The notes beneath the pieces were generated by a model. That model was not told where the DNA came from, did no database searches, and worked only from the letters and a program-made list of their open reading frames with translations. Of a stretch of DNA of 64,000 bases, positions 1 to 64,000 are shown piece after piece. Position numbers and translations under genes: made by a program. Positions within the stretch are counted from its first letter, which is position 1, and every line of letters starts with the position of its first letter. The DNA is from Alphaproteobacteria bacterium (GTDB lineage Bacteria; Pseudomonadota; Alphaproteobacteria; UBA9219): contig JAMFSS010000010.1 of the NCBI GenBank assembly GCA_026225415.1, positions 1,338 to 65,337 of the forward strand, written 5' to 3'.

Positions 1-115
1 GCACCCAATCCCGGTGATAAGGATGCCCCGCGATAATCTCCGCGCGCGGTAAAGGCTTTATAGAAGAGGCTTATTTCCCCTTTGCCCCCGCGTTAACATT
101 TGGTAGCTTGGCGGC

Positions 116-793
116 ATGACAACAAACGCGCCCTTGCCCCCGCTGACGCTGCTGGAAGAATTCCTGCTTCTGTCACTGGATGACCAGTCGGGACAGCTGC
201 ACAAGCTGCCGCCCAGCGTTGTGGATTGCGCCAGCGCCGGCGCGTTGTTGATGGATCTGACATTGCGCAACCGCATCGATAACGATTTGCGCGATATTTT
301 CGTGACCGACGGCTCGCCGGTGGGCGATGATCTGCTCGACCCTATCCTGAGCCTGATGGCGATGGCGCCGGTTTTAACGCCGCATCCGATAGGTTATTGG
401 TTGCGCCATATATCCGACGAAGCCGAAGCTTTCCGCGAACGCGCCCTGCGCCGTCTGGAAACACGCGGCATCATCAAACGCGAAAACCGCAAAATTTTAT
501 GGGTGTTCGGAACGCGCCGTTACCCGACCGTGAATGATCAGGAAATTCGCGAAGTCAAACGCCGCATCCTCGGCGTCGTATTGGGCAATGATATCCCTGC
601 CCCGCATGATGTGATGCTGACCTGTTTGGCCGAGGCATGCGATCTGTTCCGCTTTATCCTTTCGCACGATGAAATTGAAAAAGCCAAAACGCGTATCGCC
701 GAAGTCTCGCGCCTCGACCTTATCGGGCAGGCTGTCGCCAAGGGTGTTACCGAAATCGATCAGGCCATCGCGATGGCTTCGGGCTTTCGGTAA
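116..793 (+). CDS. GPP34 (GOLPH3/Vps74-like) family protein
   Basis: N-terminal LTLLEEFLLLSLDD, GALLMDL and C-terminal WVFGTRRYP patterns typical of the GPP34 family. Confidence 0.8.
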   Translation: MTTNAPLPPLTLLEEFLLLSLDDQSGQLHKLPPSVVDCASAGALLMDLTLRNRIDNDLRDIFVTDGSPVGDDLLDPILSLMAMAPVLTPHPIGYWLRHISDEAEAFRERALRRLETRGIIKRENRKILWVFGTRRYPTVNDQEIREVKRRILGVVLGNDIPAPHDVMLTCLAEACDLFRFILSHDEIEKAKTRIAEVSRLDLIGQAVAKGVTEIDQAIAMASGFR

Positions 794-801
794 CGCACAT
801 C

Positions 802-2544
802 ATGAAAAAAACGCTCTCCACCCTTTTGATTATTCTGTTGTGTGCGCCTTCTGCAATGGCGCAAGAAATGCCCGCGCCGCGCCGCATGCCACGCACACCC
901 GTTAGTCGCGAACCATTGATGTCGCCCCATGATGTCGCCCCCGTATCGCATCAGGTGCAAGGCCAGGCGACGATTATGGACGGCGAAAAATTACGCATCG
1001 GCGAAAGCGATTTGCGTTTATTCGGTATTGTGCCGCCGCAACTGGGTGCCAGTTTCGGCCCCCAGGCGCGCAATGCTTTGGATATGCTGACCAGCAATCA
1101 AAACACCAGCTGTGACATTCGCGATCGCGACCGCGAAGGGCGCATGTTAGCCACCTGCCGCAATAATGCGGGCAATGATCTGGCGCTTGAGCTTCTGAAG
1201 CGCGGTTTGGCCGTGACCGCACGCGGGTCGTTGGCCAACACCGAATTTGAACAGCCGTATGTTACGGCGGAACGCGCCGCGCAAAATGCCCGCACCGGTT
1301 TATGGTCGGTTGCACCGCCAACACCTGCGCCCGCTTCGGCTTACACGGCACCGCCTGCCCCCACACCTGTTGTTGTCGCAGCACCCGCTGTTGCCGCAGC
1401 ACCTGTGATCGCGGCGGTGCCGGTGGCACCCGCAGCCGTTGCAACGATTGTGTCGACGCCGCCGGCTGTGGCCGCGACGGTTGCCGTCAAGCAACCAGCT
1501 GAAATCAAACAGGCTGACAAAACCACCGCCTTTGAAACGCCCAAGCAAGAACAGGCGCACAAGGATGAAGCATGGAACCCATCGTCAAGCGTCGGGTTTT
1601 TTGAACGCTATCAAATCCTGATCGCCTGCGGTTTGATGTTGGCCACAACGCTCAGCATCATCACCGCCTTGTGGGCGCAAAAACGCCGCGACCGGATGGA
1701 TGAAATGAAATCCGTTGCGGCAGCCTTGCGCGGCGAATTGATGGCGGCGCGCAGCGTGTGTATCGGCCGCGCCAAAAGCATCATCACGGATGATGACGAC
1801 CATAACGCGTTTTGGCCTCGCATCCGTTCGACTTTGTATCAGGCATCGGTCACGCGGTTGGGGATTCTGGGTGCAGATCTGGCGCGGCATATCGCGTCGA
1901 TCTATGGGCAATCAAGCGATTACGCCGCGCTGTACAGCCCCACCACCGGCACACAGGACGCGCCGAAAAAACATGCGTTAGAGACATTGGCCAAACATAT
2001 CGATACCATCTTGCCCATCCTTGCGCATATTGAACGAACCGGCAGTTTGCCGCGCAAAACTACCGTTGCTGTGCCAGCACCCTTCGCGCCCACCTATCGC
2101 GATGCGCCGCGCGTGCCTACCGTTACGCCCGCGCCGCTTCCTGTGCCTGCATCGGAACCAGTGACGGCGGAAACGGCGGCGCCGCAAACAACAATCGCCG
2201 AAGCGCAGAAGCCCCGGCCAAAAAAACCCTCAGCGTTCCCGTTCAGAACACTTCCTGCCGACATCATTCAGGAAATCACATCGCCGCCAGCCTCTTTGAC
2301 GAGTGACAGCCCGCCGATCAACACCATCCGATCGGCACCGATTGCCCGCGCATCGGCCAGCCTGTGGGATAATTTGCGCAATCTGTTTCAAACGGGTCAT
2401 GCGGCGGCGCCCATCGACACCACACCGATGCCGGTGGATGAGTACAGCGAATATGCGGCGATGATCGAAGCCGACATGGCGCATTACCAATATGGCGAAA
2501 CAATCGAAAGTTTCGATATCAACCCGCATAAAAAGCGAGGGTAA
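802..2544 (+). CDS. Signal peptide + degenerate thermonuclease (SNase-like) domain + Pro/Ala linker + TM helix + cytoplasmic domain
   Basis: MKKTLSTLLIILLCAPSAMA signal; IMDGEKL..LRLFGI..RDREGRMLATC..LLKRGLA..AR.GLWS SNase pattern; hydrophobic ILIACGLMLATTLSIITALWA followed by QKRR. Confidence 0.7.
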   Translation: MKKTLSTLLIILLCAPSAMAQEMPAPRRMPRTPVSREPLMSPHDVAPVSHQVQGQATIMDGEKLRIGESDLRLFGIVPPQLGASFGPQARNALDMLTSNQNTSCDIRDRDREGRMLATCRNNAGNDLALELLKRGLAVTARGSLANTEFEQPYVTAERAAQNARTGLWSVAPPTPAPASAYTAPPAPTPVVVAAPAVAAAPVIAAVPVAPAAVATIVSTPPAVAATVAVKQPAEIKQADKTTAFETPKQEQAHKDEAWNPSSSVGFFERYQILIACGLMLATTLSIITALWAQKRRDRMDEMKSVAAALRGELMAARSVCIGRAKSIITDDDDHNAFWPRIRSTLYQASVTRLGILGADLARHIASIYGQSSDYAALYSPTTGTQDAPKKHALETLAKHIDTILPILAHIERTGSLPRKTTVAVPAPFAPTYRDAPRVPTVTPAPLPVPASEPVTAETAAPQTTIAEAQKPRPKKPSAFPFRTLPADIIQEITSPPASLTSDSPPINTIRSAPIARASASLWDNLRNLFQTGHAAAPIDTTPMPVDEYSEYAAMIEADMAHYQYGETIESFDINPHKKRG

Positions 2545-2558
2545 GGGCAGAAAGAGAG

Positions 2559-2613
2559 GAGAGAGAAAGAACGAGAGAAAAACCAGAGGGATTTCTCTCG
2601 TTCTTTCTCTCTC
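2559..2613. repeat. Perfect 22-bp purine/pyrimidine inverted repeat; likely bidirectional terminator-like hairpin between convergent genes
   Basis: GAGAGAGAAAGAACGAGAGAAA (2559-2580) and TTTCTCTCGTTCTTTCTCTCTC (2592-2613), 11-nt loop. Confidence 0.85.
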
Positions 2614-2635
2614 TGTCTCTATCTATCTCGAAAAC

Positions 2636-4164
<1,529 letters not shown>

Positions 4165-4165
<1 letters not shown>

Positions 4166-4758
4166 TAAGCAGCTCCCTTTAAAGTACGTTCAAGTTGGTC
4201 GAGCTTGGTTTTCACCGAAGCATCGATAAATTGTGATCCCATTTTGACGGTCAAACCGCCGATAAGCGTGGCGTCTTCGACAATCGTCAGATTGACCTTG
4301 CCGCCGGTGACTTGTTGCAGCGACGATGCCAGCGCGTCTTTTTGCGCAGACGTCAAAGTATGCGCGGTGCGCACATCGGCTTGCGACTCGCCGCGGCGCG
4401 TGGCGACCAGCGCCAGAAAACCTTCGACAATGGCGGGCAGTAAAAACAAACGGCGGTTTTGCGCCACGACTGACAGAAAATTACCCGTCAGCGTACTGAT
4501 GCCTGTTTGTTTAACAACTTCTGCGGCGGCTTTTTGCAATTGGCTGTTATCCAAGCGGGGATCGGTTCCCACAAAACGCCATTCGGCGCTTTCGTCCCAC
4601 AAACGGCGCAGGCCACGGATATCCAACACAACAGCATCCACGCTCTTGGCCTGTTCCGCCAGATCATACAAAGCGCCGACATAGCGGCGGGCAAGAATCG
4701 CCTGTTCGCCCGCAAGCGGGATAGAAACAGGGGGAATGTGGTTATTTGCAGCAGTCAC
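4165..4758 (-). CDS. atpH: F0F1 ATP synthase subunit delta
   Basis: ARRYVGALY and [22 protein letters not shown]; directly upstream of atpA. Confidence 0.95.
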
Positions 4759-4945
4759 GTGGGAAAAACCGTAAAATTTAAGATGTTCTAATTCCGCGCA
4801 TCAAATAGCAAAGCCTTCCCTTCTATGCAACTAGACTTTCTTAAGTATTTAATAGGATATCCCGCCTAAAGTAACAAACTCACTTGTCGGACAGGAATCA
4901 ACCGTCTATAGGCATGACAATACCCCTTACTTATAAGGATTACCG

Positions 4946-5620
4946 ATGATCGACCTGAAATTCCAAACCCTCGATGCCACTGCGACATCCAAGCTTTTGG
5001 CCGATGTTGCCGGCGATATTGCGCCCGTGAAATTGCCCGAAGGCAAAACCATTGTCCAAAGCGCCGATCTGGAATTTTATAATGATTACAAGCTTTATAC
5101 CCTTTCGGACACATCGCTGCCCGCGCCCAACACCCGTTATATGCTGTACAAGCCGGGTGATGTCAGCCTGATGAATTGGACCAATGAGCCGCTTTACGCC
5201 GTTAACGAACGCGCCCCGATCAAGGTCGACCGCAAGACCTGCATCCCCTATGCGCGCTTCTTCTTCCATTTCGTGCGTGGCCAGTTGGGTCGCTTTATCA
5301 TCGTTGAGAGACCGGATGAAGTTACATGGCTACCTAATGCAAATGACAAGGAAAAAGCCGAAGTCAACGCGCTGCTCACCCCCGTTACTTACAAGGGTAT
5401 TGGCCGCGATAATCTGATCACTTTGTCGGCCACGGTCGTGTTCAAGAACGCCTTGTTCAAGACCGATATCAAGATCGCCCCATTTGAAATGGATGTGTTC
5501 GACCCCGAAGTGGGCGCGCCCGAACATTTCACCATCGGCCAGATGAAATTGACCAACGAAGATTTGCTGTTGGAAGATTTGAACGTGCCGGTTGACCCGC
5601 CCCCCGGCGAATTCGGCTGA
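4946..5620 (+). CDS. Hypothetical protein
   Basis: 224-aa ORF with SD-like AAGGA upstream; tightly linked to the downstream methyltransferase. Confidence 0.75.
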   Translation: MIDLKFQTLDATATSKLLADVAGDIAPVKLPEGKTIVQSADLEFYNDYKLYTLSDTSLPAPNTRYMLYKPGDVSLMNWTNEPLYAVNERAPIKVDRKTCIPYARFFFHFVRGQLGRFIIVERPDEVTWLPNANDKEKAEVNALLTPVTYKGIGRDNLITLSATVVFKNALFKTDIKIAPFEMDVFDPEVGAPEHFTIGQMKLTNEDLLLEDLNVPVDPPPGEFG

Positions 5621-5624
5621 TCAA

Positions 5625-6905
5625 GTGACACCGGCCGCACGCGTTCAGGCCACGCTTGAGCTTCTCCAACAAATCCATGACACACCGCGCCCTGCGGATA
5701 CCCTGACGGGGACCTATTTCCGGGCCCGGCGTTTTATCGGCAGCAAAGACCGAGCCGCGCTTTCCACGCGGCTATACGCCGTGTTGCGGCATCAGGCGCG
5801 GCTGGATTGGTGGTTGGAAAAATATGGTGTCAATGTTTCCCCCCGCGCGCGCCTTCTGGCGTGGTTGTCGTTGGGTGAAAGCCTTTCGACCAAAGCGATT
5901 GATGAAATTTGCAGTGGCGGCAAATTTGCGCCAGCGCCTTTGGCAGATGATGAACGCGGTTTATTGAAAAAAACGGCGGGCAGCGGCATTGAACATCCCG
6001 AAATGCCGGAAGATATTGCGGCGGAATGTCCGCCGCATCTTTATGACATTCTAAAACAAAGATTTGGCAAAAATTTCAACCGCGAAATGGCCGCGATGTT
6101 GACGCAAGCGCCGATGGATTTACGCGTGAATATTTTGAAATCCACCCGCGAAGAAATTCTCAAAATTCTGGAGGAGACAGGCATCAAAGCCGTCGCATGC
6201 CCCCTTTCCCCCTGGGGCATAAGGGTTTTTGAACGGCCTTCGCTTGCCAACCTGTCCATATTGCAAGACGGTTTGGTCGATATTCAAGATGAGGGATCGC
6301 AGCTGGTCGCGCTCGCCACCGACGCCAAACCGGGCGAGCGCGTGGTTGATTTTTGCGCGGGCGCGGGCGGCAAGACTTTGGCGTTGGGCGCGATGATGGG
6401 CAACAAAGGCCGCATAACAGCATGCGATGTGATGGAACGTCGGTTGAAAGCCAGCACCGAACGTTTTCGCCGCGCGGGGCTGCATAATATCGAAACACAT
6501 CCTTTGACCAGCGAACGCGATCCATGGGTAAAGAAACACAAAGGCATGTTCGACCGCGTGTTGGTCGATGCGCCATGCAGCGGCACCGGCACATGGCGGC
6601 GCAACCCCGATACAAGATGGCGCAATCTGGGACCCGATCTGGAAACATTATTGAAATTACAAACCGACATTCTCGACAGCGCGGCGCGATTGGTGAAAGC
6701 GGGCGGCCGTTTGATTTATGCGACCTGTTCTTTGTTGCCACAGGAAAACGAAAAACAGATTGAACATTTTCTGTCATCACATCCTGACTTCGCGCTTATG
6801 CCTTGCGGATTAAAAGGCGCGGATTATTTATCGTTAACCCCTGCACAGCATGAGACGGATGGTTTTTTCACAGCGGTACTTGTGAAAGAGAAAAAGCCGG
6901 AATAG
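5625..6905 (+). CDS. RsmB/NOP family (Fmu/Sun) SAM-dependent RNA m5C methyltransferase
   Basis: IQDEGSQL, VVDFCAGAGGKT, VLVDAPCSGTG, YATCSLLPQENE; in-frame GTG at 5625 preferred as start. Confidence 0.93.
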   Translation: MTPAARVQATLELLQQIHDTPRPADTLTGTYFRARRFIGSKDRAALSTRLYAVLRHQARLDWWLEKYGVNVSPRARLLAWLSLGESLSTKAIDEICSGGKFAPAPLADDERGLLKKTAGSGIEHPEMPEDIAAECPPHLYDILKQRFGKNFNREMAAMLTQAPMDLRVNILKSTREEILKILEETGIKAVACPLSPWGIRVFERPSLANLSILQDGLVDIQDEGSQLVALATDAKPGERVVDFCAGAGGKTLALGAMMGNKGRITACDVMERRLKASTERFRRAGLHNIETHPLTSERDPWVKKHKGMFDRVLVDAPCSGTGTWRRNPDTRWRNLGPDLETLLKLQTDILDSAARLVKAGGRLIYATCSLLPQENEKQIEHFLSSHPDFALMPCGLKGADYLSLTPAQHETDGFFTAVLVKEKKPE

Positions 6906-7277
6906 CTATTCATCCTTGTGACTGATGGCATGATGTTTGGGACAAAGAGAACCTATTGCATAACATTCCAACAAGCCTCGCATTCTCTTCTCAACTTCAA
7001 TATATTTGAATGTATATTTTCCTCTTAAATTGACACCCTTTTTCATAAGAGGCTTATAGTTTCTCACAAAAGAAGATTTTCCGTGAAGATGGTTTTGAAG
7101 ACGCTTTTCTAGGCATTTTGATGTCCCCACATGAACAACTCGTTTTTCGTCATCTTCAATAACGTAAACACCTGCATTCTTAGAAGCCTGCAATTGACTT
7201 CCTTTGAGTGGAAATACACGCTCTTCCTGATTTGTGAGTTTACCAAATAACTTTGCAATATCTTTTTGTTCTTTCAT
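6906..7277 (-). CDS. GIY-YIG nuclease family protein
   Basis: AGVYVIED..VVHVGTSKCLEKRLQNH..LLECYAI; ATG 7277 has GGAGG upstream; visibly AT-rich relative to flanks. Confidence 0.7.
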   Translation of the reverse strand: MKEQKDIAKLFGKLTNQEERVFPLKGSQLQASKNAGVYVIEDDEKRVVHVGTSKCLEKRLQNHLHGKSSFVRNYKPLMKKGVNLRGKYTFKYIEVEKRMRGLLECYAIGSLCPKHHAISHKDE

Positions 7278-7294
7278 TGCCGCCTCCATATCAA

Positions 7295-8410
7295 TCACTT
7301 CAATAATGCTGCGGATTCTACAAACTCTTTCCCCAAAGCTGCCGCCACCGACGCATGAGTAATTTTGCCATTCGCAACATTCAACCCGTTGCGGAAATGG
7401 ACATCATCGGCCAAAGCCTTTTTCCATCCTTTATTCGCCAGCGCCAACGCATAAGGTAGCGTCGCGTTGTTCAATGCAAAAGTCGAAGTCCGCGCCACGG
7501 CACCCGGCATATTGGCGACGCAATAATGCACAATGCCATCGACCACAAAAACCGGATCGCTGTGCGTAGTTGGGTGGGCACCTTCCACACAACCGCCCTG
7601 GTCAATCGCCACATCGACAATCACCGCGCCTTTTTTCATGCGCGATATCATGGTGCGCGTCACCAATTTGGGCGCGGCGGCACCCGCGACCAACACAGCG
7701 CCGATAACCAGATCGGCATCCAGCACCGCAGTTTCAATCGCGCGCGCCGTGGCATAGATTGTTTTAACGCGCCCACCAAATTGGTCATCGAGCCCGGCCA
7801 AACGCGGCAAGGATTTATCGAGAATGGTGACATCCGCGCCCATGCCCACCGCAATCACGGCTGCGTTCGCGCCCACCACACCACCACCAATAATCGCCAC
7901 TTTACCATTGGCAACACCCGGCACGCCGCCCAGTAAAACGCCGCGTCCCCCATGAATTTTTTCCAAATAATGCGCACCCGCCTGCACTGCCATGCGGCCC
8001 GCGACTTCGGACATGGGGGTCAACAACGGCAAACGCCCCATGGCATCGGTCACGGTTTCATAGGCAATCGCGATGCAACCCGATTTTATCAAAGCTTCGG
8101 CCTGTTTGGGGTCAGGCGCCAGATGCAAATAGGTGAACAGGATTTGCCCATCGCGCAACATCGCACATTCCGGCAATTGCGGTTCTTTGACTTTCACAAT
8201 CATATCGGCGGTGGCGAAAACCGTTGCGGCATCGGGGACGATTTCGGCACCCGCCTTGATATAATCGACATCTTCTATACCCGCCCCTGTGCCGGCACCG
8301 CTTTGCACCGTGACTTTGTGTCCCGCCACAACCAGCTCGTGTGCCGAATCGGCCGTCAGGCCGACGCGGTATTCATGAGTCTTAATTTCCTTGGGCACGC
8401 CGATATGCAT
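7295..8410 (-). CDS. ald: Alanine dehydrogenase
   Basis: [43 protein letters not shown]. Confidence 0.97.
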
Positions 8411-8542
8411 AAAAACCCCATTTTTGGCTGATGGACAGAAATTTTAGGCCATTCCCCGCCCCTCGATATTAAGAATTGCTTATCGAATTTGTGTTCAAAT
8501 GAAATCTTAGGCGATTCATCCGGCCAGCGAAAGGTGATATCC

Positions 8543-8770
8543 ATGCAGCATCCCGACAAGCCCCTGTTCGCCCGCAAGACCCCATCGCTTAGCGAATTGG
8601 GCACCTATGGCATGGAAACCATCGCCTATATCAAACCCGTGACTGTTGACGGCCATCGTTACCATTCCATTCACGCGGCAGACGGCACGCCACTAACGGT
8701 TATCGCCGAACGCGAATTGGCGGTTGCCACAGTACGTCAGCATGATCTTGAACCGAACAGCGTTCACTAA
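8543..8770 (+). CDS. DUF1150 family protein
   Basis: IAYIKPV..SIHAADGTPL..RQHDLEPNSVH, the typical DUF1150 C-terminus. Confidence 0.8.
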   Translation: MQHPDKPLFARKTPSLSELGTYGMETIAYIKPVTVDGHRYHSIHAADGTPLTVIAERELAVATVRQHDLEPNSVH

Positions 8771-8879
8771 CTAGATTATCTTTGCCCCATAAACGCCCTA
8801 ATTGACTGGTGATATCGCCTGTCCGGTAATGTGGCCTTGTGATAGGCTTGCGAACCCTCCTCTGCGAATCATAGTCCCC

Positions 8880-11800
8880 ATGAATCCTTCGCGCCTTTTT
8901 ATCCAACGCCCCGTAGCGACATCGCTCTTAATGGCGGCAATTTTGTTGGCAGGTATCGTTGCGTATCGGTTATTGCCGCTGTCGGCTTTACCACAGGTCG
9001 ATTACCCCACCATCCAGGTGCAAACCTTTTACCCCGGCGCCAGCCCCGATGTGATGACATCGGCGGTAACGGCGCCCTTGGAACGGCAATTGGGGCAAAT
9101 GCCCGGATTGACGCAAATGTCGTCCACCAGTTCGGCCGGTGCGTCCGTGGTCACCTTACAATTCGATTTAAATTTGAATTTGGATGTGGCGGAACAGGAA
9201 GTTCAGGCCGCCATCAATGCCGCCGGAAATTTGTTGCCGTCTGACCTGCCCGCGCCGCCAATATACGCCAAAGTTAACCCCGCCGATGCGCCCGTATTAA
9301 CATTGGCCATTACATCAAAAACTTTGCCCCTGACGCAATTGGAAGATTTGACCGATACGCGGCTGGCACAGAAAATTTCGCAATTGCCCGGCGTGGGTTT
9401 GGTCAGCCTGTCGGGCGGCATGCGCCCTGCCGTTCGCGTGCTGGCCAATATGCAGGCCTTGGCTGGCTATAATCTGAATATCGATGATCTTCGATCCAGC
9501 ATCGCCAACGCCAACACCAACGCCCCCAAAGGCAGTTTTGACGGACCGCAACGCGCCACCACCATCAACGCCAATGATCAATTAAGCAGCGCGGCGCAAT
9601 ATGCGGATATCATCATCGCCTATCAAAATGGCGCGCCGGTTCGCCTGAAAGATGTCGCCGATGTTGAAGACAGCGCGGAAAATACCCAGCTGGGCGCTTG
9701 GTCTAATAAAACGCCGGCTATCATCATCAATATCCAACGCCAGCCAGGCGCGAATGTGATTGAAACCGTTGACCGGATTCAGAAATTACTGCCCGGTATT
9801 CAGGCCGCCCTGCCCGCCGCGATGGATGTGACGACATTAACCGACCGCACCACCACCATTCGCGCCTCGGTACAAGATGTGGAATTTGAATTGATGCTGT
9901 CGATCGCACTGGTTGTGTGCGTGATTTATGTTTTCCTGCGCAATGTTCCGGCCACGATTATCCCCAGCCTTTCGGTACCTTTGTCATTGGTCGGCACTTT
10001 TTCTGTCATGTATCTGGCGGGGTTCAGCCTTAACAATCTGTCACTAATGGCTTTGACAATCGCGACGGGCTTTGTCGTCGATGACGCGATTGTGATGATC
10101 GAGAATATCGCGCGTTATATCGAAAAAGGCATGAAGCCGATGGAAGCGGCATTGAAAGGCGCAGGCGAAATCGGTTTTACGATTGTGTCTTTGACCGTAT
10201 CCTTGATCGCCGTTCTTATTCCGTTGTTGTTTATGGGCGATGTGGTCGGGCGTTTGTTCCGCGAATTTGCCATTACGCTGGCTGTAACAATCTTATTGTC
10301 GGCGATCGTGTCGCTGACCTTGGTGCCGATGATGTGCGCCCGGATGCTAAGCGAACATCATCCCGAAAATGAGCCGAAAATTTTACAGAAAACGCAAAAA
10401 GCGTTTGATGATTTAGTCGCCGCCTATGGCCGCGGATTGAATTGGGTTTTCGATCGTCAAAAACTTGTTCTGCTGATTGCGCTTGCGACCTTTATCCTGA
10501 CCGGTTTTTTGTATGTCGTCGTGCCCAAGGGCTTTTTCCCCACGCAAGACACCGGCATTATCCAGGGCGTTTCGCAAGCGCCACAAAGCATATCCTATGC
10601 GGCAATGGCCGACAGGCAACGCGCTTTGGCCGATGCCATTTTACAAGACAAGGATGTCGATAGCCTGTCTTCGTTTATCGGTGTTGACGGCACCAATATG
10701 ACGTTGAACAGCGGGCGTTTTCTGATCAATCTGAAACCGATTTCCAAACGGTCGAATGATGTGAGCACCATTATCCGCCACATCAACAAACGCGCTGCCG
10801 CTGTGACAGGCATCCAATTATTCATGCAGCCGGTGCAGGATTTAACCATCGACAGCACATCCAGCCGCACCCAATATCAATTTATCGCGCAGGATGCCGA
10901 CATCGCGGAATTGTCGGAATGGGTTCCGAAAATTGTTGCCAAACTTGGCACCCTGCCCCAGCTGGAAGATGTCGCGGATAATCTGCAACAGGACGGATTG
11001 TCGGATTATGTCGAAATTGACCGCGATACGGCGGCGCGTTTGGGCATATCGCTGGCCAGCGTCGATAACGCTTTGTATGACGCGTTCGGGCAACGCATCA
11101 TTTCGACCATCTTTACGCAATCCAACCAATATCGCGTGATATTGAATACACCCGCTACGATGGCGTCGCTGCAATCCATCTATCTGCCTTCTGCCGTTAC
11201 AGGCGTGGCACAGGGACAGGTTCCGCTTTCCGCCATTGCGACCATCACCGAAAAACCCACAGCGTTACAGACCAATCATCTGGCGCAATTTCCTTCGGCA
11301 CAGATTTCGTTCAATTTGGCGGCGGGCGCGTCTTTGGGCGAATCCGTCGATGCTATTGAAAAAGCGGAAAAGGATATCGGCGTTCCCGCCAGCGTGATGA
11401 CAAGCTTTCAGGGTTCGGCGCTCGCGTTCCGCGCTTCTCTCGGCAATGAACTTTTGCTTATCCTTGCCGCGATTATCACGGTCTATATCGTGCTGGGCGT
11501 TTTGTATGAAAGCTATATCCACCCGATCACTATTTTATCGACGCTGCCTTCCGCCGGTATCGGCGCCTTGATCGCCTTGATGCTGGCGGGCAAGGAATTG
11601 GATATCATCGGCATTATCGGCATTGTGTTGTTGATCGGTATCGTCAAGAAAAACGCGATTATGATGATCGATTTCGCGATTGCCGCCGAACGCGACGAAG
11701 GCAAATCGCCACGCGACGCCATATACCAAGCCTGCCTGTTGCGCTTCCGCCCGATTTTGATGACGACAATGGCGGCCTTGTTGGGCGCATTACCCTTAAT

Positions 11801-12029
11801 GCTTGGCACCGGCATGGGATCTGAATTACGCCACCCGTTGGGGATCGCGATTGTCGGCGGTTTGATTGTGTCGCAAGTCCTGACCTTGTTCACCACGCCG
11901 GTTATCTATCTAGGTTTCGATCATTTGAAACAGAAATGGAGCCCGCGTTCCAAGAATGTCGGGCATGAGGCTGGGCCAGAATCTAACGCGCCTGAAAACG
12001 GGGCGGCGGAACCAAGGCCGACCGAATGA
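8880..12029 (+). CDS. mdtB: RND efflux permease, MdtB-like
   Basis: [57 protein letters not shown]; ATG 8880 preferred. Confidence 0.92.
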
Positions 12030-15000
12030 ATATCTCGTCACCCTTTATTCACCGACCTGTCGCGACCACTTTGCTGACACTCGGCGTAACGATGGCGGGT
12101 ATTGTCGCGTTCTTTCTATTGCCCGTGGCACCGCTGCCTCAGGTCGACTTCCCCACAATCACGGTACAGGCCGGCATGCCGGGCGCAAGCCCCGAAACCA
12201 TGGCCACAAGCGTGGCGACGCCGTTGGAGCGCCATTTGGGACAGATTGCCGATGTCGCGGAAATGACCTCGCAAAGCACAGTCGGCAACACACGTATAAC
12301 GATTCAATTCGGCATCGACCGCGATATCGATGGCGCGGCACGCGATGTACAGGCGGCCATTAATGCGGCACGCGCGGATTTGCCCGCCAGTTTGAAAACC
12401 AATCCGACTTACCGCAAAGCCAATCCGGCCGACGCGCCGATTATGATTATTGCGCTTACATCGGCCACGATGAAATCGGGCCAGATTTACGATGCCGCCT
12501 CCACCGTTCTGTCGCAAAAACTGTCGCAGATTCAGGGCGTGGGTCAGGTGACAGTGGGTGGAAGTTCTTTGCCCGCCGTTCGCATCGAATTAAATCCCAA
12601 CAGTTTGTTTAAATACGCCATTGGGTTGGAAGATGTGCGCGCCGCGATTGCCGCCACCAATGCCAACAGCCCAAAAGGCGCATTGGAAGAACAAGGCAAC
12701 CATTTTCAGCTTTTCACCAATGACCAGGCCAAACGCGCTGTTGATTACCGCAATCTGGTGGTCGCATGGCGCAATAATGCGCCGATACGCATCAGCGATT
12801 TAGGCGAAGCAACAGACTCGGTCGAGGATTTGCGCAATCAGGGTTTGTTTAATGGCGAACCTGCCGTGGTGCTGATTATCACCAAACAACCGAACGCCAA
12901 TATCATCGACACGATCGATCTTATTAAAAAGGCTTTGCCGCAACTTAAATTATCCATTCCCGCCGCCGTCGCCATGACCGTGGCATTAGACAGAACCACG
13001 ACTATACGCGCTTCGTTGCATGATGTGGAACGGACGATGGTTGTGTCGACCTTTCTGGTTATCCTTGTGGTGTTTTTGTTTTTGCGCAATGGCCGCGCCG
13101 CGATTATCCCGACGATCGCCGTTCCGGTTTCGCTTATCGGCACCTTCGGCATTATGTATCTCTGCGGTTATAGCCTCGACAATCTTTCCTTGATGGCGAT
13201 GACGATTGCGACCGGCTTTGTGGTCGATGATGCGATTGTGGTGTTGGAAAACATCACCCGCCATATCGAAGCGGGGATGCCGCGTTTCGAAGCCGCGATA
13301 TTGGGAGCGAAGGAAGTCGGCTTTACCGTTTTGTCCATGAGCCTGTCCTTGATCGCGGTTTTCACGCCCATTTTGTTGATGGGCGGCATTGTGGGGCGTC
13401 TGTTCCATGAATTTGCCATTACATTATCCGCCGCCATTGTGGTGTCGCTGTTTGTATCGCTGACCCTTACACCGATGCTGTGCGCACGTTGGCTGGGCAA
13501 GGCGGCGCATCACCGGAAACAAAACAAACGCACATTGTTGACCAGAATTTACGATGCGAGCGAAAGTTTTTTCACCCGTACGCAACGCGCCTATGATCTT
13601 TTACTGATGCGTGCCCTGCGCCATACGCGCATCGTGATGGTTATTCTGGCCGCGACATTGGCGTTGAATATCTATCTGTTTATGGTGATTCCGAAAGGCT
13701 TTTTCCCGCAACAGGATACAGGCCAAATCACCGGCGGCGTATTGGGCGATCAGGATATTTCGTTTCAGTCCATGAAACAGAAAATGGTTTCGTTCGTTGA
13801 TATCGTCAAGCAAGACCCGGCGATTGATACGGTCACCGCCTTTACCGGCGGCGGATCGACCAATTCTGGTTTTGTGTTCGCGACGCTGAAACCTTTGGGC
13901 GAACGGAAAATGTCCGCCGATGCCGTTATCGCGCGTTTGCGCAGACCGTTGAACCGCGTGCCGGGCGCATCGTTATTTTTACAGGCTGCCCAGGATTTAC
14001 GCATGGGTGGCCGCGCCGGTAACGCGCAATATCAATACACCATCCAATCCGACACTTTGGATGATCTGCGCGTATGGGCACCCAAACTGACCACCGCCAT
14101 GCAGCATGACAAGCATTTCAGCGATGTGAGCTCTGATCAGCAAGATGCGGGTTACGAAAGCGATGTTATCGTCGACCGCGACACCGCATCGAAACTGGGT
14201 TTGAATGTGACGCAGGTGGATAACACTTTATACGACGCGTTCGGCCAGCGACAGGTTTCGGTCATCTATAACGCGTTGAACCAATATCATGTGGTAATGG
14301 AAGTCGCGCCGCAATTCTGGCAAAACCCCGATACGCTGAAACAGATTTATATTAGCACGCAAGGCGGCGTCGGCGACGCAACGGCCATCGCCAATGCCGC
14401 CACCAACGCCCTCGCGGCGGCGGGGCACACAGCAGTGTCCACAGGTTCCGCCATCAGCACCAGCGCGGAAACAATGGTGCCCTTGTCGGCCATCGCCTCT
14501 GTCGCCACCAATCCCACACCTTTGTCTGTCAGCCATCAAGGGCATTTTGCGGCGACGACGATTTCCTTCAATCTGCCGATTGGCGAATCTTTAGGCGACG
14601 CGGGCAATGCCATTACCGCTTTGTCCAACAGCATCAATATGCCCACCAATGTGCATGGAAGTTTTCAGGGCACCGCGCAAGTGTTCCAGCAATCATTGGC
14701 CAACGAGCCCATCCTGATTCTTTCAGCCTTAGTGGCCGTCTATATCGTTCTTGGCATTTTGTATGAGAGCCTTATTCACCCGCTGACCATTTTGTCTACT
14801 TTGCCTTCCGCCGGTGTCGGCGCCGTTGCCGCGCTTATGCTGTGCCACATACAATTCGATATTATGGGGATGATCGGCGTTATCCTTTTGATCGGCATTG
14901 TGAAAAAGAATGCGATTTTAATGATCGATTTCGCCATATCATCACAACGCGAACAAAACACCACACCGCGCGAGGCGATTTACCATGCCTGCCTGTTGCG

Positions 15001-15235
15001 CTTCCGCCCGATTATGATGACGACGGCGGCGGCTTTGTTCGGTGCCATTCCTCTGGCTATCGGTATGGGGAATGGCGCAGAATTGCGCCGCCCTCTGGGT
15101 ATCGCCATTGTGGGCGGTTTGCTGGTCAGCCAGATGCTGACTCTGTTCACGACGCCGGTTATCTATTTGTATCTCGATAGGTTCAGCCGTTGGATTAAAA
15201 ATTCGCGGAATAAAAATCTAAGGAACAACGCATGA
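12026..15235 (+). CDS. mdtC: RND efflux permease, MdtC-like
   Basis: [38 protein letters not shown]; ATGA overlap with mdtB. Confidence 0.9.
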
Positions 15236-16704
15236 AGAAAAAACTGTCGCTTCTTTCTGTTCTGCTGGCCGCCGCCTGTACGGTTGGCCCTGATTATGTG
15301 CAGCCTACCACGCCACCGTCACAGGCGTTTAAGGAAACCGGCACATGGGATCCGGCGACTCCTATGGATGATATCAATCGCGGCAACTGGTGGGTGATTT
15401 ACCAAGACCCGATTTTGAATAATCTGGAAAGCCAGATTGATATTTCCAATCAAAATCTGGCACAGGCCGAAGCCAATTACCGCGCCGCCGTCGCGATTGC
15501 CGACCAGACCCGCGCCAGCCTGTTCCCGATTATTTCCGGCACCGGCGGTGCAACGCGCAGCGGCAATGGCGGTAGCAGAGGCACAAGCACCAGCACAACC
15601 TATTCCAACACCAGTTATGCGGGCAACGGCACATCAGCCGCCAACAGCTATAATCTTTCCGCAGGCGCAAGCTGGACGATCGATATCTGGGGCCGCATCC
15701 GCCGCCAGCTGGAAAGCGACGAAGCCAATGCCCAAGCCAGCGCTGCCGATCTGGCTTCGGCGCGTTTATCCGCGCAATCGGAACTGGCTACCGATTATTT
15801 TGCCTTGCGCGTACAAGATGAACTGCAACGCCTGCTGGATAAAACCGCCGCAGACGACCAGAAGATCGTCACCATTTTGCAGAACCAGTATAATGTCGGC
15901 GTCGCCGCCCCGGGTGATTTGCTGTCGGCGCAAACGCAAATGGAAAACGCCCAAGCCGCCGCGACCAATACCGGCATCCAGCGCGCCCAGCTGGAACACG
16001 CGATTGCGGTGTTGATTGGCCGCGCCCCATCCGATTTCGCGCTTGGCGCGCAAGCAGGCACCGGTCGCATACCGGTTATCCCCGCTTCTGTCCCTTCGAC
16101 ACTTTTGCAACGCCGACCCGATATCGCCAGCGCCGAACGCAAGGCCGCAGCCGCCAATGCCGAAATAGGGGTGGCCGTCGCCGCTTATTATCCGCAATTA
16201 ACATTGTCCGCATCCTATGGTGTGGCCTCGACATTGCTCAGCAATCTGGTCAGCGCCACGACAACCGTGTGGTCGTTTGGCGCGTCCGCCGCTGATAACA
16301 TTATCGATTTCGGCGCACGCGATGCAGCCACGGCCGAAGCCCGCGCTAATTTCGATGCGTCGGTTGCCCTGTATCGCCAAACCGTCTTAACGGCGTTCCA
16401 AAATGTCGAAGATAATCTGGCGGCACAACGCATTCTGGTGACACAGGAAAAACAACAGGCCAAGGCAACAGCCGATGCGCAAAAAGCCGAACAGATTGCC
16501 CTGAACCAGTACAAGGAAGGCATCGTGCCTTACAACACCGTGTTGACCGCACAGATTGTGGCGTTAGGCGATGAACAGGCTTCGTTGACCGTGACCAGCA
16601 ACCGTCTGGCGGCCAGTGTCGCCTTGATCGAAGCCTTGGGCGGCGGTTGGGATGCCAAGCAATTGCCGGATGTGAGCGGGCCGATTATCCCCAACCCCCT
16701 TTAA
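15232..16704 (+). CDS. NodT/OprM-family outer-membrane efflux lipoprotein
   Basis: Lipobox AAAC-TVGPDY, LLQRRPDIASAER, LIEALGGGW. Confidence 0.93.
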   Translation: MKKKLSLLSVLLAAACTVGPDYVQPTTPPSQAFKETGTWDPATPMDDINRGNWWVIYQDPILNNLESQIDISNQNLAQAEANYRAAVAIADQTRASLFPIISGTGGATRSGNGGSRGTSTSTTYSNTSYAGNGTSAANSYNLSAGASWTIDIWGRIRRQLESDEANAQASAADLASARLSAQSELATDYFALRVQDELQRLLDKTAADDQKIVTILQNQYNVGVAAPGDLLSAQTQMENAQAAATNTGIQRAQLEHAIAVLIGRAPSDFALGAQAGTGRIPVIPASVPSTLLQRRPDIASAERKAAAANAEIGVAVAAYYPQLTLSASYGVASTLLSNLVSATTTVWSFGASAADNIIDFGARDAATAEARANFDASVALYRQTVLTAFQNVEDNLAAQRILVTQEKQQAKATADAQKAEQIALNQYKEGIVPYNTVLTAQIVALGDEQASLTVTSNRLAASVALIEALGGGWDAKQLPDVSGPIIPNPL

Positions 16705-16799
16705 CGAACCAATTGTAATATAAGGAATTTGTGGTTATTTGCGTCACCCGCTGTCTCGTGATACGCATTACCCCCTTTGCCACAACATAAAAGTTAACA

Positions 16800-17750
16800 A
16801 TGCAAGCGCTGGAATTTGAAAAATCGGTTATCGATCTGGAAACCAAGATTGAGGAGCTGCGCCATCTGTCCGACGGCGGCCGCGTCAATATCGCGTCGGA
16901 AATAGGCAAGCTTCAGGATAAGGTCAATAAACAGTTGCAAGGCCTCTATGGCAAGCTGACGCCTGCGCAAAAAGTGCAAGTGGCGCGCCATGCCAACCGC
17001 CCGCATTGCCTTGACTACATACGTGGGCTTATCGAAGATTTCACGCCCTTGGCAGGCGACCGCGATTTTGCCGAAGATCAGGCTATCATCGGCGGCTTGG
17101 GCCGTTTCCGCGGGCAATCCTGTGTTATCATCGGACAGGAACGCGGCCACGATACCGAAAGCCGCATCCGTCATAATTTCGGCATGGCCAAACCCGAAGG
17201 TTACCGTAAGGCGCAACGTTTGATGAAACTGGCCGACCGCTTTGGTTTGCCCATTATCACTTTGGTCGATACTGCCGGTGCGTTTCCCGGTGTGGATGCC
17301 GAAGCGCGCGGCCAGGCCGAAGCCATTGCCCGTTCGATCGAAGTTTGTTTGCAAGTCGGCGTGCCGCTTGTGGCCTGCGTTATTGGCGAAGGCGGTTCGG
17401 GCGGCGCGATTGCCTTGGCAGCCGGCGACCGCGTTTTGATGTTGGAACATGCGATCTATTCGGTGATTTCACCCGAAGGTTGCGCATCGATTTTGTGGCG
17501 CAGCGCAACCCATGCGGCGGATGCCGCGGCGGCCTTGCGTTTAACGGCACAGGATTTATTACAGCTGGGCATCATCGACCGTATTATCGCCGAACCGTTG
17601 GGCGGCGCGCATCGCGATCACGCGCAAATTATCGCCAGCGTTGGCGATGCGATTGGCGCGGCGATTGGCGAAACGGTGGGTCTGGACAAGAAAACGCTTG
17701 TCGCCCTGCGTCATGAAAAATTCCTGAATATGGGACAGAAAAGCCTTTAG
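16800..17750 (+). CDS. accA: Acetyl-CoA carboxylase carboxyltransferase alpha
   Basis: [42 protein letters not shown]. Confidence 0.98.
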
Positions 17751-18163
17751 GCTTTTTTCTGGTTGAGTTCTAACCAGCGCATGACTTCCACCATTTTCTT
17801 GGAAACCACGCCGAGGGTAACAGGTTTGATCAGATAGGCGGTCGCGCCAGACTTGACCGCGTCTATCACCTGTTCTTTGTCCGAAATGGATGTGACCATA
17901 ACAAACGCTGTGCGTTTGAAATGCGGTTGCTGACGAAAATACTTTAACACATCGATGCCGGATATTTCGGGCATTTCCCAATCCAGAAAAACGATGTCGT
18001 AGGGTTTTCTGTTAAAATCGGCTTCAAGGATTTTGGTGCGCGCCACGCGGCCATTGGGCGCCAGATCGATTTCGGGATCGCCTTCGGTGCGTAAAGCGTC
18101 CACAAGCGCATCGCGCATCATGGGATCATCGTCCGTGACAAGAATTTTAAGCCGGTTAGACAC
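17747..18163 (-). CDS. Single-domain response regulator (CheY-like receiver)
   Basis: [31 protein letters not shown]. Confidence 0.9.
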
Positions 18164-18236
18164 GCAAAGCCTTTGTCTGTTATAAGAAACGCAACGCCCG
18201 ATTGTCCCCTATAATAACTTAGGAAGTGTTAACCCT

Positions 18237-18821
18237 ATGTTTCCCCGCATCATTATCGCCACCCATAATGACGGCAAATTACAAGAATTTGCCCAGCTGC
18301 TGCGTCCCTATGTTTCCGAAATCGTTTCGGCGGGCAGCCTCGGCCTGCCCTCGCCCGAAGAAACGGGTGCAACTTTTGCCGAAAATGCCATTTTGAAAGC
18401 CAAGGCTGCGTCACTGGCCACTGGTTCCCTGGCTTTGGCGGATGACAGCGGGTTATGCGTCACCGCATTAAATGGCGATCCCGGTATTTTCTCGGCGCGA
18501 TGGGCAGAACCCAAAAATAATTTCGCCTTTGCCATGCAGCGTATTCAAAATGAGTTGGGCGATGCAACCGACCGTTCGGCCTATTTCATTTGCGTGTTGG
18601 CTTTGTATTGGCCGGACGGGCGGCATAAGACTATCGAAGGTCGCATCGACGGCATCATCGCCCCCGTACCACGCGGCGCCCAAGGCCACGGCTATGACCC
18701 GATTTTTCAACCTGTCAGCGACGACCGCACTTTTGCGGAAATGCCTGAGGGCGAAAAAAACGCCATCAGCCACCGCGGAATCGCGACGCGTTTGCTGGTT
18801 GAAAAATTCTTTCAAAATTAG
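18237..18821 (+). CDS. rdgB: RdgB/HAM1 non-canonical purine NTP pyrophosphatase
   Basis: IATHNDGK, ADDSGL, GHGYDPIF, KNAISHRG. Confidence 0.95.
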   Translation: MFPRIIIATHNDGKLQEFAQLLRPYVSEIVSAGSLGLPSPEETGATFAENAILKAKAASLATGSLALADDSGLCVTALNGDPGIFSARWAEPKNNFAFAMQRIQNELGDATDRSAYFICVLALYWPDGRHKTIEGRIDGIIAPVPRGAQGHGYDPIFQPVSDDRTFAEMPEGEKNAISHRGIATRLLVEKFFQN

Positions 18822-18948
18822 GCCTTTCACCTATCCGCGCCTCCATACAACTATCCTGAATTATTCATACATATCAGCAAGATAACCAAAGCCCATAAAC
18901 TGTTTCGAATTTCGAATTTCTGCATTTTACCGCAAATACACTGCAAAC

Positions 18949-18963
18949 TTAACAGCCCATCAA
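18949..18963. promoter_or_regulatory. CtrA-like box upstream of the tadE-tadE-tadG genes
   Basis: TTAA-CAGCCCA-TCAA, one mismatch to TTAA-N7-TTAA. Confidence 0.35.
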
Positions 18964-18985
18964 TGCGTTGGTGGGATACTGATAC

Positions 18986-19510
18986 TTGAAATTCCCCGTA
19001 TTTTCAGGTGCATCCGTGATTGGGCTGTGGTCATACAAAACGAAAAAACACGCCAAACACCGTGGCTCTGTCGCCGTGGAAATGGCGATGATCGCGCCCG
19101 CGTTTTTTCTGTTGCTGATCGGCGTCACCGAAATGTGCCTGATGATCGGCGCGCAGCAATTATTGGAAAGCGCGACCTACAACACATCGCGCCTCGCCAA
19201 AACCGGCTACAGCGCCACCGGCCAGACACAGGCGCAAAGCGTCACGCAGATTCTGAACACCGAATTGCAAAGCTATGGCGCCCTGATCAACACCGCCAAT
19301 GTGACGATGACCGAAGCCGATTATAACAGTTTCAGCGCGGCGGCGGCGGGCGGCGGCACTTCGGGTTACGGCACCCAGCAACAGATTGTTGTGTACACCG
19401 TCACCTATCCGTGGAAACTTTTCACGCCGATCATGTCGACTCTTATCGGCACCAACGGCTTCTTTAACCTGAGTTCAAAGATCGTGGTCCGCAATGAACC
19501 TTTTGGGTAA
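18986..19510 (+). CDS. TadE-family pseudopilin
   Basis: Prepilin-like RG-SVAVEMAMIAPAFFLLLIG; C-terminal VVRNEPF. Confidence 0.88.
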   Translation: MKFPVFSGASVIGLWSYKTKKHAKHRGSVAVEMAMIAPAFFLLLIGVTEMCLMIGAQQLLESATYNTSRLAKTGYSATGQTQAQSVTQILNTELQSYGALINTANVTMTEADYNSFSAAAAGGGTSGYGTQQQIVVYTVTYPWKLFTPIMSTLIGTNGFFNLSSKIVVRNEPFG

Positions 19511-20066
19511 ATTTCGCCAACGTTTGTGGCAACGCACTCAGCGCGGCATCGCGGCGGTCGAATTCGCGCTGACGCTGCCGATATGGATTGCCATGCTGAT
19601 GGGGGTCGGCGACGGCAGTTATTATTTGCTGGTTAATGAAAAATGCGACCGCATCGCCTACAGCGTCACCGACATCGTCACGCAATATTCGACCATTACC
19701 AAAGCCAATCTGAATGACATTCTTTTGGCCACGAGCCAGTTGATGAACCCTTTTCCTTTCGGCGCGAATGGGGTTGTTGTCATATCATCCATTTTTCAAC
19801 CGTCGACCGGATCGCCGATTGTCGAATGGCAATATAGCGGCGGCGGCACCTTGGCGAGCCAATCAAGCAAAATCGGCAGCACCAACGGCAACGCCGTCCT
19901 GCCCAACGGGTTGACATTGAACGCCAATGACAATGTGATTATTTCCGAAGTCTATTATCATTTCACGCCTTTGTTTGTGAGCGAGAAGATTTTCAACAGC
20001 CAGACCATCTATAGGGTTGCCGTTTATAAACCGCGCCTCAGCCCGCTCGTCACGCCACCGACCTAG
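19494..20066 (+). CDS. TadE/TadF-family pseudopilin
   Basis: RG-IAAVEFALTLPIWIAML; VIISEVYYHFTPL..PR. Confidence 0.88.
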   Translation: MNLLGKFRQRLWQRTQRGIAAVEFALTLPIWIAMLMGVGDGSYYLLVNEKCDRIAYSVTDIVTQYSTITKANLNDILLATSQLMNPFPFGANGVVVISSIFQPSTGSPIVEWQYSGGGTLASQSSKIGSTNGNAVLPNGLTLNANDNVIISEVYYHFTPLFVSEKIFNSQTIYRVAVYKPRLSPLVTPPT

Positions 20067-20075
20067 GAGAGCAAG

Positions 20076-21641
20076 ATGTTCACCTTTTTATGCAAAAAAT
20101 TCCAACAGTTCCTGCGTTCGGAACGCGGGATGACTTTGCCGCTCACGGCCCTGTCGATGGTCGCCGCGGTTGTTTTATCGGGCATTGCGGTCGATACCGG
20201 CCGCGCCCAGATGGTGCAATCGAAACTGCAATTCTCGTTGGATGCGGCGGGGCTTGCCGCCGGTTCAACGGTCAGCACCTCCACGCTTAACACCGAAGTC
20301 GCCAAATATCTGAACGCCAATTTCAACGGCTATATGGGGTCGACCTTGACGGGATCTTCCGTGGTCGCCAACAGCGCCAATACGACTTTCACTTTGTCGG
20401 CCACGGCGACAGTGCCTTCAACCTTTATGGGCGTGGTGGGCGTAAACACCATTACCGTCACCGCCAATTCGCAAATCTCGCGCGCCGTGACAGGTTTGGA
20501 ATTGGTTATGGTGTTGGATAATACGGGATCGATGGCCGATTCGGCGGGCGGCAGCACCAGCAAAATTCAGGCCCTGCAAACCGCCGCCAATACGTTAGTC
20601 ACCACCTTGTTCGGCGGCGCGTCAACATCGACCAATGGCAAATTATGGGTGGGCATCGTGCCTTTTTCCCAGGCCGTCAATGTTGGCACCACGCACACCA
20701 CATGGATGAACACGACCTTTGACAACGCCATCAGCACGATGCCGGTGACGCAGGGCCCCGGTTGGGGCACGACCAGCTGGAGCGGTTGCGTGGATGCGCG
20801 CCAAAGCGGTTATGATGTGACGGATGATCCCCCCTCATCAAGCAACACCAACACGTTATTCGATACCTATTATTGGCCGAGCGATAACCTGACTTATGGC
20901 TCGCCTTACAACAACACGCCCAATGCCGCGTATAATGATTGGGCGACGCCGGTTTACAATAAATGCGTAACATCACGCGGCCATACGACTTGTTCGTCCA
21001 GCTCGTCCTGTACGGCCAACAGCTCTACAACATGCACCATCACGAGTTATACTTACCCGTCGAATATGGGTACAAGCACAGAGGGCCCTAATTTGCTGTG
21101 CCCGCAACAGGTCACGCCGATGACCAATTCCGCGACCACTTTGACCACCGCCATTAACGGCATGGTGGCGCAAGGCGATACCGTTATCAGCGAAGGCATG
21201 GCATGGGGTTGGCGCATGTTGTCGCCGCGCTGGCAGGGGCAATGGGGCGGCACGATGAACGCCAATAATCTGCCGCTGGCCTACAACACAACAGGCATGA
21301 TCAAGGCGCTGGTGTTGGTTACCGACGGTGAAAATACAATCGATAACACGGCGCATGGCGCTTATTGGTTTTTGGAAAATAACCGCGTTGGCTCTACAAA
21401 CAGTACAACTGCAGTAAGTGATATGGACAGCAAAACCCTGTCGATATGCACTGCGATGAAGGCGCAGGGGATTTACATTTACACGATCGGGCTTGGCACC
21501 GATGGCGGCATCAACACCGCCGAATTGCAGAGTTGCGCGACGGCGGTGAATTATGCCTTCACATCACCAACCACAACGCAGCTGTCGGGCATCTTTAGCG
21601 CGATTGGGGATTCATTATCGAATTTGCGGGTGAGCAAGTAA
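20076..21641 (+). CDS. TadG-like pilus protein with vWA domain
   Basis: ERG-MTLPL..GIAVDTGR..LDAAGLAA; MIDAS-like VLDNTGSM; GMAWGWRMLSP; LVTDGEN. Confidence 0.88.
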   Translation: MFTFLCKKFQQFLRSERGMTLPLTALSMVAAVVLSGIAVDTGRAQMVQSKLQFSLDAAGLAAGSTVSTSTLNTEVAKYLNANFNGYMGSTLTGSSVVANSANTTFTLSATATVPSTFMGVVGVNTITVTANSQISRAVTGLELVMVLDNTGSMADSAGGSTSKIQALQTAANTLVTTLFGGASTSTNGKLWVGIVPFSQAVNVGTTHTTWMNTTFDNAISTMPVTQGPGWGTTSWSGCVDARQSGYDVTDDPPSSSNTNTLFDTYYWPSDNLTYGSPYNNTPNAAYNDWATPVYNKCVTSRGHTTCSSSSSCTANSSTTCTITSYTYPSNMGTSTEGPNLLCPQQVTPMTNSATTLTTAINGMVAQGDTVISEGMAWGWRMLSPRWQGQWGGTMNANNLPLAYNTTGMIKALVLVTDGENTIDNTAHGAYWFLENNRVGSTNSTTAVSDMDSKTLSICTAMKAQGIYIYTIGLGTDGGINTAELQSCATAVNYAFTSPTTTQLSGIFSAIGDSLSNLRVSK

Positions 21642-21646
21642 TCGCG

Positions 21647-21976
21647 CTACAATGCTAACATAGGATGTTCAATGCCTGCAGCAACCAACTTTTTAAAAGA
21701 AGAAGAAAAACGAGGGCGTATTTTTGCAATACACGCCTCGCGCTGAGGATCGGGAACCACTCGCAACATAGCTGCCGCAAGGTCACAGGCAACATAAGCA
21801 CTTAATGCAGCCACGGGCTGCGCAAAATCAAAAGCACTATCAATAAAAGAAGCCGCCAGTTTAGGTTGCCCCACACAATCTGCGGCAATCTCGTCGATAA
21901 TCCTTGATGCGGTATAAGGATAGGTCGCAACGCATTGTTCAACTTCCCAAAGTCTTGCAACAACATTATCGGTCAT
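21647..21976 (-). CDS. Hypothetical protein (orphan)
   Basis: 109-aa ORF with AGGA upstream; somewhat AT-richer. Confidence 0.5.
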   Translation of the reverse strand: MTDNVVARLWEVEQCVATYPYTASRIIDEIAADCVGQPKLAASFIDSAFDFAQPVAALSAYVACDLAAAMLRVVPDPQREACIAKIRPRFSSSFKKLVAAGIEHPMLAL

Positions 21977-22006
21977 AACAATTCCTTTCTAAATATCTTA
22001 AAAGGA

Positions 22007-22921
22007 TTAAACCGCTTCCCTCATCCGGAAATCATACATATCGTCATCGCTGCCTTCGGTCGGCGCGGGCGTGGCGGGTTTTTCGCCGCCACGGCGATTG
22101 CGGCCAACGGCTTCGGCCATCAATGATATCAACGCGCTGGCCATGCCAAACAACTGCATCGCTTCATCCACCGATGGTGTTGTTTCCGCCAAAATCAACG
22201 GATTGCGGTAATGGTCTTTGACCTGCGCCAGCATTTGGATAACGCGTTTGTCGGGGCGGGTTTCGCGGTCTTCTTCTTCCGACAGGGCGGCCAATTTCTT
22301 CAGATACAGAGCATAGGTGCGTTCATTCTTGGCGGGCGCGGAACCGGCAAACACTTCGTAATAGCCGCGCAGCATCATTTCGACTGCGCGCAACGCATGG
22401 GTGATGCAGGCGGTGCCCATATCGAATGCCAAAGCGCGACCCGATGCCGCAAATTCATTTTGCGCCGCAACGGGGATAGAGGCGCGCAGGCTGTCCGAGA
22501 AAATTTCCTGGGCATTTTCCGCCAGATCATAGGTCGAATAAATGCCGCGTTTGCCGGCCACATAAGTTGGGGCGCGATTTAATTCCGCCGCCAAAGCATG
22601 TTCAAATTTTTCAACTAAAGTTGCCAGCATCGCGAGTTCATGCGTGTCGATGCGGTCTTCGGTATTTTCGGTTTTCAATTGGCGGGTGGAAGGATCGATG
22701 AAATAACGATTGAAGATGGAACCGATTTTATTCAGAAGTTTAACGGCATCGGATTTGGAAGTGGAAAGCGTGACGACATCGCCCTTGATAAAACTGTCCA
22801 ACATCGTTTGCGCGTCGCTGAGCGGCGCGAACATATCGTTGACGCGCAATTCGGCGCAACCGACAAGCGCGTGAAGCTTGGCACCCAATTCATAAATGCG
22901 ATAGGCGTTCAGTTGTTTCAT
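22007..22921 (-). CDS. Hypothetical protein with HEPN-like C-terminal helical domain
   Basis: EFAASGRALAF..TACITHALRAVE..VKDHYRNPLIL..DEAMQLF resembles HEPN-type proteins, but the Rx4H His is missing. Confidence 0.6.
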   Translation of the reverse strand: MKQLNAYRIYELGAKLHALVGCAELRVNDMFAPLSDAQTMLDSFIKGDVVTLSTSKSDAVKLLNKIGSIFNRYFIDPSTRQLKTENTEDRIDTHELAMLATLVEKFEHALAAELNRAPTYVAGKRGIYSTYDLAENAQEIFSDSLRASIPVAAQNEFAASGRALAFDMGTACITHALRAVEMMLRGYYEVFAGSAPAKNERTYALYLKKLAALSEEEDRETRPDKRVIQMLAQVKDHYRNPLILAETTPSVDEAMQLFGMASALISLMAEAVGRNRRGGEKPATPAPTEGSDDDMYDFRMREAV

Positions 22922-23205
22922 GGCGTCAATCTTTGTCTAATGTTTGCCCGCGCACAATAGCGAAGAGGCACTTTTTGAAAGCGAATAACAATTTACCCTT
23001 CAAACGGGTATTTTCTATCCTTTCGGGTTACGAAACGGCATTAGTTTCGTCAATCAGTTATTATGGTTAACGCACATATATCCTTGTGGCACCGCAAAAA
23101 CCATTCGTTAACGCGACATATTATAACACCTAAAAGGGCTTGGGAGAATCATCGCAATAGTTGATAATCGCGGTCGATAATTCCCCTTTTTGCACAGGAA
23201 TAGCC

Positions 23206-24600
23206 ATGGCCGATATTTTTGTTATCGATGATCAGCATCCCGAAGACCTTGCCATGCTGCAGGCGCTTTATTCGCGCAGTCCCGCCAGCGTCACGAGCCA
23301 CCTGGAAAAGCTGCAAAAATCGGGCAGCGGCAAATTTATGGACCAATATTATGTTGGTTATGGCCATGCGTCGATCGGCGATTGCGGTTCGACCACCGTA
23401 TTTATCGAACAGGTTTCCATGCTGGTCGCCAAGGCCGTTCAGGACAACCCGCTTTATAACGGCCAAGAAGCATCGACCCGCTATCTGGATTTCTCGCAAC
23501 AAAAGATTGTCGATCCCTATAACCACGCCGCCAGCACTGCGATCCAATCGCGCTGGATGGAAATTTATAACCGCGTTTTGCCTTTGCTGGTTGAAGGCTT
23601 GAAAAAAGCCTATCCGTTTGATCCGGCGGCTTATAAAAGTGAAAAGACATGGGTGAATGCGTTAAACGCCCGCGCATTTGATATTGGCCGCGCCTTGTTA
23701 CCGCTTGGCACCACAACGCTGCTCAGCTGGTCAACATCGCTCCGCGCCGCGCGTGATAATCTGCGTCGTTTGAAACATCACCCGTTGCCGGAAGTACGCG
23801 CGGTGACACGCGATATTTTCACCGGCCTGTTCGCCAAATATCCCAACAGTTTCCGCGCCGAAGATATGGCATCAACCGATACACCGCGCGATGCCTATGC
23901 CGAAAAATTTTCCGGACGCACGCATTTCGTCAGTACCGATGATATTCGCCGCCAATTCGCGCCCACCGATGCGGAGTGGGAAAAGATACTGTCGGGCGAT
24001 ATCGTGGCGCGTAAAAACACTGTCGATCTGGAGGGGCTGCGCCGTAACGAAAGCGATGTCTTATCGGAACGCCCAACCTATGCGCCCCTGCCCTGGCGGT
24101 TGGAAGCCTATGGCAGCTATAATTTCCTGTTCCTGCTGGATTTCGGTTCGTACCGCGATCTGCAACGCCACCGCAACGGCGTGTGCCAAACGCCGTTGAT
24201 TGACGGGCAATTCGGCATGAACCCTTGGTATATGCAGCAATGCGCCGAGCATTTATCGCCCGCCGATAACCAGCAATTGCTACAAGATATCGAGGCGCAA
24301 TTTGCCGCGATAGCCGGCTTGGCGAATACAGGCATCGCGACGACGCCGGAATTGAACCAGTATTTCTATCCGATGGGCGTGCAGGCCTTGGTGCATGCGT
24401 CTTATTCCGTTCCGCAAACCGCCTATGTCGGTGAATTGCGTTCCGGCAAAACGGTTCATGCGTCGTTGCGCCCCATTGCCCAGAAAATGCTGGACATCCT
24501 GCGCGAAGATCTGCCCGCTATGGCCTTATACGGCGATTTCGACGAGGATAGCTGGAGCGCGAAACGTGGCGAACAAACAATATCAAGCAAAGTCGCATGA
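23206..24600 (+). CDS. thyX: FAD-dependent thymidylate synthase, long tandem-domain type
   Basis: YGHASIGD, GQEASTRY, AFDIGRALLP, FGSYRDLQRHR; ATG 23206 with AGGA upstream. Confidence 0.85.
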   Translation: MADIFVIDDQHPEDLAMLQALYSRSPASVTSHLEKLQKSGSGKFMDQYYVGYGHASIGDCGSTTVFIEQVSMLVAKAVQDNPLYNGQEASTRYLDFSQQKIVDPYNHAASTAIQSRWMEIYNRVLPLLVEGLKKAYPFDPAAYKSEKTWVNALNARAFDIGRALLPLGTTTLLSWSTSLRAARDNLRRLKHHPLPEVRAVTRDIFTGLFAKYPNSFRAEDMASTDTPRDAYAEKFSGRTHFVSTDDIRRQFAPTDAEWEKILSGDIVARKNTVDLEGLRRNESDVLSERPTYAPLPWRLEAYGSYNFLFLLDFGSYRDLQRHRNGVCQTPLIDGQFGMNPWYMQQCAEHLSPADNQQLLQDIEAQFAAIAGLANTGIATTPELNQYFYPMGVQALVHASYSVPQTAYVGELRSGKTVHASLRPIAQKMLDILREDLPAMALYGDFDEDSWSAKRGEQTISSKVA

Positions 24601-24695
24601 AGAAAGATCGAGAGAAGATAGAGAGAAAGAGGGGCAAGATAGAGAAACAATTGCCACTTTTTCTCTAGCCCCTTCTTTTCTTTATTTCCCTCGGC
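24601..24695. repeat. Purine-rich then pyrimidine-rich imperfect hairpin element
   Basis: AGAGAAAGAGGGGC..TAGAGAAA / TTTCTCTA-GCCCCTTCTTTTCT; same design as 2559-2613. Confidence 0.6.
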
Positions 24696-24724
24696 CTATA
24701 ATCTCAGCAGAAAGGAAACAATCC

Positions 24725-24958
24725 ATGACCAATACGCAAGCTATCCTTATCGGTGCCGCGATGATCGCGGGCAGCATCATCGCCTCACACGGCATTTCAT
24801 CGGCGCAAGCGCAAGCGGGCGGCCCGTTTCAATTAATGCATCACAGCAATACGGTCGCCAATGCGGGCGTATTTCGCCTCGACCAATCGACGGGCGAAGT
24901 CAGCTATTGCTTTATCGGCTCCGACCAAGGTTTGCTCTGCACAAGATCGGTGAAGTAA
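24725..24958 (+). CDS. Small secreted hypothetical protein
   Basis: AAAGGA SD; MTNTQAILIGAAMIAGSIIA signal-like; VFRLDQSTGEVSYC..C. Confidence 0.7.
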   Translation: MTNTQAILIGAAMIAGSIIASHGISSAQAQAGGPFQLMHHSNTVANAGVFRLDQSTGEVSYCFIGSDQGLLCTRSVK

Positions 24959-26341
24959 ATGACGGATATACTGGTTGCACGCGCGCCAAAAAATGCCATT
25001 CCGTTATTTCTTTTAACGGAAAAAACTTTCCCGGCATGGCAAAAGAAAGCGCCCAAACGCGCATCAGCCTGGATGCAAACGCAAGAATTTACCGCCAAAC
25101 CCGGCACATTCTGGTTGGTGCCGGATGAAGCAGGCAAATTGCAAAAAGTTATTGCGGGCATTTCGACCATACCCAGCCTGTGGGATATCGCCGATTTCGC
25201 CAACCGCCTGCCCAAGGGCATCTATAAGCTCGAAAGCGATTTGCCGATTGCCTATCAGGAATGGCTGGCTTTGGGTTGGGCTTTGGGTGCCTATAAATTC
25301 ACGCGTTATAAAAAAGCGGCGGCACCCCGCGCGAAACTTGCTTTGCCTGCCGGTGCGGATGCCGCGAAAATCACCCGCTATGCCACGGCCATCAACCTCG
25401 CCCGCACGCTTATCACAACACCTGCGGAAGACATGACGCCCGCCGCTCTGGCCGATGCCGTTATCGAAACCGGCAAAGCCTTTGGTGCAAAAGTCACGCA
25501 GATTATCGGCGATGATCTGCTAAAGAAAAATTACCCCGCCATTCATCGCGTGGGTCGCGCCAGCATCAATGCGCCGCGCCTGATTGATTTAAACTGGGGC
25601 AACCCGAAACATCCCAAAGTCACTTTGGTCGGCAAGGGTGTCACGTTCGATACCGGCGGCCTTGATATTAAGCCTTCATCGGGCATGTATCTGATGAAAA
25701 AAGACATGGGCGGCGCGGCCTGCGTATTGGCGATTGCGTCCCTGATTATGGATGCGAAATTGCCGGTGTGTTTGCGCGTCCTTATTCCCGCGGTTGAAAA
25801 TTCGATCTCCGCCAACGCGTTCCGCCCCAGCGATATCATCACCATGCGCAGCGGCCTGACGGTTGAAGTCGGCAATACCGATGCCGAAGGCCGTTTGATC
25901 TTGGCCGACGCGTTGGCAGAAGCGATTCATGACAAACCCGAAATCCTGATCGATATGGCGACCCTGACCGGTGCCGCGCGTGGCGCGTTAGGAACCGACC
26001 TGCCCGCGCTTTTCTGCAATGACGACAAACTGGCCGACCAGATCATCGCGGCGGGCGCGGCAATGGAAGACCCGTTATGGCGCATGCCGTTGCACGCGGC
26101 CTATAATAAAATGTTGGACAGCAACATTGCCGACATCAACAGCGCCCCCAACAGCCCCTATGCCGGCGCCATTACCGCTGCTTTATTCCTGCAACGTTTC
26201 ACCGGCAAGACAGCATGGGCGCATATCGATTTGATGGCTTATAACCTGTCATCCAAGCCCGGCCGACCCGAAGGCGGCGAGGCGATGGCGGTGCGGGCCA
26301 TCTTCCGCGCGATTGAAACGCGGTTTGCCAAAGGCGGATAG
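24959..26341 (+). CDS. Leucyl aminopeptidase (M17)
   Basis: VGKGVTFDTGGLDIK, MKKDMGGAA, NTDAEGRLILAD. Confidence 0.97.
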   Translation: MTDILVARAPKNAIPLFLLTEKTFPAWQKKAPKRASAWMQTQEFTAKPGTFWLVPDEAGKLQKVIAGISTIPSLWDIADFANRLPKGIYKLESDLPIAYQEWLALGWALGAYKFTRYKKAAAPRAKLALPAGADAAKITRYATAINLARTLITTPAEDMTPAALADAVIETGKAFGAKVTQIIGDDLLKKNYPAIHRVGRASINAPRLIDLNWGNPKHPKVTLVGKGVTFDTGGLDIKPSSGMYLMKKDMGGAACVLAIASLIMDAKLPVCLRVLIPAVENSISANAFRPSDIITMRSGLTVEVGNTDAEGRLILADALAEAIHDKPEILIDMATLTGAARGALGTDLPALFCNDDKLADQIIAAGAAMEDPLWRMPLHAAYNKMLDSNIADINSAPNSPYAGAITAALFLQRFTGKTAWAHIDLMAYNLSSKPGRPEGGEAMAVRAIFRAIETRFAKGG

Positions 26342-26493
26342 AGTCAACCCTCTGTTCTGATTCATCATTTATAGCCAGCGGAAAAAGAGTCACAGGTGAA
26401 AAAATAAATCGCCAAGACTCTTGCGAATCAACGCGCTCTGACTCACACTTGCCTCCGTGATTCCTCACCAAAATTTTCGCCCCGGGGTTATTC

Positions 26494-26949
26494 GTGCCAG
26501 CACAATTACAGTCTCTTGAATTATGGCGTCATGCATTGGTTGCAAGCGTCCGCGGCGATGCCCCCGATCTTTCAGCCCGCCAGATGGCGTTGATGCTTTC
26601 GGTCTATCTGGGTAATGGCCCCCACACGGTGCGCGGCCTTGCGGTCGCCCTTAAAATTTCCAAACCCGCGGTCAGCCGCGCGCTCGACCGTCTGGGCGAA
26701 CTTGGGTATATACGCCGTCAACGCGACGATCTGGACCGTCGCAATGTTCTGGTACAAAAAACCAGCAGCGGCGGCGTTTTCCTGACCGAATTTTCATGCC
26801 TGATCGGCGAAGCCGAAATCCACACCGCCTCTATCGCGCCGCAAATTATCGAATTTGCCGCCGATGACGCCGTTGGCATCGCTTCCGATAGCTATGCGCC
26901 AGCCACAGACGCGCCTACCGCGGTTTGGGCGAGTGAAGCAGCCGAGTAA
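26494..26949 (+). CDS. MarR-family transcriptional regulator
   Basis: DLSARQMA, TVRGLA..ISKPAVSRALDRL, RQRDDLDRRNVLV. Confidence 0.9.
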   Translation: MPAQLQSLELWRHALVASVRGDAPDLSARQMALMLSVYLGNGPHTVRGLAVALKISKPAVSRALDRLGELGYIRRQRDDLDRRNVLVQKTSSGGVFLTEFSCLIGEAEIHTASIAPQIIEFAADDAVGIASDSYAPATDAPTAVWASEAAE

Positions 26950-27812
26950 TGCCCCTCGATAAACGCATTAACGCCTACCGCCCCGATCTGGCGGATGAAT
27001 CTTTGCGCAATAATGTCACCGCCGCCCATTACGCCGAACCCGTGATGCGCCAATGTCTGCGCGGCGTTTTGCCGGTTTTAAGTACCCCGGACGACAATGC
27101 CGAACAAATCAGCCAGATCCGCTACGGCGAATTTGCCGATATTTTCGAAACGCGCGAAGATGGTTTTATCTGGGCACAAAACCGCAGCGACCGTTATGTT
27201 GGATATATCCCCCATGTCGAAGCGGATTGGGGCGAACATATTTCGATGCTGTCCAACCGCGTCACCGCGTTGCGCACTTTTCTTTATCCCGAACCCAATG
27301 TTCGCACGCCACCGCTGGATGAACTCACGCTCGGTTCCTATGTCAGCATTGAGAAAGAAAACGATAAATTCCTCGAATTATCGGATGGCGGATTCATTAT
27401 CGCCAAACATGTGATGGCGACCGAATTTGCCCATACGCAGGATTATGTTTTCACGGCGGGTCGCTTATTACACACGCCCTATCTGTGGGGCGGACGCACG
27501 CCCAAGGGCATCGATTGTTCCGGTCTGGTTCAACTGGTGCTGGAAATGGCGGGCATCGGCGATGTGCCGCGCGACAGCGATTTGCAGCGCGAGGCTTATG
27601 GCGAGGAACTGCCCTGCCATTGGCGCGATTATGGGTGGAAACGCGGCGATCTGGTTTTCTTTCCCGGCCATATCGGCATTATGACCGGCACCGACCATAT
27701 CATCCATGCCGACGGCCACATTATGGAAGTCACCGTCGAACCTTTGGCGCATATCGTCGCGCGCGGCAACGAAGTGCTGGCCGTTGGTAATGCGTCGCGC
27801 CTGAAAGCCTGA
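26949..27812 (+). CDS. NlpC/P60 peptidase with SH3-like N-terminus
   Basis: PYLWGGRTPKGIDCSGLVQ, GDLVFFPGHIGI, IIHA. Confidence 0.93.
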   Translation: MPLDKRINAYRPDLADESLRNNVTAAHYAEPVMRQCLRGVLPVLSTPDDNAEQISQIRYGEFADIFETREDGFIWAQNRSDRYVGYIPHVEADWGEHISMLSNRVTALRTFLYPEPNVRTPPLDELTLGSYVSIEKENDKFLELSDGGFIIAKHVMATEFAHTQDYVFTAGRLLHTPYLWGGRTPKGIDCSGLVQLVLEMAGIGDVPRDSDLQREAYGEELPCHWRDYGWKRGDLVFFPGHIGIMTGTDHIIHADGHIMEVTVEPLAHIVARGNEVLAVGNASRLKA

Positions 27813-28505
27813 TCAACGCGCCGCCATCTCCCGCTGTGCCGCCGCCAGATCATCCTGAAAATCTTCATTTTCCGTCAAAGCGCCCACCATCAACATCGCC
27901 AGCATCCGGCCGCCTTCGACATCATTCGGATAATGCACACCGGCTTCGACACGGTGCGCGGCGATCGCTTCGGCACGCGCGCGCAACGCATCGCGTTTTT
28001 CTGGCATCAGCATCGCAAGCACTTCTGCCACAACACGCGCCTCTGTCGTATGGCCGCTGGGAAAAGCGGGGCTGTCATCAATCGGATCAACCCCCAGCTT
28101 CACCCGTTTATCGGCCACATAAGGACGCCGCGTGTGCCAGAATTTTTTATCCGCATTGACGATATGGCCGGTGTTCGCCAATACCCGGTCAAGCAACGCA
28201 AAAACCTTGGGCAAATTAGAACGTGTGAATTCTGCGCCCATAATCGGCGTCAGTAATTCCAATCGCACGCGTTGTTCGTCGCGCATCGCGGCGGCGTCAC
28301 CAGCAGAAATCACACGTTGCGCCGCAAGCACCCCGTCAATCTGGCGTTTCCATGCCGCGCTGCCCTCAATAGGAGGTGCCGCCAACATTTGCGGTGGCAG
28401 AAATTGCGGTTGGATATAGTCGCTTTGCGTGGCATCGAACGCGAAAGCAGGCGACGCAACACAGGAAATAAGCCCCAAACCCAACAAAAACCGATTAAGG
28501 CGCAT
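27813..28505 (-). CDS. Class A acid phosphatase (PAP2 superfamily), secreted
   Basis: Signal peptide; KKFWHTRRP, FPSGHT, RVEAGVHYPNDV. Confidence 0.9.
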   Translation of the reverse strand: MRLNRFLLGLGLISCVASPAFAFDATQSDYIQPQFLPPQMLAAPPIEGSAAWKRQIDGVLAAQRVISAGDAAAMRDEQRVRLELLTPIMGAEFTRSNLPKVFALLDRVLANTGHIVNADKKFWHTRRPYVADKRVKLGVDPIDDSPAFPSGHTTEARVVAEVLAMLMPEKRDALRARAEAIAAHRVEAGVHYPNDVEGGRMLAMLMVGALTENEDFQDDLAAAQREMAAR

Positions 28506-28600
28506 GGTTCCCCCGTTTCATCAATTATTTACGTTCGCGTCTTCATAATGGCTACGCCTTCGCCACGCAAGAAGGGAATCACCCGTCGGGCAAAAGAAAA

Positions 28601-29851
28601 ATGAACAGCTTCCAAACCATTGCCATTCTTCTGACTTTTGCGGCGATGGGCTCCTATATCAATAAACGTTTTCTGCATCTGCCGACCAGTATCGGCATGA
28701 TGTTTTTTGCGCTAATCATTTCATGGTGTGCGATGGGCGCGGCGCGGTTGCATCTGATCGACCTTGATCCCGCGATTGAATTTGTCAGCAACATCGATTT
28801 CGCCACTTTATTCCTGCATGGCATGTTGTCGTTCCTGTTGTTTGCGGGCGCGCTGCATGTCGATCTGGCGGAATTGAAAAAATACCGCACCGTCGTCGCG
28901 TTGCTCGCCACATTCGGCGTGGTGATCGCCACTTTCATCACGGGCGGGCTGGTATGGTTTATGGCGTATTGGTTGGGTTTTGCGTTGCCGTGGCTGCATG
29001 CGTTGTTGTTCGGCGCGTTGATATCGCCGACAGACCCCGTGGCCGTTCTGGGTATTTTGAAAAACACCCATGTCAGCAAAGGTCTGCGCCTGAAAATCGG
29101 CAGCGAAAGCCTGTTGAATGACGGGGTTGGCGTTGTGCTGTTTCTGGTGCTCCTGGATATGGTGATTTCGCCGCACCGCATGGATGGTTATGCGTTGCGC
29201 GATATTGCGGGTTTGCTGGTGTGGGAAGGCGGCGGCAGCATCGCGCTGGGGCTCATAATGGGTTGGGCGGCCTATGGGTTACTCAGTCATATTGATGATT
29301 ATAAAACCGAGATTTTACTGACATTAGCGGTTGCCGCAGGCGGCTACAGCTTTGCGGAGGCAATTGGCATTTCCGCCCCCATTACCATGGTTGTGGCGGG
29401 TTTGGTGATCGGCAATCATGGCCGCGCCTTTGTCATGTCGGATAAAACACGCAATCATCTGGATATGTTTTGGGAATTGCTGGACGATATTTTGAACACG
29501 GTTTTGTTTATGCTGATCGGGTTGGAAATTATGGTATTTCCAGTCACTGCCCCTATGCTTGCGCTTGGTCTGGCCGCGATTATCGCGACCTTGTCCGGGC
29601 GTTTTGTCAGCGTTGCCCTGCCCATTAAATTACTGCAGTCGCGCTTGCAGTTTGAACATGGCGCGATACGTTTAATGACATGGGGCGGATTGCGCGGCGG
29701 TATTTCCATCGCAATGGCTTTGTCCCTGCCGCCCGATGCCGATAAAAACATCCTGATCGGCATGACCTATTTAACGGTCGTGTTCTCGGTTTTGTTTCAG
29801 GGCACGACTTTCCGCCATTTAGTGCAGCATATCGTGCGTGAGAAACCCTAA
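28601..29851 (+). CDS. CPA1-family Na+/H+ antiporter (NhaP-like)
   Basis: [39 protein letters not shown]. Confidence 0.93.
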
Positions 29852-32445
29852 GCCGCCTGCGCAGTTTTTTTAACCGCCAAAACCAACCCATCCGCACCGG
29901 CATCGACAGCCACCGTTTGCCCATCCAGAATTTTGCCGGCCAGAATTTCCTGTGCCAACGTGTTCTGCAAGCTGCGTTGGATAACGCGTTTCAAAGGACG
30001 CGCGCCGTAAACAGGGTCGTACCCGGCCTCCGCCAGCCACGCCAAAGCCGCAGGCGTGATATCGAGCGCGATTTTGCGGTCGGCCAATAAGCCATAAAGC
30101 CGTTTAAGCTGTGTGCCAACGATGGCCGCCATGTTGTCGCGAGATAAACGGCGGAACATCAAAATTTCGTCCAGACGGTTGAGGAATTCCGGCCGGAAAT
30201 GGGTGCGCACGACATCCATCACACTGAATTTCGTTTGTGGCGATAATTCGTTTCCTTCATCGGCGGCAATAAAATCCGAACCCAGATTGGAGGTCAGGAT
30301 AATCAACGTATTTTTGAAATCAACTACGCGTCCCTGCCCGTCGGTCAAACGGCCTTCGTCCAATACTTGTAACAATACGTTGAAAACATCGGGATGCGCT
30401 TTTTCGACTTCGTCGAACAGGATAACCTGATAAGGACGCCGCCGCACCGCTTCGGTCAACACGCCGCCTTCTTCGTACCCCACATAGCCCGGAGGTGCGC
30501 CAAGCAACCGCGCCACCGCATGTTTTTCCATAAATTCCGACATGTCGATGCGTTGCATCGCGGTTTCATCATCAAACAAAAATTCGGCCAGAGCCTTGGT
30601 CAATTCCGTCTTGCCGACCCCCGTGGGCCCCAGAAACAGGAACGAGCCAATCGGGCGGTTGGGGTCTTGCAAACCCGCGCGGGCGCGACGCACAGCATTG
30701 GACACGGCGACAACCGCTTCGTCCTGTCCAATCACACGCTGGCGCAGATGTTCTTCCATCTTCAATAATTTATCGCGCTCGCCTTCCAACATCTTATCGA
30801 CCGGAATCCCCGTCCAACGGCTGACAATCGCGGCGATATCGCTTTGCTTCACCACCTCGTCCAGCATTGCATTATCGGATTGGTGTTGCGCCTCTTGCAG
30901 CTTGCGCTCCAGCTCGGGAATAACGCTATAGGTCAATTCGCCCGCGCGGGTAAAATCGCCCTTGCGTTGTGCCTGTTCCAATTCGGCGCGGATTTTTTCC
31001 AGTTTTTCCTTGATCTTCTGCGCGCTGCCCAGCTGTTCTTTTTCGCTGTGCCAACGCGAGGTCAGATCGGCGGATTTCTTTTCCAGACCCGTCAATTCGT
31101 CTTCCAGATTTTTCAACCGATCCTGCGATGCGGTATCCTGTTCTTTCTTCAATGCTTCGCGTTCGATTTTCAGTTGAATAACTTTGCGGTCGATTTCATC
31201 GATTTCTTCGGGCTTGCTGTCCACTTCCATGCGCAAACGCGCTGCCGCTTCATCGATCAAATCAATCGCTTTGTCGGGCAAGAAACGGTCGGTGATATAG
31301 CGGTTGGAAAGCGTAGCGGCGGCGACAATCGCCCCATCCGTGATGCGCACGCCGTGATGCAGTTCATATTTTTCCTTAAGCCCGCGCAGGATGGAAATCG
31401 TGTCGGCGACGCTGGGCTGGCTGACAAAAACCGGTTGAAACCGCCGCGCCAAAGCCGCGTCTTTTTCGATATATTTACGGTATTCGTCTAACGTCGTCGC
31501 GCCGACGCAATGCAATTCGCCCCGCGCCAAAGCGGGTTTAAGCATATTCGACGCATCCATTGCGCCATCGGTTTTACCCGCGCCGACCAGAGTGTGAAGT
31601 TCGTCGATGAACACAATCACTTCGCCGGCGGCGGCGGAAATTTCCTGTAACACGGCTTTCAAACGTTCTTCGAATTCGCCGCGATATTTGGCGCCCGCCA
31701 CCAATGCGCCCAGATCGAGCGATAGGACGCGCCTGTCTTTCAGGCTTTCCGGCACATCGCCGCGAATAATGCGTTGCGCCAAACCTTCGACAATCGCGGT
31801 TTTGCCCACGCCCGGTTCGCCGATAAGAACAGGGTTATTTTTCGTGCGTCGCGCCAACACCTGAATCGTGCGGCGAATTTCTTCATCGCGGCCAATTACG
31901 GGGTCAAGCTTGCCGTCACGCGCCGCCTGCGTTAAATCACGCGCATATTTTTTCAACGCGTCGTAACCTTGTTCCGCATTCGCGCTGTCGGCCTTGCGGC
32001 CACCACGCGTGTCGTTAATCGCTTTGTTTAATGTTTCCGCCGTCACCCCTGCGCTGGCCAATGCTTTTTCCGCCGTTGATCCTTGCGCCAAACCAATAGC
32101 CAGCAACATGCGTTCGACCGTCACATAGCTGTCGCCCGCTTTTTTGGATATGTCGTTGGCCGAGGCGACAAAACGCGCGAATTCCGGCGACATGCGCAGC
32201 TGATCGGCGCTGCCCTGCGCATAAACCTGCGGGATTTTTTCCAACTCGGCTTCCACCGCCTGCAAAGCCTTTTTCGGCTCGCCGCCCGCCGCGCGGATAA
32301 GGCCGGAGGCCATGCCTTCGCGGTCATCAAGCAACACTTTGAGCAGATGGTCCAGCTGTAACGTCTGATGACGTTTGCCCAGCGCCAGCATTTGCGCCGT
32401 CTGGATAAAGCCTTGCGAACGTTCGGTGAAATTCTCGAAATCCAT
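29848..32445 (-). CDS. clpB: ATP-dependent chaperone ClpB
   Basis: Two AAA+ modules ([16 protein letters not shown]) and coiled-coil M domain; start [11 protein letters not shown] at 32445. Confidence 0.98.
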
Positions 32446-32469
32446 GTGCTGCTCCCTGTTCTTCCTATG

Positions 32470-32497
32470 ATGTAGGCAGGGATAGCAAAATTGCAAG
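32470..32497 (-). promoter_or_regulatory. RpoH (sigma32)-type promoter of clpB
   Basis: Minus strand CTTG-N17-CCTACAT, matching the alphaproteobacterial heat-shock consensus CTTG-N17-CYTATNT. Confidence 0.65.
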
Positions 32498-32553
32498 GGC
32501 ATTAAGGGGGGATTAAAGCAACCAATTTAAGCCTTTAGAGCGGCTAAAATTAA

Positions 32554-33012
32554 TTACATGATAACGAGTTGACGCAACAGAACATCATGTACGGGGACAG
32601 GCATGCCAACCCGGTTAACCTGTTCCAGCATATCGTGGCGCAAGGCCGTAACCGCGCTGACACGGCGCGTATCTGCCGGATCGATGCCCGTTAAAAACCG
32701 GTTGAGTCGGTCGGTAATTTTGGGCTGATAACCTTCCAGCATCGGCAGGTCGCGCTTGGCCACTTCCAGCGACAGATCGATGCGCATTTGCGTGCTGGCC
32801 ATGCCGCCGCCCAGATTCAAACTGATCCGCGGCAGATCGAAATAGGCCATGTCGGTGCTGAAACCCGTGGTTTCAATCTGCGCCCGTTTCAGCTTCATAT
32901 TGTTGGAATAGTGATAGCCGAAATAGGCCAGCGTCAAGAACATCGCCACTACGGTGATGTATAATGTTACCATCCTTTTCTTGGCGACCATAACCGGCAT
33001 TAAAGCTCCCAA
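32554..33012 (-). CDS. FliL-like flagellar basal body-associated protein (second paralog)
   Basis: N-terminal TM; YFDLPRISLNL..IDLSLEV..PKITD..VHDVLLRQLVIM. Confidence 0.75.
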   Translation of the reverse strand: MGALMPVMVAKKRMVTLYITVVAMFLTLAYFGYHYSNNMKLKRAQIETTGFSTDMAYFDLPRISLNLGGGMASTQMRIDLSLEVAKRDLPMLEGYQPKITDRLNRFLTGIDPADTRRVSAVTALRHDMLEQVNRVGMPVPVHDVLLRQLVIM

Positions 33013-33054
33013 GTGATTCGATAGCGCTTATTTAGCCATCATATACCCCCATAC

Positions 33055-33069
33055 TTAATGAGCTTTTAA
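33055..33069. promoter_or_regulatory. CtrA box upstream of the FliL-like gene
   Basis: Exact TTAA-TGAGCTT-TTAA. Confidence 0.55.
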
Positions 33070-33120
33070 AGATAAAATTAATGATATATTGTGCGAAAAA
33101 CCATTGCTTCGGGTCTTTCC

Positions 33121-33570
33121 ATGTCATTACCTACCATCGTCATCGCTTCCGACCATCGTGGTTATGCTTTAAAATCAGTGTTTTCCGAATGGTTGCGCAC
33201 ACGCGGATACACGATTATTGACCTCGGCCCAGACAGCGAAAACAGCTGTGATGCCGGTGATTTTGCTAAAATGCTTGCTGAAAATTTGAAAAAAAACCTA
33301 ATGCATAAGGGAATTTTGATATGCGGATCGGGTCAGGCGATGGCTATGACCGCTAATCGCTATGCGCATCTTCGCGCCGCACTATGCCTCAACACCACGA
33401 TGGCGCGTTTGGCCCGCGAACATAACGACGCCAATGTTTTGGTGTTGGGCGCGCATATTATCGGGCAGGAAGTGGCGACAGATTGCCTGGATGTTTTCCT
33501 GAACACAAAATTTGCCGAAGGGCGTTTCACTGCACGTCGAGACAAGCTTACCGCGCTGGGTGGCCTGTAA
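33121..33570 (+). CDS. rpiB: Ribose-5-phosphate isomerase B
   Basis: IASDHRG, LICGSGQAM, LAREHNDANVLVLG, FAEGRF. Confidence 0.92.
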   Translation: MSLPTIVIASDHRGYALKSVFSEWLRTRGYTIIDLGPDSENSCDAGDFAKMLAENLKKNLMHKGILICGSGQAMAMTANRYAHLRAALCLNTTMARLAREHNDANVLVLGAHIIGQEVATDCLDVFLNTKFAEGRFTARRDKLTALGGL

Positions 33571-34239
33571 TCAGTGCCTTAATTCAGCTTCTTTTTCTGT
33601 TTGAGGCATAACGGCCATCTCAAGCAAAGCCATCAACATCGTGGCGCGCATCGTGATCGTGGGCGCTTCCAGCAAAGCCTGTTTTTCATTGGGCGCAAAA
33701 GGGCAAATCATTATAACCGTCGGCAACAAAACATCATTGGGCGCGTTTTGCACCACGCTCCAATCCACTTGAATGCTGTTTTTCTTGAAATAGATTTTTA
33801 ACAGGCCGATCAATCTTTCGCGGTCAATGTCAACCTGTTCCGGGTCGCCCAGATCGGCCAGATAGTCTTTCCATTCCGGCCGCACGCTGCGATACAATCT
33901 TTTGTTCGGCGCTTCATCGATGATGCGGAAACGGCACACGCCGGTCAGCACGATCATCAAACGCCCGTCATCGGTTTCATTGAAAGACGTTATACGCCCG
34001 GCGCATCCCACCGAATAAAGGGGGGGATGGGCTTCGTCTTCTTCACCGTTCGGTTGAATCATGCCGATCAACCGCCCTTTGCCCAGCGCGTCTTCGACCA
34101 TAGCCAGATAACGCGGCTCGAATATATTTAACGGCAACCGCGCATGCGGCAGCAATACGGCACCCGCCAGCGGAAATACCGGCAATTCTTCCGGCAATGT
34201 GGAAGCAAAAGTGCGCGAGGCGTCGATGATGTTGCTCAT
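33571..34239 (-). CDS. LON peptidase substrate-binding domain protein
   Basis: LPVFPLAGAVLLP..LPLNIFEPRYLAM, VGCAGRI, EKQALLEA. Confidence 0.92.
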   Translation of the reverse strand: MSNIIDASRTFASTLPEELPVFPLAGAVLLPHARLPLNIFEPRYLAMVEDALGKGRLIGMIQPNGEEDEAHPPLYSVGCAGRITSFNETDDGRLMIVLTGVCRFRIIDEAPNKRLYRSVRPEWKDYLADLGDPEQVDIDRERLIGLLKIYFKKNSIQVDWSVVQNAPNDVLLPTVIMICPFAPNEKQALLEAPTITMRATMLMALLEMAVMPQTEKEAELRH

Positions 34240-35180
34240 GAGAACAAAATCGAAGAAAGGCGTTTACGGGCAGAGAGCGTCAAAGCATCTGTCGGGCCAA
34301 AGGCTTCAAAGAATTTCACCAGCTGTTTGCGCGCCGCATCTTCGTTCCATGTGCGCGCGCGGCGCACGATGTCCAGCAAATGGTCGACGGCTTCTTCGCG
34401 CTTACCCGCGGCATAACAGGCCAATGCCAGATCAAACCGCGCTTGGTGATCATTGGGATCCGCAGCCAGTTTCGCTTCCAGCGCCGCGCTGTCGGTGGCG
34501 CCGCTTGCCTGTTCCGCCAATTCCAAAGCCGCCCGCACACTGTCGAAAGCCTTGTCTTTCGTAATTTCTTTATCGGCGGCGTCGAACATCCCACGCGCTT
34601 CCGCCGTGTTTCCTTGCGCCATCATACAACGCAACAAACCGGCAAAGGCGCGGGCATTATCCGGCTCCATATCCAGAATATCGGTATAGATCGAATGGGC
34701 GGTGGCATTGTCGCCGGCAGCCAGAAAATCGGCGGCCTGTTGCAAAGCCGTTTCCAATCCGGCCTTGTCATCCGCCGCATCGCCCAACGCGCCGCCCGCC
34801 GCGCGGATTTTGCCAATCACCTCATCCAGCCATGCGGTGATCTGCGCTGCGGGCAAGGCGCCCGCGAAACCATCCAAAGGCCGACCCTGAAAAAACGCAA
34901 AGACAGCAGGAACAGATTGCACGCCCATCTGGGTGGCGATTTGCTGGTTCCGATCGATATCAAGTTTGGCGAGCCTGACCACGCCGTTGGAAGCGCGCGC
35001 GATTTTTTCCAATACAGGCATCAACTGTTTACAGGGTTCGCACCATGTCGCCCAGAATTCGACCAGCACGACGGATGTTTTGGACGCTTCCAAAACATCG
35101 GCCTTGAAACTTGCCAAACTGACATCCTTGACCGTTTCATCAGGTGCGGCAGGCGGCGTGGTCGGGGAAAGCGAAAACAT
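34236..35180 (-). CDS. Thioredoxin-TPR chaperedoxin (CnoX/YbbN family)
   Basis: WATWCEPCK thioredoxin motif; C-terminal TPR ending ARKRLSSILFS. Confidence 0.92.
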   Translation of the reverse strand: MFSLSPTTPPAAPDETVKDVSLASFKADVLEASKTSVVLVEFWATWCEPCKQLMPVLEKIARASNGVVRLAKLDIDRNQQIATQMGVQSVPAVFAFFQGRPLDGFAGALPAAQITAWLDEVIGKIRAAGGALGDAADDKAGLETALQQAADFLAAGDNATAHSIYTDILDMEPDNARAFAGLLRCMMAQGNTAEARGMFDAADKEITKDKAFDSVRAALELAEQASGATDSAALEAKLAADPNDHQARFDLALACYAAGKREEAVDHLLDIVRRARTWNEDAARKQLVKFFEAFGPTDALTLSARKRLSSILFS

Positions 35181-35210
35181 CGGAAACCCTGTTGGTTATT
35201 GCCCAACCAT

Positions 35211-35238
35211 AGATAAGCCGTTTTACCAAAACGGCAAT
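35211..35238 (-). promoter_or_regulatory. Putative RpoH-type promoter of the cnoX-LON operon
   Basis: Minus strand ATTG-N17-CTTATCT; the spacer itself is the hairpin GCCGTTTT-ACC-AAAACGGC. Confidence 0.45.
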
Positions 35239-35251
35239 AGGGTCTTTGGGG

Positions 35252-35941
35252 TTATTTAACTTGGGGCAATTGATCCTGCTTGGACAAAGCGACGGTGATT
35301 TCCTTGGCTTTTTCCGGGGTCATCTTGGCCATAATCGGCGCGGTGCTTTTGGGCTTCATTTTCTGGATCACGCCCAGCAAGACCGGCATATCCAGCGTTT
35401 CCAGAATTTTCGCCGCTTCTTCCGGCTTCATGGTTTCATAAATTTTGACCAGATTTTCAATCTGCGTTTGTTGCGCTTCGCTGGCCTGTGTAACCATAGA
35501 TTGCAATTGCAACCGGAGCGTTTCCATTTCCTTGATTTTGGTATCGACGCGCTGTTCGGTAACTTTTAACAAGGCGTCGCGCGTGTCCAGATCGCGGCTG
35601 CGCTTTTCCAGCTGCTCGCGGCGTTGCGACAGTTGCTTGAGCACATCCAGCTCGGCAGGCGACGCATCGGCATCGGGCGGCGGCGCGGTCATAGCGGATT
35701 CGGGAGGCGCATCAGCCTTGGCATCCTTGGGGGCGTCTTTGGCGGGCGCGGCATCCGCAGCAGCCGGTTTGGCTTCATCCGTCTTGGCGGTTTCGGCTTG
35801 CGCGCCGCTTACGGTCAGTTTGCCAGAGGTCAGCGTATCCCACATATCGGCGGTGCGTATACCCATCACAAGCACCCCCAACGCCAAAGCCAGGGGAAGA
35901 ATGAAACGCGGACTGAGCAGAATTTTTTTCATTTCATTCAT
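35252..35941 (-). CDS. MotE/FlbB-like flagellar protein
   Basis: TM + coiled coil + LVKIYETMKPEEAAKI..IMAKMTPEKA; downstream of fliM. Confidence 0.8.
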   Translation of the reverse strand: MNEMKKILLSPRFILPLALALGVLVMGIRTADMWDTLTSGKLTVSGAQAETAKTDEAKPAAADAAPAKDAPKDAKADAPPESAMTAPPPDADASPAELDVLKQLSQRREQLEKRSRDLDTRDALLKVTEQRVDTKIKEMETLRLQLQSMVTQASEAQQTQIENLVKIYETMKPEEAAKILETLDMPVLLGVIQKMKPKSTAPIMAKMTPEKAKEITVALSKQDQLPQVK

Positions 35942-35945
35942 ACTC

Positions 35946-36410
35946 TTAAATAAGTTTCTTCAGGGCTTGCATCAATTCTTTTTCCGCGCGTGACGAAGGC
36001 GCGGCCTCGGTCGGCGCGGGCGCTTCGGCCACAGAAGCAGATTGGCGATCCGTTGATCGGGATGCCGGTTTGGTTTCGGTGTGCAGCACGCTACTGGCGG
36101 CGACGCTGAGCCTTTCGGCGACCCCGTCGGCGCTTTCGACGATGAAGTTCAGCTCGTCGCGAACCATAACCGCCTTTTCGACCAGTTTTTCCAGATCATC
36201 GCCGCTTTCGCGGGCGGCAGAGCGTAACGCCTTGATACCCGCCTCGGCCCGCATCACGGCACCGTTAAAATCGCGCACGAAACGTTCCATATCCATCCGG
36301 CTGGCGCGCAGATCGCGCAGCTGGGCGATTAAACGCATGGCCTGCCAGACACCGATGCCGACCACGGCGATCAGGATGATATCCAGCGCAAGCCCTACCC
36401 ATTCCATCAT
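35946..36410 (-). CDS. DUF6468-like flagellar-operon protein
   Basis: N-terminal TM, coiled coil, C-terminal SRAEKELMQAL; conserved position after fliM. Confidence 0.7.
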   Translation of the reverse strand: MMEWVGLALDIILIAVVGIGVWQAMRLIAQLRDLRASRMDMERFVRDFNGAVMRAEAGIKALRSAARESGDDLEKLVEKAVMVRDELNFIVESADGVAERLSVAASSVLHTETKPASRSTDRQSASVAEAPAPTEAAPSSRAEKELMQALKKLI

Positions 36411-37465
36411 AACCCGTCCTCATCCCGTTCGCGCAAGGTCGCTTTTTCCACACGCACCGCCATATGGCCGTTCAACGATCCCATGCGGCCCTGAAACAGG
36501 GTCACATCACCGGCGCGCAGCGAAACCATATCATCGGCCTTCACATTCAACATCAAACGCGAACCCGGTTTCCAGTTCATGATATCCTTCAGCGGTATCG
36601 TGACCTCGTCCAACACGGCGCGCATCTTCATATCGGTCATCAACAATTCGTTGCCCAAATGGGTTTCCCAAATGCTGTCGCGGCCAAATTTTTCACCCAT
36701 GAACATTTGCAGCAGCAATTCACGGATAGGTTCCAGCGTCGCATAGGGAATAAGAACTTCGATGCGGCCGCCGCGGTCTTCCATATCGATGCGCAATTTC
36801 GCCAGGACGGCGGCGTTGGCCGGACGCGCGATAGTCGCAAAACGCGGATTGGTTTCCAGACGGTCGAAACGGAAGGTGACCGGCGATAACGGGTCAAACG
36901 CGCCCGACATATCCGCCAACACAACCCGCACCAACCGTTCGACCAGATTGCGTTCGATGGTGGTGTAAGGGCGGCCTTCGATGCGCATTTGCGCGGTGCC
37001 GCGACGCCCGCCCAACAACACATCGACGATCGAATAAATCATCGCGCTGTCGATAGTCATCAGGCCGGAATTGTCCCATTCCTCAGCCTTGAACACGCAG
37101 AGCATGGCAGGCAAAGGGATCGAATTCAAATAATCGCCAAAACGCACCGAGGTGATTTGATCAAGGCTGACTTCGACATTGTCGGAGGTGAAATTACGCA
37201 ACGATGTCGACATCATGCGCACCAGACGGTCGAACACGACCTCGAGCATAGGCAGACGTTCGTAATTGACCAACGCGCTGTTGATAAGCGCCATAATGCC
37301 GGAATTTTCCTGATCGCCGCCCACGGCGTCATCGAAACCCAACAGGCTGTCGATTTCATTTTGCGAAAGAACGCGCGTGGTTTCACCGCCGCCTTCGGCA
37401 GCCGCGCCCCAATCGGCGGCGGCCTGCTTTTCTTCTTCGCTCATTTCTTCAGGCGCATCCGCCAT
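36407..37465 (-). CDS. fliM: Flagellar motor switch protein FliM
   Basis: RVLSQNEIDSLL, ERLPMLEVVFDR, EGRPYTTIE. Confidence 0.97.
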   Translation of the reverse strand: MADAPEEMSEEEKQAAADWGAAAEGGGETTRVLSQNEIDSLLGFDDAVGGDQENSGIMALINSALVNYERLPMLEVVFDRLVRMMSTSLRNFTSDNVEVSLDQITSVRFGDYLNSIPLPAMLCVFKAEEWDNSGLMTIDSAMIYSIVDVLLGGRRGTAQMRIEGRPYTTIERNLVERLVRVVLADMSGAFDPLSPVTFRFDRLETNPRFATIARPANAAVLAKLRIDMEDRGGRIEVLIPYATLEPIRELLLQMFMGEKFGRDSIWETHLGNELLMTDMKMRAVLDEVTIPLKDIMNWKPGSRLMLNVKADDMVSLRAGDVTLFQGRMGSLNGHMAVRVEKATLRERDEDGL

Positions 37466-37475
37466 AGTTCAACCC

Positions 37476-38006
37476 TTATTGTACCAGCATTTCTTGAAAC
37501 AACACATCGCGCACCCGCACCGGCTGCGCCGCTTCGGTTACGCGCATCAACAACTCTTCGCGCAACCGGTACATACCGGCCGACCCGCGCAAATCCTCGA
37601 TGCGCAATTCGCGCAAATACACCTGGAAATTATCGATGATGCGCGGCTTGATGCTGTCCATCAAGGGCACGTCTTTTTCATCGGCCAGCTCAAGGCTGAT
37701 TTTGACCTTCAGATAATTAGGATGTTTGCCTTCGCCGCTTAAATTCACGATCATGTCGCCCAGCGGATAATAAACCGGTTTCGATTTCGCGGCCTCGGCT
37801 GCGGCATCCGCCGCCTTTTGTTCTTCGCTCTTTTTGCCCATCATGAAATACGCACCGGCACCACCGCCCAGCAGCAACACCAGCACAACAGCGCCAATGA
37901 TGATCATTTTCTTTTTTTTGCCTTTGGCCGCGGCTTCGGCGGCAAGGGCTTCGTCGCCTTCCGGCGCGCCCTCTTTCTTGTCTTCTGCTTTATCTTCTTC
38001 AGCCAC
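37476..38006 (-). CDS. fliL: Flagellar basal body protein FliL
   Basis: KKKK-TM-GGGAG; FQVYLRELRIEDLRGSAG; VLFQEMLVQ. Confidence 0.95.
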   Translation of the reverse strand: MAEEDKAEDKKEGAPEGDEALAAEAAAKGKKKKMIIIGAVVLVLLLGGGAGAYFMMGKKSEEQKAADAAAEAAKSKPVYYPLGDMIVNLSGEGKHPNYLKVKISLELADEKDVPLMDSIKPRIIDNFQVYLRELRIEDLRGSAGMYRLREELLMRVTEAAQPVRVRDVLFQEMLVQ

Positions 38007-38074
38007 GTTTGACCCCGCGAAAACGGCAAGAGGCCTGGAACGAACGCCCCAAACCTATTTTCATCCCTTAACTA

Positions 38075-38102
38075 TTAACCAATATGGTTAACAAGTGATT
38101 AT
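38075..38102. promoter_or_regulatory. CtrA-like sites upstream of fliL
   Basis: Palindrome TTAACCA-ATA-TGGTTAA and overlapping TTAA-N7-TTAT. Confidence 0.45.
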
Positions 38103-38211
38103 ATTCCGCCGAAAACCCACCGGAATCAAGGAATCCAACCAGTTAACGCAATCTAGCGGGTTCGGGGCCAGCTGTCACGAATTATGGTTAATACTGCCAA
38201 AGGGTGGCACC

Positions 38212-38239
38212 TTGACACCCCCTGCCCCGTTCTTATGAT
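38212..38239 (+). promoter_or_regulatory. Sigma70-type promoter of the orphan gene pair
   Basis: TTGACA-N16-TATGAT. Confidence 0.55.
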
Positions 38240-38281
38240 AACGGCATAAGAAAGAACCGATATAACGAGGCGGGGTCAAAA

Positions 38282-38740
38282 ATGATGATCAGAAAATGGA
38301 TGGACGCATCCGCAGAGCAACTCCGCGCCGATGCCTATGCCGCAGCCCTTGCAAAAAAAGCGCAACAGGATAAACGAGCGCAATCTGTCGCACATTTGAA
38401 TAGCCTAAAACTGGCCGCGCGGGAATTGCTGGAAGAAATCGATTCCCTTGTTCAGGCATCGCGCAAACCGGGGCGTTTTAAATTATTTAAAAGAAGGCAG
38501 CTTTCTTGCAAGCCGTTTTTCCTTAATAACGCGCCGTCCCTCCTGAGGGTTGAGGTCAGAGAATATGACATGATGATAGATGAAAGAACATTCTTGACGT
38601 TTTTCCATACCGGCAATGACCAAAATGCAATCGCATCCGGCTCGCAAGAAGCCCGCACAGTGTCCGACCGCAAAATCCTTGAACTTATCGACGCCGAAGC
38701 GGTACAGCGTAAAATTTTCCCCACGCCGAAAGTGGGATAG
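38282..38740 (+). CDS. Hypothetical protein (orphan)
   Basis: 152-aa ORF with promoter and GAGG upstream. Confidence 0.6.
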   Translation: MMIRKWMDASAEQLRADAYAAALAKKAQQDKRAQSVAHLNSLKLAARELLEEIDSLVQASRKPGRFKLFKRRQLSCKPFFLNNAPSLLRVEVREYDMMIDERTFLTFFHTGNDQNAIASGSQEARTVSDRKILELIDAEAVQRKIFPTPKVG

Positions 38741-38831
38741 AGAGATTAGATTATGGTTAACAACAAAAAACGGTTGCCTTAAAAGGCTTTTCGCAGCTAG
38801 AAGAAAACAGCAACATTTCAAAGGAAACATT

Positions 38832-39248
38832 ATGCCAAAATCCACATCGCCACGCTTGGGCATTTCAAAAACAGAACGGTATTTGGAATATAGCTATCAA
38901 GAATTGGTGGATGGCATTGAAGATCTCGTCAGCCAGATTGACCCGGCAGGCCAAGGAAAAATGATTGTTTCTTCCCAAGCCGCCAGCGATCTTAAAGGCA
39001 CCTCGTATTTTCTTGAGGTCATCTTCGAAAATGCCAAGAACTCCCTAGAAATGCAGATTATTCACAAAGGACGCACCGCTAATTATTTTCGGGCAAATAA
39101 TTTTGACCCAGATCTGGAATTTCAAATGCCTACGCCTGAAGTCTTGGCATGGCTGAAGAGAGTAGCTATTAATCTGGACTTCATTACCGAGACGGCTCCC
39201 CATCGTCCAGCTTCGCTTATCGTTACGGGAAAGCCTGCAACGCCTTAA
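38832..39248 (+). CDS. Hypothetical protein (orphan)
   Basis: ATG 38832 preceded by AAGGA, within the 38616..39248 frame. Confidence 0.6.
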   Translation: MPKSTSPRLGISKTERYLEYSYQELVDGIEDLVSQIDPAGQGKMIVSSQAASDLKGTSYFLEVIFENAKNSLEMQIIHKGRTANYFRANNFDPDLEFQMPTPEVLAWLKRVAINLDFITETAPHRPASLIVTGKPATP

Positions 39249-39272
39249 AATAAGACAAGGCGAGTTCAACTT

Positions 39273-39563
39273 TCACCGCGAAACTTCGGCAACGCAGGCC
39301 GCGCTTAAATCGGTGATTGCGGCGGGCGGTGTGCCGGAACGTTTGGACTGCGCCAGTTGAAACGCCACCCCGGCATAATCACGCAAGCCCCACGCGCCCA
39401 TTTTATCGCGCACACAGCCACAATAGGCGGCACGTTGCGGCGTGACATCATTGCCAATACATTTTTGATAGCCCTGCTGCATAAGTTTTTGCGGCACGCC
39501 GCTGAAAACCACCACCAGATACAAAGCCGCAAGCCCAATCAGAACAAACAGGATTTTCTTCAT
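39273..39563 (-). CDS. Small Cys-containing exported protein (paralog of 39588..39878)
   Basis: Hydrophobic N-terminus; YQKCIGND..AYCGCVRD..W..CV. Confidence 0.7.
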   Translation of the reverse strand: MKKILFVLIGLAALYLVVVFSGVPQKLMQQGYQKCIGNDVTPQRAAYCGCVRDKMGAWGLRDYAGVAFQLAQSKRSGTPPAAITDLSAACVAEVSR

Positions 39564-39587
39564 GCGGCGGCTATCGGCATAGGATGA

Positions 39588-39878
39588 TTACCGCAAAACC
39601 TTGCTGATACATTCCTTGGCCAGCGCGGCGATTTTATCGGGCGGGGTTTTGGTGGCGTCGGGCGATGCGGCCATTTGGCCTGCCACTTCGCCGAAATCAT
39701 CCATACTCCAATGACGCATGCCGTCGCGCACACAGGCGCAATAGGCTTCGCGGTTGGGGTCGGTGTCGTTACCGATACAACTTTGATAGGTTTTCTGCAG
39801 CATCTCATCCTGTGTTTCGGCATGCGCCATAACGGGCAACATCAAAAACGCAATCAGCGCACAGCAAAAAATCTTCAC
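39588..39878 (-). CDS. Small Cys-containing secreted protein
   Basis: Signal peptide (AHA); YQSCIGND..AYCACVRD..W..CI; start overlaps the secB stop. Confidence 0.7.
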   Translation of the reverse strand: MKIFCCALIAFLMLPVMAHAETQDEMLQKTYQSCIGNDTDPNREAYCACVRDGMRHWSMDDFGEVAGQMAASPDATKTPPDKIAALAKECISKVLR

Positions 39879-40357
39879 GCCGCACCCGCCGCCGTCATGG
39901 TGCCAACGGCATCGCGTTGCGAGGCGTACAGCGCCATAAAATCAATCGGCTGAATGGCGACATTGGGGAACCCGCCTTCACGCACCGCATTGGAGATAAT
40001 CGCGCGGGCAAAGGGGAACAATAAACGCGGCGCTTCGATCAACAAAAACAGCTTGATCTGTTCTTCCGGCAAGGCAGGCAGAGAGAAAATACCGGCATAG
40101 GCCAGTTCGACAATAAACGCAGTGCGCGTGCCCAGTTTGGATTCCAGACGGATTTTCAACACGGCTTCAAAGGCATTCTCGCCGATGCCGCGCGACATCA
40201 CATTGACATCCATCGCCATTTGCGGTTGCGAGGACAGCTCGGCCAAAATCTGTGGCGCGTGCGGATTTTCAAACGACAAATCTTTGATATATTGCGCGCC
40301 GATTCCGATGGGGATGCTGGTCGGTTGGGCGGCTTGCGGGGTGGTGGATTCGGTCAT
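39875..40357 (-). CDS. secB: Protein-export chaperone SecB
   Basis: QYIKDLSFENP, EAPRLLFPFAR, GGFP..PIDFMALY. Confidence 0.96.
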   Translation of the reverse strand: MTESTTPQAAQPTSIPIGIGAQYIKDLSFENPHAPQILAELSSQPQMAMDVNVMSRGIGENAFEAVLKIRLESKLGTRTAFIVELAYAGIFSLPALPEEQIKLFLLIEAPRLLFPFARAIISNAVREGGFPNVAIQPIDFMALYASQRDAVGTMTAAGAA

Positions 40358-40435
40358 GCTGGCTCCTTAAAAAGACATTATTTCACTATCACGGAACAAT
40401 TTGCATCGCAACGCATGCTTTACTACTATTCGGCT

Positions 40436-41089
40436 ATGGACAATCTCAACATCCCCCTCGATATCATCGTTTATGCCGTCATCGCCGTATTACTGCTGGG
40501 GCGGTTATGGTTCGTTTTGGGCACGCGCAACGATAATGAAACGCAACGCCCCAATCCCTTTACCCCGCCCGCACCGCAACCGGTACCTACGCCAGATTCC
40601 AACGTCATTCCGCTGCGGCCGCAGCCTATCCTGCCGCCCGCATCCCTGGCCGGTGGCTTGGCGCAAGTCGCGGCGATTGACCCGAACTTTCAGGAAAAAC
40701 AATTTCTGCAAAAGGCGCGCGATATTTTCACGGTCGTGGTCGCCGCCTATGCCGCCAATAATATGGCCAGCATCAATGAATTTTTATCACCCGATCTGGC
40801 GGCGCATTTCCAGAAAATGGCCGATGCCCGCGCTTCGCAAGGCCAAACCGCGCAAAGCCGCGTGGCCGCCATAAGCGATGCCGAAGTGATTGCGGCGCGC
40901 GCAGAGAATGATGCGGCCTATGTCACGGTGCAGTTTGTCAGCAATCAGGAAAATATTTTACGCGACGCAGATGGCACGATTATTGGCGGCGCGGAAGGCC
41001 GGTTGGAACAGGTAACCGATATCTGGGTGTTTAGCCGCAATGCGCAAATGACCGAAGGCAAATGGATTGTGGTGGAAACGCGCGGTTAG
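40436..41089 (+). CDS. Tim44/TimA family protein
   Basis: TM N-terminus LGTR; DPNF..FL..A; VTVQFVSNQ; DIWVFSR..W; divergent from secB. Confidence 0.9.
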   Translation: MDNLNIPLDIIVYAVIAVLLLGRLWFVLGTRNDNETQRPNPFTPPAPQPVPTPDSNVIPLRPQPILPPASLAGGLAQVAAIDPNFQEKQFLQKARDIFTVVVAAYAANNMASINEFLSPDLAAHFQKMADARASQGQTAQSRVAAISDAEVIAARAENDAAYVTVQFVSNQENILRDADGTIIGGAEGRLEQVTDIWVFSRNAQMTEGKWIVVETRG

Positions 41090-41292
41090 GTGAGGCCGAG
41101 TTGCATGCGGCCCGTTGGCGCCTTCATACCCCTTTGGGCATGGGTTGCCGGATTCAGAAAATCCTGAAAATCCTGCAGCATATTTTTAATACCAGTATGA
41201 TTCCCGGCGGGAAGCAATGTTTTGCCTTTGGCAAACCCAGCCAATTCTTGTGCAAGCTTATAGGTTGGAACCTGCATCGTCATAATAGCCAC
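41086..41292 (-). CDS. Small hypothetical protein
   Basis: 68-aa ORF with AGGAG upstream. Confidence 0.45.
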   Translation of the reverse strand: MAIMTMQVPTYKLAQELAGFAKGKTLLPAGNHTGIKNMLQDFQDFLNPATHAQRGMKAPTGRMQLGLT

Positions 41293-41371
41293 TCCTGAAA
41301 TTCATCCACTATGTTTTCAGTAGAACACAGATTGGTTAAGCCTTGGCTAATGTGGCGAAATTTTTGACAAT

Positions 41372-41398
41372 AAAAAAGCGCGCCGAAGCGCGCTTTTT
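41372..41398. terminator. Rho-independent terminator (bidirectional)
   Basis: AAAAAAGCGCG-CCGAAG-CGCGCTTTTT. Confidence 0.8.
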
Positions 41399-41414
41399 CT
41401 ATCTATAACCAAGG

Positions 41415-41738
41415 TCAGGCCGGTGTCGGCACAAGCCCAAGCGCCGCCAAACCGTGAACTCTGCCAGGCTTCACAGCAGCATTGTCGGCCAAAATAACTG
41501 TACCCATTTTAATGCCAGCGCCCATGAAGCAGCCCATAGCGATTTCCGCTGCGTCCCTGGCCAATGCTTTGAAATTTGCGCCAACGGCTTTGCCGAAATG
41601 CGTCATTGCCTGAACGGCGGGGTTTTTGCCAATTACATCACAGGCGATTTGAACGCGCTCGAACAACCCGAAGGTTACTTCTTCGTTGGCTGCTCCAAAA
41701 GATGAAATCATACGGTTCGAGTTCATCACGCACCTCAA
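41415..41738 (-). CDS. Small hypothetical protein
   Basis: ORF with GAGG near the start, followed by a clear terminator. Confidence 0.55.
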   Translation of the reverse strand: MRCVMNSNRMISSFGAANEEVTFGLFERVQIACDVIGKNPAVQAMTHFGKAVGANFKALARDAAEIAMGCFMGAGIKMGTVILADNAAVKPGRVHGLAALGLVPTPA

Positions 41739-41903
41739 TGTAAATATGCGAAACTTTCTATATAGGTATAGTAAACACTGAAACTATTAATTTCCAGTAA
41801 ATTCTTACCCTTGGTAATTAGCTATTGATAAATTCCCGCTTGAGTCTATTGATATCAAGCCTTTGATTCATCATTACAATCTGTTTATCGCGGCATCCAA
41901 CCC

Positions 41904-42635
41904 ATGATCCTGTACCCTTCCCTCCATATCAAAGATGGCACCGTGGCGCGTTTAACGCGCAGCAGCAGCGATTCGCGCCAGGCCGAAATTCTGCACCCCA
42001 ATCCGGTCGAACGTGCGCTGGCTTTTGAAGCGGAAGGCTTTCCGTGGCTGCATATCGTCGATCTGGACGGCGCCTTTGCCGAAACATCGGTCAACAATGC
42101 GGTCATCGAAAAGATTTTGCAGAATGTCAAAATCCCCGTTCAGCTTTCGGGCGGCATCCATGATCATGCCGCGATCGATCATTGGATGAACAAAGGCGTT
42201 GCGCGCATTGTGTTGACCACGGCGGCGCAGGAAAACCCTTTGCTGGTGCGCGAAGCCGCATCGCGCTATCAGGGTCGCATCGGCGTGAAGATCGATTCCA
42301 TCGGCGGTTATGTCGCGCGCAAGGGATGGACGAATGCTTCGTCGCTTAAGGCGCTTGATCTCGCCTTGCGTGTCGAGGATGCGGGGGCAGCTGCAATTAT
42401 TTATGCCGATATCAATCTGGATGGCGCGCTCAGCGAAGTCGATCTGGAAGCGACCATTGATCTGGCCTTCGCGCTGACCATTCCCGTAATCGCATCGGGC
42501 GGCGTAAATTCCTTGCAAGACCTTGCCGAACTCAAAGCGCATAGCAACTCGGGTATCGAAGGGCTTATCCTTGGCCGCGCCCTTTATAACGGCGCGATCG
42601 ATGCGCAGGAAGCATTGGCACTTGCCAAGTCATAG
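41904..42635 (+). CDS. hisA: ProFAR isomerase HisA (or divergent HisA paralog)
   Basis: MILYPSL, WLHIVDLDGA, PVQLSGGI, PVIASGGV, ILGRALY; the catalytic Asp of PAID reads PSLH here. Confidence 0.82.
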   Translation: MILYPSLHIKDGTVARLTRSSSDSRQAEILHPNPVERALAFEAEGFPWLHIVDLDGAFAETSVNNAVIEKILQNVKIPVQLSGGIHDHAAIDHWMNKGVARIVLTTAAQENPLLVREAASRYQGRIGVKIDSIGGYVARKGWTNASSLKALDLALRVEDAGAAAIIYADINLDGALSEVDLEATIDLAFALTIPVIASGGVNSLQDLAELKAHSNSGIEGLILGRALYNGAIDAQEALALAKS

Positions 42636-42968
42636 AGCCGCAGAGACAGTCTGTGAAACAAGACTAAGAAACCATTTACGCATATTGGGTTCTGTCGGCG
42701 TTTGGGGCTCCTGCGGAAGTTCGTAAACGACATGGTTCCCTTTGGCATCTTTCATATTATGGGCAAGCATAGACTCGACAACTTCAATATGTTTGGGATC
42801 TGCGCGTTTAAATAATGTTTTTTGCTGAATAAAAACAGCCGCAATTTGTTCTGCCGCTGATGTTAAATGGTTATTGCAGTTACCAAGGCTTTTGACCGCA
42901 CAATCGCCGCATCCGCTTGGCGATTGCTCTTCTTTTCCGTTTCCGCCGCCCTTACCCCACCTAAACAT
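42630..42968 (-). CDS. Hypothetical protein with CxxC-x7-CxxH motif
   Basis: GGAG SD; GCGDCAVKSLGNCNNH. Confidence 0.55.
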   Translation of the reverse strand: MFRWGKGGGNGKEEQSPSGCGDCAVKSLGNCNNHLTSAAEQIAAVFIQQKTLFKRADPKHIEVVESMLAHNMKDAKGNHVVYELPQEPQTPTEPNMRKWFLSLVSQTVSAAL

Positions 42969-43016
42969 TTCATTTCTCCTTCATTATTTATTGTCGTTAA
43001 AAATTGGTTTTGCCGT

Positions 43017-44678
43017 CTAGCCTTTATTAAGAGCCGCAACCTTGTTAGCTGCGCTTGCCATATCTATCGATGGCCTGCTGCAAGATGCGCAATCGCCGCC
43101 GTTACAGTTTGCGCAAGCGCCCTTGGAAGCTATTTTGAATTTACGTACGATATCTTTTACTTTGTGTTCTGTGTGCTGGACGAAAGACACGATGGGTTTC
43201 GAAGAAGACAGAGCATGAACATAAGATTTAAAGCTTACGACTTCAGGCTTCTTCTCATCCGGCAAATATCTCCGTGGGCTTGGGTCTCTCTTGACCTTCT
43301 CATCATACTGGTCTCGTTCACTTCCTCTATTTTGCACCTTATCTTTTTGGGCAGGCTTTTCTTCAGAGCGCGCCTGATTCTCAGATGGTGGAGCAGGCTT
43401 CGCACCCTCGCCAGCCGTTGGCGGGGCAACAGGGTCAGATGACCCCGTGGGTGGATCGCCGGCAGAATTTACGGGCGGATTATTTGTTGGCTGCACCCCC
43501 GTTACCGAGCCATCGACGCTTGCGCCAATTGGGGCAACAGCTTGTGGCTCTTGCGGATGCATCGCTTGCGGAGCTTCCACCGTTACCGGAGTTGGCGTCG
43601 GTGGCGCGGCATCAACGATTGGCGTCACGACAGGAGCTTCAATACGAATTTCTGTTGGGCGAATCTCTGCCGACTGCGCGACGATCTGCACAGGCGCCAC
43701 AGGGACTTCGTTATTTTGTGGCGCAGCAGCGGCAACGGGTGCAACCGGCGATGCTGCCGCAACAGTTTGAGGCGCAGCGGCCTGAGGCGCTGATGCTTGG
43801 CTCGCAGATATTGATGCAACCACGGATGGGGGTGATGATAGCGGCGATACAGATACAGGCGACACAGATGTTGCCGTCGCGGCTACTGCCGACACGGCGG
43901 CCACCTGCGTGACGTAGTTTTGAGCCGCAACCGCGCTTGCCATCGACGCAACAGAAGCCATTCTGTTTTCAACTGGCATTGTTACAGATGCTCCAAGCGC
44001 TTGGGTTACCACAGTCGCAGCCGCCACAGGAGCGGCAGAAAAACTTTTGTCCTGAGTGGCAGCAACAACGATGGATACAGGCGCAGCGGCCTTAAAATTG
44101 GACACAGAAACATCTTTTGGCGCGAAAGGAAGAATAACTGCGCTCGCCTTGGCACCTTCAACCGCAACGCCCTTGATATCCAGCATAGGCATCGCCGCAA
44201 CCTTGTCGCCGCGCAATGTCACAAGGCGAACAACGCGGCTGCCTTCTTTGCCTTTGGGCTCCATATCCGCAAGCTGATTCATGGTGGCCAAAAGCGTTTG
44301 CTTCAAACCAGTATCATCCTTCATACCGCCCAGCTGTTGAATCACATTTTTGATATCCATTTGCACGTCGCGCGCATTTTCACGGATTTCTTTTGCTTCT
44401 TTGCCGGCCACTTGCGTCGCGCCGATACCGCCAAGGCCGCGCGACAAAGCGCCGACCGATTTCGTCAGGCTGATTAAACCGGTTTGCGCTTCCATCGATT
44501 GGCTGGCGGCGGCCATTGCCTGGTTCAACATGCGCGCAATTTGTCGCAGCATTTCGATTTCCTGCTTGGACAAAGCCGCTTTATCCGCATCCGGCCTGTC
44601 ATGCTTGCCCAGAATTTCGGCGATGAAAACGAAATGCCCATCGTCGCCGGCCATAATACGTTGCGCAGATGCGATCAT
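43017..44678 (-). CDS. Hypothetical low-complexity protein with C-terminal CxxC-x4-CxxC
   Basis: 553-aa ORF: helical N-terminus, long Ala/Pro/Val/Ser region, ends GACANCNGGDCASCS. Confidence 0.65.
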   Translation of the reverse strand: MIASAQRIMAGDDGHFVFIAEILGKHDRPDADKAALSKQEIEMLRQIARMLNQAMAAASQSMEAQTGLISLTKSVGALSRGLGGIGATQVAGKEAKEIRENARDVQMDIKNVIQQLGGMKDDTGLKQTLLATMNQLADMEPKGKEGSRVVRLVTLRGDKVAAMPMLDIKGVAVEGAKASAVILPFAPKDVSVSNFKAAAPVSIVVAATQDKSFSAAPVAAATVVTQALGASVTMPVENRMASVASMASAVAAQNYVTQVAAVSAVAATATSVSPVSVSPLSSPPSVVASISASQASAPQAAAPQTVAAASPVAPVAAAAPQNNEVPVAPVQIVAQSAEIRPTEIRIEAPVVTPIVDAAPPTPTPVTVEAPQAMHPQEPQAVAPIGASVDGSVTGVQPTNNPPVNSAGDPPTGSSDPVAPPTAGEGAKPAPPSENQARSEEKPAQKDKVQNRGSERDQYDEKVKRDPSPRRYLPDEKKPEVVSFKSYVHALSSSKPIVSFVQHTEHKVKDIVRKFKIASKGACANCNGGDCASCSRPSIDMASAANKVAALNKG

Positions 44679-45082
44679 CAGCAGGTTCCTTGAATGCTTG
44701 AGTGAATACTGACGTCACCTTCGACAGGCACGACGACAAGACGCGCCTTGGCGCCGGAGAGTAGCTGTTCAACCAGATCGCCTTCATCTTGAAAGGCAAA
44801 ACGCAAAAGAACAGGTTGGTCGGCGGTGGCATCGGCATCGGCCGCGCAATGCACATCAACGATCAAAAGCCGAACCAGCTGACGAAGCTCGCGTTGGTGG
44901 TTTTTAACTTCAGGCATCGCGGCCATAAAATCGGCTTCGGCATTGCCCAATGTCGTTTCAATACGCAAATCTATGGCTTCGTAGGTATCGCACAAAGCCT
45001 GCACAGCCCGTTGCAAATCGGGTGACAGCGATTGCAGCGTATCCGACATCTCATTTGCAAAAACGCGCTGACTTTCAGCCAC
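44678..45082 (-). CDS. Hypothetical protein
   Basis: 134-aa ORF; TGATG coupling to the next gene. Confidence 0.55.
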   Translation of the reverse strand: MAESQRVFANEMSDTLQSLSPDLQRAVQALCDTYEAIDLRIETTLGNAEADFMAAMPEVKNHQRELRQLVRLLIVDVHCAADADATADQPVLLRFAFQDEGDLVEQLLSGAKARLVVVPVEGDVSIHSSIQGTC

Positions 45083-45191
45083 GGGAGGTTCCTTTGATAA
45101 TAAGTCGCATTCTCTATAAGATAATCACGCCTAAATTGCAAACGATTCTTAGTTGCACAATACAATAATCATAAATATCAATAACTTAACT

Positions 45192-45623
45192 TTATACGCT
45201 TTCGGATATGACGCAATGCCGCGCCCTATCGGGCAAAAGTGTGAAGGTCAAAACCAAAGCCCTGGCCGGCATGCGCCCCCCTGCCCGTTCCGGCCATTCG
45301 ACCAAGGCAATCCCATCGGCGAGCGCATCGTCCCACCCCAGCTCGTCCAGCTCATCCGGCGATTGCAGACGATACAGATCGAAATGCGCCACCGGCACGC
45401 CATTTACCTCATAGGTTTGCAGCAAGGTAAAAGTCGGGCTGGGCACATCGCCCGTCACGCCCATCGCCCGCAACAACGCGCGCGCAAATTCTGTTTTACC
45501 GGCACCCAGATCGCCGACCAACGCCACGCAATCGCCCGCCTGCACATGCGGCGCAATCTGTGCTGCCAGATTTTGCGTGGCCTCTAAATTCGGCAACAGG
45601 AAGGAATGTTCAACCAACGGCAT
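45192..45623 (-). CDS. tsaE: tRNA threonylcarbamoyladenosine biosynthesis ATPase TsaE
   Basis: GDLGAGKT, VPSPTFTL, HFDLYRL, LVEWPE. Confidence 0.96.
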   Translation of the reverse strand: MPLVEHSFLLPNLEATQNLAAQIAPHVQAGDCVALVGDLGAGKTEFARALLRAMGVTGDVPSPTFTLLQTYEVNGVPVAHFDLYRLQSPDELDELGWDDALADGIALVEWPERAGGRMPARALVLTFTLLPDRARHCVISESV

Positions 45624-48120
45624 TGAGCGTGATCACCGCATGAACAGGAATATAGCACGTTACGCGCGTGCCCTTGTCCGCTTCGCTGGCAATCTCGATA
45701 CGGCCACCGTGAAGTTCGACAAAACATTTGACGAGACTTAACCCCAGCCCTGCGCCCGCCTGCCGCGCCTGCGCATTGCTGCGCTCGAACTTGCCGAACA
45801 CGCGGCCCAAATCTTCCGCCGGAATACCGATGCCGTTATCGATAACCGCAAGCGCGATCCATTCATTGCTACGCCGCGCCTCCAACGTCACACGGCCACC
45901 GGCAGGCGTATATTTCACCGCATTGCTGATAAGGTTGAACAACACTTGTTTCATGCGATGCATATCGACAAAAAACGACCCCGCATCCGGCGGGCAATCG
46001 ATGACAATTTCCAGGCTTTGCTGGCGCGCCCATTCTGCCGTCATTTGCTTGGCGGTATTCAACAACGCCGAAACAGGAATGTTTTCCTGTTCCAACGCCA
46101 TGCGTCCGGCCTCAATCGTCGCCAGATCCAACACATCATTAATCAACAGCAACAGCTTCTTGCTCGCATCCATAATGGTGCGGGTATATTCCATCTGCCG
46201 TTCGTTCAGCGTGCCGAAATACTGGTTGGTCAGGATTTCCGAAAAACCCATAATGGTGTTCAACGGTGTACGCAATTGGTACGACACGTTGGCGACAAAT
46301 TCCGACTTCAACCTGTCGGCCGCCGCCAACGCCATATTGCTGGAACGCAGCGCGTCTTCGGCCTTGATCGAATCCGTCACGTCCAGATAGCTGTTCAACA
46401 CCGCGCCATCGGGCAAAGGCACCGCGACATATTGAAGCGTGACGCCGGTATTTAAAACAATGCGCCCCTTGCGCGGATTGCGGTCGAGCGTATAGGAAAT
46501 CGCCTCGCGTTTAAAATCGGCCCATTCGCCTTCAAAGCTTTGCATCGCCTTGGTCTGTTCCAAAATATCGCCGATATGCGGGCTGCCCAACAGATACTCA
46601 ATCGGCAATGACCAGATATGCGCAACCGCAGGGTTGAACAAACCCAATTTGCCATCGGAGCCAAACACCGCGATGCCTTCGGCCAGATTGTCCAATGTTT
46701 CGCGTTGCACCGCGATCAAAGTGTTATAGGAAGATTCCAGCGCCAGCTTGTCGGTCACATCTTCATGCACAAAAATCAACCCGCCCATCGGATGCGGCGA
46801 AACCAGAATACGCAAGGTCGTGCCGTCTGGCAGATGCATCAAATCTTCGCGCGGTTCCAAGAGTGATGTGAACAAAGACAAACGTTCGCGTTTATAACGC
46901 GGGAAGTCGGCCTGTTCCGGCGCGGTGCGGCGTTCGCGCGAATCTTCCAGAATTTCGCCGAATGTCGGCTTGCTGTCCAAAAACACTTCTTCGGCATGCC
47001 ACAGCCGCAGATAGGCGCGGTTGTAAAATTCCAACCGCATATCGGGGCCGTAAATCGCAATCGCGCTGCCCAGATGCTCCAACACTTCGCGTTGCGAGGC
47101 GGCATGGCGTTCAATTTCGGTTTCCTTGTCTTCTTCCGCCGTCACATTAATGGCAAAGCCGAACACGCCTTTGACACCATTGCCGATATCATAAAGCGCT
47201 TCGGTAATTTCCAGCAATTGGCGTTTACCCGCCACAATCACATGGCGGCGCTCCGTTTGCGGCAAATTTGTTTCCAACACTTTGGCCGCCAAAGCGCGCC
47301 CGCTGCCACCCCGCGCTGTTGTCGAGGTCAGTTCTTGCTGATCGCGTATGATATCTTCGGGCTTGGAATCCAAAGCCTTGGCATAGGCCACGTTGCAACG
47401 GTTGATGTTCAGATCATGCCCGCGCAACCAGACGGGAAACGGCAACGCGTCATAAACACTGCGCACCATTTCCAATTTGGTCGCCACTTCGGTCAGTTCG
47501 ATATTCTTGCGTTCGACCAGTTTCAACGCCGCCGGATTCTCGCTAAACCACAACACATCCAGCAACACCACATCGCGCCCCATACGAATGCGCGCGCCGG
47601 TTATCTGAACGGCCTTACCTTCTTTAAGAGTCGTCACCGGCAAAACAAAACTTTCGCCGGTCATTTGCAATTTGCGGAAACAGGCGACAAAGGATTCAGT
47701 TTCGCTGATCGCCGCGACCAGATCCTCAAAATGCGCGACCTTTTCGATGCCCAGCGTTGTCGCGACGCGCACCGCTTCGCGCAGAATGCCTTGCGGCGTG
47801 AAGATGCAATAGGATTCGGGAACGGTGGCCAGCATCGCCTGCGTCCGTTCAGCGATATGGCGAAACTGGCGCAATTGTTTGCTGTCCTGCGTCACACGGC
47901 TGTTTAACGACATGGCCATCCAGGCCAAACCGACGGTAACGCCGGTCATGATCACGACAATCAGCGTCGATGTCTGAATGCCGATATCAAAACTCACGGC
48001 CAGAACGCCTGCCAGAATGACAGCCGCCACAGCCGCAAAGGGCGCATGGGAAGGAGACATAGGAGACATAGAACAAGCCCGGGAATCATGATCAAAAACA
48101 GCCATTCCTGAATAAGCCAT
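45610..48120 (-). CDS. divL: DivL-like PAS-domain pseudo-histidine kinase
   Basis: Multiple PAS domains; H-box reads FVANVSYQLRTPL (Tyr replacing His, the DivL hallmark); HATPase motifs; position upstream of tsaE; start codon uncertain (48120/48069/48060). Confidence 0.85.
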   Translation of the reverse strand: MAYSGMAVFDHDSRACSMSPMSPSHAPFAAVAAVILAGVLAVSFDIGIQTSTLIVVIMTGVTVGLAWMAMSLNSRVTQDSKQLRQFRHIAERTQAMLATVPESYCIFTPQGILREAVRVATTLGIEKVAHFEDLVAAISETESFVACFRKLQMTGESFVLPVTTLKEGKAVQITGARIRMGRDVVLLDVLWFSENPAALKLVERKNIELTEVATKLEMVRSVYDALPFPVWLRGHDLNINRCNVAYAKALDSKPEDIIRDQQELTSTTARGGSGRALAAKVLETNLPQTERRHVIVAGKRQLLEITEALYDIGNGVKGVFGFAINVTAEEDKETEIERHAASQREVLEHLGSAIAIYGPDMRLEFYNRAYLRLWHAEEVFLDSKPTFGEILEDSRERRTAPEQADFPRYKRERLSLFTSLLEPREDLMHLPDGTTLRILVSPHPMGGLIFVHEDVTDKLALESSYNTLIAVQRETLDNLAEGIAVFGSDGKLGLFNPAVAHIWSLPIEYLLGSPHIGDILEQTKAMQSFEGEWADFKREAISYTLDRNPRKGRIVLNTGVTLQYVAVPLPDGAVLNSYLDVTDSIKAEDALRSSNMALAAADRLKSEFVANVSYQLRTPLNTIMGFSEILTNQYFGTLNERQMEYTRTIMDASKKLLLLINDVLDLATIEAGRMALEQENIPVSALLNTAKQMTAEWARQQSLEIVIDCPPDAGSFFVDMHRMKQVLFNLISNAVKYTPAGGRVTLEARRSNEWIALAVIDNGIGIPAEDLGRVFGKFERSNAQARQAGAGLGLSLVKCFVELHGGRIEIASEADKGTRVTCYIPVHAVITLNAVG

Positions 48121-48164
48121 ATTGAGCCATAAGGAAACAGCTATCGCATTCCCGCGTTAACCTT

Positions 48165-49160
48165 CTAGGCGGCTTCCAATTTTTTTTGCGCCGTGGTTAG
48201 GCGCTTCATAAAACGCTCCATAATCGCTTTATCGCCTTCGCTCATGGGGCGTTGCGCTTCGGGCACCGTAATAAGGCTCATATCACCGGCATACAGGGGG
48301 TTGCCCAACGTCACCATACCCGCCTTGCGCAGGCTGCTGCCGGTTTCGACAATATCCATAATGGCATCATAGCCCAGAACGCGGCATGAAGCCTCGACAT
48401 CGCCCGCCTGATATTTGATATCGGCGGGCGTGATGCCACGCCTGGCCAATTCCTGCTGTGCGGTTGCCGTGTAGGATGTCAAAATTTTCTTGCCCTCCAA
48501 ATCGGCAATTGACCGAATTGCTGTCTGGTCTTTGGGCACCGCAAAACACATACGGAAAGCGTTGACCGTAAATTGCTGCCGAATATCCATTTCGACAGGA
48601 TCGCGCCCTTCCAGCAACGCCTCGGCCTGAACTTCGATTAACTTATCGTTGCCCAGAAAACCGCAATGCGCCGCACCCGCTTTTACAAAACTGGGAATAT
48701 CGCGACCACGGCTGACGCGGTATGAAATGGGCTGCATGCCATTTTGGAAATCGATAATCGCTTTCTTTTTCGTATCCAGACGAAAACCGCTTTTACCCAA
48801 AATACTCTCGACCAGATTTTGCGCACGCGTTTCTTTGGGTATGGATACACAGAAATCGCCCATCACCGGCGTGGGCGGATATTGGTCGCGCATGGATATA
48901 CGCCACACATGCATCACCAGATCTTCTCCACAATCGCATTGATCGGCCACGTCCTTGAAAACCAATTGACCCGTTGTGCGGAGGTTTTGCAGAATTTGCG
49001 TGCGGATTTCATCGCGTTTTAAAAACACATCGACATCTGCGCCGGTCATCAACCCGTCAAGGGATTGAACGGCAAGATCGTCCGGCTGATTAACCGCCGC
49101 CCGCAATTTTTCGACCAATAATAGAAGATTTTTATCTTTAATATCGTTACTCATAATCAT
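48165..49160 (-). CDS. hisG: ATP phosphoribosyltransferase (short-form catalytic core) with ~100-aa N-terminal TrpR/YerC-like extension
   Basis: SIPKE..R, RGRDIPSFV..G.AHCGFLGND, ILTSY, GDVEA..LG.DAIMDIVETGSSLRKAGM; no C-terminal ACT domain. Confidence 0.85.
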   Translation of the reverse strand: MIMSNDIKDKNLLLLVEKLRAAVNQPDDLAVQSLDGLMTGADVDVFLKRDEIRTQILQNLRTTGQLVFKDVADQCDCGEDLVMHVWRISMRDQYPPTPVMGDFCVSIPKETRAQNLVESILGKSGFRLDTKKKAIIDFQNGMQPISYRVSRGRDIPSFVKAGAAHCGFLGNDKLIEVQAEALLEGRDPVEMDIRQQFTVNAFRMCFAVPKDQTAIRSIADLEGKKILTSYTATAQQELARRGITPADIKYQAGDVEASCRVLGYDAIMDIVETGSSLRKAGMVTLGNPLYAGDMSLITVPEAQRPMSEGDKAIMERFMKRLTTAQKKLEAA

Positions 49161-49170
49161 TTTCCCAACA

Positions 49171-49213
49171 TGTACTGTAACATCACAGTATTACTGTGAA
49201 GCATGACTGTCAA
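49171..49213 (-). promoter_or_regulatory. hisG promoter overlapped by palindromic operator(s)
   Basis: Minus strand TTGACA-N17-TACTGT; palindromes TACTGT-N6-ACAGTA (49173-49190) and TCACAGTA-T-TACTGTGA (49183-49199). Confidence 0.7.
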
Positions 49214-49255
49214 CCCTTGTGGGGCAAGAAATACTTCCCCCATTCATCCAGACAC

Positions 49256-49291
49256 AAAAATGCCGCGAGGACAGCAAAGCCCTCGCGGCAT
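49256..49291 (-). terminator. Rho-independent terminator of ahcY
   Basis: ATGCCGCGAGG / CCTCGCGGCAT stem followed by a U-run on the minus strand. Confidence 0.8.
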
Positions 49292-49305
49292 AATCGTGGA
49301 AAAAC

Positions 49306-50613
49306 TTAGTAACGGTAACGTTCAGGCTTAAACGGCCCTGTCGCATCAATGCCCAGATAATCGGCTTGTTTTGCCGACAACACCGTCAGCTTTGCGCCGA
49401 CCTTAGCCAAATGCAGACGAGCGACTTTTTCATCCAGCTCTTTCGGCAAGATGTAAACTTCGTTCTTGTACTTGCCATGATTCGTCCACAATTCGATTTG
49501 CGCCAATGTCTGGTTTGTGAAGGACGCGCTCATCACAAAGCTTGGGTGACCGGTGGCACAGCCCAGATTGACCAAACGGCCTTGCGCCAAAACGATCAGA
49601 CGCTTGCCATCGGGGAACACAACTTCGTCCACCTGTGGCTTCACTTCTTCCCATTTAAGGTTACGCAGGGCTTCAATCTGAATTTCGGAATCAAAATGCC
49701 CGATATTGCAGACAATCGCGCGGTCTTTCATCAACCGCATATGTTCCAATGTAATCACATCGACATTGCCGGTCGCGGTCACGAAAATATCGGCAACAGG
49801 TGCCGCTTCTTCCATCGTCACGACCTGATAACCTTCCATCGCCGCCTGCAAAGCATTGATAGGATCGATTTCGGTAACCATAACGCGGGCACCGGCCGAA
49901 CGTAACGATGCCGCCGAACCTTTGCCGACATCGCCGTAACCGCACACAAGCGCGACCTTACCCGCCATCATCACATCGGTGGCGCGGCGGATGCTGTCTA
50001 CCAAGCTTTCGCGGCAACCATAGAGATTGTCGAATTTCGATTTCGTCACGCTGTCATTGACGTTGAAGGCGGGCATTTTCAATTTGCCTTCCTTCATCAT
50101 GTCGTACAAACGATGCACGCCGGTGGTGGTTTCTTCGGAAACGCCACGAATGTCGGCCAGCAATTCAGGATATTTTTCATGAACGCGGATGGTCAAATCG
50201 CCACCATCATCCAACAACATGTTGGGTTTCCAGCTTGGGTTGCCCTTGATGCTTTGGTCAACACATTCCCAATACTCTTCTTCTGTCAAACCCTTCCACG
50301 CAAACACGGGGATACCGGCGGCGGCAATCGCGGCGGCGGCATGATCCTGGGTCGAGAAAATATTGCACGAAGACCAACGCACTTCCGCGCCCAGATGCAC
50401 CAGCGTTTCAATCAACACGGCGGTTTGAATGGTCATGTGCAAACAACCGACGATACGCGCGCCTTTCAAAGGTTGTTTCGCGCCATATTCTTCGCGCACC
50501 GCCATCAAGCCGGGCATTTCGGTTTCGGCGATTTTGATTTCGCGGCGACCCCAATCGGCCAGGCTGATGTCTTTTACTTTGAAATCTTGGGAAACGGCGG
50601 CAAGTTGGGGCAT
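49306..50613 (-). CDS. ahcY: Adenosylhomocysteinase
   Basis: [45 protein letters not shown]. Confidence 0.99.
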
Positions 50614-50750
50614 GAATGATTCCGGGGTGCGGGGCGCGGAGGACTAACTGCCACACCACGTGTCAGCTGCAGTTCCGCGAGACAGCAGATTCCTACCCCA
50701 ATCGGCACGCTTAATCAATCAATAGAAATAGCGGTTTCATCGCGCAGTTC

Positions 50751-51572
50751 TCAAGCTTCGACCAGCTTGAGCGTCAGGCATTTGGCACCGCCGCCCGCCT
50801 TCATAAATTCGGATAACCCAATAACCATAGGGGTAAACCCCCTGTTGCGCAGATCATCCTGCAAATCGGTCGACGCGCCATTCAGGAAAACATGGCGGTT
50901 GATATCGACCGCATTACAGCAAAATTGCGTGGCATCATTTTCACCAACCGGAATACGTTTGTCTGCAGGCACATGGGCTTCGATCGCCGCGCGCGATATT
51001 TCATCAAACGCGGCGGGATAGTAAATCACAAACCCATCCTGCAAAGGACACAGGCAGGTATCAAGATGATAAAAACGCGGATCGATTAACGTGAGCGCGA
51101 CAGTTTTACGCCCCAACATTTTTTCCAACAGAGCGGGCGCGGTGGGATCGGAACGGAACCCCTGCCCAACCCACAACAAATCTTGCCCGCGGTCAAACAA
51201 CGCATCGCCCGCCCCTTCAAAGGGAACATCCGATGGCCAATCGAGAATATCAAAATTGTTCGCGGCGAACCAAGCGCGGTCATGCGCTTCTTCGCCCTGA
51301 CGTTGCGTGTTGCGGAAACGGCTGACAATCGCTTTGTTGCCCAAAACCAAACCCGCATTGGCGGTAAAAACCAGATCGGGCAGGCCGGATTGCGGCGGCT
51401 GCAAAACAACTTCACATTGCCTTGCGATAAAATCATGCAAAGTCTGCCATTGGCGTTTGGCATAGGAAAGGTCGGCGGTGCCAATCTGGCCTTCCATCCA
51501 CGGATTGATGACATAATTCACGCCGAAATGATCGGGCGGACACATCAGGATTTTTTGCGTTTTGTCGGTCAT
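50751..51572 (-). CDS. Amidinotransferase/dimethylarginine dimethylaminohydrolase family protein
   Basis: LMCPP..YVINPWM, PDLVFTANAG, FEGAGD, FYHLDTC, KAGGGAKCLTL. Confidence 0.92.
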   Translation of the reverse strand: MTDKTQKILMCPPDHFGVNYVINPWMEGQIGTADLSYAKRQWQTLHDFIARQCEVVLQPPQSGLPDLVFTANAGLVLGNKAIVSRFRNTQRQGEEAHDRAWFAANNFDILDWPSDVPFEGAGDALFDRGQDLLWVGQGFRSDPTAPALLEKMLGRKTVALTLIDPRFYHLDTCLCPLQDGFVIYYPAAFDEISRAAIEAHVPADKRIPVGENDATQFCCNAVDINRHVFLNGASTDLQDDLRNRGFTPMVIGLSEFMKAGGGAKCLTLKLVEA

Positions 51573-51605
51573 GATTTCCAATAGCCGACCAAAGTTACCT
51601 TTTCC

Positions 51606-52196
51606 TTAATCAAAATCCTTTGCCAATTCCAAACGCGTATCGCGCGGCACTACGGCCATGTGCCCATAATTAAAATGGGTTACGGCGATAACCACTTCTT
51701 GCGCCACAACAAATTTCTTTGTCTGTTCCGTCGTAAAGGGAAAATGGATAAATTGCACCGACGAAGCCTTGCCATCGGCCGAGGTATAATCCAGATCATT
51801 TTCGGCCTGCGCCGTTATCACTTCGCCTTCAAAACGCAGCTCGATGGTTTTTTCGACGCCGCCCAAGGTTGACAGCAACGCGGCGCGGCGCGCCACATCT
51901 TCGATTTCAAACATAACGGTCGCGGTCAATTCGCGCCCGTTCGGTATCATCGGGTTATAGGCGCGCAATTCATCGTCCAGCTGTTCATCGCCGCCTTTTT
52001 CAATGCGCAGCATTTCCTGAATCTGCAGCCACATCGTGTCGTAATTTTCAAAATAAAATGTCGCATAAGGCCCGACCGAAACCCTGCGGTTGATTTTCAC
52101 GGCACGCAACGCCGCGCGTTTTTCGGTGCGTATTTTTTCATACGCATCCGGTGGTAAAATATCCTGCGGCGTAATAGTTTTTTTCAAAGCACTCAT
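51606..52196 (-). CDS. DUF3501 family protein
   Basis: RRVSVGP..FEN..QIQEMLRIE..YNPMIP..LTATVMFEI, KASSVQFIHF. Confidence 0.9.
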   Translation of the reverse strand: MSALKKTITPQDILPPDAYEKIRTEKRAALRAVKINRRVSVGPYATFYFENYDTMWLQIQEMLRIEKGGDEQLDDELRAYNPMIPNGRELTATVMFEIEDVARRAALLSTLGGVEKTIELRFEGEVITAQAENDLDYTSADGKASSVQFIHFPFTTEQTKKFVVAQEVVIAVTHFNYGHMAVVPRDTRLELAKDFD

Positions 52197-53584
52197 AGCT
52201 GTTCCCTCAAAATGTCAAAACTCATCGCGAAAATTTCCACGGGGTTAAGCGCACGCGTTTTTTCTGTCGGCGCATTGTCCAACCGTTCGACACCTTGGGC
52301 AATGTGTAAAGCCGCCAAAGGACATTCAGAAGCGATAAAGGCCGGTTGCTGGTTTTCGGCGGCATTCTTGATGACTTCCGCGGTTTTACGCGCCACAGGC
52401 TTGCCGACTTTCAACGCAATATCGAAATTCTCTTTCTTGATGCCCCACGAACCGCCATGCCCCGAACAACGTTCGATAAGGGTGATATCATCCGATTGCG
52501 GCAGTAACCGCAGCATTTCCGCCGCCTTGGCGCCCATATTCTGCGCGCGGGCGTGACATGCCAGATGCAACGCAACAGCACCCGCCAATGGCCGCATGCC
52601 CCCGGCCAAACCCTGTTTCTTGGCGATATCGACAATATATTCGGTTAAATCAAATGTGGATTGCGCCAGCTGCATCACCTGCGCCCGCGCCACATCATTT
52701 TCCGGCACCAAGAGCGGCCATTCCAGTTTCAGCATCAAGGCGCAACTGGGCACAAGCGCGACAACATCATAACCTTGCGCGATATATTCATCCAATTCAC
52801 CGGCAACCTTGCGGGCGTTTTCCACCACCTGCGCGATATTACCTTGTTCCAGTTGCGGCATGCCGCAACAGCCGGGATAGACAACGCGTGTGTCCACGCC
52901 ATTTTTTGCCAACACCGCGCGCGCAATCATACCCATGTCGGGATCATTATAATTCATCGTGCAGGTGGCGTACAAAACCGCTTTGCGTTTGCCATAAGCG
53001 GGCGCCATCTTATTCACTTCGATATCCGCCGCCGCGCGCGCCACAAAAGTTTTCGACGCATATTCCGGCAAGGCCGCATCGCGATGCACATCGGCCACTT
53101 TTTCCAACACGCCGCGTGTAAATTTGTTTTCTGTGCTGGTCGCCCAATTCGCAATCGGCGCCACATATTTCGCAATTTCGCCATTGCGGTCTGTCTTGGT
53201 CAATTCTGCGTCGGCAAAAGAAACTTCGCCCTTTTTCGCTTCCACCGCGCGGTACCGCAACATCAAATGCGGGAAATCGAGATTAAATTCATGCGGCGGC
53301 ACATAAGGGCATTTTGTCATGTAACACATGTCGCACAGCGTACAGGCATCAACGACCGGTTTGAATTCAGCAGATTTCACATCATGCAATTCGCCCGATG
53401 GCGTCGCATCGATCAAATCAAAAAGTTGCGGAAAGGAATCGCATAAATTAAAGCAACGGCGGCAGCCATGGCAAATATCAAACACGCGGCGCAATTCGGC
53501 ATCCAACTTAACTTCATCATAGAAGTCGGGATTTTGCCAATCAACCGCATGGCGTGTGGGGGCTTGCAAACTGCCTTCGCGCAT
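52193..53584 (-). CDS. Fe-S oxidoreductase (GlpC/HdrB-like CCG domains), rubrerythrin-associated
   Basis: CHGCRRCFNLC, CTLCDMCYMTKC, CCGMP, RCSGHGG, SECP. Confidence 0.9.
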   Translation of the reverse strand: MREGSLQAPTRHAVDWQNPDFYDEVKLDAELRRVFDICHGCRRCFNLCDSFPQLFDLIDATPSGELHDVKSAEFKPVVDACTLCDMCYMTKCPYVPPHEFNLDFPHLMLRYRAVEAKKGEVSFADAELTKTDRNGEIAKYVAPIANWATSTENKFTRGVLEKVADVHRDAALPEYASKTFVARAAADIEVNKMAPAYGKRKAVLYATCTMNYNDPDMGMIARAVLAKNGVDTRVVYPGCCGMPQLEQGNIAQVVENARKVAGELDEYIAQGYDVVALVPSCALMLKLEWPLLVPENDVARAQVMQLAQSTFDLTEYIVDIAKKQGLAGGMRPLAGAVALHLACHARAQNMGAKAAEMLRLLPQSDDITLIERCSGHGGSWGIKKENFDIALKVGKPVARKTAEVIKNAAENQQPAFIASECPLAALHIAQGVERLDNAPTEKTRALNPVEIFAMSFDILREQL

Positions 53585-53600
53585 GGGAACAGAGGGGGTT

Positions 53601-53756
53601 CGAGGAAGGGGGAGGAGGGGAGAGCAAGGTAGAGCAAGAATAGAGACAGGGAAGATAGAGAGAGAAAGAGAGAGGAAGAGAGAGGAAGATCACCCGCTCG
53701 AACTTCCTCGTACTTCCTCGCTCTTCCTCGTTCTTCCTCGCTCTTTCTTCTCGCCC
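53601..53756. repeat. Purine/pyrimidine hairpin element built from ~10-nt tandem units
   Basis: GAGAG(A/G)AAGA units on the left; four NNCTTCCTCG units at 53701-53740 on the right. Confidence 0.8.
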
Positions 53757-54185
53757 TTAAGCAGCCTTCTTCAATTCATCCAACGCCTTCTGGAAACGAC
53801 CGGCATGCGACTTTTCAGCCTTGGCCAGCGTTTCAAACCATTCGGCGATTTCTTCAAAGCCTTCTTCGCGGGCGGAACGCGCCATCGACGGATACATATC
53901 CGTATATTCGTGCGTTTCACCGGCAATCGATGCCGCCAGATTGTCGGAAGTTTTGCCAATCGGCAAACCTGTTGCAGGGTCGCCGGATTCTTCCAGATAT
54001 TCCAAATGGCCATGCGCGTGACCCGTTTCGCCTTCGGCGGTCGAACGGAAAACGGCGGCGGTGTCATTAAACCCTTCGACATCGGCCTTTTGGGCGAAAT
54101 ACAAATAACGGCGGTTGGCCTGACTTTCGCCCGCGAACGCTTCCTTCAGGTTATTTTCGGTTTTGGTGCCTTTGAGTGTGGCCAT
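53757..54185 (-). CDS. Rubrerythrin (short form, no rubredoxin domain)
   Basis: [35 protein letters not shown]. Confidence 0.95.
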
Positions 54186-54227
54186 AGCTCTCTCCTGTCC
54201 TGTGACTATCACGAACGTGATAGGGGT

Positions 54228-54248
54228 AGTTTAGAATAATTCTAAACT
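54228..54248. promoter_or_regulatory. Iron control element (ICE, Irr box) upstream of rubrerythrin
   Basis: AG-TTTAGAA-TAA-TTCTAAA-CT, an exact match to TTTAGAA-N3-TTCTAAA. Confidence 0.9.
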
Positions 54249-54275
54249 AAGTCAAGGGGAAACAAAAAGAGGGAT

Positions 54276-54710
54276 TCAAGCGTTGCTTTGCACGCGCAAG
54301 ACGATATCGACACGCGCCAGCTTCTTGCCCTGCGGCAATTTCGGCAAATGCGACACGCGGATGGATGCGGCGGGGATATCGGTCAATAAACCGGTATCTT
54401 CGTCAAACACATGATGATGCGAGCCGATATTGGTGTCAAAAAACGCCTGACCGCCATCGACCACCACCTGCCGCAACAAACCGGCACCACGAAAATGGTT
54501 CAAGCTGTTGTAAACAGTGGCCAGCGACACTTTTGCCTTCATCCGGGTCAATGAAGCATGAACCTGTTCCGCCGTCACATGCTTGTCGCACCCGTCGAAC
54601 AACAAACCGGCCAAAGCCAAACGTTGTTTGGTCGGGCGCAAACCCGCGCCTTGCAAAAGCGTTTGCAAATTCCCATACTTGCCTGAAGCGGATTTGTTTT
54701 TAGAATTCAT
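54276..54710 (-). CDS. irr: Fur-family iron response regulator Irr
   Basis: GLRPTKQRLAL, HVTAE, SLATVYNSL, FFDTN..HHH, VDIVLRV; adjacent ICE. Confidence 0.9.
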   Translation of the reverse strand: MNSKNKSASGKYGNLQTLLQGAGLRPTKQRLALAGLLFDGCDKHVTAEQVHASLTRMKAKVSLATVYNSLNHFRGAGLLRQVVVDGGQAFFDTNIGSHHHVFDEDTGLLTDIPAASIRVSHLPKLPQGKKLARVDIVLRVQSNA

Positions 54711-54715
54711 CTAAA
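54699..54715. promoter_or_regulatory. ICE-like site overlapping the irr start codon
   Basis: TTTAGAA-TTC-ATCTAAA (one mismatch). Confidence 0.6.
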
Positions 54716-54745
54716 TACTATGACGCAAAGGCAAGGATCAGGCAA

Positions 54746-55564
54746 GTGGGAACTCTCTCCGCCTCATGGGGCAAAATAATCGGCGGGACGCTCGGCCTTT
54801 TTGTCGGAGGCCCCTTTGGTGCGGCGGTCGGGCTTGCGGTCGGCCATGTCCATGACAGCAACCAAAAAGCGCTGGGGTCTTCCGGCGGCGCGGGCGGCTG
54901 GTCTGGCCTATGGGGTGATTACGGCAGTTTTGCGGGCAACATCGAACAAGCCGCCTTTACCATGGGCGTCGTCGTCCTCAGCGCGAAAATGGCCAAGGCC
55001 GATGGCCGCGTAACCCGCGCGGAAATCGAAGCCTTCAAACGCGTGTTTAACATCGCCCCGTCACAGGAAGCCGCGATTGGCCTGCTGTTCAACCGCGCGC
55101 GCCTCAGCGCCGACGGGTTTGAACCCTATGCGTTTCAACTGGCGCATGTCTATCGGCGCAATCCTGCCGTGTTGGAAGAAATACTCAGCGGCCTGTTTAT
55201 CATCGGCGCGGCGGATAATGGCGGGCTGACACCTGCCGAAATCACTTTCCTGAAACGCGTCACTTATATCTTTGGTTTCACGACGCAGGATTTTGCGCGC
55301 ATCGCAGCACGATCAGGCGTGGGCATTCCCGACACGGAAAAACCGCACGACCCGATTGCGGAATCCTATGCCATTCTGGGCGTTACCGAGGTGACGCCTG
55401 CGGATGAAATCAAAGCCGCCTATCGCGCCCTGATCCGCGAACATCATCCCGATAAATTAATGGCGCAAGGCGTGCCACCCGAATTTATCGCAACCGCGAC
55501 CGAGAAAATGAAACGCATCAATGTCGCCTATGATACGGTATGCAAAATCAGGGATATTAAATGA
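54746..55564 (+). CDS. DjlA-family co-chaperone (TerB-like + J domain)
   Basis: WGKIIGG..GGPFGA; LSAKMAKADGRV; HHPDKL J-domain motif. Confidence 0.9.
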   Translation: MGTLSASWGKIIGGTLGLFVGGPFGAAVGLAVGHVHDSNQKALGSSGGAGGWSGLWGDYGSFAGNIEQAAFTMGVVVLSAKMAKADGRVTRAEIEAFKRVFNIAPSQEAAIGLLFNRARLSADGFEPYAFQLAHVYRRNPAVLEEILSGLFIIGAADNGGLTPAEITFLKRVTYIFGFTTQDFARIAARSGVGIPDTEKPHDPIAESYAILGVTEVTPADEIKAAYRALIREHHPDKLMAQGVPPEFIATATEKMKRINVAYDTVCKIRDIK

Positions 55565-56241
55565 AGCAGTCTCCCTCCCCCAATTTTAACGCCCGCGCCG
55601 CGACGGTGGCGTTGAACGCCGTCGTCATCCATTACACCGGCATGAAAACGGCGCAAGAAGCGCTGGCGCGGATGTGCGACGCGGAATCGAAAGTAAGCGC
55701 GCATTATATGATCGACGAGGATGGCGCCATTACGCAAATGGTCGATGAGAAAAACCGCGCCTGGCATGCGGGTGCCAGTTTCTGGCGCGGCGTCACCGAT
55801 ATGAACAGCGCGTCGATGGGTATCGAGCTGGTCAATCCCGGCCATGAATTCGGCTATCGTCTTTTTCCCACCGCGCAGATAATGGCTTTGTGCGATTTGC
55901 TACACGGCATCATCCAACGTCATTCTTTAAACGCCAAAACTTGTTTATTGGCACACAGCGATATCGCGCCCAGCCGTAAACAAGATCCGGGCGAGTTATT
56001 CCCATGGGCGTATCTGGCGCAGCAAGGGTTGGGCGCATGGCCGGAACCGGCGGAGCAGGATTACGAAACGCCGCGTCAGACCGAAGCCACCGCGTTGTTA
56101 TCGCAAATCGGTTATGATATCACGGCACCCGATGACGCGCTGACGGCCTTCCAACGCCGCTTCCATCCGGAAAATATCACCGGCGTCGCCAACCTTGAAA
56201 CCATCGCCCGCCTGCGTGCCTATAAAAAATCTGTGGGTTAG
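55561..56241 (+). CDS. N-acetylmuramoyl-L-alanine amidase (Amidase_2)
   Basis: SPNFNAR, IHYTGM, VSAHY, RAWHAG, GIELVN, HSDIAPSRKQDPGE. Confidence 0.95.
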   Translation: MKQSPSPNFNARAATVALNAVVIHYTGMKTAQEALARMCDAESKVSAHYMIDEDGAITQMVDEKNRAWHAGASFWRGVTDMNSASMGIELVNPGHEFGYRLFPTAQIMALCDLLHGIIQRHSLNAKTCLLAHSDIAPSRKQDPGELFPWAYLAQQGLGAWPEPAEQDYETPRQTEATALLSQIGYDITAPDDALTAFQRRFHPENITGVANLETIARLRAYKKSVG

Positions 56242-56247
56242 AAAGAA

Positions 56248-56333
56248 CTCCCTCCCCCCTTGTGGGGGAGGTTGTAAAAACTAAGGGTTTGCGCTCTTAA
56301 GGCGCAAGCCCTTAGTTTTTACTGGTGGGGGTG
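56248..56333. repeat. REP/RIME-like palindromic element with long internal hairpin
   Basis: CCTCCCCC-CTTGT-GGGGGAGG, then GTAAAAACTAAGGGTTTGCGC/GCGCAAGCCCTTAGTTTTTAC, then GGTGGGGG. Confidence 0.75.
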
Positions 56334-56424
56334 TTCTTGATATTTTAAATCCCGAAAACAATAAATCCCACAAACATGTGATTTTTCCCTTGACAGCCCA
56401 CCCCGCCCCGCGCTACACCCATAC

Positions 56425-56582
56425 CGTCTGCTCACAACAGACGTCTTGTGTCCCCGCCGAAGCTTGCAAAAGCGCTTTTGCAAGAGCCATCGACCGGCGG
56501 CAGACAAGGCAGGGAGCATGCACCGTCCCCCGCATCATTTGATGCGAAGGGATTTTCGGAGGAACCGGTTCTTCTTTTTTAT
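56425..56582 (+). ncRNA. Candidate structured non-coding RNA
   Basis: Promoter TTGACA(56390)..GCTACAC; several nested hairpins; ends GAGGAACCGGTTCTTC-TTTTT; no convincing ORF. Confidence 0.35.
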
Positions 56583-56651
56583 AAAGGCTTGGATAAATGA
56601 AATGATGGAATAAACGGTATAGTGGAGGCATTCGCAACAATCCTGCTGGTA

Positions 56652-56686
56652 TTCCCTCCCCCTTGTGGGGAGGGTTAGGGAGGGGG
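56652..56686 (+). repeat. REP-like element (CCCTCCCC..GGGGAGGGTTAGGGAGGGG type)
   Basis: CCCTCCCC-CTTGT-GGGGAGGG-TTAGGGAGGGG. Confidence 0.75.
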
Positions 56687-56733
56687 TTCGCCGAAGGCGA
56701 AACAAACTTTGTGAATTGTGCCTGTCGTAAAGA

Positions 56734-57420
56734 TTACCGACCAAACCATAAACGCCACCGCGCCTTTGTTTCACCGCGCCCATACATCGCCGCATGAACC
56801 GCCGCGCTTGATGCCAGCATGGTCGCGGCCGCATAAATAACATCGCTGAAAAAATGGGCGCCCATAATGATGCGCGCCAAACCGAACGCGCAACCCGCAA
56901 TCATACCGCCCCAAAACACGCGGCGCGAACGCGGGCGCGGCGCGATATAGGCGAGGGTAGGCAGAAAAAACCCGAATGCACCGTCGCCCGAAACAAATGA
57001 CCCGTTGCTGTGGCCGCGTTCGAAATGCGGTTCTAATACCGGCGTAAATTTTGCCGTACCGCCGAATTCGGTCACTTCGCGTGGGCGGGCGCGGCCCCAA
57101 TGGTCTTTTAATCCGACATTGGCGATCAATACGGGGCCAATCAATAACGCCACTAACAAAAACAATCCTGCTTTGCCGTCAATGCCGCCGAACGGTTTGC
57201 GGCGGATATATCCCGCGACAGCCGCCAACGCGAACACAACACCCAACACACGCGCCCCGTCATAGGCCAACCAATGCAAAGTGACGCACAACACATTATC
57301 GGCCAGAAAAAATCCACCTTCATTGGCGCGGTAAAACAAACCGGACGCGATCACATCAATGCGCGGATTGATAACCGGCCAAACCAGCAATGCGGCGAAC
57401 AGAATAAAGAAAACGAACAT
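56734..57420 (-). CDS. Membrane PAP2 phosphatase (LpxF-like lipid phosphatase)
   Basis: KDHWGRARP, SFVSGD (usual SGH reads SGD), ARIIMGAHFFSDV; multiple TMs. Confidence 0.85.
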   Translation of the reverse strand: MFVFFILFAALLVWPVINPRIDVIASGLFYRANEGGFFLADNVLCVTLHWLAYDGARVLGVVFALAAVAGYIRRKPFGGIDGKAGLFLLVALLIGPVLIANVGLKDHWGRARPREVTEFGGTAKFTPVLEPHFERGHSNGSFVSGDGAFGFFLPTLAYIAPRPRSRRVFWGGMIAGCAFGLARIIMGAHFFSDVIYAAATMLASSAAVHAAMYGRGETKARWRLWFGR

Positions 57421-57444
57421 GATATTAAAACTCCGACTGCGTTA

Positions 57445-57478
57445 CCCCTCACCCAAACCCTTTCCCAAAGGGAGAGGG
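57445..57478 (-). repeat. REP-like element, same family as 56652-56686, opposite orientation
   Basis: Minus strand CCCTCTCCCTTTGGGAAAGGGTTTGGGTGAGGGG. Confidence 0.75.
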
Positions 57479-57655
57479 AACCCGCGCCCCGTCATTGGCC
57501 ATCCAATGCAAAGTGGCGAACAGCACATTATCCGCAAGAAAAAACCCGTCACCGGCGCGGTAAAACCAACCCGAAACAACAAAATCGACGCGTGGCCAAA
57601 AGACAGGCGCGGCCAGCAAGACTAAGCTGAGGATCGCAACCAGTATCACCAACAT
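57449..57655 (-). pseudogene. Truncated N-terminal paralog of the adjacent PAP2 gene
   Basis: PRVDFVVSGWFYRAGDGFFLADNVLFATLHWMANDGARV vs PRIDVIASGLFYRANEGGFFLADNVLCVTLHWLAYDGARV; similarity stops exactly at the REP element. Confidence 0.75.
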
Positions 57656-57820
57656 GCCGCCCGCTGTCCTTCTCTTAAAAATTCCTGCGCGGAACCCTAG
57701 ACAATAAACGTCTTTATATCCACAAGATTTGGGTTTGCGGGACGCGCGCGACGCGCACTATCAATTGACTTGAACCGCCTCATTGTCCACAGTATTGCTC
57801 CGTAGCGAATCCCTCACGCC

Positions 57821-60214
57821 ATGCCACAAAAGCCTCACAATAATCGCTTCCTGAAAGCAGCCTTCCTCGCACTGGCGACAGCCTGCCTGCCCTTTCAGTC
57901 TATGGCGCAAATCGACAGCGAAAAACTGATCGGCTCAACCTGCGCCACGGCGGGGCAAAACGCCGCCGACTGGGATACATTCGCCGAATGCCCCAGCAAT
58001 GGCGGCACATGGACACGCGGCCCTATTTTTGTCGGCACAACATCCGATAGCTGCGACACCAATCATGGCGGCATGCTTTATTGGACGGGTACGGCTATGC
58101 AATATTGCAATGGCACAGCCTGGGGCACGTTCGGCATCAGCGCTTCCCCCAGCGTCTTCTCCAGCCTGACCGGCGCGACGGCGACCCACAGTTTCGATAA
58201 TGTCGCCTATGCGCAAGTGTGGGGCTGGAGCACGAATTTCACCACGCAAAACGCCTTCACTTTGTCGTCCACAAGTGAAACCACCGGCTCGCTCCTTACC
58301 ATAACCGCCGCCAACACGGCCGCGACGGGCCCGGTCGTGAATGTCAGCACCACCAGCACCGGCGGGGCGGTCGCCGTCAAAGCCGCCGCGACCGGAACCA
58401 ACAACACGGCGGCAGCCGGTTATTTCACGAATAACAACGCCACGGGCTATGGCGTTTTTTCATCAGGCGTATCGCCCAGTTATTTCGGCGGGAATATCAA
58501 CCTCGCCCCGGCGGCCTTTTATGACGTGGGAGGCAATAAATTCCTTAGCCTTGTCGGCGGCGACAGCTCCACGATTAGCATTGGCGCGGGTGCGGCGGGT
58601 TTGGTCAATACCGGCACAGGCGTCACCGCCATTGGCGGCAGTGCTTTGTTTGTTAATGGAGCCAATAACAATACCGGACTGGGCTTTGAGGCGGCGCCGA
58701 CTAATACCACGGGAACCCCCCTCACCGCGGCGGGCGAGGCGGCTCTTAACAGTACAACGGCCGGCCCCAATGACGGGCTTGGTTATAATGCTGGCTATAA
58801 CATCTCTACCGGCACCGGCAATGTCGCTTTCGGCAATGGCACCATAGCCACGGGCTCGGCGCAGGTGACGGGCAATAATAACTCGGCCATCGGCTATCTG
58901 GCGGGGGCGGTTCTTGCCGGCGCGGCAGCCAGCAACACGGCGATAGGCTATGAAGCACTCAAGGCAACCACGACGGGCAGCCAAAGCACCGCCGCGGGGT
59001 CCAACGCCCTGTTGGCTGCGACCGGCGCGAATGACGCCTTCGGCTATAATGCGGGCAAGGGCATTACCACCGGCACCAGCAATGTCGCGCTGGGCGAAAT
59101 CGCAATGGTCGGCGCATTGACCGGGGCCTATAACACGGCAGTCGGCTATGACGCGTTAAGCCCCACTGCCAGCACAGCCACCTCCAACACAGCCGTGGGG
59201 GCACAGGCGGGGTTCAAGATTTCTTCGGGCAGCTACAATACGGCTTTCGGGGAAAACACCCTTGCGGGCGAAACCACGGGAACCAGCAACACGGCTTTCG
59301 GCCAAAATACGCTTAGCGCCTCAACCGGAACATCGAATGAAAGTTTCGGCACCAACACCCTTTCCTCCGCAGTCACCAGCACTAATAATCTTGCTTTCGG
59401 CAATGCGACTCTTAACACGTTCGCGGCGGCAGGGGCCAATACCCATGTCGCCGTCGGCGCGGGCGCGCTTAACGCGGTGACGAGCGGATCAGGCCATACC
59501 GCCATCGGTTATCAGGCCGGTTCGGCAGGCTCAACCCCATTGACCGGCGGCGCGGCCTGCACCTTCATCGGCTTTCAGACGCAAACAAACGCCGCCTCTT
59601 ATACCAATGCCACCGCCATCGGCGCCGGGGCCATTCTGACGGCCTCGAATGCGATCGTGCTGGGCAATTCGTCGATTTCGGCCATTTACGCCAAGGTCAC
59701 TTCCATCACCGGCATTTCCGACCGGCGCCGGAAAAAAGATATTGCAGATTTGCCTGCCGATCTCGGCCTTGAATTTATCGGTAAATTAAAACCGGTTTCC
59801 TATCATTTCAATAATGGCGACGAAACCCAGCGTTACGGTTTTATCGCGCAGGATATGGAACAGGCCCTGCCGCCGCCGTTGCAAAATATTGTCGAAACCG
59901 CGCAACCGGAAAAGGGTTTGGCGTTGTTGTCGCGCGACACGACCAAAGACCGTTTTTATCACGTCGCCTATGGCGAATTGACCGCGCCCATCGTCAAAGC
60001 CATTCAGGAACAGCAAAGCCAGATTAAAAATGACCGCGCCTATATGGCGCAAGTGAATACGCAAAACCCATCGCGCCAGTTACAGTATCTCGGCGACAGC
60101 CTGGACAATACCGGCACCATCCAATCCGCCCTTCTCGCAGGCGGCGCTTTCGCCAGCCTGTGTCTGGCCTTCTTTCTGACGCGACGCAAGAAACAGGGGC
60201 CGCCGCATGAATAA
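57821..60214 (+). CDS. Secreted fibre/adhesin-like protein with Peptidase_S74 chaperone and C-terminal TM anchor (copy 1)
   Basis: Signal peptide; Cys-paired N-module; NTAxGxxAL repeats; ISDRRRKKDI..LKPVSY..GFIAQD..VAYGEL..VKAIQEQ; LLAGGAFASLCLAFFL-TRRKK. Confidence 0.85.
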   Translation: MPQKPHNNRFLKAAFLALATACLPFQSMAQIDSEKLIGSTCATAGQNAADWDTFAECPSNGGTWTRGPIFVGTTSDSCDTNHGGMLYWTGTAMQYCNGTAWGTFGISASPSVFSSLTGATATHSFDNVAYAQVWGWSTNFTTQNAFTLSSTSETTGSLLTITAANTAATGPVVNVSTTSTGGAVAVKAAATGTNNTAAAGYFTNNNATGYGVFSSGVSPSYFGGNINLAPAAFYDVGGNKFLSLVGGDSSTISIGAGAAGLVNTGTGVTAIGGSALFVNGANNNTGLGFEAAPTNTTGTPLTAAGEAALNSTTAGPNDGLGYNAGYNISTGTGNVAFGNGTIATGSAQVTGNNNSAIGYLAGAVLAGAAASNTAIGYEALKATTTGSQSTAAGSNALLAATGANDAFGYNAGKGITTGTSNVALGEIAMVGALTGAYNTAVGYDALSPTASTATSNTAVGAQAGFKISSGSYNTAFGENTLAGETTGTSNTAFGQNTLSASTGTSNESFGTNTLSSAVTSTNNLAFGNATLNTFAAAGANTHVAVGAGALNAVTSGSGHTAIGYQAGSAGSTPLTGGAACTFIGFQTQTNAASYTNATAIGAGAILTASNAIVLGNSSISAIYAKVTSITGISDRRRKKDIADLPADLGLEFIGKLKPVSYHFNNGDETQRYGFIAQDMEQALPPPLQNIVETAQPEKGLALLSRDTTKDRFYHVAYGELTAPIVKAIQEQQSQIKNDRAYMAQVNTQNPSRQLQYLGDSLDNTGTIQSALLAGGAFASLCLAFFLTRRKKQGPPHE

Positions 60215-62636
60215 AAAACTTGTCCTCGCTTTCCTGTTTTCCGGCCTGTCCCTGCCCGCCTTCGCCGCGGTCGCCGTCGATCATGAACAGCTTATTGCCG
60301 GAACCGGTTGCCCCGCCACCGGGCAAAATGCCGGCGATTGGGATGCCTTCGCCGAATGTCCCAGCGCCAGCGGCACCTGGGCGCGCGGCCCTTTGTTTGT
60401 CGGCAGCACATCCGACAGCTGCGACAGCAGCCATGCCGGCATGGTGCAGTGGACGGGCAGCCTTATAGAATATTGCAATGGCGGCGCCTGGGTTTCCTAT
60501 GGCAGCAGCGGCGCCAGCGTCGCCTTGTCGGGCTTAACGGCGGCGACCGCAGGCCTGACCATCGATAACGGAACAACGGGCGCCTATCCGCAAACCTGGA
60601 CATGGAACAGCCTGACCACGCAAAACGCCTTCACCCTGTCATCGACATCGATGACCAGCGGATCGATACTCGCGGTAACGGGCGCCAATACCGCCCTTAC
60701 CGGCAATGTCCTGAATGTCACCACCGCCAGCACCGGAAAGGCGTCGGCCATCAACGCAACCGTCAGCGGCGCCAGCAATACAGGCAGCGCCGGTTATTTC
60801 ACCAATGCCAGCACGTCGGGCTACAGCATCTATGCGCCCGGCACATCACCGAATTATTTTGGCGGCAATGTCACCATCGCCAGCGGCAAGACTTATCAGA
60901 TCGGTGGCAATATCGTTTTCTCAGACCCCAAAAGCGATACAAACAGCGTCGCAGCAGGTTTGGGCGCGGGCATTTCGCAAACCGGAAGCAGTTCGGACAC
61001 TTATGCGGGATATAACGCGGGCACATCGGTGACCACGGCATCAAACGTCGTTGCCATCGGCGCCAATTCGCTTCACAGCCTTGTCTCTGGCGCTAATTGC
61101 GTGGCCATCGGCGCATCCGCTTTTTATTCCGATGCGAGCACATGTCCCATTACCGGTTTGGGTTATCAGGCCGGCTATTATGTGGTGGCCGCCGACAATA
61201 CGGCGATGGGCTATCAGGCGATGAAGAGCGTCAGCGGATCGGGCGTGTCGGTAACAACAGATACGGCGGTGGGCAATTCCGCCTATTTTGCAGCCAATAC
61301 CACCGCCGCCAATAACACCGCCGTCGGCTATAAAAGCCTTTATTCCACGACCAGTGCGACTCCTATAGATACCACCGCCGTGGGGGATCAGGCGCTTAAT
61401 GGCGTGACCACCGGCTCCCTCAATTCCGCCCTGGGCTATCAAGCGGGGCTGCATATCACGACGGGCGGCAATAATCTTATGATAGGTTATCAGGCCATGC
61501 AGGGCAGCGCGGGATCCCCTCTCACAGGAACGGCAAATGTCGCTGTCGGCTATCAGGCTCTTTTTTCCGGGCAAGCGGGGTTAGCGAACTCGACCGCTGT
61601 CGGCTATCAGGCGGCTTATTCGGATACGAATTTCAGCGACCAGGCCGCCATGGGTTATCAGGCGCTTTACTCGAACAACGGCGTTACTTTCAATTCCGCC
61701 TTCGGCTATCAGGCGCTTTATAATTCAACGGCATCCGGCAGCACCGACGAAGCCTTTGGTTATCAGGCCGCCTATAATGTCACGACGGCCGCCAATAACG
61801 AGGCCTTTGGTTATCAGGCCCTGATGGGCAGCAGCACTTCGACGCCGCCGGCTTCGCAGAATATTGCCATCGGCTATCAGGCGCTGGCCTCGGATCAGGC
61901 GCAGGGAAACACCGCCGTAGGTTATCAGGCCGGCTATGCGGGCACAGCCAACACAAACGGCTCTAATAACACTTTCATCGGTTATCAGGCGCAGGCCAAT
62001 GGGGCGGGCTACACCAACGGCACCGCCATCGGCAGCAGCGCCATTTTGACCGCATCGAATTCGATCGTTTTAGGCAATTCCTCCATCACGAAGATATACA
62101 GTGAGGTCACATCCATCACCGCCATTTCCGACCGGCGTTTAAAAACAGGCATTAGCGATTTATCCGACGATCTCGGCCTGACATTCATCGACAAACTCCG
62201 CCCTGTCTCCTATCGCTTCAAGGATGGCGACGAGACGCAACGTCACGGTATTATCGCGCAGGAGCTGGAACAGGCTTTGCCGCAGCCCTTGCAAAATACC
62301 GTCGAGACAGCGCAACATGAGCACGGGCTCGCGCTTATCGAACGGCAGAATGATAAAGACCGCACCTATCGCGTCGCCTATGGCGAATTGATAGCCCCCC
62401 TTGTCAAGGCTGTGCAAACGCAACAAACGCAGATAGCGGCCAACCATGACGCGATCGCGCATCTGGCGTCCCCCGACACGGCGCGCGCCGATGAAATCCG
62501 GGATATAGAAACGCGCCTTCATAGTCTGCGCCTGCATCTGTTGCTCTTCCCCCTCCTTGCGGGCGGCATCAGCCTGTGCCTCGGTTTTTTTCTGGCCCAT
62601 CGCAAAAAAAGGGTTCAGGAAAAGGTGGGCCTATGA
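60207..62636 (+). CDS. Secreted fibre/adhesin-like protein with Peptidase_S74 chaperone and C-terminal TM anchor (copy 2)
   Basis: Same architecture; many AxGYQA repeats; ISDRRLKTGI..GIIAQE; LLLFPLLAGGISLCLGFFL-AHRKKR; start overlaps the copy 1 stop. Confidence 0.85.
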   Translation: MNKKLVLAFLFSGLSLPAFAAVAVDHEQLIAGTGCPATGQNAGDWDAFAECPSASGTWARGPLFVGSTSDSCDSSHAGMVQWTGSLIEYCNGGAWVSYGSSGASVALSGLTAATAGLTIDNGTTGAYPQTWTWNSLTTQNAFTLSSTSMTSGSILAVTGANTALTGNVLNVTTASTGKASAINATVSGASNTGSAGYFTNASTSGYSIYAPGTSPNYFGGNVTIASGKTYQIGGNIVFSDPKSDTNSVAAGLGAGISQTGSSSDTYAGYNAGTSVTTASNVVAIGANSLHSLVSGANCVAIGASAFYSDASTCPITGLGYQAGYYVVAADNTAMGYQAMKSVSGSGVSVTTDTAVGNSAYFAANTTAANNTAVGYKSLYSTTSATPIDTTAVGDQALNGVTTGSLNSALGYQAGLHITTGGNNLMIGYQAMQGSAGSPLTGTANVAVGYQALFSGQAGLANSTAVGYQAAYSDTNFSDQAAMGYQALYSNNGVTFNSAFGYQALYNSTASGSTDEAFGYQAAYNVTTAANNEAFGYQALMGSSTSTPPASQNIAIGYQALASDQAQGNTAVGYQAGYAGTANTNGSNNTFIGYQAQANGAGYTNGTAIGSSAILTASNSIVLGNSSITKIYSEVTSITAISDRRLKTGISDLSDDLGLTFIDKLRPVSYRFKDGDETQRHGIIAQELEQALPQPLQNTVETAQHEHGLALIERQNDKDRTYRVAYGELIAPLVKAVQTQQTQIAANHDAIAHLASPDTARADEIRDIETRLHSLRLHLLLFPLLAGGISLCLGFFLAHRKKRVQEKVGL

Positions 62637-64000
62637 AAAAAAATCGCCTCTCCGCCCTCGTTTTTGCGCTTGCCCTTTGCGGTTCGTTCCTGCCCAGCGC
62701 CGCCAACGCCCTTGTCGCGGTCGATCATGAACAGCTTGTCGCCGGAACCGGTTGCCCCACCCTTGGGCAAAGCGCCGCCGATTGGGACACATTCGCCCAA
62801 TGCCCCAGCACCAGCGGCACCTGGGCGCGCGGCCCCGCTTTTCTGGGCGCGACCAGCGACACCTGCGACGCCAACCATGCCGGTATGCTACAATTTAACG
62901 GGGGTCTGCTTTATTGCAGCGGCTCCGCCTGGGTCACGCTTGGCGGTGGCGGCACAGAAGCGCTCTCCAGCCTCACGGCCTCCCTCGCCAATAACAGCAT
63001 CGACAGCGCCAATTTCGCCCAGACATGGACATGGAATACGCTATCGACCGGAACCGCGCTAACTTTGACATCCTCCACTGACACAAGCGGAACCGTCTTC
63101 ACGCTTTCCAACACTAACGGATCGGGAACCGGCGCGGTTTTGAAAATCAGCACCACCAGCACCGGCGCCGCCAACGCCATTCAGGGCGCGGTGTCGGGCA
63201 TCAGCAACACGGGCACCGCCGGTTATTTCTCCAATTCCAGCCCGACAGGCTGGGGCATTTATGCGTCGGGCACTTCGCCAAATTCCTTCGCCGGCATTAT
63301 CAATGTCGCGCTGGGTTACGGCTATCAGGTCAATGGCGGCAATGTCCTGACGCTTCCCGACAGCGACACCACCAGCCTCGCGATGGGCAGCAGCGCCCTG
63401 GCCGCGCAATCCGCCACAAGTTTGAACAATACGGCGCTTGGCAATGCGGCGCTTTTTTCCGCGACCAACATTTCCAACAACACAGCCGCCGGTTATCAGG
63501 CTGCCTATTCCCTCAACGCCAACGGCAATACGACCGCCGTCGGCGCGCAGGCTTTATACAGCGCGACGGCGGGCCCCAATGACGCCTTCGGCTATCAGGC
63601 CGCCATGTATGTGGGCAGCGGCATCAACAATGCCGCGTTTGGCGCGCAGGCCATGCTGGGCGTCAGCGGCAATCTGGTGACCGGCAATGAAAACACCGCC
63701 GCGGGCTATCAGTCGCTTTATGCCATTCAGGGCGCGGCGACCGGCAACACGGCGGTAGGGGCGCAAGCGCTTTACAGCTCGACCACCGGAAGTTACAGCA
63801 CCGCCGTCGGCGCGCAGGCTTTATACAACGCCACCGCAAGCCCCAACGACGCTTTTGGCTATCGCTCGGGCTATATGATCACGACAGGTACCGCGAATGT
63901 CGGCGCCGGCGCCTTTAGCGTGGGCGGCACCAGCGCATCCAATCTGACCGGCAACGGCAATACCGGCATCGGTTATGCGGCGCTTGCCAATGTCAGCGGC
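62633..64000 (+). CDS. Third fibre/adhesin-like paralog, runs off the window end (absent from the ORF track)
   Basis: ATG 62633 (ATGA overlap with copy 2): MKKNRLSALVFALALCGSFLPSAANALVAVDHEQLVAGTGCPTLGQSAADWDTFAQCPSTSGTWARGP..., followed by NTAxG repeats. Confidence 0.85.
   Translation, partial: MKKNRLSALVFALALCGSFLPSAANALVAVDHEQLVAGTGCPTLGQSAADWDTFAQCPSTSGTWARGPAFLGATSDTCDANHAGMLQFNGGLLYCSGSAWVTLGGGGTEALSSLTASLANNSIDSANFAQTWTWNTLSTGTALTLTSSTDTSGTVFTLSNTNGSGTGAVLKISTTSTGAANAIQGAVSGISNTGTAGYFSNSSPTGWGIYASGTSPNSFAGIINVALGYGYQVNGGNVLTLPDSDTTSLAMGSSALAAQSATSLNNTALGNAALFSATNISNNTAAGYQAAYSLNANGNTTAVGAQALYSATAGPNDAFGYQAAMYVGSGINNAAFGAQAMLGVSGNLVTGNENTAAGYQSLYAIQGAATGNTAVGAQALYSSTTGSYSTAVGAQALYNATASPNDAFGYRSGYMITTGTANVGAGAFSVGGTSASNLTGNGNTGIGYAALANVSG

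Follow-up and report, generated by a model that had tools for sequence, protein, structure and literature searches.

The fused gene and its domains

The window, i.e. the whole analysed stretch of 64,000 nucleotides, carries on its reverse strand a gene for a HisG-like protein with an N-terminal extension, preceded by a promoter-like sequence, a putative operator and the terminator of the upstream gene ahcY:

48165..49160, (-): fusion ORF, 331 aa (ORF call)
48870..49160, (-): HisR/TrpR-like N-terminal domain, residues 1-97 (hhalign, VIA-align, Foldseek)
48873..48890, (-): conserved linker RDQYPP, residues 91-96 (family alignments)
48168..48863, (-): HisG catalytic core of short-form type with a C-terminal helix, residues 100-331 (Pfam, NCBIfam, Foldseek)
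48330..48356, (-): HisG signature loop 269-DIVETGSSL-277, pattern D-x-V-x-(S/T)-G-x-(S/T)-L
49176..49195, (-): putative HisR-type operator of 20 bp, AGTAATACTGTGATGTTACA, with one mismatch to TGTAnTAnnnnnnTnTTACA, overlapping the -10 element
49185..49213, (-): promoter-like TTGACA (49208-49213) and TACTGT (49185-49190) with a 17 nt spacer (read from the sequence)
49260..49291, (-): intrinsic terminator of ahcY, a 13-bp stem and a T-run (terminator scan)

An alternative ATG is present at 49154, 8 nt past GGGAAA, and is used as the start in the database copy of the protein (P0001, 329 aa). It is likely the true start of the ORF, giving 329 aa. An earlier interpretation based on the letters of the window (the sequence-only reading) had considered that the start might lie still further downstream, leaving the extension untranslated. 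The N-terminal c. 97 residues were conserved in all 14 full-length relatives; the extension is therefore translated, contrary to that possibility. The overall layout given in the same reading, a short-form HisG core behind about 100 extra residues, was confirmed: the core extends over residues c. 100-331 without HisG_C, and the N-domain includes c. 97 residues. The AF2 model of the full-length protein had a pLDDT of 90.3 and a pTM of 0.84. The linker residues Y94 and P95 were nearly invariant across the fused family in two alignments of relatives. On the basis of these comparisons the protein is predicted to be a fusion of a divergent HisR (YerC/TrpR-family) domain, an RD(Q/E)YPP linker and a HisG core of short-form type.

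The HisG core

Pfam HisG (PF01634) covered residues 151-321 (E 4.7e-24; 85.6 bits, cut-off 25.5) and TIGR00070 residues 107-285, the latter passing narrowly with 83.8 bits against a cut-off of 75.75. The PDB sequence search matched 19 ATP-PRT chains, and none of these matches began before fusion residue 93. Foldseek aligned the core model with the C. jejuni HisG core 5ubh_A (E 3.6e-18, TMt 0.86), showing the two-lobe HisG fold. The profile search detected no HisG_C (ACT-like) domain in the fusion protein or anywhere in the genome.

At 24 of the 31 alignment columns conserved in at least 75% of 113 canonical HisG sequences, the fused family had the same majority residue. In the fused-family alignment R112, G170, D172 and E176 were invariant and D269, V271 and G274 of the signature loop nearly so, while D267, V269, G272 and L275 (P0001 numbering) were common to the fused family and canonical HisG. 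The signature loop presumably binds PRPP, as in HisG. The fused core is a predicted ATP-PRT-like phosphoribosyltransferase retaining the HisG signature residues.

The N-terminal domain

Comparison of the N-domain with 14 stand-alone YerC/HisR proteins of related genomes by hhalign gave a probability of 96.9% (E 1.4e-10, 77 columns). LDGLMTGAD was paired with L..CTPKE and GQLVFKDVA..G with GKLSYREIHAETG, which is the register of the by-eye TrpR alignment in the sequence-only reading. That reading had called the domain TrpR/YerC-like, and both the hhalign match and the fold matches found with VIA-align and Foldseek bear this out. The domain has five helices (residues 4-23, 27-37, 40-62, 68-74 and 79-93), the last two being equivalent to the HTH. 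Among 48,161 chains, VIA-align ranked TrpR 6ejw_A first (Z 8.0, 88 aligned) and HisR 3g1c_A second (Z 7.0, 83 aligned), Z values of 7-8 being modest for a helical domain. Within the 50 best rows, only these two alignments included the first helix, starting at model residues 1 and 4; one further row started at residue 20, and none of the remaining rows before residue 36. The 12 best Foldseek matches were all E. coli TrpR with probabilities of 0.89-0.99 and weak E values of at least 0.12.

Pfam gave no match to residues 1-100 even at E 10, so that the Trp_repressor family PF01371 fails to recognise the domain, and the ESM Atlas search with the same residues gave no usable match. Across the genome, PF01371 matched a stand-alone HisR gene on contig C4 (E 1.2e-23) and left the fusion locus unmatched. 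In the opposite direction, the profile of the fused family matched stand-alone HisR ORFs in 14 genomes (E 1e-5 to 8e-4), and one family member, P0014, is labelled 'YerC' by IMG.

Three residues that we take to have functional roles in TrpR, T44, R54 and R84, could be followed through the 15 family members. The equivalent of T44 was T in 13, that of R54 (R49) was kept in all 15, and that of R84 was R in 12. The protein of the window has H84 where the family has Arg, and D76 and G78 where the family has G/S; these replacements may reflect a degenerate pocket or HTH. The acidic would-be recognition helix pointed out earlier was present as described (78-GEDLVMH-84). The helix reads CGEDLVMHVW in the fusion against VSVTTIGRVA in HisR, and it varies among the orthologues. 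The net charge of the N-domain was -5 in the protein of the window and negative in 9 of the 15 members, against a positive charge in 13 of the 14 stand-alone HisR proteins.

Family and distribution

The fused family included c. 13 clusters at 50% identity, with 14 full-length relatives. Its profile scored fused clusters at 130-596 bits and canonical HisG at no more than 118 bits, the canonical forms of sister genomes receiving c. 90-102 bits. In a tree of 127 rows the fused cores formed one clade with an SH-like support of 100, placed in a set made up mostly of short forms (27 short, 10 mid and 3 long). The fused sequences are a real family of single origin.

Within the genus the fused gene was present in 3 of 21 genomes, of which none had hisD or a canonical hisG. 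Canonical hisG was found in 13 of the 21, with hisD in 11 of these, and the remaining five had neither HisG of any form nor hisD. Fused and canonical hisG did not occur together in any of the 21 genomes. No further carrier was detected among 400 other sampled genomes of the class. The related-locus search added one genome locus with the fused gene (L007), and the metagenome search one true relative (L024) among nine loci, the other eight being ordinary HisG with 23-30% identity. The genomic background of the fused gene is seen in three genomes, all of one genus; the c. 10 distant members are on metagenome contigs and may sit in histidine prototrophs.

The reading frame was open in all three carrier genomes. 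Identity between orthologues was 30-44% in the N-domain, 53-56% in the core and 73-90% in the flanking genes; the value for the core is near the lower limit of the 53-88% seen among canonical HisG of this genus and family. No remnants of the fused gene were found between ahcY and the kinase gene in five genomes without the fusion (tblastn E at least 0.66). Stand-alone HisR was present in this genome and in the fusion-bearing G008, and was not found in the third carrier, G016, which is 82% complete. In another genome of the genus, G020, hisR and hisG lie on one strand with matches c. 26 nt apart. The earlier statement that stand-alone YerC/HisR genes adjoin hisG agrees with such sister genomes and with the article of Ashniev et al. 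2022 (PMC9413887), where adjacent hisR and hisG are described at the head of proteobacterial his operons.

Promoter and HisR-type operator

The terminator of ahcY separates that gene from the fusion gene's own promoter. The automatic promoter scan missed TTGACA-17-TACTGT because the -10 element is weak (3/6 match); TTGAC or TTGAT was also present 5' of the operator in loci L010, L024 and L007. The operator was recognised with the proteobacterial HisR motif as given by Ashniev et al. 2022 (PMC9413887). It was kept at the same place in all four orthologous upstream regions, with no mismatches in L010 and L024 and one in L007/L008. Among relatives, 8 of the 10 loci with canonical hisG also had a HisR-type operator in front of the gene. 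The stretch 49165-49215, previously proposed for EMSA, contains the predicted site.

The 64-kb window had one operator match against 0.11 expected. Elsewhere in the genome two more sites had at most one mismatch, one of them intragenic and the other on an ORF start, and three more intergenic sites with two mismatches were found beside an HTH_3 protein, an M23 peptidase and unnamed ORFs. None of the additional HisR-type sites in the genome had a histidine-related gene beside it. Judged by its sequence, 49176-49195 is the sole convincing intergenic HisR-type site of the genome. Since its promoter has this operator and the genome encodes HisR, the fusion gene is a predicted member of the HisR regulon.

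Histidine pathway in the genome

The genome is 100% complete in 11 contigs, and the controls of the pathway searches were positive in 14 of 14 genomes. Profile searches showed hisD, hisB (IGPD), hisI (PRA-CH) and hisF to be absent from it. PRA-PH (hisE) had no match over the cut-off (sub-threshold 20.9 bits), and PF00977 gave a single strong gene. The checks suggested earlier for hisZ and a second hisG found neither in the genome: the fusion is its only HisG, and its sole HisS/HisZ-like gene is a true HisRS (TIGR00442 381 bits; TIGR00443 173.6 bits, below 271.65). The host is predicted to be a histidine auxotroph, and since hisD, hisB (IGPD), hisI and hisF are missing, the fusion protein cannot feed histidine synthesis in this genome.

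A HisA-like gene in the window (41904-42635) was considered as a partner and rejected. Its orthologues (64-78% identity) are also present in the HisG-less genomes G004 and G005 and in prototrophs.

Role of the fusion protein

The explanation that we favour, with a probability of about one half, is that of a HisR-repressed orphan ATP-PRT-like protein acting outside histidine synthesis in this genome, in which the HisR-derived domain would be a sensor or dimerisation module. A canonical HisR operator overlaps the gene's own promoter and a stand-alone HisR is encoded in the genome, and therefore transcription is most likely controlled by HisR. When histidine is plentiful, stand-alone HisR together with histidine would most likely shut off the fusion gene, and when it is scarce, transcription would be switched on. 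The fused N-domain most likely no longer reads the operator at 49176-49195. More probably it would regulate the core by sensing a ligand and/or by dimerising, a part played in the two known types of ATP-PRT by HisZ or by the C-terminal domain of HisG. On this view the histidine auxotroph would have, under histidine control, either an orphan ATP-PRT-like enzyme or a regulator that binds PRPP/ATP. A point against this explanation is that an orphan enzyme making PR-ATP without a known consumer is metabolically odd. It is also conceivable, though unlikely, that the orphan HisG is an effector of histidine starvation, acting either through PR-ATP (as a signal or as a brake on ATP/PRPP) or by docking on HisRS or HisR; such an effector would be kept under histidine control by the HisR operator and by its built-in HisR-like sensor.

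The sequence-only reading had suggested an enzyme-repressor fusion that autoregulates. A TrpR-like dimer of the fusion would then bind the 20-bp operator, the co-repressor being histidine or a HisG ligand. In favour of this are the presence of the operator on the gene's own promoter in 4/4 loci, the TrpR-type HTH fold of the N-domain and the Arg equivalent to TrpR R84 in 12/15 members. Autoregulation by HisR is also common according to the article of Ashniev et al. 2022 (PMC9413887), and in G016, where a fusion but no stand-alone HisR was found (82% complete), the fusion might read the operator. The recognition helix is, however, unlike that of HisR, the N-domain is only 30-44% identical among orthologues and its charge is -5 (negative in 9/15 members, whereas 13/14 stand-alone HisR proteins are positive), and a normal HisR exists both in this genome and in G008. 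Given an operator that has remained canonical and a recognition helix that is divergent and varies from one fusion to the next, self-repression, although possible, is rather improbable and less likely than repression by stand-alone HisR. The HTH, being acidic and variable, also speaks against a transcription factor of the PurR type, whose HisG core would sense PRPP, ATP, AMP or histidine and whose N-domain would bind targets other than HisR boxes. B. subtilis PurR, which senses PRPP via a PRT fold, is a precedent for such a factor; the architecture of an HTH domain joined to a PRT / periplasmic-binding-protein-like fold would suit it, as would a genome without a pathway to take the enzymatic product. 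No other operator family was found in the genome, though, and the 24/31 catalytic-signature columns kept as in active HisG would be needless in a pure sensor, which leaves this role quite unlikely.

The 'third HisG regulatory type' proposed earlier implies control of histidine synthesis. The fusion would then be a true first enzyme of the pathway with feedback by histidine on the HisR-like domain, either kept only for a time after loss of the pathway or with a pathway missed by the searches. In its favour, the genome has no other HisG and neither HisZ nor HisG_C, fused and canonical hisG are mutually exclusive (both in 0/21 genus genomes), the HisR operator is the one found at canonical his operons, and the adjacent same-strand hisR-hisG of G020 is an obvious pre-fusion state. 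The proposal is nevertheless undercut by the absence of hisD in 3/3 fusion genomes and, in this 100%-complete genome with controls positive in 14/14, of IGPD, PRA-CH and HisF as well. Nor is retention of the gene transient, since all three carriers still have an intact copy although divergence has brought the genes on either side to 73-90% identity. A biosynthetic role appears improbable. A functionless, decaying relic would agree with the fast divergence of the N-domain (30-44% identity) and with the loss of family consensus residues at positions 76, 78 and 84 in the copy of the window. Against this stand the open frame in all three genomes, 14 full-length relatives, the invariant catalytic columns, the conserved promoter and operator and a core identity (53-56%) within the canonical HisG range (53-88%), if at its low end, and decay is thus very hard to believe.

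Comparison with known systems

The N-domain is homologous to HisR (YerC/YecD), the TrpR-family histidine-responsive repressor treated by Ashniev et al. 2022 (PMC9413887), and it shares its fold with TrpR and with 3g1c, a HisR structure from E. eligens. The promoter of the fusion gene likewise resembles the HisR regulon in having the proteobacterial motif. HisR is a free protein of c. 100 aa whose basic HTH hardly varies, whereas the domain of the fusion is enzyme-linked and acidic, has c. four extra residues in helix C and a different, variable recognition helix, and remains below PF01371 detection. The hisR-hisG gene pairs contain the same two modules in the same order, but in the fusion these form one frame with a conserved linker and the other his genes are missing.

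Two textbook modes of ATP-PRT regulation exist, by HisZ and by a C-terminal ACT-like domain. Like short-form ATP-PRT (HisG_S), which works with HisZ (T. maritima 1usy, P. arcticus 5m8h), the fusion is without a C-terminal regulatory domain; unlike in those systems, its genome has neither HisZ nor the downstream pathway, and an N-terminal HisR-like domain is added. With long-form ATP-PRT (HisG_L) it shares the combination of a catalytic core and a presumptive regulatory domain in one polypeptide, yet the folds of these domains are unrelated, the one being N-terminal and all-helical with an HTH, the other C-terminal and ACT-like. Sister genomes have HisG_L with HisG_C as their canonical HisG (L021, 290 aa), and there it stands under the same HisR operator. 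B. subtilis PurR combines a DNA-binding domain with a PRT-fold domain that senses PRPP and has lost catalysis. The fusion resembles it by analogy alone, as an HTH-type domain joined to a phosphoribosyltransferase fold: PurR has a winged helix and a type I PRT, the fusion a TrpR-like domain and a type IV PRT (HisG) with its signature columns kept.

No paper on a TrpR/HisR-HisG fusion or an N-terminally extended HisG was found in the literature searched, and the HisR-HisG architecture is new. A HisG core that has captured the repressor fold of its own pathway would add a third architecture to ATP-PRT and clearly exemplify how an enzyme can take over a DNA-binding sensor of amino acids. Still more unexpected is that transcriptional control of the histidine type is maintained on HisG in genomes unable to make histidine, which raises the question of a HisG role beyond biosynthesis, e.g. 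in signalling, in nucleotide/PRPP control or in partnership with HisRS or HisR. For annotation, 'ATP phosphoribosyltransferase' in such genomes does not imply histidine prototrophy.

The fused open reading frame and its HisG core

The fusion protein is encoded by the following open frame:

48165..49160, minus strand, fusion ORF, 331 aa

The database copy P0001 (329 aa) begins at another ATG, at 49154, which follows a GGGAAA. Pfam assigned residues 151-321 to HisG (PF01634, E 4.7e-24) and found no HisG_C domain in the protein, and residues 107-285 narrowly exceeded the cut-off of the NCBIfam hisG equivalog (83.8 vs 75.75 bits). A sequence search of the PDB (E ≤ 1) matched 21 distinct sequences, of which 19 were ATP phosphoribosyltransferases; all matches started at query residue 93 or later. 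Also in the whole genome of the window, G000, a profile search detected no HisG_C (control positive in 7 of 14 reference genomes). These matches bear out a short-form-type HisG core behind about 97 extra residues, as described in the sequence-only reading. The full-length structure model matched the catalytic core of Campylobacter jejuni HisG (5ubh_A) with an E-value of 3.6e-18 and TMt 0.86.

The cores of 14 fused proteins were aligned with 113 ordinary HisG proteins from the exhaustive profile search described below, leaving out fragments and proteins outside 195-320 aa. The fused family has kept the same majority residue in 24 of the 31 columns that are at least 75% conserved in ordinary HisG, the signature loop 269-DIVETGSSL-277 being among those retained. 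In one of the seven differing columns the canonical Asp is Gln or His (H165 here). A FastTree was built from the cores, with 127 rows and 227 columns, and in it the fused proteins formed one clade (SH-like 100). This clade was nested in a starred set of 54 rows in which short forms predominated (27, against 10 of middle length and 3 long forms). Among these sequences the fusion arose once, as the tree shows; the donor is not indicated, because the tree was made quickly from sequences chosen beforehand for their similarity.

Family and fold of the N-terminal extension

A word-seeded search found, besides the protein itself, four relatives among 2474 candidates, with identities of 44-53% and the extension present in all. 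When 1.84 billion representatives were searched exhaustively with the profile, 1258 matched at E ≤ 0.001, and the scores showed a distinct break. Ten full-length proteins (P0001, P0003, P0006-P0013) matched with 208-596 bits from the N-terminal part of the profile onward, and P0014 (161 bits, in two stretches) and two fragments matched too; the top ordinary HisG reached 118 bits and matched only from about profile position 95 onward. The consensus of the extension in A2, the 15-row alignment of the fused family, is FLxGLxTxxEIxxLxxRxxVRxxIxxxLxxxGxxSxxxVAxxxGCSExLVxRVWRAxRDEYPP, with R49 invariant.

The extension has no Pfam match even at E 10. The A2 profile has weak matches (E 1e-5 to 8e-4) to stand-alone ORFs, about 100 aa long, in 14 related genomes; one such ORF lies in G000. 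The two of these ORFs that were scanned both belong to the Trp_repressor family PF01371 (E 1.2e-23 in G000 and 3.6e-23 in G023). When the extension was compared with the 14 stand-alone proteins, hhalign gave a probability of 96.9% and an E-value of 1.4e-10 over 77 columns, in the same register that had earlier been drawn by eye against TrpR.

The AlphaFold models of the full-length protein (pLDDT 90.3, pTM 0.84) and of the N-domain alone (pLDDT 85.7) both show five helices in the N-domain. The best two of 48,161 PDB representatives were Escherichia coli TrpR (6ejw_A; Z 8.0, 88 aligned) and the TrpR-like protein 3g1c of E. eligens (Z 7.0, 83 aligned). Among the best 50 fold matches these two alone begin within the first helix, at model residues 1 and 4; one other starts at residue 20 and the remainder at residue 36 or later. 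The best 12 Foldseek matches were all TrpR, with weak E-values of 0.12 or higher. For a helical domain Z-scores of 7-8 are modest; the main support for homology is therefore the profile comparison, and the fold is consistent with it. On these profiles and models we place the extension in the TrpR/YerC family despite its lack of Pfam recognition, in line with the TrpR-like N-terminus proposed earlier. Ashniev et al. 2022 (PMC9413887) identify YerC as HisR, a repressor that responds to histidine; they regard the structure 3g1c as a HisR and report that histidine stimulates DNA binding of the R. gnavus protein in vitro.

In the literature searched, which included this HisR paper, no HisR/TrpR-HisG fusion or N-terminally extended HisG turned up. 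We regard the protein as a new combination of two families already known, found in a genomic context that was not expected.

Distribution and divergence

The fused family is rare. Its gene was present in three of the 71 genomes of the order (G000, G008 and G016), all within the genus of the window, and in none of the 400 other genomes sampled from the class. The distant members are metagenome singletons, named at source ATP phosphoribosyltransferase or, for P0014, 'YerC'. Fused and canonical HisG occurred together in none of the 21 genomes of the genus.

HisG type, hisD and stand-alone HisR (PF01371) in the 21 genomes of the genus; the genomes are mutually related, and the counts are hence descriptive and not a statistical test
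Canonical long-form hisG, 13 genomes: hisD 11/13, HisR 12/13
No HisG, 5 genomes: hisD 0/5, HisR 1/5 (G018, 79% complete)
Fused gene, 3 genomes: hisD 0/3, HisR 2/3 (not G016, 82% complete)

In all three carriers the fused gene lies between ahcY and a PAS histidine-kinase gene, which is followed by tsaE:

45610-48120, minus strand, PAS/PAS_7 histidine kinase, 836 aa
45192-45623, minus strand, tsaE

In genomes without the fusion the kinase gene comes directly after ahcY, the two abutting in G002, G003 and G005, and no remnant of the fused gene was found between them in G012 or G004. The status of G005 (3.2 Mb, 510 contigs) as lacking the fused gene needs care, since it probably mixes more than one strain: it has up to three ahcY copies or fragments, 61-87% identical.

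The fusion proteins of the carriers share 46-50% identity with one another, their N-domains 30-44% and their cores 53-56%, and the flanking AhcY and kinase are 87-90% and 73-75% identical, respectively. For canonical HisG, identities in the genus and family span 53% to 88%, with a median of 65%; the core thus evolves at about the pace of the fastest-diverging ordinary HisG, and the N-domain much faster. The HTH of the stand-alone HisR looks nearly invariant across the genus, as read by eye from the alignment.

Histidine pathway genes

The G000 assembly (2.02 Mb, 11 contigs) is rated 100% complete.

Histidine pathway genes in G000
HisG: only the fused gene
HisS/HisZ-like: one gene, a true HisRS (TIGR00442 381 bits; HisZ model 173.6 < 271.65 bits)
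hisD: no match
PRA-CH (hisI): no match
IGPD (hisB): no match
PRA-PH (hisE): one sub-threshold match (20.9 < 21.3 bits) in a 275-aa frame
PF00977 (HisA/HisF): one strong gene, 214 bits, HisA-like

All 14 control genomes gave matches in the searches for hisD, PRA-CH, IGPD and PRA-PH. The single strong PF00977 gene is HisA-like, and G000 therefore has no HisF. Judged by its gene content G000 is unable to make histidine, and it has neither hisZ nor a second hisG. The control of histidine synthesis implied by the sequence-only reading thus fails in the three inspectable genomes, the downstream pathway being absent from G000 and hisD from all three.

The lone HisA-like gene is located as follows:

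41904-42635, plus strand, HisA-like gene (PF00977 214 bits; TIGR00007 204 bits, below the 229 cut-off)

Its orthologues, 64-78% identical, persist throughout the genus, also where all other his genes are missing, and the gene may have another isomerase role, e.g. TrpF-like. It was ruled out as a partner of the fusion, as orthologues are present also in genomes without any HisG (G004, G005). In sister families the orthologue (52-59% identity) adjoins hisF. The his operons of the genus (long-form hisG-hisD..., under a HisR operator; for example locus L021, G023:C10:3000-9000) carry a HisA only 28-36% identical to the conserved gene. Their occurrence in 13 of the 21 genomes suggests repeated gain or loss of the operon. 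In G023 an ORF between hisR and hisG is presumably an IS200-type transposase.

Promoter and operator

Two features precede the fused gene:

49260-49291, ahcY terminator, upstream of the fused-gene promoter
49176-49195, predicted HisR-type operator AGTAATACTGTGATGTTACA, overlapping the -10, one mismatch to the motif

The promoter-like TTGACA, 17 nt, TACTGT downstream of the terminator is passed over by the automatic promoter scan because its -10 matches at only 3 of 6 positions. The published proteobacterial HisR motif TGTAnTArnnnnyTnTTACA (PMC9413887), scanned as TGTAnTAnnnnnnTnTTACA, matched the 64-kb window only at 49176-49195 (0.11 expected; at least one match in 10 of 100 shuffles). This single match alone is weak evidence for an operator, and the comparative evidence is stronger: the motif is in the same place in all four orthologous loci, some 30 nt upstream of the start codon and preceded by TTGAC/TTGAT, with no mismatches in L010 and L024 and one in L007 and L008. 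It also precedes canonical hisG or hisR-hisG in eight of the ten canonical loci scanned, the scan finding none in L011 and L012.

Genome-wide, G000 has two further sites with at most one mismatch, one intragenic and one on an ORF start, and none of its 66 intergenic sites with at most three mismatches has a recognisable histidine gene beside it. As no other site adjoins such a gene, the fused gene looks like the sole remaining HisR target in G000. The gap from the fusion gene to the kinase gene is 44 nt and has no predicted terminator, so the kinase and tsaE may be read through from the HisR-controlled promoter.

Role of the N-domain

Two roles had been offered for the N-domain, that of a repressor through which the enzyme represses its own gene and that of a repressor fold reused for regulation of the enzyme. 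The reused fold fits better, self-repression being the less probable of the two. The helix of the stand-alone HisR is GVSVTTIGRVARFL, and 13 of the 14 proteins have a positive net charge; the corresponding helix of the fused domain is CGEDLVMHVWRIS in the window protein, with the family pattern GCSE(E/x)LVARVW, and the net charge of the domain is negative in 9 of the 15 members (-5 in the window protein). Because the fused recognition helix differs and drifts while the operator stays canonical, we infer that the free HisR, co-resident in G000, reads the operator. Histidine together with HisR would then repress the fused gene.

In TrpR, T44, R54 and R84 line the co-repressor pocket. Their equivalents in the fused family are T in 13 of 15 members, R in all 15 (R49) and R in 12 of 15 (H in the window protein), respectively. 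By analogy with TrpR, these kept positions fit an N-domain that binds a small ligand, plausibly histidine, and/or dimerises. The N-domain would act as a sensor or dimerisation module in place of HisZ or HisG_C. The HisG core would retain PRPP-dependent chemistry.

Other genes of the window

Further genes were annotated as follows:

43017-44678, minus strand, 553-aa ORF, no Pfam family, faint HEXXH metallohydrolase match (TIGR04338, E 2.7e-4)
44678-45082, minus strand, 134-aa ORF, no Pfam family
50751-53584, minus strand, in a row an arginine dihydrolase/DDAH-like gene (NF052232, 356 bits, below cut-off), DUF3501 and a CCG-domain protein
53757-54710, rubrerythrin and Fur, after this row
57821-60214, plus strand, 797-aa protein with a Peptidase_S74 (endosialidase chaperone) domain

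Peptidase_S74 domains typically occur in phage tail fibres and in autotransporter-like proteins.

Follow-up and report, generated by a model that had tools for sequence, protein, structure and literature searches.

At the end of a 64,000-nt stretch of alphaproteobacterial DNA (hereafter the window, in which positions are counted), we identified three consecutive genes, F1 to F3, that we read as a chromosomal, nonphage operon for three paralogous trimeric fibre proteins of a Micavibrio-like bacterium. The proteins are best understood as type I pro-fibres tethered to the inner membrane, where they would form trimers and then release themselves through self-cleavage by a Peptidase_S74 domain. We give this reading a probability of roughly 0.6. 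The domain architecture, the nonphage context, the conservation of features and a passing trimer model are observed, and from these we infer export, anchoring, cleavage, release, quality control, surface display and adhesion. The accepted role of S74 domains is to help phage fibres fold in the cytoplasm, and we know of no membrane-linked use of S74 other than eukaryotic MYRF. The combination of S74 with a transmembrane (TM) helix in a fibre appears to be undescribed in bacteria: literature searches found no report of a bacterial S74 with TM, and S74 fibres go unmentioned in the available text of a Micavibrio genome paper and a giant-gene preprint. Within this bacterial order, the ending is in fact common.

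Organization of the Array

The three genes lie on the forward strand and overlap each other. F1 (57821..60214, +; open reading frame with Pfam support) encodes a fibre precursor of 797 aa, and F2 (60207..62636, +) one of 809 aa, its first 8 nt being the last 8 of F1. The signal-bearing ATG of F3, at 62633, overlaps the F2 stop by 4 nt (ATGA), and the part of the gene within the window (62633..64000, +) covers the first 455 of its 798 aa. On the full contig (C2), F3 ends at C2:66366, 1,029 nt past the window, and its S74 domain, linker, TM and RRKN tail occupy C2:65869-66366. The first-pass annotation had claimed at least three tandem, translationally coupled paralogues and had pointed past position 64,000 for more; the sequence there completed F3 and brought no further TM-ended copy, and the array has three. 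The next gene, F4 (C2:66576-69138), is convergent and encodes a different S74 fibre without TM, after which the contig ends.

F1 to F3 are 45–51% identical, and the identity is distributed unevenly, being 45–75% in the N-module, 25–58% in the middle, 58–82% in S74 and 8–40% in the linker and TM. Every copy starts with a basic n-region and a hydrophobic core, followed by a cleavage-type SMA-Q, AFA-A or ANA-L site; read from sequence, the putative Sec-type leader covers residues 1–29 in F1 (57821..57907, +; SMA-Q) and residues 1–20 in F2 (60207..60266, +; AFA-A). The signal peptide and TM assignments rest on hydropathy, charge pattern and, for the helix, AF2. The N-module, at residues 30–230 of F1 (57908..58510, +), is common to the three proteins, its 45–75% identity applying to residues 31–110, and its four cysteines (Cys41, 57, 78 and 96 in F1) align across all paralogues, bearing out the Sec-type leader and the Cys-paired N-module of the earlier description. 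Six of the 16 N-module matches other than the query carry the module without the S74 family. Its AF2 model was poor (mean pLDDT 63), and an ESM Atlas feature search gave scores of at most 0.85 to viral hypothetical proteins, which is a lead at most. NTAxGYQAL-type repeats are found in each protein and in F1 fill the divergent middle (58511..59620, +).

The S74 Domain

Peptidase_S74 (PF13884) was the only family found in a Pfam search of the fibre proteins, with E values of 2.4e-13, 3.5e-13 and 7.8e-15 and scores of 50.6, 50.0 and 55.3 bits for F1, F2 and F3, respectively, all above the gathering cut-off of 22. The core spans residues 633–684 in F1 (59717..59872, +; Ser633...Lys638) and residues 641–693 in F2 (62127..62285, +; Ser641...Lys646). 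The SDxxxK motif reads SDRRRK in F1 and SDRRLK in F2 and F3, the serine of F3 lying outside the window, and the domain call and the intact sites of the first-pass annotation, with the serines at 59717 and 62127, proved exact. An alignment of 35 sequences shows no variation at the Ser, Asp and Lys of the motif (S81, D82 and K86).

A profile search of the PDB retrieved the phage S74/intramolecular-chaperone entries 6f45 (E 1.6e-4) and 3gud (E 2.3e-3), and a single-sequence search with the F2 C-terminus gave a weak match to a T5-like tail fibre (E 0.077); MYRF was not reached by either type of PDB sequence search. With an AF2 model of F2 residues 561–809 (mean pLDDT 82), Foldseek placed the MyRF ICA domain 7dc3 at the top (E 3.7e-3, probability 1.00), followed by 3gud and 3gw6. 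In the fold comparison with solved ICDs, ICD chains led the lists, the F2 domain matching 3gw6 with Z 6.2, 3gud and 4uw8 with 4.8 each and 7dc3 with 4.5, with all Z scores below 8 and all Foldseek E values above 1e-3.

The C-Terminal Ending

In each of the three proteins, the S74 domain is followed by a helical linker, a C-terminal hydrophobic helix and an Arg/Lys tail, as had been described for the first two copies. The C-terminal 19-mers have mean Kyte–Doolittle (KD) values of 1.8–2.3, with the basic stretch RRKK, HRKKR or RRKN after them: the predicted TM helix covers residues 769–787 of F1 (60125..60211 with the RRKK tail, +; KD 1.88) and residues 778–797 of F2 (62538..62633 with the tail HRKKRVQEK, +; KD 2.32, supported by AF2). 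The distance from the catalytic serine to the first helix residue is 136–138 residues in all three paralogues, and that from the end of the Pfam match to the helix 84–85. Although the linker and TM are the least similar part, the helix, the hydrophobic stretch and the basic tail are kept. The moderate hydrophobicity of the segments, which are rich in Gly, Ala and Ser, counts against their being anchors, and the presence of Pro and Gly in the F1 linker likewise counts against our best reading.

The AF2 model of F2 contains helices at 726–754 and 758–806, the latter a single helix with pLDDT above 90 that runs through the TM. Homotrimer modelling of the F2 C-terminus, the one copy modelled as a trimer, agreed with the trimeric state that had been proposed, giving an ipSAE of 0.90 vs. 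0.00 for the best control, with at least 92% of contacts common to the runs and a partner pLDDT of at least 84; in calibration, 20 of the 30 solved pairs reached the mark, as did 1 of 23 single chains. The pass may come partly from likeness to solved S74 trimers. Interface residues are spaced by 3–4 from model residue 172 to 222, as in a heptad coiled coil leading from S74 to the TM, and the heptad contacts at 732–782 reach past the region aligned to solved S74 chains. The predicted trimeric coiled coil joining S74 to the TM in F2 covers residues 732–782 (62400..62552, +).

Genomic Context and Distribution

No phage family was found among the 46 upstream open reading frames and the eight nearest neighbours, which are housekeeping or unassigned, and no prophage in the 57 kb before the array or in the stretch after it as far as the contig end, 2.8 kb beyond F3; the claim that phage structural genes are absent nearby holds over this range. 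The neighbours include DUF3501, CCG, rubrerythrin, Fur, TerB-DnaJ, Amidase_2 and PAP2, and the remainder of the window carries ATP synthase, RND efflux, Tad, flagellar and His genes. Neither an outer-membrane conduit nor the export partner that had been suggested beyond position 64,000 is encoded in the locus. Two congeners have the same locus without the array, which makes the array an insertion beside the convergent F4, and the lack of a full-length homologue in the 20 same-genus genomes searched makes it accessory. The nearest named relatives are from metagenome-assembled genomes (MAGs) labelled Micavibrio and Pseudobdellovibrionaceae, which fits the epibiotic, predatory or host-attached lifestyle predicted by the first-pass annotation.

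Of 71 genomes of the order, 67 carry S74 (66 of 70 when the unpublished G053 is set aside), and each S74 locus with neighbours inspected has housekeeping neighbours. As for how often S74 and a C-terminal TM co-occur outside prophages, a question raised earlier, the ending is widespread in the order and is also found at the end of giant fibres: 21 of 132 S74 genes have it, spread over 21 of the 69 other genomes and including giant open frames. By rule it was assigned to 10 of the 150 nearest protein clusters at 50% identity (11 with P0008) and to 2 of 37 S74 open reading frames at genome-contig loci, both in Micavibrio- or Pseudobdellovibrionaceae-labelled MAGs, and to none of 75 complete viral-contig relatives. 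On a poorly resolved FastTree tree of the S74 core (111 columns, 337 rows), the TM ending is clustered, requiring 13 changes in comparison with 35–41 in 200 shuffles; at least four changes are forced by supported branches, gains and losses being indistinguishable.

Proposed Assembly and Alternatives

Under our reading, the Sec leader would carry the chain to the periplasm and the C-terminal helix with its Arg/Lys tail would act as a stop-transfer anchor, with a coiled coil of about 50 residues separating S74 from the inner membrane below it. Tethered in this way, three chains would come together in register within the plane of the membrane, S74 would nucleate the trimer, and the beta-helical fibre would fold starting from its C-terminal end. 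The Ser–Lys dyad (Ser633, Ser641 or Ser634) would cut the chain, freeing a mature fibre of about 600–620 residues with a new C-terminal tip and leaving a stub of about 165–169 residues, consisting of S74, coiled coil and TM, in the membrane. The fibre would probably attach by the Cys-paired N-module, its end nearest the cell, and three binding specificities may reside in the divergent middles.

Two alternatives concern the fate of the membrane-bound chain. The cleavage could be slow or conditional, or the cut fibre could stay on its stub, giving, in place of constitutively released fibres, permanent structures rooted in the inner membrane or a reserve that a trigger, for example contact with prey, would release. 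The modelled coiled-coil stalk is long and continuous with the TM, as such an anchor would have it, and cleavage of MYRF can be inhibited by a partner, TMEM98, according to the available text of PMC7153906; the locus, however, has no partner gene, the catalytic Ser and Lys are invariant, and in the studied S74 proteins, as described for Bd3182 in PMC10769870, cleavage directly follows trimerisation; we consider this reading unlikely. Quite improbable is that the helix and tail form a PEP-CTERM, GlyGly-CTERM or LPXTG-type sorting signal, removed by a dedicated protease or transpeptidase that decides the fate of the fibre. Known sorting signals have a helix followed by an Arg/Lys cluster at the extreme C-terminus, a layout that F1 to F3 resemble, and the genome encodes a homologue of the exosortase EpsH (C1:36799-37536, E 1.3e-61), albeit on another contig. 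Yet the sequence before the TM contains no PEP, GG or LPXTG-like motif and is unconserved, NCBIfam, which includes -CTERM sorting-domain models, gave no family for any of the three proteins at E up to 0.01, and a second protease would be redundant with the intact self-cleaving S74 just upstream.

Two further alternatives concern the fibres as a whole. One is that the genes encode prophage, tailocin or gene-transfer-agent tail fibres with incidentally hydrophobic ends, an idea that gains from phages being the best-known source of S74 and from PHROG matches to tail spike, tail fibre and virion structural proteins with E down to 2.8e-47. The phage records tested, however, align to no more than 64% of the query, with 39–43% identity, and no structural, packaging, lysis or integration family is present upstream or among the nearest neighbours; together with the Sec leaders, the lack of the TM ending in viral-contig relatives and the spread of S74 through the order among housekeeping genes, this makes such a reading very improbable. 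Hardly credible is that they are trimeric autotransporter adhesins, the name given by JGI to several relatives. The repeat segment of the F2 model does resemble YadA-like heads and stalks (SadA Z 6.1, UspA1 4.4, YadA 4.2, BoaA 4.2), but the Pfam search found no YadA-anchor beta-barrel and the C-terminus is an alpha-helical TM with no barrel.

Beyond the self-releasing pro-fibres themselves, we tentatively propose, as a possibility that we hold more doubtful than not, that S74, coiled coil and TM together constitute a dedicated self-excising stop-transfer anchor and an unrecognised assembly route for extracytoplasmic trimeric fibres. Sec-exported chains would be held in register at the inner membrane, zipped by S74 and cut loose only when trimeric, and the freed fibre would be handed over, N-terminus outward, to an outer-membrane conduit. 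Micavibrio-like bacteria might use the device for fibres as short as about 800 aa and for open frames as long as about 9,800 aa, and it could be the closest prokaryotic counterpart, and conceivably the source, of the ICA-TM release switch of MYRF.

Comparison with Known Systems

F1 to F3 are a variant of S74-capped or MAT-like fibres. The mosaic adhesive trimer (MAT) fibres of Bdellovibrio bacteriovorus, of which one subgroup carries S74, have a signal peptide, a conserved N-domain, a trimeric fibre and a surface location, and the self-cleavage of their S74 was shown by the S782A mutant, as described in the available text of Caulton et al. 2024 (PMC10769870). As far as that text goes, both sets are nonphage, chromosomal, multi-paralogue families of a predatory-lineage bacterium, share the order of signal peptide, conserved N-domain, long trimeric beta-helical fibre and S74 with SDxxxK, and have relatives that keep the respective N-module with other tips in place of S74. 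They differ in the ending: the word "transmembrane" is absent from the main text of PMC10769870, which names no surface attachment for MAT fibres, and the chaperone fragment of Bd3182 has 140 residues (782–922), whereas the post-Ser fragment of F1 to F3 has 165–169, including coiled coil and TM.

The proteins share with MYRF an S74/ICA domain immediately N-terminal of a single TM helix and, for F1 to F3 presumptively, the logic by which trimerisation-dependent self-cleavage frees an N-terminal trimer. The cargo and ICA domain of MYRF are cytosolic, whereas the leader and positive-inside tail of F1 to F3 would place theirs in the periplasm, N-out, and F1 to F3 lack both the Ndt80-type DNA-binding domain and the luminal C-terminal domain. 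Of the MYRF-like topology put forward by the first-pass annotation, the S74-then-TM release logic stands, and the orientation is its mirror image, that of a type I protein. The phage ICDs of endoNF (3gw6), GA-1 (3gud), T5 pb1 (4uw8) and S16 gp37 (6f45) have the same Pfam family and Ser–Lys dyad, with the fold similarity to F2 given above (Z 4.8–6.2, all below 8). Phage S74 proteins differ in folding in the cytoplasm with neither leader nor TM, and the post-Ser fragments of the 75 viral-contig relatives have 85–152 residues, one having 227, with no hydrophobic helix at the end.

If our reading is true, a self-removed C-terminal anchor would partly explain how S74-capped fibres, for example in Bdellovibrio, assemble after Sec export, when the chains are dilute and unfolded. 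The S74+TM genes, which are easy to recognise, would point to many candidate fibres for recognising prey or hosts in an order made up of Micavibrio-like bacteria with small genomes, and a bacterial form of S74 with TM is now available for discussing the origin of MYRF. F1 to F3 would serve as a simple system for testing anchor-assisted, self-released trimer assembly.

Composition and Edge of the Array

The GC content is 0.58–0.61 in the array, 0.57–0.58 in other fibre genes, 0.53–0.58 in the neighbours and 0.525 in the genome, and the composition of the array gives no clear foreign signal. Promoter-like sites in the array were fewer than in shuffled sequence (3 vs. a mean of 5.2), and a terminator scan was uninformative. 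At the upstream edge lies a fragment of 68 aa without a Pfam match (57449..57655, −), identified by likeness of its translation as the N-terminus of a PAP2 paralogue. A 68-nt direct repeat, 87% identical, links the fragment to the intact PAP2 gene at 56734-57420, and the fragment is probably a scar of insertion or duplication.

Paralogous S74 Fibre Genes with a Common Architecture

From position 57821 onward, we found three consecutive same-strand genes for paralogous S74 fibre proteins, F1 (57821–60214, 797 aa), F2 (60207–62636, 809 aa), and F3 (798 aa, from the ATG at 62633, MKKNRL..., to C2:66366, past the window end). The window itself spans C2:1338–65337 of the source genome. Overall identity between the three is 45–51%, and the first-pass annotation was right in claiming at least three paralogs. 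The F2 start lies 8 nt upstream of the F1 stop and the ATG of F3 overlaps the TGA of F2 as ATGA, an arrangement that fits translational coupling.

Reading the three proteins recovered the elements described earlier: a leader whose basic n-region and hydrophobic core precede an AXA-type site (SMA|Q, AFA|A, and ANA|L), four aligned Cys within the first ~100 residues (the N-module), a long Gly/Ala/Thr/Asn-rich middle with NTAxGYQAL-type repeats, and a C-terminal hydrophobic helix with a basic tail. The SDRRxK motif is present in each, and direct reading placed its Ser at nt 59717 in F1 and 62127 in F2, the positions originally proposed. Further on come a linker of ~100 residues and a 19-residue hydrophobic window (Kyte–Doolittle mean 1.8–2.3), and the chains end in RRKK, HRKKR, or RRKN. 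The predicted Peptidase_S74 domain (PF13884) was found well over the cut-off as the sole Pfam domain of each protein; an NCBIfam search gave no family, and the PHROGs matches, via the repeats and S74, were to tail-spike, tail-fibre, and virion-structural families. Between paralogues, identity is 45–75% in the N-module, 25–58% in the middle, and 58–82% in S74 but merely 8–40% in the linker and helix, and thus the last segment keeps its physical character and not its sequence.

Chromosomal Context and Origin of the Array

The eight genes directly upstream of the array encode DUF3501, CCG/4Fe-4S, rubrerythrin, Fur, TerB-DnaJ, Amidase_2, and PAP2 proteins and a PAP2 fragment. In the rest of the window, the 46 larger ORFs include ATP synthase, RND efflux, AccA, TadE pilus genes, ThyX, ClpB, FliL/FliM, and His biosynthesis, and none belongs to a phage family, in line with the earlier remark that phage structural genes are missing nearby. 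We rejected a prophage reading of F1–F3 on this phage-free gene context and an autotransporter reading on the Pfam result, PF13884 alone. The window also contains a Tad-pilus minor-pilin set of two TadE-like genes and a VWA-domain gene (18986–21638) and two proteins of eukaryote-named families on a bacterial chromosome, GPP34 (Golgi phosphoprotein 3; 116–790) and a Tim44-like domain protein (40220–41086).

Of the 20 same-genus genomes searched, 19 have the amidase gene and none gave a full-length F2 homologue. We examined eight congener loci at the amidase/PAP2 neighbourhood. One (G003) has the order Rbr-Fur-DjlA-amidase-PAP2 followed directly by a convergent S74 gene similar to F4, the gene that lies next after F3; in another (G005), Fur-DjlA-amidase-PAP2 and the convergent F4-like S74 gene are separated by a 684-aa gene that partly resembles F4. 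Neither has F1–F3-like genes between PAP2 and the F4-like gene, and the remaining six loci have a different neighbourhood. By these gene orders, the array is an insertion at a fibre locus. Its upstream junction is probably marked by the PAP2 N-terminal fragment (57449–57655, minus strand, 68 aa), which sits exactly at the array's upstream edge. The fragment repeats the beginning of the PAP2 protein encoded next to it (56734–57420) and matches the intact gene at 87% identity over 68 nt. The tandem unit is ~2.4 kb and its conserved ends are 62–78% identical in DNA, indicating old duplications; GC content of the array gave no clear foreign signal. In two other congeners (G013:C94 and G017:C167), a gene with S74 and the hydrophobic ending lies ~1–3 kb from the amidase gene, so that, for this genus, the amidase/PAP2 locus may be a hot spot of fibre genes, among them S74 variants with and without the helix.

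The source genome (2.02 Mb in 11 contigs) has an adenylosuccinate synthase (contig C9) whose matches, in MAGs labelled Alphaproteobacteria or Bdellovibrionales, are 76–89% identical. Micavibrio, an epibiotic predator with a 2.48-Mb genome of 54.7% GC according to its genome paper, is placed by NCBI in Bdellovibrionales/Pseudobdellovibrionaceae and called an alphaproteobacterium in the giant-gene preprint. Together these affinities point to an uncultured, small-genome relative of the Micavibrio lineage, for which a predatory lifestyle is plausible.

Distribution of the S74–Helix Ending

A word-indexed search with the F2 C-terminus returned relatives mostly with a coiled-coil C-terminus, those with the helix ending being P0002, P0003, P0005, P0008, P0030, and P0041/42; an N-module search added P0054, P0055, and P0068 with the helix and R/K tail. 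Among the best 150 representatives of 50%-identity clusters, many of them fragments, 10 have the ending by our counting rule and 11 when counting P0008, missed owing to a second SDxxxK-like string. The genome_contigs set gave 59 loci and 38 S74-motif ORFs in 31 of them. The ending was present in 2 of the 37 ORFs with complete C-termini, from MAGs labelled uncultured Pseudobdellovibrionaceae (L008) and Micavibrio aeruginosavorus (L009), both with housekeeping neighbours.

The first-pass annotation had proposed surveying the combination of signal, S74, and C-terminal helix outside prophages; we surveyed the S74–helix ending across the order and in viral loci. PF13884 occurs in 67 of 71 genomes of the order, including the source genome and the unpublished G053 (66 of 70 without the latter). 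Outside these two genomes we fetched 140 matched places, of which 8 lacked the motif by pattern and 132 had it, all with complete ends; 21 of the 132 genes, in 21 different genomes of 69, end in the hydrophobic helix and R/K tail. Of the best 80 IMG/VR loci, 77 have the motif; the ending was found in 0 of the 75 with complete genes, and the length after the Ser was 85–152 residues (one 227) vs. 165–169 in F1–F3. In cultured-phage records, the S74 core alone was matched, at 39–43% identity.

Several of these 21 genes lie in very long open frames, 9,801 aa in G032:C1 (~609–637 kb), 5,647 aa in G022:C10, 2,556 aa in G044:C3, 2,473 aa in G021:C1, and 2,076 aa in G026:C19. All carry the same fibre repeats and then S74, the helix, and a basic tail, so giant fibres share the F1–F3-type ending. 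On a weak FastTree tree of the S74 core, the ending requires 13 changes vs. 35–41 in 200 shuffles, with at least 4 forced by supported branches; it is thus clustered, yet not of a single origin or loss. Four relatives with the ending, P0030 (L008:8948–12292), P0041, P0082, and P0097, start with a hydrophobic segment conserved among them (…RGNIF[LF]x[LI][FL]GAVA[LM]VG…) in place of an AXA leader and, judged from that segment, may have an anchor at each end until cleavage.

Structure Models of the F2 C-Terminus

The AF2 model of F2 561–809, built with 35 aligned relatives, has a mean pLDDT of 82, exceeding 90 in blocks of the S74 part and of the long helices 726–754 and 758–806, the latter including the hydrophobic segment. 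Foldseek ranked the MyRF ICA domain (7dc3) first, followed by GA-1 (3gud) and endoNF (3gw6), all at E > 1e-3. With VIA-align, the S74 part matched 3gw6 (Z 6.2), 3gud (4.8), 4uw8 (4.8), and 7dc3 (4.5), and the last repeats matched the SadA, UspA1, YadA, and BoaA heads at Z 4.2–6.1; a PDB profile search matched 6f45 and 3gud. The homotrimer modelling recommended earlier was favourable, with ipSAE 0.90 (0.89–0.90 in three runs) against 0.00 for the best control, although, with S74 trimers already solved, the score may in part reflect likeness to them. The runs had at least 92% of contacts in common and partner pLDDT of at least 84. In calibration, 20 of the 30 solved pairs reached the mark, as did 1 of the 23 single chains. 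Interface contacts with 3–4 spacing span model residues 172–222, and F2 732–782 is accordingly modelled as a heptad coiled coil that continues out of the last S74 helix and reaches the beginning of the hydrophobic segment. F2 is the one paralogue modelled; F1, with Pro and Gly in its linker, may be less regular there.

Proposed Mechanism and Alternatives

Sequence surveys and models show the S74–helix ending to be real and widespread in its order, and they suggest a mechanism. Export is favoured by the leader and the four conserved Cys. By the positive-inside rule, a hydrophobic helix that closes a chain together with a basic tail is a stop-transfer anchor. The F1–F3 precursors would then be type I: the tail would lie in the cytoplasm, while the periplasm would hold the fibre, S74, and coiled coil. 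In this membrane-tethered form, three chains would be concentrated and registered after Sec export in a way that a soluble periplasmic S74 could not achieve. Cleavage would free a fibre of ~600–620 residues and leave behind an S74–coiled coil–helix stub. It is established for endoNF, T5 pb1, and Bd3182 that S74 domains begin trimer assembly at the C-terminal end, with cleavage at the Ser as the next step (PMC10769870). A tethered pro-fibre released by its own S74 domain is most likely how F1–F3 work. The MYRF-like topology suggested by the first-pass annotation holds for the release logic, which the two systems have in common, but the orientation is mirrored, as the leader and basic tail would put S74 in the periplasm.

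The most serious rival is that the helix and tail are a sortase-type sorting signal, because the genome has an exosortase gene (C1:36799–37536); we found, however, no fitting motif or curated CTERM model. The anchor may also be permanent or regulated. Under tethered self-release, a type II/type IV-pilus-like route across the outer membrane is at most a reasonable guess, given the four secretin genes of the genome and an S74 protein with a prepilin signal. Of 16 N-module matches other than the query, 6 have neither S74 nor any other Pfam domain, paralleling the S74/non-S74 split in the mosaic adhesive trimer (MAT) family of Bdellovibrio. Our full-text literature searches gave no report of a bacterial S74 domain followed by a transmembrane helix, and the word "transmembrane" is absent from the main text of the MAT paper (PMC10769870); its Supplementary Tables 3–4, outside this search, concern MAT-like proteins of other bacteria and may bear on novelty.

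Other S74 and Giant Repeat Genes of the Genome

Reading past 64000, as had been advised, completed F3 at C2:66366 and revealed the convergent F4 (C2:66576 to the contig end at 69138; L090:10126–11870), its N-terminus cut by the contig end. F4 has S74 and a coiled-coil C-terminus without a hydrophobic end. It contains an internal duplication of ~1.34 kb in which a "...GMLRYNSTSTPTVEAYVNGAWASLGGGG" module is repeated, 80–86% identical over the detected 113-nt and 300-nt segments. The last 371 nt of the contig (C2:68768–69138) are 96% identical to C5:175869–176239, a stretch inside a pair of giant repeat genes without Pfam matches (C5:164686–176685, 4,000 aa; C5:177301–186636, 3,112+ aa, open at the C5 end), which indicates that the assembly breaks in fibre repeats. 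From this similarity, the second giant gene may have F4 as its S74-bearing C-terminus.

The whole genome has seven S74 matches. Besides F1–F4, these are three proteins with housekeeping neighbours: one of 297 aa on C6 and one of 229 aa on C9, each a leader plus S74, and one of 491 aa (C9:51222–52697; L089:3222–4694) in which a prepilin N-methylation motif (PF07963, RGFTLIELAIV...) is joined to Peptidase_S74 at the C-terminus. This last protein is perhaps a trimeric fibre carried on a pilus tip or pseudopilin. The same combination occurs in the metagenomic relatives P0034, P0039, P0043, and P0044, three of them on one 29.8-kb contig, and S74 open frames of 445–560 aa, found in many genomes of the order, may represent this gene. 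On C6, two near-identical short ORFs (MAVGTDFFMGFLYQ...; 133468–133761 and 138212–138472) enclose a block, possibly a repeat-bounded island, in which the 297-aa S74 protein is accompanied by a methyltransferase and a leader-bearing protein of 769 aa.
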